From Leucoraja erinacea (taxonomy: Eukaryota): DNA of 64,000 nucleotides. The stretch lies in contig NC_073386.1 of the NCBI RefSeq assembly GCF_028641065.1, forward strand, positions 26,040,001 to 26,104,000. The letters run 5' to 3'. Position 1 is the first letter of the stretch. Each line of letters begins with the position of its first letter. Of the stretch, positions 1 to 64,000 are shown one piece after another. Below the pieces are notes generated by a model. It ran no database searches. It was not told the origin of the DNA and saw only the letters and a list, made by a program, of their open reading frames with translations. Position numbers and translations under genes: made by a program.

Positions 1-90
1 GATCGCGTGTGTTACCTCCTGTGTTCCAATTTTCCTCTGTCATTCCAAGCATGTGCAGGTTGGGAAGCTAATTGGCCATTGTAAATTGGT
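1..90 (+). mobile_element. V-SINE (HE1-like) fragment
   Basis: Degenerate V-domain (TTTTCCTC...TCCAAGCATGTGCAGGTT...CTAATTGGCC) resembling the copy at 19310. Confidence 0.5.
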
Positions 91-1028
91 ATTGGTTTAT
101 TCTTGTCACGGTGAGAACCTTGTTTTGTATGCTATACCAGTGGCAGTTAATAGCTGAGTCTCACGTACGAGTTGACACAAGAGGTACCCCGAGTTAAAAC
201 TCGTGGTAATAATGTACGATTAACGTACGGAACTCGTGGACGCAACTTAGAGACTCGTGGCACTAACGGCAGGTACTCGTGAAACTTGTCAACTCTTGCA
301 AAAAATCAAGCATGTTTAAAAATTTCCACGAGTCAATTTTACTCTTGTGGTTAAGAATTGAAACATTTTAACTTGTTGTAAGAACGTAGTGGCCCGTGCG
401 TTTACCTTAGTGTATCGTGAGTCTACCATGGGAACTCTTTAACTCAGCGGGCAGGCAGCAGCAGATTGTCACTACCTTCAGTTTCCCAGCGACAATCACC
501 TGCCATAACGCGAGAGAGATCATGCACTGTTGTTGGTCTCCTTTGCACGTCGGTGTTTCTGTCCTTCACCACTCATTGTTGGCCCTATCTGTCACCACCC
601 CCACCTACACCCCTCTGCTTCCCGGCCATGTGTGTGACCCCTTCCCTTCCCTCTCCAGCTCCCCGTCCATTGCACCAGCGCGGGGGCTTTGCACTGTCTT
701 CACGTCGGCGATGCCTGCAGGTCAGTGCCAGTCGCCCCGGGGCAGTTGCTCCCTTCAGTTTCCCAGGGGGTCGGGATGGGACGGGAGTTGGGAGGGAAAG
801 GTGGGGGGGGGGGGTTGGGTGGGTTAGGTGAGCAGGAGAGTGGGGTTGTTTGCAGAGGGAGGGGGCAAGGGCAGTACAGTTCACAGTCTCGGCTCCTGTC
901 CAGGGGGGTGGCCGGAGACGTCAGGACCAACGGGCCACCGACCCCCAGGTCCACTAGGCCCACTGCAAGCACGGAGAACCCAGAGACCCACAGCCAACAG
1001 CAACTCCAGAGGAAGCCGCTCCCCGATG

Positions 1029-1064
1029 GGCCGCTACGGCGACAAGTGGCAGTTCGCCCACAGC
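1029..1064 (+). pseudogene. Fragment of ZFP36/TIS11-family CCCH zinc finger 1
   Basis: Translates GRYGDKWQFAHS versus family CKYGDKCQFAHG; both Cys codons are altered. Confidence 0.6.
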
Positions 1065-1159
1065 CCGAGCCTGCAGCCCTTCACCTCCACCCCTTCACCT
1101 CCACCCCTCTCCCCTCAGTCCGACACCGAGACTTCCTGCTGAAGATGAGCAGCTGCCGG

Positions 1160-1235
1160 CTGGATGAAGTGGCAGCCGGTACCGTAGGGGCAGAAGCTGA
1201 TGGTGTGCAAGGTACGTCTTGTTCTTGGGGTGGTG
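1160..1235 (-). pseudogene. Fragment of ZFP36/TIS11-family CCCH zinc finger 2
   Basis: Reads HHPKNKT-[11-nt deletion]-TLHTISFCPYGTGCHFIQ versus family [29 protein letters not shown]. Confidence 0.8.
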
Positions 1236-2084
1236 GATGAGGGTTTCAAACAAATCATAAGTATAACTGCTCTGGCATTGGATGGTGCGCATTTTCCCTT
1301 TGTAGGTCACATCAATAGATGCGGCCGCGCTGAATTCTATCTTTAAAACAAAGCCACAGGATGGAGAGGTCTTCTTTAACACTGTTGCTTATTAAAACAT
1401 AACACTGTTGCTTATTAAAACAAACCTTCAATCAGGATTGGCACAAGAGTAACTCGGGAAACAAACTTGGAACATCGCAGAAATGACAAGCAAACGGCAA
1501 ACTTGTCATACCCGTGGGAACTCGGTTAAACTCTTGATCATACACTTGCAATCTCGTACACAACCACGAGTCTTTCACTTGGGGCACCTCTTGTGTCAAC
1601 TCGCAACGTGAGACTCAGCTTTAAGACTTTCAGTTTGGCACGTGGATGTGCAGAGAATGGAGGGATAAGAAACACATTCATGCAAAGGAGATAAGTTTTA
1701 TATGTTCAGCAGTCATTATGGGCCAAAAATCCTGTTCCTGTACTGTAAAATCCTTTGATCTATGCACGTTTTCAGCTTAAGTTTAAATATTAACCAATTT
1801 TATTTTAGAAATATATTTGAATATTAGAGATATATGAAGGTTGTTTAAATCTCCACGTTTTTCCAGTGTCAATGCCTTCGGCCTTGTGAGCTGTCAATAA
1901 TGAGAAAATGTGACCAATTGTGCTCCTTTGTCAGTGTTTATCATCGCCTACAACAGGGCAATGGGACGTGCCCAGGAGGTCAGGTTGTACTCGTAGGGAA
2001 AGAATGAGCCAAAATCGCAGAGCCCATACCTGCACCACCCACTAGACTCTTGAGATATGATGGGCTAGCAATATAACCAACCAC

Positions 2085-4105
2085 AATATACAGACACCGT
2101 GACGTCATATGTCAGTTTTTGTGAAGACAGTTGCATACGGATCAGGTTCAACAACGACAAGCCTTCGTTTACAGCAGAACTCAGCCAGTCTAAAGATGAG
2201 GCCGACAGGAGCATGCAGATATCTACAGGCAGGCCAAGTACAAGCTGAGAAGCGGAATGCCAAGGAAAGGTACTCTGAGAAGTTGAGGACCAAGTTCTCA
2301 GCTAATGACTCATCTTCAGTGTGGAAGGGCTTGCAAGAAATCACCAGCTACAAGAAGAATGCCCCCCGCTCTTTGGACAACCGTCAGCTGACTAACAACC
2401 TGAATGAGTTCTACTGCAGGTTTGAAAGGCAGAAACATAACCCAGGTACCCCTTCTCTCCCCTCCCCCACCCATCCCTCCCCAATCAACCCTCACACTAA
2501 TTACTGCCTGATTCCAGTCTGCAAACACTGGGCTCTCCTCCACTATCTCCCCACCCCCTAACCTTCTTGCTGCCCAATATCAGTCTGGCCACTTCTCCAT
2601 CACTAACAATAGAAATTGAGGAGGCGCAAAAGCTATTCAGGAGACAAAGCTGGTAATCTCCAGGGCCGGACAATGTTTCCCCCTCTACCCTCAAGCTCTG
2701 TGCCGAACAGCTGGCACCAGTCTTCACAGCCATTTTCAACCAGTCCCTGCAAACCTGCACTGTCCATGTCTGCTTCAAAGTCTCCACTATTGGCCCTGTA
2801 CCAAAAAAGTTAAGGATTACTTGTCTTAATGACTACAGGCCTGTCGTACTGACCTCTGTAATCATAAAAAACCCTTGAAAGACTTGTGCTGGCCCAGCTG
2901 AAAATTATCAAAACCCCCTGCTGGACCCCCTGCAGTTTGCATACCAGGCCAATAGATCAGTGGATGACACAGTCAACCTAGGCCTGCACTTCATCCTCCA
3001 GCACCTAGACTGCCAAGGGACCTATGCAAGAATTCTGTTTGGATTTTAGCTCTGCATTTAACACCATTGTGCCAGAGCTACGACACTCCAAACTCTCCCA
3101 GTTAACTGTGCCCGAACCCCTCTGTCAGTGTATCACCAACTTCCTGACAGACTGGAAGCAGCTTGTGAGGCTGGGAAAGTACACCCGCTGACCCTCGGCC
3201 TAGGAGCACCGCAAAGCTGCATACTCTCCCCTCTCCTTTACTCTCTTTACACCAAAGACTGCACTTCCACAGACTCCTCTGTCAAGCTCCTCGAGTTTGC
3301 GGACGACACAATCCTGATTTGACTGATCCAGGATGGGGAGGAATCTGCCTATAGACGGGAAGTGACACAGCTGGCGTCCTGGTGCCATCACAACAACTTG
3401 GAGCTCAATGCTCAACAGTGGAATTGATTGTAGATTTTAGGAGAGCCTCATTATCAACAACACTACAGTCACAACTGTGCAGTCATATACGTTCATCGGA
3501 ACCATCATCTCCAGGGGCCTTAAATAGGAGGCCACCATCTACTCCACAGTCAAAAAGGCCCAACAGAGGATGTACTTCCTGTGGCAGCTGAGGAAACACA
3601 ACTTGCCACAGGCAATGATGGTCCAGTTTTACACTACCATCATAGAGTCTGTCCTCGCCTTCTCCAGCATGGTCTGGTTTGGCTCGGCCACCAAGCATGA
3701 CATCCGGAGGCTACAGCGTATCATTCGATCAGCCAAGAAAGTTGTTGGCTGCAACCTTCCCCCTATTGACGAACTGTACACTGCAAGGGCCAGGAAGTGA
3801 GTGGGTAAGATCATCTCTGACCTCTCTCACCCTGGCCACCAACCCTCTGAAGTACTTTCCTCTGGGAGGCGACTCGGGACTATCAAAGCCACCACAGCCA
3901 GGCATGAAACAGTTTCTTCCCACGTGCAGCAGGTCCACTCAACAGCTAAAAGTCTGTAGCTTTTTTCTCTATTGTGCTTTATTTTCACATGTTTAAATTA
4001 TAATGTTTTATTTTTAATTGTCTGGTGTATATTGTGTTTTTACCATCTGTGAGCAAAGTACCAAGTCATATTCCTTGTATGTATACATACTTGGCCAATA
4101 AAATT
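2085..4105 (+). mobile_element. 5'-truncated Rex1/Babar-type LINE, degraded RT
   Basis: Frameshifted motifs [49 protein letters not shown] and QRMYFLWQLRK; AT-rich 3' end with AATAAA near 4097. Confidence 0.85.
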
Positions 4106-5397
4106 TTAGTCTGATTCTTCTTGTGCTTCTTCCTCATCTGGCAGAGTATAATGTGGATTTAGACAATTATCTTTTGCAGATGTGGACTAGTTCACCAGGG
4201 AATGAGATCAGCATAGTCTCATCCAATTTGTCAAAATACATTGTTTTATCATTTTTAATTACTATTTTGAAGTAGTATTAAGATAAAGAATTGGAGAGAA
4301 AAACACAGGTTACAGAAAGATTTACTGAATTAAAAAGTAGCATAGTACTTCAGTGCCTTATGATACTGCAGTCCTTGGGTTATATTACAGTCAAGTCATA
4401 GCAGCATACATAACCAATGTTTAAAAATAGCTTTTTCATGCCTTTGGAGAGATGGAAGCAAGAAACATCCATTTAATTACAAAACTGGTGAAATAGGAAA
4501 GAAAAATTTGCAATAGTGCAATGAGCCAAGCTAACTAAGCATTTATACTTTTAAAAATAGATAAAATAAAATTCAGTCTATTTAAAGCCACATTTCTAGA
4601 AAGCTGCAATCAAAGTAGAAAATGTAATATTTAGCAGTTATGCAGCATAGTGGAAGGGTTAATATTTCAGTTCATTGAACTTTGTCAGTGCTGCAACGGT
4701 TTAGAATTTTAATGAGATTTATCAAGGAGGCAGAGAAGTGGGGGGAGAGGACAAAAGAAATGAGGAAGATGTATGATTTGGCTGAGCACTAGCAATTAAT
4801 TGATAAAAAATATATGGTGATGCAAGGCAAAATCGTGTCAAATTTTTTTTTAAAAACAAGAGACGGTTTGTCTCTCGAAAGGAGGTTGGTCATGGAATCA
4901 TTGCCGGCATCTTCTGCACCAATTATTACGTTCTAAAAAGATTTAAACTCAATGATGGAAGCAGTCCATATTCCCCAATTTTGAATTTCTATGGAATAGC
5001 GTAGAGTCTGATACAGTAAGGTATAGCATAGAAGCGGGTCCTTTAGCCCACATTGTCTGTGCCTAATATTATGCCAAGCTAAACTCTTATTTCCCTGCCA
5101 GTCCAAAAGCTTCTCTTATCTACTTGCACCACCACCTCCTGCAACGTATCCCAGGCACCCACCACTGTGTGTCTTCTGAGAAAAAGGTCCCGACTATCCA
5201 TCCTATCTATGCGCCTCATAATTTTGTATACAATAAACCTTCCATATAATGGACCACACAGGGCGAGATGGTGTCCATTACCACCAATTGTTGACTATAA
5301 CCGAATAAGGGATTGACACGTACAGTACTTTTGCAAAAACATCCAGTAAAAATACACCATACAATAAACATAAGGGACGTAAAATACACAATACCTT

Positions 5398-5840
5398 GGG
5401 GCAGCATGATGGTGCTGTGGGAGAGTTACTACGTTACAGCGCCTGACACTCGAGTTCAATCTGGCGCCGGATGCTCCTTGTGGCAGCGTGTGTTTCTTTC
5501 GGGTGCTCTGGTTTCCTCCCCCATTGCGGAGATGTTCAGATTTGTGTTCTGGGGCGCCCGGGGTTGGGGTCTGGCCCGGATCTCTGGCACTGAGGTGACG
5601 GCTCTGCCAGTGTATTGCAGAGGCCAGTTGTGCTGAAATCTGCACATCTTTGCAGTTGGGAGCTGTGAGCTGTCACAGTCTTTGTCTTTGCAATGTGGGA
5701 GGAAAGATAGAACCACTACAGTAGTTATGTGGAGGAAAGATAGAACCTAGTGTGCAGGGTAGAACTAGTGCATGGATGAACATTGGTCGGCACTTATTTG
5801 GTGTTTCCACGCTGTATCTTGAAACTAAACTAAACTAAAA
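5398..5840 (+). mobile_element. V-SINE (HE1-like), interrupted
   Basis: tRNA-like head (GGGGCAGCATGATGG...GAGTTCAATC), GGTTTCCTCCC V-domain and (AAACT)n tail at ~5822-5840. Confidence 0.55.
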
Positions 5841-6044
5841 TGGTTCAGAAACTCCATTTGCTCTATCCACCTAATGGTCATTCCATGAAACAACATCAAC
5901 AAACTTGGTCACCAACAGATTTGGTCAACTCAAACCAGAATCCGTTATAAACCCCGTTAAACGAGGGTTTAATGAACTCGGGCAATCAGACCTGTTGCAT
6001 TCAAAGTAGTGCTGACTGCCCCTAATTAACCCAAATGGGGGGAA

Positions 6045-6257
6045 ATGTTCCCAATGTTGGGGGAGTCCAGAACCCTGGATCACAGTTTAAGAATAAGGGG
6101 TAGGCCATTTAGGACTGAGATGAGGGGACAAAATTTCACTCGGGTAGTTGTGAATCTGTGGAATTCTCTGCCACAGAAGGCAGTGGAGGCCAATTCACTG
6201 GATGTTTTCAAGAGATAATTAGCTCTTAGGGCTAAAGGAATCAAGGGATATGGAGGA

Positions 6258-6306
<49 letters not shown>

Positions 6307-6432
6307 GGGGGGAAAGCAGGAGCGTGGTACTGATTTTATATGATCAGCCATGATTATATTGAATGGCTCGAAAACTGAATGTCCTACTCGTGCACCTATT
6401 TTTTTTTCATGTTTCTATGTTCTATGTTTCTA
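6045..6432 (+). mobile_element. CR1 LINE 3' fragment with poly-G run
   Basis: ORF2 end (HSLRIRGRPFRTEM...NLWNSLPQKAVEA) and (TTCTATGT)n tail. Confidence 0.8.
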
Positions 6433-7211
6433 AAACCTATCCTGAATAATACTCTCCAATGACTTCCATACCACTGACCAAATTTGCCTCTCTCAATAAC
6501 CTGGGATGGATCCCATCTTTCTTTGGGGATTTATCCACTTTAATGCTCTTCAAGCCCCCCAATTGCACCTCCTCGTTCATCTCAAATTGCCCTTACGTAT
6601 TGTTATGCTCCACAATGAATTCGCCTCCATGTCTTTCTCCTTGGTGAATCCAGATGCAAATCATGATTAGCGTCTTGTCTACATCTCCTGACTCCAAGCA
6701 CATATTTCCTCCTTTAACCTTGAGCTGTCCCACCTTCTCCCTGGTTGCCCTCTTGTTATAAATGTAGGTATAAAGCCTTGTGATTTTTCTTTAAATCCGA
6801 CTTGTCGAGGCTATTTTGTCGCCCCTTTTGCCTCATCAAAATAGTGTGATATTGTATTACATTTAAAATATAACCTGTGGGTTATAAATGTGAGTCTCAT
6901 AAAATGAGAGGCATTAAATGAAAATGAGGCAATATTTTGTTAATTAGAAGCATCCTGATTTATGCATTATATTTATACAAATGCCAGCACAGTTTTGAAG
7001 ATAAAAAAATCTAATTTCTTGATATCAAGCACCACAATAGTAGTTCTGTCACTCAATAGTTGGATTTATCTTGTAGATGTTCAAAAATGTGTTCTGGGCA
7101 GTGGTTTGATTTTCTGTTGTGGATGTGACGGGATATCAAGCATGTATATATTTTTTTAACAATTTTGTTGATAAATTCTCTTTTTATATTAAATGACAGT
7201 TTTGATTGCAG

Positions 7212-7373
7212 GATCTCCAGGATGAAGTTGACAAGGAAAGTACAAACTTACAGAAATTACAAGAGCAGAGGCAAGAAGTACAGGATGTGCTCAATGGCTT
7301 GGATCAACAGAAAAACAAACTGGAAGAGCAGCTACATGATATCAGGGAGAAATGCACGGATGAGGCACATTTG
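7212..7373 (+). CDS. EPS15: EPS15 coding exon (coiled coil): DLQDEVDKESTNLQKLQ...CTDEAHL
   Basis: ttgcag acceptor, gtatgt donor, 162 nt, phase 0/0; matches the EPS15 DLQDEVQRENTNLQKLQ region. Confidence 0.95.
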
Positions 7374-8057
7374 GTATGTTGTAGTTAGTTGTGAACATAA
7401 TTATGTAGCCAATTGATCACCACGCAAGTCTTTCTTCTGGAATTCATTTTGGGGCTAAAAGCCACAGCACCATGTAATAGACACACTTTCCAGCTCTTCA
7501 GCAAAAACTACAGTTTTAATATTTGGATCTTGTACTGTCTAATTTTCACGGGTTGATACTGACTAGAAATTACGCTCTTCGATTCAATAAATATGAAGCT
7601 TAGGTCTGGATTAAAACACAAAATCAGGAATACACCAGGTATCGTTTAGATTAGCTGTTTACCTCACAGGAAAACTTAAAAACAAAAGGGAAAAGCATTT
7701 TTGGAAATGGTCTGGCAAAACTACCCTTTTTTTCCCCACAAAAGTGTTGATCATAATGTAATTAGATGTAAATACTCAACCAGTTTTATTCCCTTTGGCC
7801 TCGGATTGATTTAAAGCTTAGATCCAAATGCCTTTTACAAAAATTCAGAAACACCATGTACAAAAAATAAAAGTAGCATTTTTTAAAATTCTGAAAATAA
7901 AATAAGGCACACTTTCTTAAGAATAATTAAATACACTAAAACAGATTAAATGAAATCAAATAAAATGTTTACTCATGGCATTCTTTGGGTTTACTCTTTG
8001 CAATAGGGCTAACATGTTTCTGCAATATTAGCCCTGGATTAGCCTCGACAGGCTGCT

Positions 8058-8706
8058 CCCTAAATTATAGACCAGTTAGCCTGACTTCGGTGGTGGGAAA
8101 GATGCTGGAGTCAATTATAAAAGATGAGATAGCCACATATCTGGATAGCAGTAACAGGATCGGTCTGAGTCAGCATGGATTTACGAAGGGGAAATCATGC
8201 TTGACTAATCTTCTGGAATTTTTTGAAGATGTAACTAGGAAAATGGACAAGGGAGAGCCAGTGGATGTAGTGTACCTGGACTTTCAGAAAGCATTTGATA
8301 ATGTCCCACACAGGAGATTAGTGGGCAAAATTAGGGTACATGGTATTTGGGGTAGAGTGCTGACATGGATAGAGAAGTGGTTGGCAGACAGGAAACAAAG
8401 AGTAGGGATTAACGGGTCCCTTTCAGAATGGCAGGAAGTGACCAGTGGGGTACCGCAAGGCTCGGTGCTGGGACCGCAGCTATTTACAATATACATCAAT
8501 GATTTGGATGAAGGGTTTCAAAGTAACATTAGCAAATTTGCAGATGACACAAAGCTGGGTGGCAGTGTGAACTGTGAGGAGGATGCTATGAGAATGCAGG
8601 GTGACTTGGGCAGGTTGATTTGGGATGATCAGCCATGATCATATTGAATAGCGGTGCTGGCTCGAAGGGCCAAATGGCCTACTCCTGCACCTATTGTCTA
8701 TTGTCT
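8058..8706 (+). mobile_element. CR1 LINE RT fragment fused to its 3' UTR by an internal deletion
   Basis: [46 protein letters not shown] and [10 protein letters not shown]; jumps at ~8615 to the 3' UTR; (CTATTGT)n tail. Confidence 0.9.
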
Positions 8707-9510
8707 AAATCTGACACCAATGGGGGAAAAAATGAGTATCAAGTGACATTGATATGATGTCCCTAGTGAACATTCCATTGTAGTGCAAAGGCAGCCGGTA
8801 GCTAAGTGATATAATGCAATCTGCGTCAACGATCCTAGTCCAGTGCCAAAACTGGGAAAGGGACTTAAAGCTAACACTGTAAAATGACTCAAGAGTATAA
8901 AGATGCTGGTACTCATGAAGATCTGCCTCATTTCAGATTCTTCACCTAAGTTAGCGGGGGCGGAGGTATTAAGTATTCATCTGAATAGATTTTGCTGCTC
9001 GTGTTTGACCTAATGCCTGAGGATTTATGGGGTCAGATTCCCCAACTCCCAAGTCGTGCATAAGCCTGACTATACAAAGATGACAAATTTTCTTTTGGGT
9101 ATAAAATCTGTCAATCTTTTCCGTTATTGCTTGTATGTAATTCTAAATGCTTCCAAGTAGTTGATTCTTAACTGCCTCCTCAGTTCAAGAATGGATAATA
9201 AATTATGGCATTGCCAGTGATGTCCATTTACTGTGAACAATTTTTTTTTTTTTTTAAATTGCAATTAAATTATCTGAATTTAATTTTCCTATATAATAGA
9301 AAATGAATTCATGACTTTACATAATTATTCCAGTTTTTTTGATTAGTAACGTAACAGCTTTGCAGCCATAATTGTTACAATACTTAAATTTATGGATTAC
9401 ATTACATACCATCATGTAACTCATGGGAAACCAGATTTCATTAACATTCCATCACATTTATTCTTTGGAATGTTTGACTATATATTACTTATTGTTCACT
9501 TTGGTTCTAG

Positions 9511-9708
9511 ATTGCATCACTAAAGACTGAGATATCAAATCAGGAATCCCAGATATCATCTTGTGAGGAAGAGCTGATAAAAGCACAGGAAGAACTAAAA
9601 CTACTGCACCAGGAGACAGCAGAGCTGGAAGAGCAAATGGAGGCAAGTCATGCCCATTTGGAACCTATGCAACAAACTCTTTGGGCATCCCATCAGGAAA
9701 TTAATCTG
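9511..9708 (+). CDS. EPS15: EPS15 coding exon (coiled coil): IASLKTEISNQESQIS...HQEINL
   Basis: ttctag acceptor, gtaaat donor, 198 nt, phase 0/0; similar to ISSLKAELTSQESQISTYEEEL. Confidence 0.95.
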
Positions 9709-10965
9709 GTAAATTAGTAATTACGTACACACATCAGATTATTAATATTTTCTGCATTAGCAAAGTACTATTTTTACAATAAATTATTACATCAGTAAGG
9801 TAGGAGATTTTCCAATGGAGTAAAACTCCGATAATCGGGCCTGCTAGGGACTTTGGTGCCGTACTAACAGATTTTTCCAGGCTATTGGATAATATTCTTA
9901 CTAATAGTCAACACTTTTTTTTAAATCATATTTTGTAGTTGTAACATAGACTAATGAATTTACCATGGATGCAGTAAGTTTAAAGAGAGTGTGAGGACCA
10001 GGGCCTTGGTGAGTTACCTGTGCCTTGGTGGCTTAGAAGAGAGCATGGGACCCTGGGCCCTGGAGAGTCAGAAGGGAGTGTAGGAGGTATGATTAACAAG
10101 TCTGCAGATGACATGAAAGTTGGTGGTATTGTGATTGGTCAGGAAGGTTGTTTAACTGAGATCACATGTTGTTTAACCGAGATCACGGTAGGCCAATGAG
10201 TACATGCATGCCAGGAAAACACATGATAGTGCACACATAGGTCGATGAGACTGGGTGAAAATAGCCACAGGCAATAGAGTTTTGAATGACATTGGATGGT
10301 AGAAATTATTTGGCTTAATTGTATGCAATTAAACCCTGGTCAAAATAAAGAAAATGGCACCTAAAGCTGATCATGAATAGTATGTATTTCTGAAATGTAC
10401 TTGTTTTGGATCAAATTTTTTTTTTTTAATGATTAAGGAATTGCTTGCATACATGTCTGAAATTCACATGATCATTGGGAGATATAAGGGACTGCAGGTG
10501 CTGAAATTGGGGATAAAAGATAAACTGCTGGAAGAACAGAACTTTGTGGAGGCAAAGGTATGGTCAGTGTTCTCAGTCGAGACCCTCAGGACTCAGAGTG
10601 TCGAGGGAAGATGAAGATATACAGGTGAGAGAGAGGGGGGCAGGACAAAGGATCGTGGACAGATGAACCAGGTGGTTGAAGGGCAAAGTTTTCAGGCAGA
10701 TGCTGTACTGTGGGTGATGGGAGGAAACATCAGAGAAGAAAATAAATGAGGTAGATAGAGTTAGGTTGGGTGAGGAGGGGAAGGGTAGAAAGGCTGGCAG
10801 ATGGAAATAGATAAGGGGTGGCTGATGACCAAATTGAACTAGATTAGGGATGATGATGTCTGAGTAATGAGCACTTAGGGGAAGGATGGAAAAGTGAGCA
10901 ACCTTGTAGTCGTCTCCTACTCCTATTTTCATATGTTCTTGTGTCCAACACATCTTCTGTTTTGT

Positions 10966-11720
10966 TGAATTGAATTGAATCCTTTATTTGTCATTCAGAA
11001 CTTTCGGTCTGAACGAAATGTCGTTACCTGCAGCCATACATGTAATAATAAACAACACACAATAAACACAAATTAACATCCACCACAGTGAGTTCACCAA
11101 GCACCTTCTCACTGTAATGGAGGCAAAAGTCTTAGGGTTGCTGTCTCTTCCCTCCTCTTCTCCCTCTGCGCTGAGGCGATACCCCACCGGGCGATGGTAA
11201 GTCAGTCCCGCGGTTCAAGCTCCGCGGCCCGGGGGTGGTCGAAGCTGCCGCCCTCCAGTCCAGTGGACGCAGTTGTTGCCACGGGAGCTCCGGAAAACAG
11301 GCATCAACCTGTGACCCGCGACCTCCCGGCGATGTCATCCACTGGCCCGCAGCCAAGCCCCGGATTCAGGTCGCTGCCGCCAGAACGCTGCCTCAGCCAC
11401 CGGAGCACCGTCTCCGCCCCGCACTGGACCGCCCCCACGGGAGCGTCTCCGCCCCGCACCGGGCCGCCCTCACAGGAGCGTCTCAGCCCCGCACCGGGCC
11501 GCCCCCACGGGAGCGCCTTCCAGCCGGGAGCCGGGCCGTCCTCACGGGAGCGCCTTCCAGCCCCGCACCGGGCTGCCCTCACGGGAGCATCTCAGCCCCG
11601 CACCGGGCCGTCCTCACGGGAGCATCTCAGCCCCGCACCAGGCCGTCCTCACGGGAGCGTCTCAGCCCCGCACCAGGCCGCCCACACGGGAGTGCCTTCC
11701 AGCCCCGCACCGGGCCGTTG
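10966..11720 (-). mobile_element. Non-autonomous retroelement-like insertion with a GC-rich minisatellite
   Basis: On the minus strand it ends in AATAAAG plus (ATTCA)n, like LINE-type 3' tails; GC-rich body. Similar tails occur at ~16070, ~18280 and ~22520. Confidence 0.5.
11400..11716. repeat. ~35-bp GC-rich minisatellite, ~9 copies
   Basis: Unit CAGCCCCGCACCGGGCCGCCCTCACGGGAGCGTCT repeated with small variants. Confidence 0.9.
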
Positions 11721-12060
11721 CTCAGTATGACTGAGTATATACTGTTGCTCAGTATGTTTAGGATTGAAATCAGGTTAACTTCCAGATGGTTAAGAGTATT
11801 GTGTATAAGTGCCTGTGAGTATCCATGCTTTCTGTAACATGCAAAGATTATGGCAAAATACGAGCAATTCCATGCTTCTCTATTTTGAGCACATAAAATA
11901 TATTTAATTTAAGCGTTATAAAAATAAGGTCATGCTTCATTAAGGTAATTAAAATTGGTTGTCTTAAACACAGTTTCATTGTTTATGTGTGTCAGATTAT
12001 TCACCCACCATCTCGGTATCTGAAACATGTTAAGTAATTCTTTGAATTTTGTATTCAAAG

Positions 12061-12264
12061 GTGAAATCCAAGTTGTCTGAGCTGCATGATAATGAGGAAA
12101 GCTTCAACGATCAACTCAGGTGGCAGAGTCATCTGCAACCTATTGTCAATGGTAGCATTGAGCACTCTGATCTCAACAACAGTGTGAGTGAGACTGCTGA
12201 CCGGAAGGAAAATACAGAGAGGCAAAGCCCAGTGGAAAAAGAAGAGATCATTAATGAGCCTGTG
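12061..12264 (+). CDS. EPS15: EPS15 coding exon: VKSKLSELHDNEESFNDQLRW...INEPV
   Basis: tcaaag acceptor, gtgaga donor, 204 nt, phase 0/0; QLRW...IVNG...SETA resembles QLNW...LVNG...SETA. Confidence 0.9.
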
Positions 12265-13158
12265 GTGAGACATTTCAAACACTCAATTCAGTGGTATTTG
12301 AAATAACTTGTTATCATAAATATAAACTTTGCACTTTCATGAATTCCCTAGCTACAGTTACAAGCAATGTGACCAATAAAATACATTTGAGAGGTAGGTC
12401 AAATTCAATATTTTCCTCTCTAGATCAGAGAACTTTAAATCTAAAGCAAACGTTGGATTGGAAAATTTGACTTTGAAACAGCTCACGGGGATGTAAATGG
12501 TTGCCATATGTAATGTACACATGTTACACAAAATAATGCTGATAAGCTGGTCAATTTGATTAATCTAGTTTGATCACCCATTTACCTAGAATGCGTGGAG
12601 CTAAGCAACATACTTAGGTAATTCTTTAAGCCCTCTTACACCGCGTGATGTCAGCGTCAAAGCTGCCCCGTGACCTCAACATCGAACAGTAAATTTACAC
12701 GTGCAGTCGCACTTCCGTTTCCAACTTGCTTAACAACTGATTTACACAAGGGTCCATGGGACGTAATACCAGTTGGAGCACTTTTTTGTTCCAGAATTTG
12801 GAGAATTGTTTGGGATTTGCCAGAATCCAAACTCATGATTGACGCACTAACATCCACAACATGCACAAATATCCTTGTGCAAAATTAAGAAGTGCTGGAA
12901 ATACTCAGTAAATCCGACAACATTTTGTGGAGTGAGAAACAATTAACATTCCAGGGCAATGAACTTATCAGAATTGGAGAAGTGAGAAAACAAATGTATT
13001 TTAAATTATGGAAAAGTGGGGGTGGGGTAAAGCAATCAAATTAAATATCTATGTTTGGGTGAAGACCGAAGGCAGCCCAGGTGACAAATGTTTTGGAGCC
13101 ATCTAATTAATAGTTGAAACCTGCTAAGAAGGAGACATGACAATTGTTGTGCTTCTGC

Positions 13159-13343
13159 TGTTGGAATAACTTAAGTCACACACAGTGATTGAGATCCAAA
13201 GACTTTATTAACGTTACAACATAGGTAACTTCATCTTAGTACGTAACTCCAAAAGTGGGGGAGAAAGGTCAGAGAAGCTTTCTGTTAAACTAATGGGCGT
13301 GGCTACAACGTATGACTCATAACATGAGTGACATTGATCTACA
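13159..13343 (-). mobile_element. Possible short solo LTR
   Basis: Minus strand starts TGTAG, ends CAACA and has an internal AATAAA; no matching TSD found. Confidence 0.3.
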
Positions 13344-13929
13344 GAAATGGAAGCATGTTTCAGTCAAAACCAAGAAACCAACAAAAAGAAAGAAAATAGA
13401 AACCATTGAGGTTGATGGAAATTCTATTGGAGAGTGTGGCAGAAGTTCAGGAAAATAAGTGACAGTGAATTGATTAAATGTCAAATAATTAAAATCATAT
13501 CAATTGAAATGTGTAGCTGAATTTAGGTTATAAAGGTCATAAGCGATAGGAGCAGAATTAGGCCATTCTGCCAATTAACTGCCATTCAATCATGGCTGAT
13601 CTATCTCTCCCTCTTAACCCCATTCTCCTGCCTTCTCCACACAACCCCTGATGCCTGTACAAATCAATTTGTTGGTTCTTCCTTGCTGATAATTTTATAA
13701 TTCAGGAACTGGCAACGTTTTCAATGCGATTTGTGTATTTTCTGGGTTTTTTAATCATGCCTAGTTAAACTTTCTTCTTCAGGACAATAAAGTACTTGTC
13801 AGTAGTCATAAAACACTTAACATTCTCAAATATAACTTGATCCCCTCATCAAGTAAAATATGTACCCAATGATTTTACTTGATGAGATTTCAGTTTTTAA
13901 GAATGCATTTGTGCAAATATTATTTCCAG

Positions 13930-14022
13930 GCCAACAATAGCGTTATTGAAGACACCCTCAATAGAGCGTTTATCACGAAAACGGAACAGATTGAAATTGA
14001 ACAACCCAGTCTTACAGAAAAG
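13930..14022 (+). CDS. EPS15: EPS15 coding exon (divergent linker): ANNSVIEDTL...SLTEK
   Basis: Strong tttccag acceptor and gtgagt donor, 93 nt open frame, phase 0/0; position fits the linker before the DPF region, but sequence conservation is low. Confidence 0.75.
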
Positions 14023-14738
14023 GTGAGTTTAGTTACGTGCATTTTCTTGTATGGAGAAGTTGTACTGTTTAAAATTGTTTGTTAGCCTTTGGGGTTGGAA
14101 TATCACTGGTGGAATTTTATCTCGCTCTCTCCAGGCTCAATTGGGCCATTAAAAGGAAGTTGTGTTTTTAGTCAGCAGTATCAGTTCAGCTCTTAATTTA
14201 CCCCTCCCTTGCCCTTTTTCCCACACATTTATTTAAAATAGATTTGATGCTGTGAAGTACTTTAAGAAGCAGCTTTGCTAAACTTAACACAACATTGAAA
14301 GTTAGTGGTTTAATTTGATAGGGATTTTGCATTCAAATTCAAGCCAGGATTTTATTATCATTGCCTTGCACTGATTGTTCAGTTTAATAATAACAATTGT
14401 CATGAAATGTCATGTTAGTGTTATGTAGCTGAAGTTGTGTTAGGGATATGGCTATTCTATAAATTTTACATTTTCTTAGCTTTATATGGCGCGTTTTAGT
14501 TCTGAAATAATATTCAAGAATTTTTGTTAATAATACCTTTAAAAAATAGTTTGAATGGCACCATTTTCTTGGAGAGCAATTGACATTTGATATTTGACTT
14601 TTTGACATGGGTTGACATTTTGTTAAAACTCAGTGGAAATAGATGTCTTTGTATCGAAAGCATACATCTTGAAGAATATGTTTTGATTTTAATGAGCGTG
14701 TTTATTTACACATTAATCCATATTTTCAACTTTTGCAG

Positions 14739-14829
14739 GAAGATCCTTTTGATATGAAAGCTAGTGAATACACCAACAGTATTTCAGACCCAAACCTAGA
14801 CTTCTTTCAAACAGATCCTTTCACTGGCA
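14739..14829 (+). CDS. EPS15: EPS15 coding exon: EDPFDMK...NLDFFQTDPFTG
   Basis: ttgcag/gtaagt, 91 nt, phase 0/1; matches EDPF...NLDFFQSDPF. Confidence 0.95.
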
Positions 14830-15268
14830 GTAAGTTCAATTTTTAATCTTCTTTTGAATATGTAAATCTTCTACAGATTGACTATTGTTTTGAACGAAAC
14901 TACTTTTTGTGGATTTTCATGTGCATTATTGTATACAGATAATACAGAAAGGCAATAATAGCCCATTCAAATCCCCAATCTGAAATAAAATCTGAGTGTT
15001 GTCAAGATATATAAAAAAAGTATTTTATTTGCTAATCAACCCAATTAATTACCTGTGCCGAGGAAACTTAAAATGTCATGTTGTTACGTTGCTGAGTAAT
15101 CAACCAAGCATCCAAGTACTGCTAATGCTTTCACGGTGTATACCTCAATTAGCATCTATGGCAAGAGTGCTATAGCCTTGCTCCTTCCCAAAGATACCAG
15201 TGACCAAGGATGAGCAACTTTTTGCAGCTGATTATATGTCAAAAGCAATAAAGAAGTTGGGCCTAATA

Positions 15269-15689
15269 NNNNNNNNNNNNNNNNNNNNNNNNNNNNNNNN
15301 NNNNNNNNNNNNNNNNNNNNNNNNNNNNNNNNNNNNNNNNNNNNNNNNNNNNNNNNNNNNNNNNNNNNNNNNNNNNNNNNNNNNNNNNNNNNNNNNNNNN
15401 NNNNNNNNNNNNNNNNNNNNNNNNNNNNNNNNNNNNNNNNNNNNNNNNNNNNNNNNNNNNNNNNNNNNNNNNNNNNNNNNNNNNNNNNNNNNNNNNNNNN
15501 NNNNNNNNNNNNNNNNNNNNNNNNNNNNNNNNNNNNNNNNNNNNNNNNNNNNNNNNNNNNNNNNNNNNNNNNNNNNNNNNNNNNNNNNNNNNNNNNNNNN
15601 NNNNNNNNNNNNNNNNNNNNNNNNNNNNNNNNNNNNNNNNNNNNNNNNNNNNNNNNNNNNNNNNNNNNNNNNNNNNNNNNNNNNNNNNN
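15269..15689. other. Assembly gap (421 N)
   Basis: Run of N. Confidence 1.
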
Positions 15690-15969
15690 CTCTTCCCCTC
15701 TCCTCTGCTTGCCATTCCCTCCTTTCAAACTTCCACTCCCGCCTCCCCCAATGACTACATTCTTATGCAATACTTTGCTTTCTCCTTTTTGCACCTTCCT
15801 TTACCTTGCTTCTTTCTTCCCACATCAAACAGTGAGGCTTTCTCTTTCTCTGTTAAAATAAAGAGAAAATTAAAGATCACTCAAGCAAAGACATATTTGC
15901 TTTCATAATTGCTGATAATCTCTTATTGAAGAAGTGATTGTTAAAAATGTTATTCAATTATTTTTCAAG

Positions 15970-16014
15970 GTGATCCCTTTAAGGATGATCCATTTGGAAA
16001 GGTTGACATTGCAG
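15970..16014 (+). CDS. EPS15: EPS15 short coding exon: (S)DPFKDDPFGKVDIA
   Basis: tttcaag/gtaaga, 45 nt, phase 1/1; DPFKDDPFGK is identical to EPS15. Confidence 0.95.
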
Positions 16015-16068
16015 GTAAGAAAGGAACTTGTATGGCACTGCAATCGGAAACTGATTTGTCAAATTTGG

Positions 16069-16645
16069 AATGGAATACTTTATTGTCACATGTGACTAGG
16101 CACAGTGAAATTCTTTGCTTGCATACCAATGTATACAAATAGCGGCCACCTACGCCGTTGGCAAAGTTAAAAAGCACACCGGCTCCTCCTTTTGTTCTCC
16201 CCGCCCGCACATCGATTCCCCCACGCCAGGTTCCCATTGTCCTTTGTTTCTCCCCCCTCCCTTCCAACCCCCTAATGTCCATTGTTCACCCCCCACCTCC
16301 CTCGCGGCAGTCCCCTCACGCCGTGTCCTCCATTGTTCTTTTTCACCCCCCCCCCCCCCCCCCCCGGCGGTCTCCTCACGCTCTCCTCAACCGTCGACCC
16401 GCGAGGCATCGCCACCGTTGCGAGGCTTCGCCACGGTCGAGGCCCCATCATCACGAGGCTTCAACGCCGCAGAGGTCTCACCGCTACCGACTCCTCACTT
16501 CACGTGTCCGTCTCTTATGTCTGTTGGTGCCATCGTCGGCCACCGTACCGACCTCTCCACAACGGTCCCGAGGCCTCTGTGGAGCCATGGACTTCGTTGG
16601 TCGCTTTGCCGACCCGGACTCCGACCCCCATGGGGAGGTGTGCGG
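16069..16645 (-). mobile_element. GC-rich non-autonomous retroelement-like insertion
   Basis: Minus-strand 3' tail TGACAATAAAGT(ATTCC)n and a CpG-rich body with poly-C inside an AT-rich intron. Confidence 0.45.
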
Positions 16646-18204
16646 ATTAATGTTTTTACACAGAGATTGGTGTGCGTTCGGACAGAAAAGTGACATAACG
16701 ATTAGCAATGCAACTTTACAGCTTCCAAGTTTGTTCATGATCTCAGGTGCTTTTTGTGTGTCATTTGTACTTTCCTCCTGTGACTGCAAGAATTCCCATT
16801 GGTTGCTCTGGATTTCTCCCACATCCCAAAGGTGTTGCCGGTAGACAGTTCTAAATTACCCCTCAGTATAGTACAGCAAACAAGGGGGTTGATGGCCATA
16901 TCAGAGATAGTCAGGGTGAAGGCTACAGAAAAATAAGAGAAGAGATGTGGAACTTATGATCTGCAGTATCATAAAATAGGATGATTCAAAACTGATTCCT
17001 GCTTTCAACTTTAAATATAGGAACACTTTTCAAAAGGTAGCCAAGCTATTGTTGTGTCATGCATGGTGCAACAGGCATTTTGGTGAAAGGTGGTGTTAGC
17101 TGATGCTAATATTTTGCGTAACTATCACATTGAGCTGTTTATCTATTCTTACATTAAGATCAGTTCATACATGTAACATTTGAATTTTCTTTGCTTACAA
17201 ACAAGTTTGACATTCCAGTAGTGAACATTTACATTTTATGTTTCTACAACCCCAGCCCAACAAATATTTTTAAAGGAGTAAATGCTCCTGAGGCATTTTA
17301 CAGGAGAATTCTGATTCCAAACCACAACAAGGTACCAGGATAGATAAACCAAAAACCTAGTCAAAGGGTAGGTTTTAAGGAGCACCTTAACACACGAAAT
17401 GGATTTCATAGATCTTGGGGCCCTTGCAACTCAAGGCACCAGAACAAGAGATGGAACAATTACAATTAGAGATGCAATTGATGTCAGAATTTGTGCTGCA
17501 CAGATGTAACAAAGCTTGTAAGATTGGAGAATGTTAGAGATTGGGAGAGGCGAGACCATGGGGAAATTAGGTGAAATTAGGGGGTAAAAATGACAATTTT
17601 AAAACTGAGTTGCTACTGAGGAAGGTTTGTAGATCAGCAGGTGCTCAGTGGTGGGTAAACAGGATGAACATCAGTCTGCAAAGGCCAACCAGGAGAGCAA
17701 TGTATGGAAATAATGCAAATGCTGCCCAGTATCAGAAACCATTCTCCAATCATGGGAGATGCAGGTTAAATATGTGTCCTATGTATTACTCATCAGGAAG
17801 GACCTGGTAAATGCTCAACACCTCCATGGAATGGTTTGGGCACTAGCTGCATACAGAAACATTACTGTATATCAAACTACATGTTACATATCATGGACAA
17901 GTAGAAATTTGTACGGTACCATTATAAGTAACAAACATTTTATCTGCTTCAACTTTCTTACTGCTTGCTGCAAAGCTCGCTATCAGCAATTAGCATATAA
18001 GGACTCGAGCCTTCCTGCACTTTCCCCTTTCCCAAAATATCACCATTCAAATAATCACTTTATTTTTTTTAATTTTGATCCAAAGTAGGCAACCTCACAT
18101 TTATCCACATTTATCTGGCATGAATTTGCCCACTCGCTAATCCTTTCAAAATCACTTTGCTATCTCTTTCCATACGCTTTACAGCTCACATTCGCTCTCA
18201 GCTT

Positions 18205-18682
18205 TGTTTAGAGATAATGAATGGAAACAAAACCTTCAGCCCACCATGTCCATCAATCGCACATTCAAACTAGTTCAAAGTTTCAAGTCAGTTTATTGTC
18301 ATATGTACCAATTAGGGTACAGTGAAATTTGAGTTGCCATACAGCCATACTAAGTGCAAAGCAATAAGACACACAACCACATAAAAGTTAACAGAAACAT
18401 TCATCACAGTTGATTCCACATTCCTCACTGTGATGGAAGGCAATAAAGTTCAATCTTCTTCCTCTTTCACATGTACACCCTATGCACAATGGGCAAGTCA
18501 CAGAGGCCAATTAAACCACAAACCCACTGTCATTTGGGATATGGGAGGAAACCGGGGTATCTAGAGAAAATTTACGTGGTCACGGAGAACATACAAACTC
18601 CATACTAAAGGTACCCAAGATCAGGTTTGAACCCAGGTTTCGTGTTGTGAGACAGCAGTTCTACCGGCTGCACTGCTGTGCT
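18205..18682 (-). mobile_element. V-SINE (HE1-like) with a nested LINE-tail fragment (~18275-18470)
   Basis: Reverse complement of the V-SINE head and V-domain (GGGAGGAAACCGG...TTTGAACCCAGG). Confidence 0.55.
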
Positions 18683-18712
18683 ACTCACTTTATGTTGTAC
18701 ACAATCTTAGAG

Positions 18713-19225
18713 ACATAGAAACATAGAAAAATAGGTGCAGGAGAAGGCCATTCGGCCCTTCGAACCAGCACTGCCATTCAATATGATCATGGCTGATCAC
18801 CCAGAATCAGTACCCTGTTCCTGCTTCTCCCCATATCCCTTCATTCTGTTAGCCCTCAGAGCTATATCTAACTCTCTCTTGAATACATCCAGTGAATTGG
18901 CCTCCACTGCTCTGGTTGAAAATCCTCATCTCAGTCCTAAATGGTCTACCCTTATTCTTAAACTGTGACCCCTGGTTCTGGACTCCCCCGACATTTGGAA
19001 CATTTTTCCAGCATCTTGCCTGTCCAGTCCCTTAAGAATTTTATATATTTCTATAAGATCCCATCTCATCCTTCCAAATTCCAGTGAATATAAGCCCAGT
19101 CAATCCATTCTTTCATCATATGTCAGTCCCACCATCCCGGGAATTAACCTGGTGAACCTACACTGCACTCCCTCAACAGCAAGAATGTCCTTCCTCAAAT
19201 TAGGAGACCAAAATTGCACACAAAT
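18713..19225 (-). mobile_element. CR1 LINE 3' fragment
   Basis: (ACATAGAA)n tail on the + strand and CR1 ORF2 C-terminal sequence. Confidence 0.8.
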
Positions 19226-19309
19226 TATGCAATTAATTCCCTCAGCCATATCGTCAATCAATATTGTGAATAGCTGGGGCTAGGTCCTAAAGCTACCAAT
19301 CACCAGAAC

Positions 19310-19570
19310 GGGCAACGTGGTGGCGCAGCGGTAGAGTTGCTGCTTTACAGCGCTTGCAGCGCCGGGGACCCAGGTTCGATCCCGACTATGGGTGCTGTCT
19401 GTACGGAGTTTGTACGTTCTCCCCTGACCTGCATGGGTTTCCTCTGAGATCTTCGGTTTCCTCCCACATTCCAAAGAACAGGTTTGTAGGTTAATTGGCT
19501 TGGTAAATGTAAAAATTGTCGCTAGAGTTTGTAGGAGAGTGTTAATGGGTGGCGCAGGCGATGGGCTGTT
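19310..19570 (+). mobile_element. V-SINE (HE1-like)
   Basis: A box TGGCGCAGCGG, B box GGTTCGATCCC and V-domain TGTACGTTCTCCCC...GGTTTCCTCCCACATTCCAAAGA. Confidence 0.85.
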
Positions 19571-19776
19571 TTTGTTTGGTGGATTTGTTTTGATTATATA
19601 CAGTTTGTTTTGATTATATACAGACTATATATTTGCAGGAATTGTGTCCTACAAATCTGGGCCTCGCAAGTATTTCTAGATAACAAAGACTTAACTGATA
19701 TTTACTGAAGGCATCGACTCAGTAGTAATTTTTTTAATTCTACGATAATTGTTATATGTTTTTTGTTGTGAAGCAG

Positions 19777-19922
19777 ATCCTTTTGGAGGTGATCCTTTTA
19801 AAGGCACAGATCCTTTTGCAGATGCCTCGGATAACTTCTTTCAACAGTCTGCAAGTGACCCATTTACAGCCACAGAAACTGATCCTTTCAATGCTACGTC
19901 AACCAACACTAATGTAGAATCT
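19777..19922 (+). CDS. EPS15: EPS15 coding exon with five DPF motifs
   Basis: aagcag acceptor, gtgagt donor, 146 nt, phase 1/0; DPFGGDPFKGTDPF. Confidence 0.95.
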
Positions 19923-20877
19923 GTGAGTATGGGATAAAATTATATATTCATTAGTCCTTGTCACTTATCAAAATACAAAGAATGCAAGCTAAAAATAATT
20001 GTTCTGAAAATACCCATAGAATGCCACATCTCAGAATATCGTGGCATAATTTCTTGGGAAATGCTCTTTGGAAATGTTATTTGGGGATTGTCAGTCCATG
20101 CAGTTTTGATAAGAAAATTGAAATTTGTGCTACTTGTATTAACCGTCTGAAGAAGGGTCCCAAGTCAAAACATCGCCTAATCACATCAGAGATATGCTGC
20201 CTGACCTGCTAAGTTACTCCACCACTTTGTGTCTTTTTTGGTATGAACTTTGAATTTGTGATATGAACCTAAACTAAAGAATTGTTAAAACCTTTTGGAT
20301 GCCTCCTTTTGCATGACAAGATTGTTAATGGTGCTGTCTGTTTTCTTTGAAACTTTTGTTTTCCATCATCAGTATACAAATTTATTAGATATAAATTATC
20401 AGTTTAAATTATTGAAGAACCCAAGGAGAACCTCAATGTCTTTGAAATTTCTAAATTTTTGTTAGTTTCCTAATATTTCAAGAAATTCTCGTTCAAGTTT
20501 GCATTTATTGTCACTTAACCAAATAAATTTACAGATAACCAAAGATAATTTGAGTTATCCATCAGATGCTTTAAATGATACTAAGAATTTCCAGGAAATT
20601 TGCTCCCACCTGTCTATTTTGGGACACATCCATGTTTTGATGTCATAATTTTCTGAAAAGTTCACCTGAAAAGTTATGCCTGACCGCAAACTATTTTTGT
20701 GAATCAAATTCTAATGTCCTTATTCACTGTGCCCCAGTTAAATTATTATTTATTTCATTTGGTAAAATGCACATTTATATAAGATATAATCTTGTTTTTC
20801 AATTGGTATGTTTTCTAAATTTGCAGTGTGTGTATAAAACAAAATGTAATATTACATTTGTATGTATGTGATTTTAG

Positions 20878-20947
20878 ACAGAAGCCATAAATGGCAATGA
20901 TCCATTTGCTCCAGGTGGTGGGACAGTCTCCTCCGCTGATGATGCAG
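20878..20947 (+). CDS. EPS15: EPS15 coding exon: TEAINGNDPFAPGGGTVSSADDA
   Basis: ttttag/gtgaga, 70 nt, phase 0/1; NDPFAPGG conserved. Confidence 0.93.
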
Positions 20948-21089
20948 GTGAGAAATCTATCTTTATAGCATAGCAGAGTTTAACAGTTGTGAATACACAT
21001 AAATATCCATGTATTTGTAAGCACTGTTAGATCAGTGTCCCATTGTTTATGGGAATTGTCTATTTGACGTTAAAGTCATCTTCATCATT

Positions 21090-21385
21090 TGCAGATATGA
21101 GCAGAGAAATGGCAAATGGAGTTTAATCTGGGCCAGTGTAAGATGTTGCAGCTTGGGAGGTCAAATGTAAGGGGAAAATATACAGTTATTAGCAAGACCC
21201 TTTAGCAACTTTGATGTACAGAGGGATCTTGGGGCCTGTCCATAGCTCTCTGAAAGTATCAACACAAGTAGATATAGAGTGGTCAAGACGTACTCTTGCC
21301 TTCATCGATCAGGGCATTGAAGAAATTATGAGAATCGATAGAGTATAGTCAGAACCATATTCCCTGGGTGGATATGTCATACATC
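21090..21385 (+). mobile_element. Degraded CR1 fragment
   Basis: WQMEFNL..C and QRDLG remnants. Confidence 0.5.
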
Positions 21386-23208
21386 AGACGCCATAGCCCT
21401 AGACTGTTCAATGTTCTTTGTTCATCACACAGCCATGAGTGTTTTCTTGAATATTATATTTACTATTAGCCACTTGTAAATAATTAACAATTCAGATGTA
21501 AATTGCTTCTTTGACAAGAAATTTTAATTAGAATATATATTTGATAAGCAGGCTGAACAATCGTATGCACATGATGTATGATTGTGTACTATAACCGTTG
21601 TACATATGTTAATGAAATATACAAAGCAATGTATTAAACTGCTTTTTAATTACTGTACGTATTGTTTGTTCTATAATCCCTTGAGTACTGCTGATGTCAT
21701 GTGCTGTAACAGCATGTGATGTGAGAGACAAAGGCTGGTATTGAGCAGTATGAACACAACAGGACAAATAATGACATAAAACTGATGATGGTTAATTCCA
21801 AGATCTACTGTTGGGGGAAGACTTTATGGTGATCATCTTGACCATTCAATCTTCATTCTAGCACAAGAAAATGAACAATAATATTTGGCTCCAAAAGACG
21901 CATGCCCAATGCCATGTGATTGTTATTATGGAGCCGTACAACACAGAAACAGATCCTTCAGGCCAACTCATCCTTATGACCAAGATCCCCCATCTCAGTT
22001 TGATCCACATGCCTTCATTTGGCCTATATCCCTTTGAACATCTATTTGTGTAGATGTCCAAATCGGTGCAAAAATAAAATAACATATTTTATTTTGTCCT
22101 CGTATCAGGTGTTGGCTAGGCCCGTTAGAAAACTGTGGTCTCTCCATATTGAAATTTTGGAAAGTGCAAATAGAATAATGCACATGTATTTGTCAAATTA
22201 AAACACTCATGATGGGGATTTCTGTGAGCCTATGCTTTGAGAAAGCAAGCACTCAGCAAATTGTTTGAGTTTTGTAAAGTAAAAGGAAAACACTAGTTTC
22301 TGAATATGTGGAACAATTATCTTAACTGGATGGGTTAGGGTGGACTGGGGACATACCTCAAGTTTACACAAGAGCAGAGCGAGTGGACAGAAGATAGTGG
22401 ACTTTAATACAAGTTGTGGGGCTCAAAAGATTTGCCAAAGGCTTTGAATTGAAAGAGGTTGAATAGTGCGAAGTTTAGAGAGGGGTTCCACACTTTAAGT
22501 CTGCACTGCACAGTAAAAGTCAAGAGAGTCAAGAGTCAATTTAATTGTCATTTGGACCCCTTGAGGTCCAAACGAAATGCCGTTTCTGCAGCCATACATT
22601 ACAAACAAATAGACCCCAGACACAACATAATTTACATTTTACATAAAATCTGAATTAAAAAAAAAAAGAAAATTGCAATTTCATCACTTTTTTTAGCCTC
22701 TGAACATGTGAAAACATTTTGTGACCAGTTAAATTCTTTGCATATAACCATTATTGTAATGATGGAGACATAGCAATTAACTTTCACTCAACAATGTCTC
22801 ATGCACAGCAATGATGAAAGGATGTTTTTGTTCTATTGATGTGTATAAATATACAATGACCTCATAATATCTTGTTTGGGTATATTTTGTGCACATTTAA
22901 AAATATAATAGTGCCATAAAGAATGCTCATGTAAGTATAGAACATCTGATTTCCTGAGAATTAAATACAACATTGCTTCAATGCCATTCATCTTTTCAAT
23001 CAGTGAACACCAATCCAATTTCTTTCCCTCCCCCCCCATGTCTGAATCTCCAAAACCATTTGGAGAAATAAATCCTCTGTGTTCTAGACCATATGTAGTT
23101 CACTGCAGCCGATATGACTGACATTAAATAAATGAACCAGGCATGAAAAAAAAGTGTATATGAAATATTTAGATTTTTAACACTGATATTGTTATATTTC
23201 TGTTTCAG

Positions 23209-23285
23209 TTACTGATCCCTTTGTCTCAGCATTTGGAAATGATTCATTTGGAAGTGGGTTTGCAAATTTTAATACATTGTCACAG
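23209..23285 (+). CDS. EPS15: EPS15 coding exon: (V)TDPFVSAFGNDSFGSGFANFNTLSQ
   Basis: tttcag/gtaatt, 77 nt, phase 1/0; matches TDPFASVFGNESFGGGFADFSTLSK. Confidence 0.95.
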
Positions 23286-23423
23286 GTAATTATGCATGCA
23301 TGTTGAATTGGAACATGTTGGTACTTATTAATCCTTTGTTTTAAGATTCAGAAAATGAGATAGATGGCACAGTAGCACAGCAGTAGAGTTGCCACCTTAC
23401 AGCACCAGTGATCCCAGGTGCTA

Positions 23424-24545
23424 CTGACTACTGACCAACATCCACTATAAACCAACTGACTCCCATGGCTATCTGCACTACACTTCTTCACACCCTGCTT
23501 CCTGTAAGGACTCCATCCCCTACTCCCAATTCCTCCATCGACACCGCATCTGCACCCAGGATGAGGTGTCCCACAATAGGGCATCGGAGATGTCCTCATT
23601 CTTCAGGGAACGGGGTTTCCCCTCTTCTACTACAGATGAGGCTCTCACCAGGGTCTCTTTTATACCCCGTGACTCTGAACTCACTCCCTATCCCCCCCAC
23701 TCGCAACAATGGCCGAGTCCTCCTTGTCCTCACCTTCCACCCTACCAGCCGTCACATACAACAAATAATCCTCCGACATTTTCACCACCTCCAACGTGAT
23801 CCCACCACTTGCCACATCTTCCCATCTCCTCCCCTGTCTGCTTTCCGCAGAGACCGCTCCTTCCGGAACTCCCTGTTTAATTTGTCCCTTCCCACCTGAA
23901 CCACCCCCTCTCTGGGCACTTTCCTTTGCAACCGCAAGAAATGCTACACTTGTCGCTTTACCTCCCCCCCTTGACTCCATTCAAGGCCCCAAGCAGTCTT
24001 TCTAGGTGCGGCAGAGGTTCACCTGCACCTCCTCCAACCTCTTCTATTGCATCCGCTGCTCTAGATGTCAGCTGCTTTACATCGGAGCGACAAGTAGGCT
24101 TGGCGATCACTTCGCCGAACATCTCCGCTTGGTTCGCAACCTGATCTCCCAGTGGCTCAGCACTTCAACTCCCCCTCCCATTCCAAATCCGATCTTTCTA
24201 TCCTGGGCCTCCTCCACGGCCAGAGTGAGGACCACCGTATATTGGAGGAGCAGCACCTCATATTTCACTTGGGCAGTTTGCACCCCAGCGGTATGAACAT
24301 TGACTTCTCTAATTTCAGGTAGTCCCCTACTTTCTCTTCCCCTTCTCAGCTCTCCCTCAGCCCACTGGCTCCACCTCTTCCTTTCTTCTTCCCGCCCTTC
24401 CCACCCTCACGTCAGTCTGAAGAAGGGTCTCGACCCGAAACGTTGCCAATTTCCTTCGCTCCAGAGATGCTGCCACACCCGCTGAGTTTCTCCAGCATTT
24501 TTGTCTACCTTCAATTTTCCAGCATCTGCAGTTCCTTCTTAAACA
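23424..24545 (+). mobile_element. 5'-truncated Penelope-like element (RT C-terminus, GIY-YIG endonuclease, terminal repeat) inserted into a V-SINE
   Basis: YKPTDSHGYLHYTSSHP..CKDSIPYSQFL and FTCTSSNLFYCIRCSRCQLLYIG. CAGGTGCTA is duplicated at 23415-23423 and 24546-24554. SINE head at ~23366, SINE remainder at 24546-24760. Confidence 0.9.
24417..24444 (+). ncRNA. Minimal hammerhead-ribozyme-like motif in the Penelope terminal repeat
   Basis: CTGAAGA-A-GGG(TCTCGA)CCC-GAAAC-GTT: both core boxes flank a stem II. Stem I pairing is weak. Confidence 0.55.
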
Positions 24546-25584
24546 CAGGTGCTATCTGTACAGAGTTTGTATGTTCTTCCTGTGGGTTTTCTCCAGGCGC
24601 TCTGGTTTCCTCCCACATTCCAAAGAAGTGCAGATTTGTAGGTTAATTGGCTTCTGTAAGATGTCCCTAATGTGTAGGATAGAACAAGTGTATGGGTAAT
24701 CGCTGGTCAGCTTGGATTCTGTGGTTCGAAGGGCCTGTTCCCACACTCTCAAACGAAAATGTAATGTTGGACAGGTTCCTTTGCTGAGAACAGTAAAATC
24801 CCTTTCAAAACATATTGAATTGTTTTTCAATTAAAAATTATACCACAGGTAGCATATCTAATTTAAGAACTATTCAAATTGAGATAGTTTATATTTAGAA
24901 TAAAGCCTCAGAAATTGGAAAAATTCCGACAACTGAAAGACTCCGAGGTGCATTTCTTGCTACCTACATGCTATCCAGTGACAAAACAGAGGCTAATATC
25001 TGTGAAACAATATCCATCAACATCGTGGGGATTGATGAAATGGCCACATTAATACTACGGCTGCCAGGCAGGGCAGTATCCGGATATCCTATGTCCGGTC
25101 ATTCAGCTTGTTTATTTCTACATGCTTTATCAAATGCTGAAGCCATTCCTTTATCAATGCTTGCAACTTCGTTATAGAATATTAGATGTATCTTCACCAC
25201 ACACAGTGTCATAGTGAAAGAACTACGTATAGGCAATAAGGCCCATAACCAAAAACTTATTTCAAAAAACTAGTCAGCATAAGGAAAATGACAAAGACAA
25301 TCCAAATGTATAGCCTCATTAATCAAGCTTCAAAGCTTCGCCATAGCATGCTAAGCCATGAAATGCATTATCCTTTCTCAGAAGATTATACAAGCAGAGA
25401 ATAAATTAAATAGGTTAAAGCAAATTAAAATAAATGGCTGTGACACATCCAAGTTTAATAAAATAATGGCAAATAAGCTAAATCACAGATGTAGCATAAC
25501 ATTTTTTTGTGCTATGAAGATATGTTGTAATGACAGAATTATTTGTTCATTATAAACATATCTTGTTGTAATGATAGAATATGT

Positions 25585-26055
25585 TGGGTTTCCTGAGTTT
25601 CAACAACTAAGTTACAGAGATAGGTTGAATAAGTTAGGTCTTTATTCTCGAGCGCAGAAGGTTAAGGGGGGACTTGATAGAGGTCTTTAAAATGATGAGA
25701 GGGATAGACAGAGTTGATGTGGACAAGCTTTTCCCTTTGAGAATAGGGAAGATTCAAACAAGAGGACATGACTTCAGAATTAAGGGACAGAAGTTTAGGG
25801 GTAATATGAGGGGGAACTTCTTTACTCAGAGAGTGGTAGCGGTGTGGAATGAGCTTCCAGTGGAAGTGGTGGAGGCAGGTTCATTGGTATCATTTAAAAA
25901 TAAATTGGATAGGCATATGGATGAGAAGGGAATGGAGGGTTATGGTATGAGTGCAGGCAGGTCGGACTAAGGGGAAAAAAATTTGTTCGGCACGGACTTG
26001 TAGGGCCGAGATGTCCTGTTTCCGTGCTGTAATTGTTATATGGTTATATGGTTAT
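25585..26055 (+). mobile_element. CR1 LINE 3' fragment
   Basis: LIEVFKMMRGIDRVD...TRGHDFRIKG...FFTQRVVAVWNELP; (TTATATGG)n tail. Confidence 0.85.
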
Positions 26056-26084
26056 GTTGTAATGACAGATTATCTGTTCACATA

Positions 26085-27553
26085 CAGTGCCTTCCATAAT
26101 GTTTGGGACAAAGACCCATCATTTATTTATTTACCTCTGTACTCCACAATTTCAGATTTGTAATAGAAAAAAATCACAAATGGTTAAAGTACACTGTCAG
26201 ATTTTAATAAAGGCAATTTGTATACATTTTTGTTTCACGATGTAGAAATTACAGCTGTGTTTATACTTAGTCCCCCATTTCAGGGCACTATAATGTTTGG
26301 GACACATGGCTTCACAGATGTTTGTTATTGCTCAGGTGTGTTTAATTGCCTCCTTTATGCGGGTACAAGAGAGCTCTCAGCACCTAGTCTTTTCATCACC
26401 GTTGGAAACTTTCATTTCTGTTTATCAATATGAGGACTAAAGTTGTGCCAATAAAAGTCAACTGAGCCATTGTGAGACTGAGTCACAAGAATAAAACTGT
26501 TAGAGACATCAGCCAAACCTAAGGCTTACCAAAATCAACTGTTTGGAACATCATTAAAATGAAAGAGAACACTGGTGAGCTTACTAATCGCAAAGGGACT
26601 GGCAAGCCCTGGAAGACCTCCACAGCTCATGACAGAAGCATTCTCTCTATAATAAAGAATAATCCCCAAACACCTGTGCGACAGATCAGAAAGACTCTTC
26701 AGGAGTCAGGTGTGGATTTGTCAATGACCACTGTCCGCAGAAGACTTCATGAACAGAAATACAGAGGCTACACTGCAAGATGCCCAAGATTCTATACCAC
26801 CTCATCTGTGAAATACGGTGGTGTGGGTGTTATGGCCTGAGCATGTATGGCTGCTGAAGGTACTGGTTCACTTATCTTCATTGATGATACAACTGCTGAT
26901 GGTAGTAGCATAATGAATTCTGGAGTGTATAAACACATCCTATCTGCTCAAGTTCAAACAAATGCCTCAAAACTCATTGGCCGGCGGTTCATTCTACAGC
27001 AAGACAATGATCCCAAACATACTTCTAAAGCAACAAAGGAGTTAATCAAAGCTAAAAAATGGTCAATTCTTGAGTGGCTAAGTCAATCACCCAATGTGAA
27101 CCCAATTGAGCATGCCTTTTATGTGCTGAAGAGTAAACTGAAGGGGACCAGGCCCCAAAACAAGCATAAGCTAAAGATGGCTGAAATACAGGCCTGGCAG
27201 AGCATCACCAGAGAAGACACCCAGTAACTGGTGATGCCCATGAATCACAGACTTCAAGCAGTCATTGCATGCAAAGGATATGCAACAAAATACTAAACAT
27301 CACTACTTTCATTTACATGTTATTGTTGTGTCCCAAACATTATGGTGCCCTGAAATGGGGGGGGGCAATGTATAAACACTGCTGTCATTGATACATGGTG
27401 AAACCAAAATGTATAAAAATTGCCTTTATTAAAATCTGACAATGTGCACTTTAACCATATGCAATTTTTTTCTATTACAAATCTGAAATTGTGGAGTACA
27501 GAGGCAAATAAACAAATGATGGGTCTTTGTCCCAAACATTATGGAGAGCACTG
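26085..27553 (+). mobile_element. Tc1/mariner transposon, internally deleted, IR/DR-type long TIRs
   Basis: TA|CAGTGCCTTCCATAATGTTTGGGACA...TGTCCCAAACATTATGGAGAGCACTG; >200-bp TIRs with an inner repeat at ~26281. Transposase remnant 26430-27296 (HTH, QQDNDPKH, SQSPNVNPIEH) has stops and a deletion removing the first catalytic D. Confidence 0.92.
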
Positions 27554-27688
27554 CAGTTGTAATGAACAATGAATTATTTGTTCATTATGTGTTCATTACA
27601 AGTAACTGTGCAAAGTTCGTTAAGACATAAGCTTTGCATCAGTAATAACTTTTCTTATTGTTTTCTCTTTTAATATATGCCTATATAG

Positions 27689-27851
27689 TCCAACCAAGCA
27701 GATCCCTTCAGTTCAGCTCCAGGAGCAGAACCTGGCAAAGATGGCTTTGGAAAAAATATATTCACAGAAGATGCCATAAAAAATGAAGAGTTGCCTCCAG
27801 CTTTACCACCAAAAATTGGTACTCCAACAAGACCTCCACCTCCACCACCTA
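27689..27851 (+). CDS. EPS15: EPS15 coding exon with the proline-rich PPALPPKIGTPTRPPPPP motif
   Basis: tatag/gtaagt, 163 nt, phase 0/1; PALPPKIGTPTRP is identical to EPS15. Confidence 0.95.
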
Positions 27852-28094
27852 GTAAGTGAACAAGGTGGTTTTAAAACTGGGAAGGTTTTGTTGCCAGAGT
27901 TAATTTTACCACTTTAATTATTCACATAAAGTAAAAAAGTAAATCAAATTTCCTAAGTTCATTATGGAATATTTCCTTCATTTAATTTATATTGTCATAT
28001 GTTATCCTCTGTCAGTTTTTAACTTATTGAAATTTGATCATTTCAACATAAGATATTGAGAGGTTTATGTTTAATATTGTGTTTTTAAATGTAG

Positions 28095-28270
28095 GTAAAA
28101 GACTTTCTCTTGTTAAGTCAGAATCGAACGACTCCTTCAAGTTAAATGATCCTTTCCACCCATTTAACTCGGGGGATTCATTCCATGAAGAGAAACAACT
28201 TGATCCATTTGCTCCTACTTCTCCAAGTAAAGTTATTGGAGACAACCCAAATTTTGCAAACTTCAATACT
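28095..28270 (+). CDS. EPS15: EPS15 coding exon: KRLSLVKSESNDSFKLNDPF...NFANFNT
   Basis: tgtag/gtaagt, 176 nt, phase 1/0; FKLNDPF and NFANF conserved. Confidence 0.95.
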
Positions 28271-28882
28271 GTAAGTATTTGAATTTGTTTGAGTTGTTAA
28301 TTTTCTTTAACGTGCAAAAGCCGTCTGTATTGTTAATACATCTTGTTTTTGTATATATGGCAGCATGAAATTCTTACAATAGCTTGTGAATCTATACTCC
28401 AGGAGTTGTACAACCAGAATTTTTATTCACAGTTGCCAGAGTACATTGTTTAACTTGTCAGTTGGTCAGAATAATAGGCAAAATGGAAAGCCAATTGAGT
28501 CAGCCATGCTTGAATCTTTCTTTTGAACACCCCTCCAAAAACATTTTTAATGTGCTGTCCTGGGTGATGGAGTTCTTCAAAGAAATTTTAGAGTAGCAGC
28601 TAAAAACATACAGTAAACGGGTCATGTATTTTATCATTAAACTTATGTGACTTCCAATTAATTTTGCAAACAAAAAAAATTGTCAATGGTTTGACCTTAC
28701 AGAGGAAAAATTCTAAAGGAAAAACATTAATTTGGAAAATTTTCCTTTTATCAAAATACTGATGCCTTTTGAAGAGATAGTTTTAAACTGAGGCTCTACT
28801 TCCTTGTTGCTTTGCCATATTTTAAATGTATTCAAAGTGATACCATCAGAAACATTTGAATTTGTAGTTTTGAAGTGACATA

Positions 28883-30501
28883 CAGTGGCTTGCAAAAGTT
28901 TTCATACCCCTTGAACTTTTCCACATTTTGTCATGTTACAACCACAAACGTAAATGTATTTTATTGGGATTTTATGTGATAGACCAACACAAGTGGTGCA
29001 TAATTGTGAAGTGGGGAAGGAAAATGATACATGGTTTTCAAATTTTTTTACAAATAAAAAACTGAAAAGTGTGGCGTGCAAAAGTATTCAGCCCCCCCGA
29101 GTCAATACTTTGTAGAACCACCTTTCGCTGCAATTACAGCTGCAAGTCTTTTGGGGTATGTCTCTGCCAGCTTTGCACATCTAATGACTGAAATGTTTGC
29201 CCATTCTTCTTTGCAAAATAGCTCAAGCTCAGTCAGATTGGATGGAGAGCGTCTGTGAACAGCAATTTTCAAGTCTTGCCAGAGATTCTCAATTGGATTT
29301 AGGTCTGGACTTTGACTGGGCCATTCTAACACATGAATATGCTTTGATCTAAACCATTCCATTGTAGCTCTGGCTGTAAGTTTAGGGTCGTTGTCCTGCT
29401 GGAAGTGAACCTCCGCCCCAGTCTCAAGTCTTTTGCAGACTCTTAACAGGTTTTCTTCCAAGATTGCCCTGTATTTGGCTCCATCCATCTTCCCATCAAC
29501 TCTGACCAGCTTCCCTGTCCCTGCTGAAGAAAAGCATCCCCACAGCATGATGCTGCCACCACCATGTTTCACAGTGGGGATGGTGTGTTCAGGGTGATGT
29601 GCAGTGTTAGTTTTCCGCCACACACAGCGTTTTGCATTTAGGCCAAAAACTTAAATTTTTTGTCTCATCCGAACAGAGCACCTTCCTCCACATGTTTGCT
29701 GTATCCCCTACATGGCTTGTGGCAAACTGCAAATGGGACTTCTTATGGCTTTTTTTCAACAATGGCTTTCTTCTTGCCACTCTTCCATAAAGGCCCGATT
29801 TGTGGAGTGCACGACTAATAGGTGTCCTGTGGACAGATTCTCCCACCTGAGCTGTGGATATCTGCAGCTCCTCCAGAGTTACCATGGGCCTCTTGGCTGC
29901 TTCTCTGATCAATGCTCTCCTTGCCCGGCCTGTCAGTTTAGGTGGACGGCCATGTCTTGGTAGGTTTGCAGTTGTGCCATACTCTTTCCATTTTCAGATG
30001 ATGGATTGAACAGTGCTCCGTGAGATGTTCAAAACTTAGGATATGTTTTTATAACCTAACCCTGCTTTAAACTTCTCCACAACTTTATCCCTGACCTGTC
30101 TGGTGTGTTCCTTAGGCTTCATGATGCTGTTTGTTCACTAATGTTCTCTAACAAACCTCTGAGGCCTTCTCAGAACAGCTGTATTTATACTGAGATTAGA
30201 TTACACACAAGTGGACTCTGTTTACTAATTAGGTGACTTCTGAAAGCAATTGGTTGCACTGGATTTTATTTAGGGGTATCAGAGTAAAGGGGGCTGAATA
30301 CATTTGCACGCCACACTTTTCAGTTTTTTATTTGTAAAAAAATTTGAAAACCATGTATAATTTTCTTTCCACTTCACAATTATGCACCACTTTGTGTTGG
30401 TCTATCACATAAAATCCCAATAAAATACATCTACGTTTGTGGTTGTAACGTGACAAAATGTGGAAAAGTTCAAGGGGTATGAATACTTTTGCAAGCCACT
30501 G
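28883..30501 (-). mobile_element. Full-length Tc1 (DD34E-type) transposon, pseudogenised
   Basis: TA|CAGTGGCTTGCAAAAG...CTTTTGCAAGCCACTG|TA; ~215-bp near-identical TIRs. Transposase 30122-29102 (MKPKEHTRQVRDK...SDETK...QQDNDPK...SPDLNPIENLW...KGGSTKY) has a stop and frameshifts. Confidence 0.95.
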
Positions 30502-30743
30502 TACACTCCATTAGTTACTCAATCCTAACACGCTGTCGGCTAAAGAGAAAGGTGATGAGCTTTTATACATTGGTGTCAAGATGGTTGTAGTGGCAGATTA
30601 TCATATCGTTCAAGAGATCGCTCCGTTAGCCACTCACGGTATTAGGAGTATGTCGTTTCGATACGCATGTCAGCTCTCAATGTCCTTCAGGTTTAAAGCT
30701 TCTTGAAAGATAAATCCTCATAACACACTTTTGATTAATAGTT

Positions 30744-30891
30744 CTAGAAGGAACTGCAGATGCTGGAAGATCGAAGGTACACAAAAATGCTGGAGAAACT
30801 CAGCGGGTGCAGCAGCGTCTATGGAGCGAAGGATGCTTCGCTCCATAGATGCTGCTGCACCCGCTGAGTTTCTCCAGCATTTTTGTGTACC
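30744..30891. mobile_element. Fold-back pair of Penelope terminal fragments with a 14-bp TSD
   Basis: ~58-bp near-perfect inverted arms around a GATG loop; TTTGATTAATAGTT at 30730-30743 and 30892-30905. Confidence 0.85.
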
Positions 30892-31410
30892 TTTGATTAA
30901 TAGTTTCTTTATTGTTGAAGAAAAAACAGTAAGATATCCATCCAACATTCCTTCACTCTTACATTTTAAACTTCATCAAACTTCAGCTTATGGCTTAGAA
31001 ATGTTAGAAAACTCTCATGGTCAAAAAGCTATACCCTCATCCATGGTCCTCCAAACTAGACTAACTCGCTAACAGCTTCTGCGCAAGAGAACCCAGCAGC
31101 AAACAAGCCACTGACTATGTAATAAATCCCACCCACATAATTACGGGTAGACTAAAATTTAAAGACAAATGCCATAATTAATGACACGCAAAATAAAGCC
31201 AATGGTCTTTGCAGATTGTATTTGTTGCTAATAATTGATATCGATATATATGTAAAAATAAACTGAATTGATTTTCAGAATGTGATGACAACGATATCTT
31301 AATAACATATTGGCACTGCAAGTGCAAAATATATTGACAATGTTTTTTCTATCTGCACTCTATAAGAACAGTTTGTAGTTTCCTGTTCAGCTCTCTTTTT
31401 AATGTTTCAG

Positions 31411-31557
31411 TATCCCAGCGAGGAAGACCAGATAGAGTGGGCCAAAAGGGAAAGTGAACGAGCAGAGGAGGAGCGACTAGCCAGATTAAACCAACAAGAA
31501 CAAGAGGATTTGGAACTAGCTATAGCACTTAGTAAATCTGAAATATCTGAAGCATGA
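31411..31557 (+). CDS. EPS15: EPS15 terminal coding exon, tandem UIMs and stop
   Basis: YPSEEDQIEWAKRESERAEEERLARLNQQEQEDLELAIALSKSEISEA*, nearly identical to the EPS15 C-terminus; tttcag acceptor. Confidence 0.98.
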   Translation, partial: YPSEEDQIEWAKRESERAEEERLARLNQQEQEDLELAIALSKSEISEA

Positions 31558-32184
31558 TGTGCTCCTTCACAATTATTGGTTGCCTTGACTCGCCAAACCA
31601 ATTATGTTCTTACTAAAGTGTTTTCCATAGAAGCTACCTAAAGTAAACTTGGAAGTACTGGAGACTCTGACTTCTTGACATGAAATTATTTGTTTGTTAC
31701 TGAAAAGATCAGTATGGTGAAACTTATTAATTCAGTACCATTAAATAACCTTTATCCTGTATATTAAACAAAAGCAACGTACAAACTAAATACCGAGGTA
31801 AATTTGGATTAAATGCAGCCAAGTCAATTCTAATAATACTATTCTGCTTTATTGGGTAACGGAGCCTATCATCTCAGCAGCTTCCTGTTTAAATAATATT
31901 GTTCAATAGAATACTTGTCATTGAACAGCTGTATATATTACACCTACTTAGTTACAAAGTAGATTTAAAAATCATAAACTTCGAGTGTAGCACATTAACT
32001 GTTTCTGTAACCACCAATTGCTGGCAATATATAACTGTATAGAGCATATGTTTCAGCTTACCCTCTGAAACTGCTGCTGTAAGTTAAACGTGCACTGCTA
32101 AACTTTTTACTGGCTTTATTTTTTTAAACTTATCCGTTTATGAATTTTAAGTGACATTCCTTTTATGTTCATGCTGACTGGATG

Positions 32185-32194
32185 AATAAATAAA
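32185..32194 (+). terminator. Candidate EPS15 polyadenylation signal (overlapping AATAAATAAA)
   Basis: First AATAAA found downstream of the stop, in an AT-rich 3' UTR without recognisable repeats; the UTR may extend further. Confidence 0.45.
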
Positions 32195-34008
32195 CAAATT
32201 GTAAGCTTATATAAAGATATTCTGTTCAATCCATTGAAATATGGTATACATTCAACTCTGCCTCAAAGATGAAGGTCTGCAAGCACAGTCTAGAAACCAA
32301 CAGGGTTTACTGTTTTTTTTAATGTCCTTTTCCAAATCTAACTGAGTGCATCCCATGTGTTAACTTGCATTTTTTTTTGCTTTTTTTTTTTGCATTGAAG
32401 ATGTCTATCTCGTTCAGTATGTAGCTTTCTATTAACCAATGTCAACATCAAAAATATAATATACTATGCCAAGTTTTTTGTTTTTTGTACACTCATTCTC
32501 ATTACCACCCCATTTCCTTCTTTACCACCTTTTCTCACTATTCTGAAAGGGTATCCAGTTTTTAAAAAAAGGACATTTTCTCATGCCGTTCTTATTTGCT
32601 ACCTGTTTACTTTTTTTGTTGAACTTGCAAATATAATTTCCTATATAATAGAAATATACCTAATACAACTGAAAGCATTATTATATTTGTGTTTTCGTGT
32701 CTCAAGGCCCTCAGAACTGTATTTTGACATTTGTGGTTATCCACTTTCCTGAGTGAAGGATCATCTATGGCCATATATATTTATTGATATGTTTCTGTGA
32801 AGTTTATTAATTGACTGTTTCTATATTTCTAATGTACCATTCTAATGTATCATTATATCTGGCAGTTTTGTTGTGAATATCCCATTGCAAATACTTATTA
32901 CTATCCATCTTGGTTTTAGCTATTCCCTTTTTTGCTGATTTTTTTTCCCATTGTGTCATACTTTTTATTTCAAATATTTTATTTTATTTGCCAACATCTT
33001 TTGTACTACTCTCTTGGGTTTTGACTTTTGCTCGTTCCCCTTTAATGGGATTCCTATTTTATGGATTCATATGTTTTTATAGATATTTTGCTTTTGTGAT
33101 CATTTTTTAAAATTCTTACACCCCATTGTTTTAATTGCTTTTTCAAATGCTGCTCACTTGATAAAGGTGGTTGATGCTATATATTGACGAGCATCTTCCA
33201 TCTTTATCTATAACCATCAAAGGAACAATTAACTTAAATTTTAAAAAAAACTGCATATGCTGGAAGCTGAAAAATAAACAATATGTGAATCACTCAGGAG
33301 GTCGGGCATAATCTGTGGCATCAACTAATTTGATCTGACCAGTGATATTCCCTTTGTTCTACTCAATCGTCCGCCATTACTGCAAGCTTGCTTGTTTTCA
33401 CCCAAGAGGTTTACTTTGTTTCTATTTCCATATGTGCTGCCTAACCTGTGGAGTATTCCTGCAATTTCTGTTTTTACACAAGCTCAGGTGGACTAGACCA
33501 CTCGACCCAGCAGTTCTATGATTTTTGTTTTACCTCAATGCAATTTTCCTATTCTATTCCTTAATTTAATTTACTTAATTTCAATACCCAAAACCATAGC
33601 AATCTTTATTTTGCTCAGTGACTAAGCTTCCGGAGTCTTAGTGAGATTTACAAATACTCATGATGGTCTGGATGAAGAAATTTCTTGGTTGACCCTCTTA
33701 TTTGGAGATGAGCCCGTTTCAAAACACCGCAGCCTTGTGAACCAACATCACTGTTCCAACTCCAATCAGAATTTTGTAGGTTCAATAAAATTACTTCTCT
33801 TCTAAACACAAGAAGCACCAAGCCAAATTTGCTCAATCGCTTTTCATAGGAAACCACTTCCCCCATTATTTGCAATTTCAGGAAGCAGTTTAGCAACTGC
33901 GTTTGGTTTCTGTGTTGTACAAGCAACTACAATGTGGACACCTAATTGAGTATACTAATTTAGAAGTGCGTGAATTTCTGGTGAAATAATTATTTGTATC
34001 TATGGATA

Positions 34009-34285
34009 GTGAAATGAAAAAAAAATGAAATGATTCAATTTATTGTCATTGTCAGTGTACAGTACAGAGACAACGAAATGCATTTTTAGCATCTCCCTTG
34101 AAAGGGAGACACAGGGCGTCGCGGTGTGCCCGCGCCTGCCGCCGTAATTACATTCCATTACAGGCAAAGGTGGGTGAAGTGTCTTGCCCAAGGACACAAC
34201 GACAGTATGCACTCCAAGCGGGATTTGAACCGGCTACCTTCCGGTTGCCAGCCGAACTCTTAGCCCATTGTGCTATCTGTCGCCC
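34009..34285 (-). mobile_element. tRNA-derived CORE-type SINE
   Basis: Minus strand: A box TAGCACAATGG, B box GGTTCAAATCCC, CORE-like GTGTCCTTGGGCAAGACACTTCACCC and a LINE-like tail with AATAAA plus (ATTTC)n. Confidence 0.75.
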
Positions 34286-34914
34286 ACGAGTGGAAGGGGT
34301 AAAAAACTGATGGCGCATTAGCATTTCATCCAAAAGACCGCCCTGAGCATGTCACTTTAATTCTCCATCTCACTTCTGCACTCTTCTAATAAAGTCCAAT
34401 GTAATCTGGAGGTAAAGTATTTCATTTTTCAACTGGGCATTTTACAGTCTTAAATTCAATTTTGACCAACCATTTCAGCTAAGTTGATTTCTCAGTTTGT
34501 GTTTCTGGGAGATACAATGCAGTTACGTTGAATAGTAGACTGAAAGGTTAAATGGAAAGTCACATTGAATAAACTAACTTTATTTGTGATTTAACGGATA
34601 TACAAATGATCGATATTCTGATAAAACAATTTATTTAAGTAGGGCAATGAAAATAAGCAAGTATTATCTTTAAATTAGATTTGACCTTTTGGGAGTGAAA
34701 TTAGGAAACACTTTTAAGATAAAGGTTCGTGCAAATATGGGCTTAGATTTCTAGAGGAAAGAATGACAGTAACAATTTTCTTATAGGTTTGATCAAACTA
34801 TCATCATTGATTTAGCACAATAAGATCGATTGTACGCCCCATTTTTCTTACCAGTATATTGTACCAGCTTACCGTCACCTTTCCAAAAGGGTCACTTTGA
34901 TATTGGAGGCACAA

Positions 34915-35230
34915 TGTTTTTAGTTTTAGAGAGACAGCGTGGAAACGGGCCAATTGAGTCCCTGCTGACCATCGATCACCCGTTCATACTAGCTCTATGT
35001 TATCATGTTTTCTTATGCACTCCCAATACATTTGGGTCAATTTTACAGAGGCTAATTAACCCAAAACCCCACACTTTTTTGGGGTTGTGGGAGGAAACTG
35101 AAGCTACCAGAGAGAAAACCCACTCATTCACAGGGAGAATATGTAAACGCCACACAAACAGCACCCAAAATCAGGATCGAACCCAGGCTTCTGAGGCAGC
35201 AGCTCCACCAAGTGTGTCACCATGTTGCCC
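34915..35230 (-). mobile_element. V-SINE (HE1-like)
   Basis: Reverse complement of the head and V-domain (GTGGGAGGAAAC...GGATCGAACCCAGG). Confidence 0.65.
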
Positions 35231-35317
35231 TCTGATTGTCATATTCAGGTCAATTGTTGTGTAATGTAATGGTAATGGTCTGTGTCTGTTGGAATTCAGA
35301 AGAACTATAAACAGTGT

Positions 35318-35443
35318 AAGAAGGAATTGCAGATGCTGGTTTAAACCGAAGATGGACACAAAAAGCTGTAGTAACTCAGTGGGACAGGCAGCATCCCTGG
35401 AGAGAAGGAATGGGTGACATTTCGGGTCGAGACCCTTCTTCAG
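35318..35443 (-). mobile_element. 126-bp solo Penelope terminal fragment with hammerhead-like motif and 14-bp TSD
   Basis: ACTATAAACAGTGT at 35304-35317 and 35444-35457; the minus strand begins at CTGAAGAAGGGTCTCGACCCGAAA. Confidence 0.85.
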
Positions 35444-35964
35444 ACTATAAACAGTGTTCAATTCATAGAACTGCTAAGAAAGTGCTGGTTTGTTTCAATT
35501 ATATTTGCATGCAAAAGAGCAAAATGTTTTTTAATTAAAACTACTCTGAAGGAAAAGATACTCAAATCATTCCACTTCCAAAGAGGAATACTGAAAATAC
35601 AGTATTTGGAAAAAACACGTGAATTCTAAATTGAGTCAAAATTTTGATGTAGGTTTGTATTTCAGCTCTTCTGCAGGGTGAGGTATGCCTTTTCTTTTAC
35701 ACGGGAAAGTGACCAAGGATTGGTCCTGTTGCTATTGACAATCATCGCCAAAGATCAATAGTTCCATTCTATTTGATCAAGATCTGCATCTCTGACTCTG
35801 TAATGGTGAACTTTATTATCAATATCTGTCTTCGAGAGACTTATGAAATATGGTCAGCAATACATGTTATCCAGGGTTTTTGCTACAAATCTTTATTATT
35901 GGAGTCAGCGTTGTACAATGGGGACAGGTCGGTAGAGGACTTTGAATTTAAGAGTCGTAGAATC

Positions 35965-36250
35965 TGAGTGTGGAAACAGGCCCTTCAGCCCAACCTGCCC
36001 ACGCCGACTTATCTACTCTAGTCCCACCTGTCTGTGTTTGGACAATATCCCTCTAAGCCTAACCTATTCATGTACTTGTCCGAATGTTTTTAAAATGTTG
36101 TGATACTATCTGTTTCAACAACTTCCTCCAACAGCTCATTCCATGCACCCACCACCCTTTGTGTAAAAAAAAAAGTTGCCCCTCTGGTTCCTATTAAATC
36201 TTTCCCCTTCACTTTAAACCTATGCCCTCTGGTTCGTAATTCCTACCCTG
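35965..36250 (-). mobile_element. CR1 LINE 3' fragment
   Basis: Reverse complement of TRGHRFKVKG...FTQRVVGAWNEL and 3' UTR. Confidence 0.65.
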
Positions 36251-36750
36251 GTTCCATTTGGGGATGTTCGTGTGGGACCTATCCTCTCATATGATGATAA
36301 GTCAGCTTGGCCTCTAAATGTGTATAAGTGCAAGTGTCATCTGTGTACTGCAAATCCACCACTGAGGTCCAAGTAACTTTCATTCTGGAGTGGGTGTAGG
36401 TTGCACAACTGCCCACAATAGTCCATCTGTCAAATTGTTGTCTGTTCAATAAACTTATCCACACCTCTGAAACTTGCTAATCCACCTATCTTAGTATCTT
36501 CAACTTATTTGGTTATAGTACACTTAAGTCCCTTTAGTCATGTCATTAAACAATTAAGGCACCAACACTGATCTTGTGAACCTACAAGTTATAGATTGCC
36601 AAACAGAAAATAATTAATTTCTGTTATTAATATAATCAACATTTGCTCCTGAAAATTGATTAAAATATGGTATTTATATTTAACCATGGCTAATTATTAA
36701 TAGAGAATACATTCAGCAGGGTAAGCAACATCTGTAGAGAAACAAAGTTA

Positions 36751-38610
36751 TCAAGTCAAGAGTGTTTTATTGTCATATGTTCCGGACGGGACAATGAAAT
36801 TCTTACTTGCAGCAGCACAACAGAATATGCGAATATGTAAACATTGCATAATGCGGAAGAAAAAAAGAAAAAGTTCAATAAATAAAATATAGTGCAAATA
36901 ACAAATAATAATATAGTCTTTTGCAGATCATAGTTCATAGCTTATTTGTTATGTTTAATAGCCTGATGGCTGTGGGGAAGCAGCTGTTCCTGAACCCAGA
37001 CGTTAGTTTTCAGGCTCCTGTACCTTCTTCCTGATGGCAGTGGTGAGAACAGTGTGTGACCTGGATGGTGTGGGTCTTTGATGATTTTGGCTGCCTTTTT
37101 GAGGCAGCGACTGCGATAGATCCCTTCGACGGTGGGGAGGTCAAAGCCGGTGATGGACTGGGCAGTGGTCACTACTTTTTGGAGTCTTTTTCGATCCTGG
37201 ACATTCAAGTTACCGAACCAGGCCACAATGCAACCAGTCAGAATGCTCTCTACCGTGCACCTGTAGAACTTTAGGAGAATCCACTTCGACATGCCGAATC
37301 CGAGTAATCTTCTCAGGAAGTAGAGTCGCTGATGTGCCTTCTTTACAATTGCATCGGTGTGCTGGGTCCAGGAAAGATCTTCTGATATATGCACGCCCAG
37401 GAATTTGAAGTTGATATAAACAAGATTGTGGGTCCTCATCCTTCCCCTACCAAAGTCCACAATCAGTTCCTTGGTCTTACTGATGTTGAGAGCCAGGTTG
37501 TTGTGCTGGCACCATTTGGTCAGACAGTCAACCTCACTTCTATACTCTGACTCGTTCCCATCTTTGATTCGTCCAACCACAGTGGTGTCATCGGTGAACT
37601 TGATGGGAGTATGCATTGTGACCGGCTACGCAGTCATGGATATAGAGTGAGTAAAGCAGGGGGCTGAGCACGCAGCATTGAGATGCTCCCGTACTAATTG
37701 TTACTGAGGATGAAGTGGTTCCTCCAATTCGAACATCTGTTTGTGGATGAGGAAGTCGAGGATCCAATTACAGAGGAATGCGCAGAGGCCCAGTTCTGTG
37801 AGCTTGGTAACCATCTTGGAAGGGATGATGGTATTAAATGCCGAGCTGTAGTCTATAAACAACAACCTGATGTAGGTGTTTTTATTGTCCAAGTGGTCCA
37901 ATGCGGAGTGGAGAGCCAGTGAAATTGCATCCTCCGTTGACCTGGTGTGGCAGTATGCGAACTGAAGTTGGTTGAGGTTCTTGTTGAGGTGGGAGTTTAT
38001 GTGCACCATAACCAACCTCTCAAAGCACTTCATCACCACAGATGTTAGTGCCACTGGTCGATAGTCATTGAGGCACGTCACCTTACTCTTCTTGGGCACC
38101 GGTATTATTGATGCCCTCTTAAAGCAGGTGGAAACCTCAGTCCTCAGAAGTGAGAGGTTGAAAATATCTGCAAAAACTCCCACCAGTTGGTTTGCACAGG
38201 TCTTGAGAACTTGACGGGGTATACCATCAGGTCCAGGAGCTTTTCGAGGGTTCAACTCCCTGAAGGATCTTCTGACGTCGTCCTCTGACTAACACCGTCA
38301 GGGCGAATAGGGGTTTGGGAAGGCACATCAGTGTTCTCCCTATCGAAACGTGCATAGAAGGCATTGAGCTAGTCAGGGAGTGATGCTTCGCTGTCGTTTG
38401 AGCCGCCTCCTGATTTCGCCTTGTAAGAGGTGATGGCATTCAAGCCCTGCCACAGTTGCCGAACATCCGTCTCATCCTCCAGCTTAGAGCAGACGTCCCT
38501 TTTGGTCTTTTTGATGGCCTTACCAAGGTCGTATCTGGACTTCTTAATAGACCTCTGCATCGCCTGACCTGAAGCCCGGGATCTGGTCTTCAGGAGAATG
38601 CGGATCTCAT
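36751..38610 (-). mobile_element. 5'-truncated Rex1/Babar-type LINE
   Basis: [48 protein letters not shown] and KAHQRLYFLRRL; (CTTGA)n tail. Confidence 0.9.
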
Positions 38611-39419
38611 TTAATTGACATAATGACGTTTAATTGAGACTAGATAAAAAACTGGAATATATCTGAAATTATTGAATTTGTGCTGAGAACAGTAATGTCC
38701 CAAGTTAATAAATAAGTTTCTTGAGCTTACACTAACTAGACTTCATTGGATCAATGGAAGAGGCCAAGGACAGAGCAATTAAAATATAATGCACAATTAC
38801 ATTGAATGGCAACCCTAGCACATTCTTGGACACTGAATGCGGGTGCACAGCATTTGGTTTCTCCCACATAATGGACACCACAGAGTTGGCATTGAGTTTA
38901 GTATGTTATTTTGGAAAAGGCACAGATGATTGGCTGCTGCATCCAAAGTCCAGAACAAGGTTCACAAGATTCATTAATTGAGGTATTTTAGGAATTTGCT
39001 TGGTCACCCATTGTAGTTACCAAAAGCCAGATTTGTGTTCTCTTCCTCAAAATGGATTTCCATTTAACTGGTTCATTACAGAAATTGAATAAGTGGGAAA
39101 CAATATAGTCAGCTGGCAAATTAGTCACTAATCAGATTTTAATTTCCTTTGGGTTGCAACAAGCCATAGAGTTCAAAAGGAACAATGGGACATTGTGCTG
39201 CCAGTTCCTAATGTTAGCTGGCACGAAGCCTGAGACTTCCATGTGCTGGTTATCAAAATTTTAAACCCATGATTTACTAATCAATTTTAAACCATGGTTG
39301 TCAGGTTGGTTGGTTACAAGATTTTCCAAGAAATCGCTGAGATATAACAGGATTCGATGGTATATTAATTTCAATGCAGATTCTGTAAACTTGGGCAAGA
39401 TGGAGTTCCTTAATTTTTC

Positions 39420-40210
39420 CCTCGGGAGGCAATTTATCCACTATCGATTACAGACCCACTAACTCCCACAGCCACCTAGACCATACCTCCACCCGCCCTG
39501 TCTCATGTAAGGCTGCCATCCCTTACCCTCAGTTTCTCTGGCTCCACTAATCTGTTTGAGATTAGGTTTTCCAGGACATTAATATTGTCCTCTTTTTCAG
39601 GAAATATGACATTCCCAAACTGGTTGCCCAAGCATCTTATCCATATCTCCACCTCCACTAGGTTCTGTACTTCGACTCTTGCCTCCCTCCCAACAGGAGT
39701 AGAATACCCTTAGTTCTTAACTTTCACCCTACCAGCCTCCACATCTTGCACATCATTCTTTGATATTTCTGTCAGCTACAACGTGATCCCACCTCCAGTC
39801 ACACCTTAGCCCTGTTGCCCTTATCACCCTCTTATTTCCCCCCCACACTGATTTTCCTCTCTACCCTCGCCACACACTCCCAGCACTGGATTCCCCCCAC
39901 CCTTCTGTCCACCCTTCCCCTCCCTTTGTTGTTCTCATCTGCCTTTGCCAACACCTCCCCCCCCCCCACGACTGTAATCTACCAACAAACTCCTTGCCTG
40001 GATCGATCTATCGCTTGAAAGCTCTTAGCCCACCCTTTCACCTATCCCTTTACACTGGTTACTTCCCCTCTACTCTTCCAGTCTAGATGAAGGGTCTGGT
40101 CCCAAATCTTCAACTGTTTATTTCCCTCCACCGATGCTGCTTGAACCCCTAGGTTCCTCCAGATGCTCTCCTCTTTTCTTGCTACTGATTCCAGCATCTG
40201 TAATCTCTTT
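39420..40210 (+). mobile_element. Old degraded Penelope-like element
   Basis: Remnants alignable by eye to 23424-24545 (CCCACTAACTCCCAC, CTTTCACCCTACCAGCCTCCACATC, degenerate terminal repeat). Confidence 0.6.
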
Positions 40211-41159
40211 GACCTTTTTTTTTGTCTTTAATTAATTTAATTCTTTAATTATATACATTTTGAAAATTATTGTAGATTAATTACTTTAAATTTTAATATA
40301 TCTGTTGAAAAGCCTGCTATCGTGCAACCCACATTATTACAGTTCGGCAAGATCTGACTTTAAGCTGCAGCAGCTCTGAATTTTTTAGGTTAATCATTAC
40401 AATTCTGGAAATGGAGTTATATACCTTTTCTGGATATAAAATGAATAATGGAAAGGCATTTTAATGGCTGTAGACTCTGTAGAATTGGATTTATTAGACC
40501 AATCCAGCATTTATTTCCCATTTGTATTTGAATCCTTTGTGTTCTGAAAATACTGCCACAATGTTGTCATGTAGGATAAGGTAGCATTTTGAGGAAATAT
40601 TCTGCATACAGTAATAGTGTGAGATGTTGGCAGTACAATGTGCTCAACCTTTACCCTATTGCAATGTGTCATAATGGAATACAATAAATTGCCTAAGAAT
40701 TTATTTTATTTTTCTTAGGCATTGCATTCCTATTGTGTAAAAGTCAGAATCTGCCTGCTTGTATAGTATTTATTAATTATCTGTTTCTTGGGACACAAAG
40801 CATTTATAAATCTTGGTGTTTGTTTTTTAATGCATTATTTCTGGTGTTATATTCATTTCCCCAACATATTTGTTTTGTTTGAACACAATTTTTAATTTTG
40901 TAAATTCTAAGTCTGGTTGCAATGTGTAGCACATAAAACAATTTCAATTTACTTAATTTGAAGACTAAACATAAATGGAATGACTGGTTCAAACAAGTGG
41001 GGTTTACTCTTATTGTAAATGGTGCAACATTATCACAATTAGAAATCAGCTTTGCTTTTGGGGGTAAAGGAGAAGAATCTGTGCAGTGGGATAGATTAAA
41101 TGATTATTATTTCAGTATGGGCTCTCATCTCGCTAACTCACTCTTTCTAAACCGTCATA

Positions 41160-41595
41160 AGGAATAAGAGTAGAATTAGGCCATTCGGCCCATCAACTAC
41201 TCCACCATTCACTCATGGCCAATCTATCCCTTCCTCCTAACCCTATTCTCCTGCCTTCTCCCTCAAACTGACACCTATACTAATCAAGAATTTATGCCTT
41301 AAAAATATCCTATGACTTGGACTCCACAACCTTCTGTGGCAAAGAATTCCACAGAGTCACCACCTGACTAAAAAAAAATCTTATCTCCCTCCTAAAAGAA
41401 TGTCCTTTAATCCTGAGGCTATGACCTCTAGTCCTAGGCTCTCCCACCAGTGGAAACATCCACTCCACATCCACTCAAACCATGCCTTTCACTATACTGT
41501 ATGTTTCAATTAGGTCCCCCCTCATTCTTCTAAACTCCAGTGAGTACAAGCCCAGTGCCGACAAACGCTCATCATAGGTTAACCTACTCATTTCT
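41160..41595 (-). mobile_element. CR1 LINE 3' fragment
   Basis: Reverse complement of the CR1 ORF2 end and 3' UTR. Confidence 0.7.
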
Positions 41596-42215
41596 GTGCA
41601 GAACCACGTCATGGAAGAGTGCTGACAGACAGTTAATACTGGAGTAGCCCCAAACCACTACTACACATTACATCATGCCCTTTCCCACCAGTTAGTAACT
41701 TTTTGATTCTTACTGTACCAGGGTTAAAAGAATACTAAACCAGTAGGTAACATAGCCAGATTTAATTGAAAAGGAGCATTGGCTAAAATTTGAGATCAGT
41801 TTAGCTAGTAATGTGTATCTTCCAAGCAGGCGAACATTAAAGAATTACCTGAACAATGGTGACAATTTGTTGAGCATCTTGAGAGTCACGTGCTAACCAG
41901 GATGTAGGTAACTAAGAGAATCAGTACCAGTTATATTTCCCTGAAGGCAGTTTCAGTGTAAGATATGTAATGGAAATTTGCAAGAACAACATGAGTGAGT
42001 GCAGGTCACCACCTCTCTAGTTTGCACTGGACAAGTTTTGTTTCTCTTGGTCAATTAACAACAAGTGGGGCATATGTGTTAGCTCAGCAAAAAAAATTGG
42101 CAAAAGAAAGTAAACAAAAAAAACAAAACACCCCAGAAACTACTCAACAAAGATCAAGAGAACTACTGGAGTATATGCAAATAGATATTGGGCACATTAA
42201 ATGGTCCTTTAATTA

Positions 42216-42814
42216 CCGTATTTCCCAACAATGAAGACGATATTTTTTACCCTAAAATAAGGTCCGAAGATTTACCTGCATCTTGGAGGCCGAAGGTTAG
42301 ATTGTTAGCTAAGAAAGATAGACTTGGCTATCCCTCAGTACAGCGGCTGGAAAAGGACAGCACCACTGGGGGAGAGAGAGTTCCTTCCAGTGTGTGGGGA
42401 GTCTGGCCCAGGTCAGCACGGCTGGGCCACCAGGGGTAAAGTGCGGGGAGGGCAGGAGCATTGAGAAGAAGGGGGTCGGGGATCATGCCAGCAACTCACT
42501 CAGTAGCTCGGGTGGCTGTGAGCGGCTGCCGGGATTGGACAGCAGAACTGCAGCTAGTCCCGGGGCTCGCAGGCGAACTGGGTGTGACAGCTAGTCCTGG
42601 GGCTTGCAGGCGACCTGGAAACTACAGCTGGTCCCGGGGACACGAGGGATCTGGGAACTGAAGCTAGCCCTGGCCCTTATGCAAAAAAGGGTTGCCGACC
42701 TCTGGACTAAACCAAACCCTTGATATTGTCCCACCAGCCTTTTTTCAAAATTTAGCAACACAAAGTGGGGGTGCGTCTTCAATGCAGGTGCGTCTTCATT
42801 GCCAGGAAATACGG
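42216..42814. mobile_element. Tc1/mariner-superfamily (pogo/Tc2-like) MITE
   Basis: TA|CCGTATTTCCCAACAATGAAGACG...CGTCTTCATTGCCAGGAAATACGG|TA; no ORF; GC-rich interior. Confidence 0.8.
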
Positions 42815-43074
42815 TATATCACTAGGCTGGTTGACAAATGAATTGCCCAATTAAATCCATCTACTGTAAGTAGCATTGCTTCCAAATGTAATCTTGTGCT
42901 TAAAGTAGCAAAACCAGTTAAACTACCAGCCAGAAGGAATTCAATCCTGCTCTGATGCGTTCAAAACAATGACACGTGCCTACAAGACAACGGATAAGGG
43001 TGGAAATTACCCCCAGTTTTGTGGTTTATCAATAACCACAGCACTACCTGTCTTTTTGTATGGTAGGGAAGCAA

Positions 43075-43380
43075 TCTATACATTACATAACTAAAAATCT
43101 CATCTTATCTTCTGCTTTGTGTTTTTACATTTGCGCGAAAACGGTACATGATAGCAGTACCTTGCCATGCTCCTGTGCTGCAAGTGCAACAAGTTTTGTT
43201 CCGATCAGTGGTATATTTTAAAAGTAATTAAGGTTTAAATATTTTTTTAAACTGCGCATGCGCAGATTGGCCTCCTCTCCTGTCAGTCACCGCTGGGATG
43301 CCCCTTGCTGCACTGATTGGCTGCGTCTGCTGTCAGTCACCAGCACCCGCTGGCCTCTGCGGGAAATACACGTTAATATT
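43075..43380 (+). mobile_element. Possible Helitron 5' fragment
   Basis: A|TCTATACATTACATAACTAAAA start resembles Helitron 5' ends; no 3' hairpin-CTAG found. Confidence 0.35.
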
Positions 43381-43389
43381 CATTTGACA

Positions 43390-43760
43390 TAGTCTCCTTT
43401 ACATCGGCAAAACCATGTGACTGGGCAACAATTTCACCGAGTATTTGCGCTCAGTAGGCCAAGACCTGCTGGATCTATCGGTCGCTAACCATTTTAAATC
43501 CCCATCCCATAGTAACCTTTCTGTCTTGGGCCTCCTCCATTGCCAGAGTGAGGCCACACAAATTGGAGGAACAGCCCCTCATATTTCACGGGTAGCTTAC
43601 AACCTATAAATATGAACAATGAAAGACACAGTGGCACTTTCTCCCCGCCTCCCACTACAATCAGCCTGAAGAAGGGCCCCAACCTGAAACCTGGCCTCTC
43701 CATGATCTCCAGAGATACTGCCTGACCTGTTGAGTTACTCCAGCACTTTGTGTCTTTTTA
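43390..43760 (+). mobile_element. Penelope-like 3' fragment
   Basis: LLYIG remnant, KLEEQPLIF and a terminal repeat with CTGAAGAAGGG...TGAAAC. Confidence 0.65.
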
Positions 43761-43932
43761 AATCTAAATTCTCTGTTGACTGAGGAATAAACATTGTCCA
43801 TTACACTGGGCTCATGATCTTTGAAATAATTCCATAAGATATTTTGCATCTCCCTCGAGAGTAGTATAATTGGTATTATTGTCATCTTTTTTGTAGTTAT
43901 TGCCATGCAGCAAACGATTTGGCGTCAGCCTG

Positions 43933-44215
43933 TTTAGTTTAGAAATACAGCGCGGAAACAGGCCCTTCGGCCCACCGGGTCCGCGCCGAGCAGCGATCCC
44001 CGTATTTGATACCTACACCCACTAGGGACAATTGTTACATTTACCAAGCCAATCAACCTAGAAACCTGTACCGCATTGCGACTTTTCATTTTACTGCACA
44101 TCTCGTATGCGTATGTGACAAATAGACTTGACTTGACTTGTACGTCTTTGAAGTGTGGGAGGAAACCAAAGATCTCGGAGAAAACCCACGGGGAGAACGC
44201 ACAAACTCCGTACAG
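43933..44215 (-). mobile_element. V-SINE fragment with nested LINE tail
   Basis: (GTTTA)n tail, V-domain reverse complement; nested (GACTT)n tail at ~44125-44140. Confidence 0.6.
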
Positions 44216-44859
44216 ACTTGTATTTATCTCAATTAAATAATACTCAGGATGGAACCATTCAAATGAATATTAACGTGTATTTAATGATATTTCACTGGTC
44301 CTTCCTTTGTTTTGCACGATGGTTTTCCAACTTAAGAAACGTTTTAGCATTTGTCTTCCTGTCTGACGGTGATGAATTTTTCTGATGGATTCATTTTGTC
44401 CTAAATCTTTTGTGTTGTTATTAAAACACAATTGACCCAATCACAAACTAATTATTGAAATACGGTGCTTTCTGCACTTGCAGGCTTTGAAATATATTGC
44501 ATAAAACTTACAGAAGAGAAACTGGTCACCTGACCAAACTGTAGCTTATTCTCCACATTATCTTTCACTCACCTTATTCCAGTAAAATGTGTGCGCAGAT
44601 CTCCTCCCTCCTTGAACTCTCCCCTTCAACTGCTCGTGATTGCATCTCCCACATTTTAATCATACTCTGGTTGACGAAGTTCCTCTTGAATTCCCCATCC
44701 CACCCTAGCTTCTGGTTTATGAGGAAACAAAGACAAAGATCAGTCTCAAATCTCTACAAACTGGCTGTCTGTACAGCAGACAATGAAAATATACATTTTA
44801 AATTGTCATTTTTATTAATTTATCAAGACACTTGGAGCTTTTTGTTATGAAAGCAATCT

Positions 44860-45185
44860 GCACTCCTCGTGATTAGCCTGGGTGGGACCGAATATGAAGG
44901 CGTTTGTTGGGAGTGGCGTGTGCGCAATGAAACCTCACGCGTCATTCACCAGCCCTGGGAACCCTCGGCGAAAGGAATCATTCTTAACTTCAGGACTCCA
45001 CCAGTTGGTTTTCGTGACCGGGAATTGCGCCGCTCACCTGAACCGATGTCCGCGTACACGAACCTCACGTCGCTCTGGAAGCAGAAGACCAAGTCCGAGC
45101 TGAGGTGAGCGCTGCCCGCGAGCGGCGGCGGCGGGTCGGTGCTCGCGCTGCCCGGGAGCGGCGGCGGCGGGTCCGTCCGTACGCT
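44860..45185 (+). promoter_or_regulatory. CpG-rich candidate TTC39A promoter / first-exon region
   Basis: Abrupt CpG enrichment in non-repetitive sequence, GC/GT-box-like GGGTGGG and GGAGTGGCG, surrounding an ATG-containing exon. Confidence 0.6.
45046..45104 (+). CDS. TTC39A: Candidate TTC39A first coding exon: MSAYTNLTSLWKQKTKSEL(R)
   Basis: ATG in a CpG island, strong GAG|gtgagc donor; phase 2 joins in frame to 58579. The N-terminal sequence itself is not recognisable. Confidence 0.65.
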
Positions 45186-45441
45186 TTTATATATTTGTGC
45201 TACAGAACGATAAGTTTTAAACTTCGTTAGTTCTGCTTTGAACTTGATCGTCCGGAATGCAAACAATTTTGTTCTACTTTCAGTTCCAAAGAAACAAAAT
45301 GCCAGTTCAATATCGCTGGCCTTAGAGCACATCGTAAGAATTTCTATCCAATCTTCAACTAGCTATGTTCTTACTTTACTTTAAAAAAAAAAGTTAGATA
45401 GAGCTCGAGGTAGGGGCTAGCGGAATCAAGGTACGCTAGAC

Positions 45442-45470
45442 CAAAGATCCTAGATCCTCTAGGATCTTTG
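45442..45470. mobile_element. 29-bp hairpin micro-MITE
   Basis: CAAAGATCCTAGA-TCC-TCTAGGATCTTTG; flanks CGCTAGAC / TACTAGAC (6/8 match). Confidence 0.55.
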
Positions 45471-46305
45471 TACTAGACCAAGTGCAGACACGTTGGGTCT
45501 GTTTCCCCAACGGCGTTTGCGGGGGGGGGGGGGGGGGGGGGGGGGGTGAGAAGGGGGGAGGAGAGGAGGAGGAAACGGGATAGATTTGGGAGGGAAAGGA
45601 GAGCGGGGTAGGGGGTGAGAGATGTGAGGGAGGATGGGGTGGGGGATAGAGGGGAAAGAGTGGGGAGAGAGAGGGGAGGGGAAGGTGGAGAGAAGTGGAA
45701 GAGTGGGGAGGGAGGAGGAGAGGGGTAGCGGGAGTGATGGAAGGGGGTGGGGTAGAGAGGGAAGGGGGGTGGGGGAGAGAGAGATGGGTGGGAGAGGGAG
45801 AGGGGTGATGAGAGGTAAACATAGAAATTAAGTGCAGGAGTAGGCCATTCGGCCCTTCGAGCCTGCCCGCCATTCAATATGATCATGGCTGATCATCCAA
45901 CTCAGTATCCAGTACCTGCCTTCTCTTCATACCCCCTGATCCCCTTAGCCACAAGGGCCACATCTAACTCCCTCTTAAATCTAGCCAATGAACTGGCCTC
46001 AACTACCTTCTGTGGCAGAGAGTTCCAGAGACTCACCACTATCTGTGTGAAAATGTTTTCCTCATCTCAGTACTAAAGGATTTCCCCTTTATCCTTAAAC
46101 TGTGTCCCGCTTGTCCTGGACTTCCCCAACATCGGGAACAATCTTCCTGCATCTTTACTTAAAATGCAATTCAGGACTTTTATCTTCACAAGCAAAGTCA
46201 GAATGACGGCTAGTGAAGAATTCGAATAATCGCTGAGCGTTCAGATGCTGCGCCCGTCTCCTGCACCAAAGGGGGGGGGGGGGGGGGAGCGTGTGTCGTC
46301 ACACA

Positions 46306-46345
46306 CAAAGATCTTGTAGCGGAGAGCTCCGCTATAAGATCTTTG
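46306..46345. mobile_element. 40-bp hairpin micro-MITE with 8-bp TSD
   Basis: CAAAGATCTTGTAGCGGAG-AG-CTCCGCTATAAGATCTTTG; flanks GTCACACA / GTCACATA. Confidence 0.7.
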
Positions 46346-46584
46346 GTCACATACTAAGCACGCGCCTCCACAAACAGTTGAGCGTCTTCTTGAATGGAGA
46401 GCGCGTGGCCGCCTCCACAAACAGTCACACACACTATGGACCCGCCCCCACAAAAAATATTGTGTGAGGATGGGGGAGGAGGAGTGGGGGGGGGGGGGGG
46501 GGGGGTTGGAGCGGGCATGCATGAGTTGAGAGAAGAGAGAGAGAAGGTCAGAGAGAGAGAGTGAGGCTGGTTGAGACAACAACA

Positions 46585-46790
46585 AAAAAGCTGGATAAAC
46601 TCAGCGGGTGCAGCAGCATCTATGGACCGAAGGAAAAGGGCAATGTTTTTGGCCGAAACCCTTCTTCCGGGTTTCGGTCAAAAACGTTGACCATTCAATT
46701 CGCTCCATAGATGCTGCCGCACCCGCTGAGTTTATCCAGCCTTTTTTATGTCTACCTTCGATTTTCCAGCATCTGTAGTTCCTTCTTAAA
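46585..46790. mobile_element. Fold-back pair of Penelope terminal fragments
   Basis: Inverted arms GCTGGATAAACTCAGCGGG... / ...CCCGCTGAGTTTATCCAGC joined at the hammerhead-like region. Confidence 0.75.
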
Positions 46791-47494
46791 GACAGAGACT
46801 GTGCACGGTAAGGGAATGAGGAGGGAGAGGGGGGAAGAGTGTGGAGGGGGGGGGGAGAGAGAGGGATGGGGAGGGGGATAGGGGTGGGGGGAGAGAAGGG
46901 AAGAGTGTGGGGGGGGGGGAGAGAAGTGGAAGAGTAGGGGGGGGGGGAGAGGGGTAGCAGGAGTGGTGGAAGAGGGACAGGGGGAGTGGTGGAAGAGGGA
47001 CAGAGGGGTAGGGGAAGGGGTGGGGGAGAGAGGGGAAGGGAGGGGGAGACAGGGGTGGAGGGGGAGAGGGTAAGGGGAGAGAAGAGGGAGGGGTAGGGAG
47101 AGTGTGTGGAAGAGGACAGAGGGGAAGGGGGTGGGGTAGAGAGGGAAGGGGGGGGGGAGAGAGGGATGGGAGAGGGGTGAGGAGAGGGAGAGGGGGGGAG
47201 AGAAGTGGAAGAGTGGGGGGGGAGGGAGGGAGGGATAGCGGGAGTGGTGGAAGAGGGATGGGGGAGTGGTGGAAGAGGGACAGAGGGGTGGGAAGAGGTG
47301 TGACAGGGAGGGGAAGAAAGAGGGGTGAGGGAGGGAAAGGGGTGGGGTAAGGGGCGAGAAGTGGAAGAGTGGGGAGGGAGGGGTAGAGGGACTGGTGGAA
47401 GAGGGACAGAGTGGTGGGGGGAGAGGGAAGAGGGTGGGGTAGAGAGGGAAGGGGGATAGAGGGATGGGAGAGGGAGAGGGGTGAGGAGAGGGAA

Positions 47495-48012
47495 ACATAG
47501 AAACATAGAAATTAAGTGCAGGAGTTGGCCATTCGGCCCTTCTAGCCTGCACCACCATTCAATATGATCATGGCTGATCATCCAACTCAGTATCCTGTAC
47601 CTGCCTTCTCTCCATACCCCCTGATCCCTTTAGCCGCAAGGGCCACATCTAACTCCCTCTTAAATATAGCCAATGAACTGACCTCAACTACCTTCTGTGG
47701 CAGAGAATTCCAGAGATTCACCACTCTGTGTGTGAAAAAATGTTTTTCTCACCTCTGTCCTAAAGGATTTCCCCCTTATCCTTAAACTGTGACCCCTTGT
47801 TCTGGTCTTCCCCAACATCCGGAACAATCTTCCTGCATGTAGCCTGTCCAACCCCTTAAGAATTTTATACGTTTCTATAAGATACCCCCTCAATCTTCTA
47901 AAATCTAGCGAGTACAAGGTGAGTCTATCCAGTCTTTCTTCATTTGAAAGTCCTGACATTCCAGGAATCAGTCTGGTGAACCTTCTCTGTACTCCCTCTA
48001 TGGCAACAATGT
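47495..48012 (-). mobile_element. CR1 3' fragment (sister copies at 45817-46153 and 50235-50745)
   Basis: AIEGVQRRFTRLIPGMSGL...TRGHSLRIRG; same junction to purine-rich DNA in all three copies. Confidence 0.9.
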
Positions 48013-51000
48013 ATTTGAGCATTGGGCATTGTGACATCACACGATGGAACGTTCACCATGGGCTGGGGCTCCTGCAAAGGCATATGTAAATGAATCCATT
48101 CCGATTGGACATATGTGAACATTGGGCATTGTGACATCACACAATGGAACGTTCACCAGGGGCTGGGGCTGGTGCTGCTTCTATGGGTGAGAAGCCAGTT
48201 TATTTTTGAAATATTGGGGTGGGGGGGGGAAGGATTTGATTAAAAACGTGTACTTAAACACGACAAAATGTAATGAGGAGCGGATACTTAGAAAGAAAAG
48301 TGAAATCTCTACCGAAATGGAAAAGATGTCGGCGATTCTGCGTCTGGTTTCGGAGTTGCAGTGAATCAAAGGAAGAAATGCAGCCGGCAGCCGTCCATGT
48401 AAATGGATCCATTCCGATTGGACATCTGCGAGCATTGGGCATTGCGATTGGACATCTGCGAGCATTGGGCATTGTGACATCACACGATGGAAATGAATCA
48501 AAAGGCAGAAAGGCCACCGGACGGCAGCCGGTCGGATGGCACGAGAGTTTTATATATTAACTAGACCAAGTGCAGACCCGTTGGGTCTGCTCCCCCAATG
48601 GTGTGATCCTCCAACCCAATATTCCACCATGCACCCATCTCCTCCAACGGAACTGAACCCGTTCCCAAATGTAAGATTTCAGCACTCCTCTGCCTCCCTC
48701 AGCAGTGGATTAAAAAACAATTCCAATTTCACCTCCCTGCCTGCTGCAGCAGTTCCAATTGCAATACCAATTGGCCCTCCCCCTCCTGTTGAAGCACTTG
48801 CTGTGATATCCCATTGAGGTGAAAAGTTCAGAGTGTTCCTGTCTTGCAACTTAGTTTTGAAGTGTGTTGTAAGCTGATAGGAAGGAGCAGCGAATAGAAA
48901 GGCAGCCGGCAGCCGGACGGACGGACGGCAGCGGCAGCCACAGACTTTTATATAATAACCAAGCGGGTCCCGATGGGTCCCGTCCCCTCAACGCGCGGGG
49001 GGGTGGGGGTGGCGGGGAGGCATGCGGCATCACACATACACTAACCACCCCCCACACACACGGGGGGGAGGGAGGGGGAGGGGGGGGAATGGAGGGGGGG
49101 GAGAGAAGAGCGGGGAGGGGGAGGGAGGGGGAGAGAGAGAGAGGGGATAGAGGAGGGGGGATAGAGGAGGGTGGAGAGAGGAGGGGGGGAGAGATCAGGG
49201 GGAAGGATGGTGGTAGGAGGGAGGGAGGGGTTAGAGAAAGGAGAGAGGGGGAGGGGGGGGGGAGAGTGAGTAGAGGAGAGAGGAGGGGGTTAAAAGGGAG
49301 TGGGGAGATGGCGGAAAGGGAGGGTGGGGGGGAGAGGAGAGGGAGAGGAGAGAGAGTAGAGGGGGGGATAGAGGAGGGGGAGGGGGAGAAGAGGAGGGGG
49401 GTGAGAGGTGAAGTGGGGGAGGGGAGGAGGTGAGCCGGGCGAGCGAGGGTGCTGCAAAAAGCGGAAAGAGCCTGGGGAGAGAGAGAGAGAGAGCTCTAGT
49501 CCAGGGCCCGACTCGTAAACAGCTCTCGGGTTCTCTCTGGAAACCCAAGCCGAGGCACGAGCGTACTGCATGTCGCTCTTAGTGACGTCATCACTCGGGC
49601 GCTCCTCGGCATCTCTCGGGTTCTCTCGGGGAAACCGGAGCCGAAGCGCGAGGGCACTGTGTTTTTTCAATCCAGAGCCCTGGGGGCGGACGGCCAGCCA
49701 AGTGCTTGTCGACTGTGAGTCGGGAGGCGTCAAAATGACTGTGAGTTTAGGGGGGGGAGAAGAGGGGAGGGAGGGGAGGGAGAGGAGGAGGAGGAGGTAT
49801 CACACTCAAATTAACCACCCCCCAAACACAGGTGGGGGGAGGGGGGGGGAGGGGAGGGGGAGGGAGGGAGAGGAGGAGGAGGTAACGGGACAGATTTGGA
49901 AGGGAAAGGAGAGCGGGGGGTAGGGGGTGAGAGAGGGGGATGGGGAGAGAGATGTGGGGGGGGGGGGGGGGATGGCGAGGGAGGGGAGGAGGGAGGGGGA
50001 GAGGGGTGGGGGGAGAGAGGGGAAAGAGTGGGAGGGAGAGTGGAGGGGGAGATGTGGAAGAGTGGGGAGGGAGGGGAGGGAGGAGGAGAGGGGTAGGGGG
50101 AGTGATGGAAGAGGGACAGAGGGGTAGGAGGAGGAAGGCGGGGGGGGTGGAGAGAGGGAAGGGGGTGGGGTAGAGAGGGAAGGGGGGGGGGGAGAGAGGG
50201 GATGGGTGGGAGAGGGAGAGGGGTGAGGAGAGGGAAACAGAAATTAAATGCAGTAGTAGGCCATTCGGCCCTTCGAGCCTGCACCACCGTTCAATATGAT
50301 CATGGCTGATCATCCAACTCGGTATCCTGTACCTGCCTTCTCTCCATACCCCCTGATCCCTTTAGCCACAAGGGCCACATCTAACTCCCTCTTAAATATA
50401 GCCAGTGAACTGGCCTCAACTACCTTCTGTGGCAGAGAATTCCAGAGATTTACCACTCTCTGTGTGAAAAATGTTTTTCTCATCTCATCTAAAGAATTTC
50501 CCCCTTATCTTTAAACTGTGACCCCTTGTTCTGGACTTCCCCAACATCTGGAACAATCTTCCTGCATCTAGCCTGTCCAACCCCTTAAGAATTTTGTACG
50601 TTTCTATAAGATCTGCCCTCAATCTTCTAAATTCTAGCGAGTACAAGCCGAGTCTATCTAGTCTTTCTTCATATGAAAGTCCTGACATCCCAGGAATCCG
50701 TCTGGTGAACCTTCTCTGTACTCCCTCTATGGCAAGAATATCTTTGAGCATTGGACATTGTGACATCACACGATGGAATGTTCACCATGGGCTGGGGCTC
50801 CTGCAAAGGCATATGTAAATGAATCCATTCCGATTGGACATCTGTGAACATTGGGCATTGTGACATCACACAATGGAAACCTTCACCAGGGGCTGGGGCT
50901 GGGGCTGCTTCTATGGGTGAGAAGCCAGTTTATTTTTGAAATATTGGGGGGTGGGGGGAGGATTTGATTAAAAACGTGTACTTAAACACGACGAAATGTA

Positions 51001-51901
51001 ATGAGGAGCGGATACTTAGAAAGAAAAGTGAAATCTCTACTGAAATGGAAAAGATGTCGGCGATTCTGCTTCTGGTTTCGGAGTTGCAGTGAATCAAAGG
51101 AAGAAATGCAGCCGGCAGCCATCCATGTAAATGGATCCATTCCAATTGGACATCTGCGAGCATTGGGCATTGCGATTGGACATCTGCGAGCATTGGGCAT
51201 TGTGACATCACACGATGGAAACGAATCAAAAGGAAGAAAGGCAGCCGGACGGCAGCCGGTCGGATGGGACAAGAGTTTTATATATTAACTAGACCAAGTG
51301 CAGACCCGTTGGGTCTGCTCCCCCAATGGTGTGATCCCCCAACCCAATATTCCACCATGCACCCATTTCCTCCAATGGAACTGAAGCCGTTCTCAAAAGT
51401 AAGATTCCAGCACTGCCCTGCCTCCCTCAGCAGTGGATTAAAAAACAAATCCAATGGCACCTTCTCTGCCTGCTGCAGCAGTGAAAAGTTCAGAGTGTTC
51501 CTGTCTTGCAACTTTGTTTCGAAGTGTGTTGGAAGCTGGCATGTAAATGGAGAAGCCAGTTTCTTTTTGAAATACTTGGGGGTGGGGGGGGGGGGGGGGA
51601 GAAGGATTTGATTAAAAACGTGTACTTCAACACGACAAAATGAAATGAGGAGCGGATACTTAGAAAGAAAAGCGAAATCTCTACCGAAATGGAAAATATC
51701 TCGGAGATTGAGCGTCTGGATTGGGCGTGGCAATGAATCAAAGGAAGAAATGCAGCCGGCAGCCGTACATGCAAATGAATCCATTCCGATTGGACATCTG
51801 CGAGCATCGGCCATTCCGATTGGACATCTGCGAGGATCGGGCACGAATCGAAAGGCAGGAAGGGCGCCGGACGGCAGTCGGTCGGATGGCCCCAGAGTTT
51901 T

Positions 51902-51950
<49 letters not shown>
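51902..51950 (+). repeat. (GATA)n microsatellite
   Basis: ~12 perfect units at the Helitron-like 5' end. Confidence 0.95.
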
Positions 51951-51954
51951 GAAG

Positions 51955-53097
51955 CAGGGGCGGAAATCCCGGGGGGGGGGGGGGGGGGGCAGGGGGTGGG
52001 GACCTCCCCCCCCCCCCCCCATTTATTGTAATCAGGATTTTAAAACCCGGTGAAATCTCCGCTTTCCGCGATACAGTGGGGGTGGGACTAATGATCGAAG
52101 GCACCGATTGGACGAGAGACGTCGCTCAGCTGGCAGTTGGGGGGGGGGGGGACCATGATGATTCAGCGCGATCATTGGAGGAGGGAGAAGTCCCTGGAGC
52201 CAAGATCATAGAGCGGAGCTTGAATTTCTTGCCTGGGTCGTAGGTCACAAGCGAAAAACACTCTCCCTGGACACAGACCTGCACCTCATCCGCAGCCAGG
52301 ATCGATCCCGGGTCTCTGGTGCTGCAATCGTTGTCGAACCACCACTGGACCATCCCCGTCCCCACCCAAATGCCCCCATGCCTGGAGGTGGCCAGAGACG
52401 TCGGGAGTCAGATGGAAGGGGGAATGCCCCCAGGCCCAGAGAGGCAGCGCTAAATCCAGCTCAACTCTGCCTGTTAACTCTCCAGCCCTACCTGGACTTA
52501 CGGAAACGACAGCCCAGGTTTACGGCCAGCGCAGAGAAGCAGCGCTAGCTCCACTGCTCTGGACTGCTGCCCCGTCAGTCCAGGCAGGGCTGTAAGTTAA
52601 CCCGGCGAGACAGGCAGAGTTGAGCTGGATTTAGCGCTGCTTCTCTGCGCTGGCTGTGGGCCTGGGGGCGCCGCTCCCGTCTGATGTTAGGATTATTTAA
52701 AACTCCAAACATTAAGTCACACAGTTGGGTTTTAAATAAGTTAGAGTCATGGAGATCATAGAGTGGAGCTTGAATTGGCCCGATCGTGGTGTTTTTCACC
52801 GCCCAGCCTGGCACAGCCGGGAACTTCCATCGCCCAGCGGTCAAATTGCTGCGTCGAAGCGATCGAGGCTCCCGATGTTGAACCCCCCACCGGGGGATCG
52901 AAGGCCCCATGATTTGGGGCGGTCGAACCTGCTGTTGCTGGAGTTCGGAGTCGGTCACCAACCAGGTCAGCTCCCGATGTTACGTTCAAAGCAAAGATAC
53001 TAGATAGAGCCCACGCCCGAAGCCTCACTTGTGTGCACACGTGCGGCCGCCAAGGAATTGTGTCCCCCCCATGTTTTGGCAGCGATTTCCGTGCCTG
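51955..53097. mobile_element. hAT-like non-autonomous element
   Basis: Ends CAGGGGCGGAAAT / ATTTCCGTGCCTG with G/C-tract subtermini; TSD not preserved. Confidence 0.5.
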
Positions 53098-53869
53098 AAG
53101 GCAAGCACGGGTTACTGATTGTGGATGATCAGCCATGGTCACAATGAATAGGAATGTTGCAAAATTTTAAGATTTAAAAAATCAAGCCTCTAATTTATCC
53201 CATCAGATAAAGCACAAAAATAACTTTAATTTGATACCTAATTCACTTTCATATATTCAGTATTAAAAAGGTTATGGTAATTTTCATACTCGGAAATTAG
53301 CTTCTTGTTTTTCCATTAACTTAACACAAAAGTTGTGATCGAGGACAGTCAATTGACATAAAAGCCCATAACTTTCTTTAAAAATAAGAGATCTTAATGA
53401 AATTTTCAGTTATTATAGATTGAAACATTCTGAAACAAATATGATACATCTTACTTGGATGACCTGAAATTAAAGCATATAATTAGTTAGTTACCTAATT
53501 GTAGCTAATTACAAAATTGACCAGTGTGACGGAAATAGTAATAAACACCCAGACTGCCTTGAAAATTCAAAAATGTGATATTCTCAAGATCAGAACTTTA
53601 ATATTATTGTAACGTTAAAATAAATAGTAAATACCCAACAAAAAATTCATGTTCACCAGTGTATTTATTATTAAGAGTGAATCTAAATTCAAATACTAGA
53701 TCTAAACATATATCCCATTCTTAAGAAAAGGTTACAAAAAAATTTAAATAGCCAAATTTAAAAAAATAAACAATAACACAAAATATAGATGAGTTAGATG
53801 TTCTTATGACATGATTGTGCAATAAAATAATGAATTAGGTTATCTTGAGTGTGGATTGTGATAGATCGT

Positions 53870-54185
53870 AATGTTGGGGAAATCCAGAACCAGGGGTCAC
53901 AGTTTAAGAATAAGGGGTAAGCCATTTAGAATGGAGACAAGGAAACGCTTTTTCTCACAGAGAGTGGTTAGTCTGTGGAATTCTCTGCCTCGGAGGGCGG
54001 TGGCAGGTTCTCTGGATGCTTTCAAGAGGGAGCTAGATAGGGCTCTTAAAAATAGCGGAGTCGGGATATGGGGAGAACGCAGGAACGGGGTACTGATTGG
54101 GGATGATCAGCCATGATCACATTGAATGGCGGTGCTGGCTCGAAGGGCCGAATGGCCTACTCCTGCACCTATTGTCTATTGTCCA
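53870..54185 (+). mobile_element. CR1 LINE 3' fragment
   Basis: MLGKSRTRGHSLRIRGKPF; (CTATTGT)n tail. Confidence 0.85.
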
Positions 54186-54418
54186 TTGGCACACCAAGTG
54201 ATGATACTCAAGCTCGCCTTTGCTCACTGGGTTCCTTGTTCGTCAGCTACCTGTCAGGTCACCAGGCTCGTGTGCTGAATTATCGAAGTTTGTGAGTTTT
54301 GGCTTATTTGATTAACTTACCTTTGCATTTGAGTCCAGTCTTTCTCCTCCAGGTGCTTATCAAAAATTTATTACCTCCGCCTTAAAAATATTCACAGACT
54401 GCTCTGAGGAGAACAGTA

Positions 54419-54952
54419 TCATAGAAACATAGAAACATAGAAAATAGGTGCAGGAGTAGGCCATTCGGCCCTTCGAGCATGCACCGCCATTCAATATGAT
54501 CATGGCTGATCATCAAACTCAGTACCCTGTACCTGCTTTCTCTCCATACCCTCTGATCCCTTTAGCCACAAGGGCATCATCTAACTCCCTCTTAAATATA
54601 GCCAATGAACTGGCCTCAACTACCTTCTGTGGCAGAGAATTCCAGAGATTCAACGCTCTCTGTGTAAAAAATGGTTTTCTCATCTCAGTCCTATAAGATT
54701 TCCCATTTATCCTTAAACTGTGACCCCTTGTTCTGGACTTCCCCAACATCGGGAACAATCTCCCTGCATCTAGCCTATCCAACCCCTTAAGAATTTTGTA
54801 AGTTTCTATAAGATTCCCCCCTTAATCTTCTAAATTCTAGCAAGTACAAGCCAAATCTATCCAGTCTTTCTTCATATGAAAGTCCTGACATCCCAGGAAT
54901 CAGTCTGGTGAACCTTCTCTGTACTCCCCCTCTGGCAATGTACTCCCTCTAT
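54419..54952 (-). mobile_element. CR1 LINE 3' fragment
   Basis: DRLDAGRLFPMLGKSRTRGHSL...; (ACATAGAA)n tail. Confidence 0.85.
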
Positions 54953-56448
54953 GTATCAAACACTCATGTCCTCCTGGGAGAGGAAATTGCCTTTGTTTCC
55001 ATCTTAAATGAGTGACCCTAGTTCTGGATTCCCCCACTGGATGAAACAACTCCTCCACAGGATTATGTGCATTTCAAACGTCCCCTCAGTGATTAGCAAT
55101 GATTTGAATCGACTGCCAGAAATGTGGTGGGTACAGATTAGTTATTTCATGCTCTATTTCATGTGAGAAATTGATGAGGTATTAACAACTTTTCCATTGT
55201 AAAATCTGTAGTGAATTCTTTTTTAAAACTTCTATTCATATATTTGGAGACAACTCTCTTGCTCCTTGGAATTTGGATGATGTGGATGAATCAAATATAT
55301 GATGCCATTACATTGCATAAAAGTCTCAGATAAATTCAAAGTGAGCTGTGGTCCATTGTCAAAGAATAAGCAACTGCGTTTGAGTTACAATAGACTTGTT
55401 TGAAACAAGTTTAATCTGTATTTGTGTTTTGTATCTGGTGGTACTTGTGTAGGTTGATCCAAGGAATCGGCGAACACATGGAATCTATGATTAAATGTAT
55501 ACAAGTGTCTTACTGTTAGATGAACTAAAGCACACTTCTACGTTTGAAAACTTAGTGCCCTGTAGATGTTATTGTGGTTAAAGCTAACCAGAAGAATTAC
55601 ATAAATGAGGTATATTCTCTTTCTGACTACAGTATAGCATTGTAGGCATCAAAGCGGATCAGTTTGTTTCCTGGTGGGATTCAGGCCAGGGATAGCTTAA
55701 ATTTAAAGTAGGATTCCTCTTTGGCTTTGCCCATTATTTCCAGAGCTGGAATGTTTGCACTAATGACCGTAGCACACTGATTCCAAGTCACACTGAGTTA
55801 GAGGGTCGTGAGAAGGTTCACTATTCCACCAGCCCAATCCCTAGAAGTAGGCATTCCCCTGGTATTCCATTTAAAAAAATCTGATCACGTCAGATCCATC
55901 ATGTTAATTTGCAGCTGATATCAATGTTAAATCAATGTCGATTCCCAGGTTCAAATATTGGTGCAGTAGTCGGGGCATTTGCCATTGGTATTTCTACAAG
56001 AGTTATTGTTGGTGCATGGAATGGAACTTGCTTAAACGTTCAGAGTATTAAGGACTTCTTCCATTGCGCAATGCCACTCCTGGGCAATCAAGATCCACAA
56101 TGAGACTGGAGAATGTGGAAAAGGCTGGCTACTCATGAATTCACACCACCTCTAGCATGACAGCATAGCTGTACAGCTGATTGAGGAGAAGAGGGTTCGG
56201 ACCAAAATCTCCAATTCATCATTGAGTTCATGGTGCATGTCAGCAATAATCGCTATTCTCCTGTATATTTTGGGAACATGGACAACTACAGCATGTCAAA
56301 GCACTGAAAAGATATCAGAATCACTTTGTCCACACAATCTTCCAATGTCAGTATCCTCCTTCCTCCCCCCCCCAACATCCCTGGCACCAGGACTGTGATC
56401 GTATTTAACCAGTTCCTGAGCGGCTAAATCAACGCACTTTGATGGGTG

Positions 56449-57523
56449 TTTAAGAAGGAACTGCAGATGCTGGAAAATCGAAGGTAGACAAAAGTGCTGG
56501 AGAAGGAAATAGGCAACGTTTCGGGCCGAAACCCTTCTTCAGACTGATGTAGGGTGGGGGCGGGAAGAAGAAAGGAAGAGGAGGAGCCAGAGGGCTGATG
56601 GAGAGCTGAGAAGGGGAGGAGATGGTGAGGGCTACCTGACATTGGAGAAGTCAATGTTTATGCCGCTGGGGTGCAGACTGCCCAAGCGAAATATGAGGTG
56701 CTGTTCCTCCAATTTCCGGTGGTCCTCACTCTGGCCATGGAGGAGGCCCAGGACAGAAAGGTCGGACTCGGAATGGGAGGGGGAGTTGAAGTGCTGAGCC
56801 ACCGGGAGATCAGGTTGGCTATTGCGGACTGAGCGGAGGTGTTCGGCGAAGCGATCTTGGTCTCACCGATGTAGATCAGCTGACATCTAGAGCAGCAGAT
56901 GCAATAGATGAGGTTGGAGGAGGTGCAGGTGAACCTCTTTCGCACCTGGGACGACCGCTTGGGTCCTTGTATGGAGTCCAGGGGGGTGGTAAAGCGACAA
57001 GTGTAGCATCTCTTGAGGTTGCAAGGGAAAGTGCCCGGGGAGTGGGTGGTACGGGTGGGAAGGGACAAATTTACCAGGGAGTTATGGAGGGAGCGTTCTT
57101 TGCGCAAAGCAGACGGGGGATGAGATGGGAAAATGTGGCGAGTGGTGGGGTCACGTTGGAGGTGGTGAAAATGACGCAGTACTATTTGTTGTATGTGACG
57201 GCTAGTAGGGTGGAAGGTGAGGACTGGGGACTCCGCCCTTGTTACGAGTGGGGGGGATGGGGAGAGAGTGCAGTGTTACGGGGTATGGAAGAAACCCTGG
57301 TGAGAGCCTCATCTATAGTAGGGGAGGGGAACCCCCGTTCCCTGAAGAATGAGGACATCTCCAGTGCCCTGATGTGAAACACCTCATCCTGGGAGCAGAG
57401 CGGCTTAGACGGAGGAATTGGGAGTAGGGGATGGAGTCCTTACAGGAAGCAGGGTGGGAAGAAGTGTAGTCTAGATAGCCATGGGAGCCAGTGGGTTTAT
57501 AGTGGATGTCGGTCAGAAGTCTT
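56449..57523 (-). mobile_element. 5'-truncated Penelope-like element with 12-bp TSD
   Basis: TDIHYKPTGSHGYLDYTSSHP and FTCTSSNLIYCICCSRCQLIYIGETK (GIY-YIG). CTTTGATGGGTG at 56437-56448 and 57524-57535. Hammerhead-like motif at ~56515-56543. Confidence 0.9.
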
Positions 57524-58578
57524 CTTTGATGGGTGCTGGATTCCAAACCAATTGAGAGAACATGAAATATGTTGTCCTCAAAGAAATCATTCATATCCTT
57601 CGTGGAGGGGAATCTATTTTGACATGCCTAAATGTGACTTCAGGGTTCCAGGTATGTGTCTGACTCTGGGTTGTCTTGATAGTGTCCCAAGAAAAAGCTT
57701 AAAAGAAATATAGAGGTGATATACATCCATGTAATGTTAATGTGGAGATGAATAACTCTGCCCTAAGCACTAATGTAATACTTTTAGACAAAAATGTTGC
57801 ATTAATTGTATCGCACTGCATGATCTCCATCTGATAGTCTTCACTGGAGAGACAAGAGACAGCAGATGCTGGAGTCGGGTCTGCTGCCTGATAACTTTGA
57901 GTTTCTCCAACAGGTTAATATTTTGTTAGTCTTCACTAATTGTAAACTTCAATGAATAATCTAAAATGCTCGCTCAGTTTTTCAGCATCTCAAACAAGTT
58001 GATTTTAATATTTTAATTTTAAATATTTCATTATATCATGGCTGGCACCAGATATCAGTAATTGTGTGAATTTTAATTTAATTGCAGTCCTCTGAATCCA
58101 AATACAAAATATTTTACATTTCACAACAACATTTTAATCATAACCAGAATTTTCAACTTTATACAATTGTCAATGCAGATTGTATTATTGGTAATTGCAA
58201 TTTTAACTGGTCATTTCTGAAGTGGGTATTGATTATTTTTGTGAGTAATGTTCATTGCCCTTTATCTCCCAAAATAATTGAACAATTTGAAAGATTTTAT
58301 AATCTATGGCTATAACGATGCTATCCTTCTAAGATCTGAACTACGTATTCATTCATAACTTCAGCGTCAATTTATTTTAAATATTTCATTTTATAATAAT
58401 TAGCACCAGGTATCAGTGGTCATTATGGATTATAATTTCGTCACAGACCTCAAATACAAAATGACATTACATTTCACAACAACATTTTAATCATTACCAG
58501 AACTTTCAATTAGACATAATGGTCACTGTAGATTATATTATTGGTAATTTGGGTTATTTTTTAATGTCTTTTGAGCAG

Positions 58579-58683
58579 GTCACCTGAAACAGACTTAAAA
58601 ACATCGCTGGATGAATGTATAGCAGCATTGGATTTATTTCTAAGCAACAGATTTGAAGATGCTTTGACCAAGCTCCATTCAAA
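58579..58683 (+). CDS. TTC39A: TTC39A coding exon: SPETDLKTSLDECIAALDLFLSNRFEDALTKLHS
   Basis: gagcag/gtgagt, 105 nt, phase 2/2; matches TTC39A [24 protein letters not shown]. Position downstream of EPS15 on the same strand favours A over paralogue B. Confidence 0.88.
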
Positions 58684-59304
58684 GTGAGTAATGAGTAACA
58701 TTTGACTCTGATCAGATTAATGAACTGAATTGTTTTGTTAGAGAACATTTAATGTTTCATCTATCATCTGATGTGCACTGCCTCATTTGCGATATAATGT
58801 CATTACATGTACCAGGAAAACTATAACGGCACCTTTGTACATGTGTCTGAAGGCAATTTTCACAAGATATAGCATAACACAGTTTGAAACCAAGGAACAA
58901 AAAGAAAACTCAGAATATCTATTTCATTGCAGACCTCAAATACAAAATAACATTACATTTCACAGCAACATTTTAATCATAACCAGAATTATTAATTAGT
59001 TACAATTGTCTATGCAGATTATACTAATAGCAATTTCAACAATTTGACCAATGAGGTAGGTTTAAGGAGCATAGTAAGGAAAATAAGAAAGATACACAGG
59101 TCTGGTAGGACATTACAGAGCTCAGGGCCCAGGTACATGAAGGTTCAGCTACCAACATTGGTGAGGCGTGAGAGGACATCATTGCACATATGCACTTCTT
59201 TTAGGCTGGAATAATTTACAGAGATGTAAAGAGTTTGAAATTGAAGATTAGATATTGAAAATGGAGGCCCAATAATAATTAGCTAATGGGAGTCAATTTA
59301 TATG

Positions 59305-59497
59305 TAAGAAGGAATCGAGATGCTGGTTTAAACCGAAGATACACACAAAAAGTTTGAGTAACTCAGTGGGACAGGCAGCATGTCTGGAGAGAAGGAATGG
59401 GACTGAAGAAGGGTCTCGACCCAAAACATCACCCATTCCTTCTCTCCAGAGATGCTGCCTGTCCTGCTGAGTTACTCCAGCATTTTGTATCTATCTT
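59305..59497. mobile_element. Fold-back Penelope terminal fragments with a central hammerhead-like motif
   Basis: Inverted arms around CTGAAGAAGGGTCTCGACCCAAAAC (59403-59427); GTCAATTT near both flanks. Confidence 0.75.
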
Positions 59498-60109
59498 ATG
59501 TCAATTTCTGTCAGTCTACGCTTAGATGAAGAAACAAGGAACTGCCGATGCAGGTCAACAACAAAGGACACAAGGTGCTGGAGTAACTCAGCAGGTTACT
59601 CTGGAGAACATGGTTAGGTTTACAAAAAAAGACACAAAGGGTTAGAATAATCGTGTGAATTCTAATTTAATTGTAGTCCTCTGAATTCAAATACAAAATA
59701 TGTTACATTTCACAACAGGTCAGGCAGCATCTCTGAAAACAAGTTAACAGAGGTTGTCACAATGTTGCATTCCTAAGATCTGAATAATACATTGGTTTGT
59801 AACTTCAGTGTCTCCAAGGGTAGTCTGAATATGTGTTATGTGGGGCTTGGCGTGTGCAGTGACAGGTGGTTTATTTTATAGCATTGGAATTATAGAGCAT
59901 TTGTTATTAAATTCATATGTTTCAATCAATATTATTTATCTACACATAATGGAAACAATCAAAAAACATAATGGTTCCCTTTCTTCCCGTTCTTCCTTGC
60001 CAGAGTAAATGTGATCAATCTTAGATCATGTAGCAATTTAACAAATCAAGTCTGCAATTTATCCCATCAGATAAAGCATAAAAATAAGCTGCTCCATTCT
60101 CTCAGCATA

Positions 60110-60535
60110 CGACATTCCCGCCATCCCGGGAATTAACCTTGTAAACCTACGCTGCACTCCCTCAATAGCAAATGTCCTTCCTCAAATTAGGGGACCAAAA
60201 CTGCACACAATACTCCAGGTGTGGTCTCACTAGGCCTCTGTACACCTCCAGAAGGACCTCTTTGCTCCTATATTTGATTCCTCTTGTTATAAAGACCAAC
60301 ATACCATTCGCTTTCTTCACTGCCTGATGTACCTGCATGCTTACTTTCATAGACTGATGTACAAGGACCCCCAGATCCCGTTGTACTTCCCCTTTTGCCA
60401 ACTTGATGCCATTTAGATAGTAATCTGCCTTCCTGTTTTTGCTACCAAAGTGGATAACCTCACATTTATCCGCATTAAACATCATCTGCCATGCATCTAC
60501 CCACTCACCAAACCTGTCCAAGTCACCTTGCATAG
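60110..60535 (-). mobile_element. CR1 LINE internal fragment
   Basis: WQMMFNADKCEVIHFG...QRDLGVLV...LVRPHLEYCVQFWSP. Confidence 0.9.
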
Positions 60536-60964
60536 TGTTTATAGTGTTTATTTGATTCACAAATGTTCACTTTCACTGCTGCCACCATGTTTTGATATCT
60601 ATCTGTTTATAAAATAAGTAAACAAGTACATAATGTACAGAGAAAGATGGCTGCACAAACATTCATGTTGGAATCAAAAACAGGAATGATTTATTTCCAA
60701 GTCAAAGGTCACTGACTGATTTACTAAGCATGTGCGAGAATGAGTACAGCTCATATGCATAAATTACATGGATATTGTCACAATTTCTACTGAGCTTAAA
60801 GGAATATAGTTAATCACAAGCATATCAAATTGTTAAACAGGTGTGTATTCCTATTTTTTTGGAAAGTCACTAATATAGGAATCTTAGCACTCAATTTACA
60901 CATGGTACAGTCCCACACACAGAATTGTGATAAAAGACTTCATGATCCATGTTGGTGATATTGT

Positions 60965-61192
60965 TTAAGAAATGAATATTGGGCAGGAGATTGGGAAACC
61001 GCCTGCCTCTGCTTCAACTAAATAGCATCTCCACCTGAGAGTGCAAATGGGGCCTTGGTATGTATGGTGTCTTCTTTGAAAGGCAGCTTTTCTGATAATG
61101 CAACATTTATGTGGTACTGCACCAGTCTAGATCATTTTGCTCAAGACCAGAGTAGGATTGGTCCTACTCCACAACCTCTTGATTCTGAGGCA
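60965..61192 (-). mobile_element. Old Deu-domain SINE (SacSINE1/AmnSINE1-like)
   Basis: The minus strand retains CTTGAGCA...TCTAG.CTG...GCAGTAC...AGGCCCC...CTCTCAGGTGGA...CCAATATT of the Deu domain. Confidence 0.6.
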
Positions 61193-62364
61193 GGAATAGG
61201 ATCATCTAAGACAATCGGACGATTGTCTCCAACTCACCAGGTTAGCTGGCGTTTCTGGAACATAATTCAAATCTCCTAAATTGTTTGCTGGGATCTCGCC
61301 CCAAGGTATTTATATTGGTTCAGCCAGCATTTGGATGGATTTTGTAGGGTGAGGCCCATTCACATGAAGCTGCTGGTTTTGCAATGTGTTGGTGAATGGG
61401 AGGTATATCTGACCTATGGTATTCTTGCACAACTAGGATTTGTATGTTATTTTATTTCACTTGGGTGATAAGCCTGAGCCTCCCTTTTTCATTTTATTAC
61501 CAATCCTATTTTCCATTGGATGAAAATAATGGAATGATTGAAAGTAACAGCATTTTTAACCTTGTTTGCAAGTGAAAGTATAATATTAAATAAACTCATA
61601 TATTCCTGTGACTTTCTTTCCTGATAGTTGGCTGGCCCAAGATAATTACCCATGGTTAAAAATAACACCTGAAGTTCTGGGTGTGGAAATTGAAAGCAGA
61701 GTCTTTGTTCAGAGCTATGTTTAAAATATTTCTCGCTAATCCCCAAGTTGGATGAAATTCTATTTCAATAAAATAATGGAATTGGAATCCCATATCCCAT
61801 TAAACAGTTGCCTGAAAACATTGTTGGTGTGTAGGAGGAGAAATGGTAGTGATTTGACTTTAAAACATTTGCGTGCGATTGTATATATAGTCAACATATA
61901 AAGAGACGCCTGTCAAATTAAGAGATGTGAAAGGATTGCATCACTGCATTCTTAACCTTTGCCTTGAGATTTAAGCTTTTTTGTACTTCACAGAAGGGTG
62001 GAGGTAGTCATTGTGTATAGTTCTTTTATTTTGCCGAGAAGGAAATGCCACCAGGTTGGGCAAGTGAGTTTTAATTCCAGCATCATGAAATCATTAGATG
62101 CTATTGCATAATAAAATCTGGAAGAGATGTGTGAATACATAATGAATTCAATAATATTCAATCCAGAAACCTTCTGATGTTTACTTAGATTAACATTGAC
62201 AAATACAAGAAAACAACATTTCATACAACGTGGACCATTCAGCCCATTATGTCTCAGAAAGGAATCCCATCAGTCCCATTGCCCACTAACTTCTCCATAA
62301 CCTATTTTCTCTGGCATACCCTTTAACTCCCTTGATTCCTCCTGCCCCCCCCCCCCATCTACAG

Positions 62365-64000
62365 TAGGTGCGTAGACTACCAACATGCTTTGTTTAGTTT
62401 ACAGATATTTATCTAAAACCACCTGAAACAACCTCACCCAGACAAAATCTATATGGTTGGAGGGAGAATATGTGAACTCCACTCAGATGGAACCCAGAGT
62501 CAGAATTGAACTTGGGTCCTTTGATGCAGTGAGGCCCCCACATTAAATGCTATATGAAGCACCACTCCTAATATTATACAGTTATAGACCTGTTCCCCCT
62601 GCTTGCACCCATCAGTATTATAGCCAGTGTTATGCTGGGAAAGACCTGAACCCATCAGAATTGTACCCAGTGTTGCACTGGGCCAACCCTATACTCACCT
62701 CTTCTGTAGCCTAGCATTATAGTGGGACTAGGCTACAGAAGCATAACATTATAATGCGATAGATTCAACCCATCATGTCCCACTCCAGTCTTGTATAGGG
62801 AGCGATCTATATTCTCCAGACTTGTACCCCAGTGTTACAGCAGGAGAGACATGTGCCCACCTGTATTATACCCTCATGTTATGCAGTGACTAAAAATAGG
62901 CTTCCTTGACACGAGGTGATGTTTGTGTATATTTTGTGTATATTTGTGGAAATGGAGACCAATAACGTATAAAGGACAATGGAGTTTGCAGTGACACGAA
63001 ACTTAATTACTGCAAAAATCAGGTTATTTAATCATTTCGTCATATAATGTTAATAGCACCATGTTGTTTGTTTGAAAGTCCTTCCCTACCTGGATTTCTT
63101 TGGTTTTTCCTATTTAGTGAGAGTGAGTTAAATTGACCACTTATTAAAAGCTGAAATAAACTGTAAAAATGAAAATATAGATAAATCATTATATTGAATG
63201 TTAGTCTTCCATTTAATGGCATGTTATGAAAACTTGCATTAACCGAATCAACCTCGGAGGCATCTGAATTCGATTAAGTTTCGTGCTGCAGCCTTTTGTT
63301 TGATTAGGGTGCGTAAGTTAAACAATAATGATCAGTAATGTAGATAAACATTCCCTTCCCATTAATTACTGGGTTACTTGCCCAATGATATTCAGCCCCA
63401 CCCATTAAGAAACTGCTGTAACTGGTTTATAGGTGCGTAGACTACCAACATGCTTTGTTTAGTTTACAGATATTTATCTAAAACCACCTGAAACAACCTC
63501 ACCCAGACAAAATCTATATGGTTGGAGGGAGAATATGTGAACTCCACTCAGATGGAACCCAGAGTCAGAATTGAACTTGGGTCCTTTGATGCAGTGAGGC
63601 CCCCACATTAAATGCTATATGAAGCACCACTCCTAATATTATACAGTTATAGACCTGTTCCCCCTGCTTGCACCCATCAGTATTATAGCCAGTGTTATGC
63701 TGGGAAAGACCTGAACCCATCAGAATTGTACCCAGTGTTGCACTGGGCCAACCCTATACTCACCTCTTCTGTAGCCTAGCATTATAGTGGGACTAGGCTA
63801 CAGAAGCATAACATTATAATGCGATAGATTCAACCCATCATGTCCCACTCCAGTCTTGTATAGGGAGCGATCTATATTCTCCAGACTTGTACCCCAGTGT
63901 TACAGCAGGAGAGACATGTGCCCACCTGTATTATACCCTCATGTTATGCAGTGACTAAAAATAGGCTTCCTTGACACGAGGTGATGTTTGTGTATATTTT
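62365..64000. repeat. Direct duplication, 62365-62935 = 63430-64000 (offset 1065)
   Basis: 571 bp identical by eye; the second copy runs off the end of the window. Confidence 0.95.
62560..62890. repeat. Degenerate ~40-45-bp minisatellite
   Basis: Recurrent CCCA(T/C)CAGTATTATA.CCCAGTGTTA...GACCTG units; repeated at 63625-63955. Confidence 0.65.

Follow-up and report, generated by a model that had tools for sequence, protein, structure and literature searches.

A ZFP36 gene fragment likely relayed through three groups of cut-and-paste transposons in a skate genome

The window analyzed here, a 64,000-nucleotide stretch of DNA (G000:C10:26,040,001-26,104,000) from a 2.19-Gb genome, carries near its start a non-autonomous Harbinger-type element with pieces of the ZFP36 gene in its interior. 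On the evidence laid out below, it is quite likely that these pieces are neutral cargo and that they reached the element second-hand: the cargo would have been relayed from the host gene to an ISL2EU-type family (family A), from there to the PIF/Harbinger-type family of the window element (family B), and then on to a pogo/Tigger family (family C).

The window element and its host-derived pieces

The element spans 151..1621 and is bounded by TAA target-site duplications (148..150 and 1622..1624, read from the sequence) and by terminal inverted repeats (TIRs) of ~57 bp (152..207 on the + strand and 1563..1620 on the - strand) that are 89.7% alike. These boundaries confirm the 1.47-kb element with ~56-bp TIRs and TAA flanks described earlier from the letters of the window alone (the sequence-only reading). 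The GC-rich interior noted there was found as well (GC 0.61-0.68 over 601-1200), as were the finger peptides on the strands assigned to them, with GRYGDKWQFAHS on the + strand at 1029-1064 and HPKNKT and TLHTISFCPYGTGCHFIQ on the - strand in two frames.

The window copy is an internally deleted, rearranged form of a ~2.4-kb master element. Its left end region (160..439, +) is homologous to the ends of autonomous Harbinger elements, being 71-73% alike over 200-280 bp to L110, L111, and L113, as measured with the sibling copy L062 and with the window copy against L097. The left arm of the long internal inverted repeat of family B follows (489..1070, +); the right arm has been deleted here, and in L062 the two arms (341-897 and 1010-1573) are 93% alike. 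Non-host sequence from the interior of family A (904..1029, +; patchy 70-95% matches to A copies) ends at a capture junction common to A, B, and C, with an in-frame ATG at 1026-1028. The first host-derived piece is the finger-1 tail in sense orientation (1030..1070, +; 90% over 31 nt to the donor gene), in which the last cysteine codon has become TGG and 4 nt are deleted. A second piece, overlooked in the sequence-only reading, lies at 1080..1160 (-) and holds the frameshifted C-terminal CNOT1-interacting motif, the stop codon, and the first 3'UTR bases; it is 82.7% alike over 81 nt to the donor, with no blastn match to the other two host paralogues. This motif matches the CNOT1-interacting peptide of TTP as PMC9476947 gives it. 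The third piece (1161..1243, -) comprises the linker and finger 2 (78.7% to the donor, E 3e-21), and is joined to the tail by a ~350-bp deletion; the 11-nt gap reported for its finger-2 region is indeed visible against the donor gene. The right end region (1449..1612, +) is 92.7% alike over 164 bp to an end beside a broken Harbinger transposase (L096/L105; DDE_Tnp_4).

EH-domain exons are found on the + strand 45-60 kb upstream of the element (G000:C10:25.98-25.99 Mb), and DPF-rich and UIM-like exons lie downstream of it on the + strand within the window, so the element is intronic in an EPS15-type + strand gene, as had been proposed. The last coding exon (31366..31554, +) encodes the UIM-like tail, from which we take the gene to be of EPS15 type, and gave zero Pfam hits. 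Just 3' of the element, the + strand of the window holds a decayed non-LTR retrotransposon reverse-transcriptase region (2100-3980), presumably Rex1-like. Short matches to the family-A interior occur at 52271-52314 (86%) and 52641-52671 (97%), possibly from a cargo-free relative. Short peptide-like repeats within 47578-54581 (at 47.6, 48.4, 50.3, 51.1, and 54.5 kb) point to a tandemly duplicated block of about 2.7 kb.

The ZFP36 matches are not due to chance, since the three blastn alignments between 451-1380 and the donor locus (86.0, 76.1, and 45.5 bits) far exceed the maximum of 100 shuffles (27.4 bits). A genome search uncovered three tandem-finger genes in the host. Two contain Tis11B_N and grouped with the L2 and L1 rows of a 28-protein tree; the third, an intact gene on contig C38 (L039) with tandem CCCH fingers and a C-terminal CNOT1 motif, lacks Tis11B_N and fell outside the L1 and L2 clades. 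Three of three tested family-A copies match L039 over 530-680 bp at 83-87%; the same copies match the paralogues L031 and L032 over only ~150 bp, plus a short weak tail match. On these comparisons, the donor is the third paralogue on C38 and not L1 or L2: the tail matches L039 only, the A copies match it over far longer stretches, and the tree agrees. The ZFP36L1/L2 source implied by the sequence-only reading was therefore rejected, and the L1/L2-like Ile in finger 2 arose by a change in a Thr codon of the donor. The named proteins most closely related to that of the donor are from skates and rays, and L039 is most likely the ZFP36/TTP orthologue, a name that we infer from a tree with no mammalian TTP row.

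No zf-CCCH match passed the Pfam cut-off in the window copy's own frames (3 proteins). In four A and B copies, Pfam matches were to CCCH fingers only (49/85 six-frame ORFs), with no second captured protein domain. The 3-kb donor locus has no matches to A or B ends. With a host-derived interior between TIR-element ends and a parental locus free of the element, these elements would class as Pack-TIRs.

The opposite orientation of the two fingers, noted in the sequence-only reading, is not a trait of the family. In sibling B copies, the finger-1 tail, linker, finger 2, and tail are contiguous on one strand; finger 1 was co-oriented in 15 of the 16 B loci with a finger-2/tail junction (two of the 16 scored by eye), and the sixteenth has lost finger 1. 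The second junction of the window copy (1243..1244) has one exact match in the genome, which is itself, and one match with two mismatches, equal to the control count. The opposite orientation is thus an accident private to this copy. Alignment to the donor revealed 4-nt microhomology (1067..1070) at the first junction of the inversion and 1-nt microhomology at the second, which fits a template switch; such a two-junction event would have inverted ~175 bp and deleted about 1 kb. At the second junction, the right arm is missing along with about 470 bp of unique interior.

Three families with one cargo

Many further zf-CCCH matches in the genome were copies of a ~1.3-kb element, family A. Its cargo is donor sequence that begins within finger 1 and ends shortly after the stop codon; in two copies (L036 and L046) it extends ~190 bases further into the 3'UTR, without poly-A. 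A 28-mer pattern gave 193 matches within two mismatches (control 0), a count that includes the donor and possibly its paralogues, and an A end was present in 29 of 30 sampled loci. AT occurred on both flanks in 14 of the 16 A copies with both ends, a further flanking A and T being common. The ends of A, which start with AA, are 80-88% alike to ends beside transposases of a THAP, HTH_Tnp_4, and DDE_Tnp_4 clade. L107, whose ORF has all three domains, is a cargo-free relative of A that holds the 5' flank of the cargo; the A left end is 80-87% alike to the ends beside L108 and L109, themselves 86-90% relatives of L107. Its AT duplication, its A|AT|T target, and a partner with THAP, HTH, and DDE domains would place A with ISL2EU among the PHIS groups, as the group descriptions in Han et al. 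(2015, PMC4482050) define it. No YqaJ hit was obtained in the ORF following an A-like end, only a weak SAP match (E 0.0036), and none of 30 DDE_Tnp_4 loci was an intact autonomous partner with both A ends.

In a survey of 40 A copies, 15 had no recognisable capture junction. An in-frame ATG stands at the junction in 22 of the 25 readable ones, and an unbroken frame with an intact finger 2 to the tail was found in none (0/25). Two of the 25 reach the tail motif through compensating frameshifts with finger 2 broken, and were not retained as intact truncated-TTP frames. In the A copy L143, a 28-bp tandem array has been amplified just 5' of the cargo junction (about 950-1300).

For family B, the best 40 of 6,644 first-look genome candidates were scored. 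Full copies reach ~2.4 kb. Their cargo sits at the apex of a ~1.2-kb internal inverted repeat or close to it, and their centres vary by deletions and inversions. Identical 3-mers flank 14 of 22 full copies (10 TAA, 2 TTA, and 2 TGA), and in the other eight the two flanks differ, in most cases TAA against TTA. A search with an exact 34-nt TIR pattern gave 105 genome matches (control 0), and sibling interiors carry the cargo, which goes against the refuting condition set by the sequence-only reading, that only this copy would hold the fragments. Of 42 sampled ends, 14 were exact, which puts the number of elements with such TIRs at an estimated ~160 or more. The B TIR is 57 bp long, its left end beginning with T in most copies and with A in some; for PIF/Harbinger, Han et al. 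(PMC4482050) give TIRs mostly under 60 bp with A or G as the usual first base. B ends are 70-73% alike to those of the Harbinger elements L110-L113, which encode DDE_Tnp_4 and, in L111-L113, an additional MADF ORF, and 94.5% alike over 164 bp to those of L105, whose transposase is broken. L111 has TTA flanks and the same 14 terminal bases as a B subfamily. With a 3-bp TWA duplication and a DDE plus Myb/SANT-type partner sharing its ends, B would fit PIF/Harbinger in the same group descriptions, in keeping with the multicopy, gene-carrying Harbinger-type element first proposed. NuwaII, given there a C|TNA|G target and GG termini, was rejected for B, where the flanking C and G are not fixed and the termini are not GG. 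As for A, the 30 DDE_Tnp_4 loci included no intact autonomous partner with both exact B ends.

Several features of these elements were observed in passing. The outer 6-8 terminal bases of B copies, L105, and L110-L113 are variable among copies, and even an element's own two ends can differ, and an inner 7-base terminal motif is conserved; in five to six of the 22 full B copies, the two TWA/TGA flanks are not identical and are either reverse complements of each other or unlike. The variable outer termini and unlike flanks may be relevant to how this transposase chooses where to cut. In the B copy L015, the right end (positions 1848-1995) is an inverted copy of the left 149 bases, making the element fully palindromic. 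Among L075-L104, DDE_Tnp_4 elements whose 440-540-aa frames are open form at least three clades; L075-L077 are >99% identical on three contigs, suggesting recent activity.

Contigs from three other organisms hold B-family sequence and the co-oriented junction. Among the 15 of 89 joints listed from other organisms' sequencing data, none skips the element, as an empty TAA site of the kind that the sequence-only reading had proposed to look for would. Contigs of two other organisms join 23-25 element bases to the right flank, below the 31-letter threshold.

With up to two mismatches allowed, a ZFP36-derived 33-mer specific to B and C gave 1,882 matches (control 0), and there are elements that hold two of them. 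To judge from these matches, the cargo is now at about 2,000 places in the genome. The sampled loci were mostly not B: 27 of 30 (24 distinct elements) belonged to family C, elements of 1.0-2.2 kb with 26-27-bp TIRs and TA on both flanks in all 19 distinct elements with both ends. The C-type TIR has 7,939 genome matches, not all with cargo. Its TIRs are 96% alike to those of L179, which has an intact 603-aa ORF (CENP-B_N, HTH_Tnp_Tc5, and DDE_1). Pogo/Tigger elements are defined by a TA duplication, short TIRs starting with CAG, and a transposase with a CENP-B-type HTH and DDE_1, and family C would fit this group by its duplications, TIRs, and partner transposase. A tRNA-like head considered for C was discarded: ARAGORN found 0 genes in 6 loci, Rfam gave sub-threshold hairpins only, and the stretch is the pogo left end. 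On a short contig (G000:C184:30001-50000; L211 and L212), tandem pogo transposase units with one intact 603-aa ORF are interleaved with cargo-bearing C copies.

The order of the hand-overs and the alternatives to it

The cargo was aligned in 55 rows (23 A, 15 B, 14 C, and 3 host), leaving out seven overlapping or duplicate loci and copies whose match missed the finger region; the sampled copies were best or first-listed matches rather than random ones. By column counts, the 11-nt deletion is present in 10/23 A, 15/15 B, 14/14 C, and 0/3 host rows, and a 4-nt deletion in 0/23 A, 14/15 B, and 14/14 C rows; a 13-nt deletion, read by eye, is present in 13/14 C and 0/15 B rows. The ~350-bp finger-2-to-tail deletion has 38 genome matches, of which the 20 sampled comprise four A-ended and 16 B loci. 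As donor sequence shrinks at each step, the order gene to A to B to C is well supported by these characters. The cargo tree placed B and C in one group (100/97) among the A rows, next to the L143 row at 85/78, in an alignment of 112 columns with an unsettled bootstrap in which the grouping of L143 with B and C was not starred. Cargo identity within families rises from A (0.86) through B (0.93) to C (0.965); terminal identity is 0.94 in both B and C and does not separate their ages.

In the first step of the relay, a non-autonomous ISL2EU-type element would have taken up a 560-730-bp part of ZFP36 exon 2 that starts within finger 1 and reaches the 3'UTR. Template switching during gap repair is the likely route, given the absence of poly-A and the existence of an A relative free of cargo. 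Family A then presumably spread and gathered deletions: the 11-nt and ~350-bp deletions would have arisen inside A after capture, since only part of A has them. A deleted A variant would next have given cargo and flanks, minus the A ends, to family B. The direction is shown by the junctions and deletions of A that B shares, which also speak against the direct capture by a Harbinger element assumed in the sequence-only reading. This transfer would have occurred by either nested insertion or template copying, between which the lack of any A terminus inside B does not decide. Family B would then have gained its 1.2-kb internal inverted repeat, and the position of the cargo at or near the apex is the likely reason why its centres are variably deleted or flipped.

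For the last step, two intermediates are at hand. In the 4-kb L206, a B-subfamily block of 1.27 kb (87-88%) and a frameshifted transposase region lie, in this order, between the left and right pogo ends; L207 resembles it, the B blocks of the two being 1.2-1.3 kb and 81-88% alike to B, and L208-L210 are without the block. One B terminus is kept within the pogo element and abuts a TTA that is present in cargo-free pogo, with one extra TTA. On this ground, C was likely derived from B by nested insertion of the ordinary kind and later deletions: a B copy would have landed at a TTA site and kept one end, and family C, with its high copy number, likely emerged once the other B end and the transposase had been lost. 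Each of the three families would have been mobilised in trans by the transposase of its own group.

It is unlikely that A and B instead acquired the cargo in two separate events from one shared non-mobile source (a rearranged ZFP36 pseudogene, for instance), leaving B to C as the only true hand-over. The A interior found in B amounts to only 300-400 bp and comes with no A end, and no exact A parent of B was sampled: L143 shares the TGG and the 11-nt deletion with B but no longer has the tail region, the linker is deleted differently in the four A loci that have the ~350-bp deletion, and no single sampled A copy has all the characters inherited by B. Yet the 11-nt deletion (10/23 rows) and the ~350-bp deletion (4/20 loci) occur in part of A and so postdate its capture, and the 5' flank of the cargo is also present in the cargo-free A relative, which favors the relay through A.

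The relay itself might not have been neutral, though we regard this as improbable. Palindromic B and C copies and the less-diverged A copies, which keep 23-59-nt exact matches to the donor, could feed dsRNA or small RNA against the TTP transcript, or a shortened TTP, one finger plus the CNOT1 tail, could once have been translated from the junction ATG of A. If true, skates would have some 2,000 transposon-borne copies of a sequence that regulates a master mRNA-decay gene. The cargo is probably neutral and functionless.

There is very little to recommend the proposal that a Harbinger element captured and inverted the fingers directly and that EPS15 pre-mRNA now supplies antisense or hairpin RNA regulating the ZFP36 transcript. 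The element is indeed intronic in a + strand gene, with about 165 nt of cargo antisense, and this part of the earlier claim stands; 34 21-mers match the donor within two mismatches. However, no 21-mer matches within one mismatch, the longest exact match is 16 nt, and the folding of a hairpin between the opposed fingers is at the level of shuffles (z 0.0). Only one copy has the inversion, and the cargo history runs via family A. Reads from the family were found on both strands in a single poly-A run from another organism (226 of 7.3 million reads), but only four of the 226 are at least 99% alike to the window copy, and reads on both strands show low transcription of the family, not regulation. 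Hardly credible is a retrocopy or later insertion of ZFP36 pieces into this one element: all captured sequence lies within one exon, which makes an mRNA template possible for the first capture, but the pieces are family-wide and the longest cargo (L036 and L046) stops inside the 3'UTR without poly-A.

Comparison with known gene-carrying elements

Each step of the proposed relay is a known process; what is new is the scale and the preserved chain through three groups. In the open-access literature, we found no report of this cargo or of one cargo across three TIR groups, and the families may be catalogued in Repbase or Dfam. The elements provide an ordered record, with surviving intermediates, of one host fragment passing through three cut-and-paste groups with different transposases to about 2,000 places in a vertebrate. 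They suggest that a cargo can outlive its first carrier by moving into younger families, and could serve to study how non-autonomous elements are scrambled by palindromes and template switching. Many A copies score as zf-CCCH and could mimic a ZFP36 family expansion or confuse read mapping and probes.

Animal Pack-TIRs, as the survey results of Tan et al. (2021, PMC8277862) present them, also carry pieces of host genes as GC-rich cargo, have distinct target-site duplications when multicopy, and have a proposed gap-filling or template-switch origin. In those results, which cover 100 UCSC genomes, hAT or TcMariner elements account for 87% of all cases, and multicopy Pack-TIRs are rare and small (four among 370, with examples of 3-5 copies), unlike the one cargo found here at ~2,000 places in three transposon groups. 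Turmoil-1 of C. elegans is likewise an animal Harbinger-superfamily element with a captured RNA-binding-domain fragment in long inverted repeats; in the part of Sela et al. (2008, PMC2572040) devoted to it, however, it is autonomous, with nine copies or fragments and a direct capture, and no hand-over to other families is described. Plant Pack-TYPE elements include Pack-PIF and Pack-Mariner, so PIF and Mariner groups carry coding DNA there too, some clusters exceeding 100 copies, but the capture is from chromosomal genes, and the sections of Gisby and Catoni (2022, PMC8903248) on these groups trace no single cargo across them. Bat Helitrons are closer in being vertebrate mobile DNA with a host fragment (NUBPL) at about a thousand copies and sequential captures; they differ, in the account of NUBPL and related captures by Thomas et al. 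(2014, PMC4224331), in being rolling-circle elements with several cargoes within one type, whereas here one cargo passed between cut-and-paste groups. ISL2EU elements, where Han et al. (PMC4482050) describe them, have a second ORF with a YqaJ exonuclease and TIRs usually starting with GG. Compared with these PHIS and pogo group descriptions, all three families are non-autonomous cargo carriers, and family A starts with AA rather than the usual GG and has no YqaJ ORF detected beside it, while the targets and partner transposases place each family with one known group.
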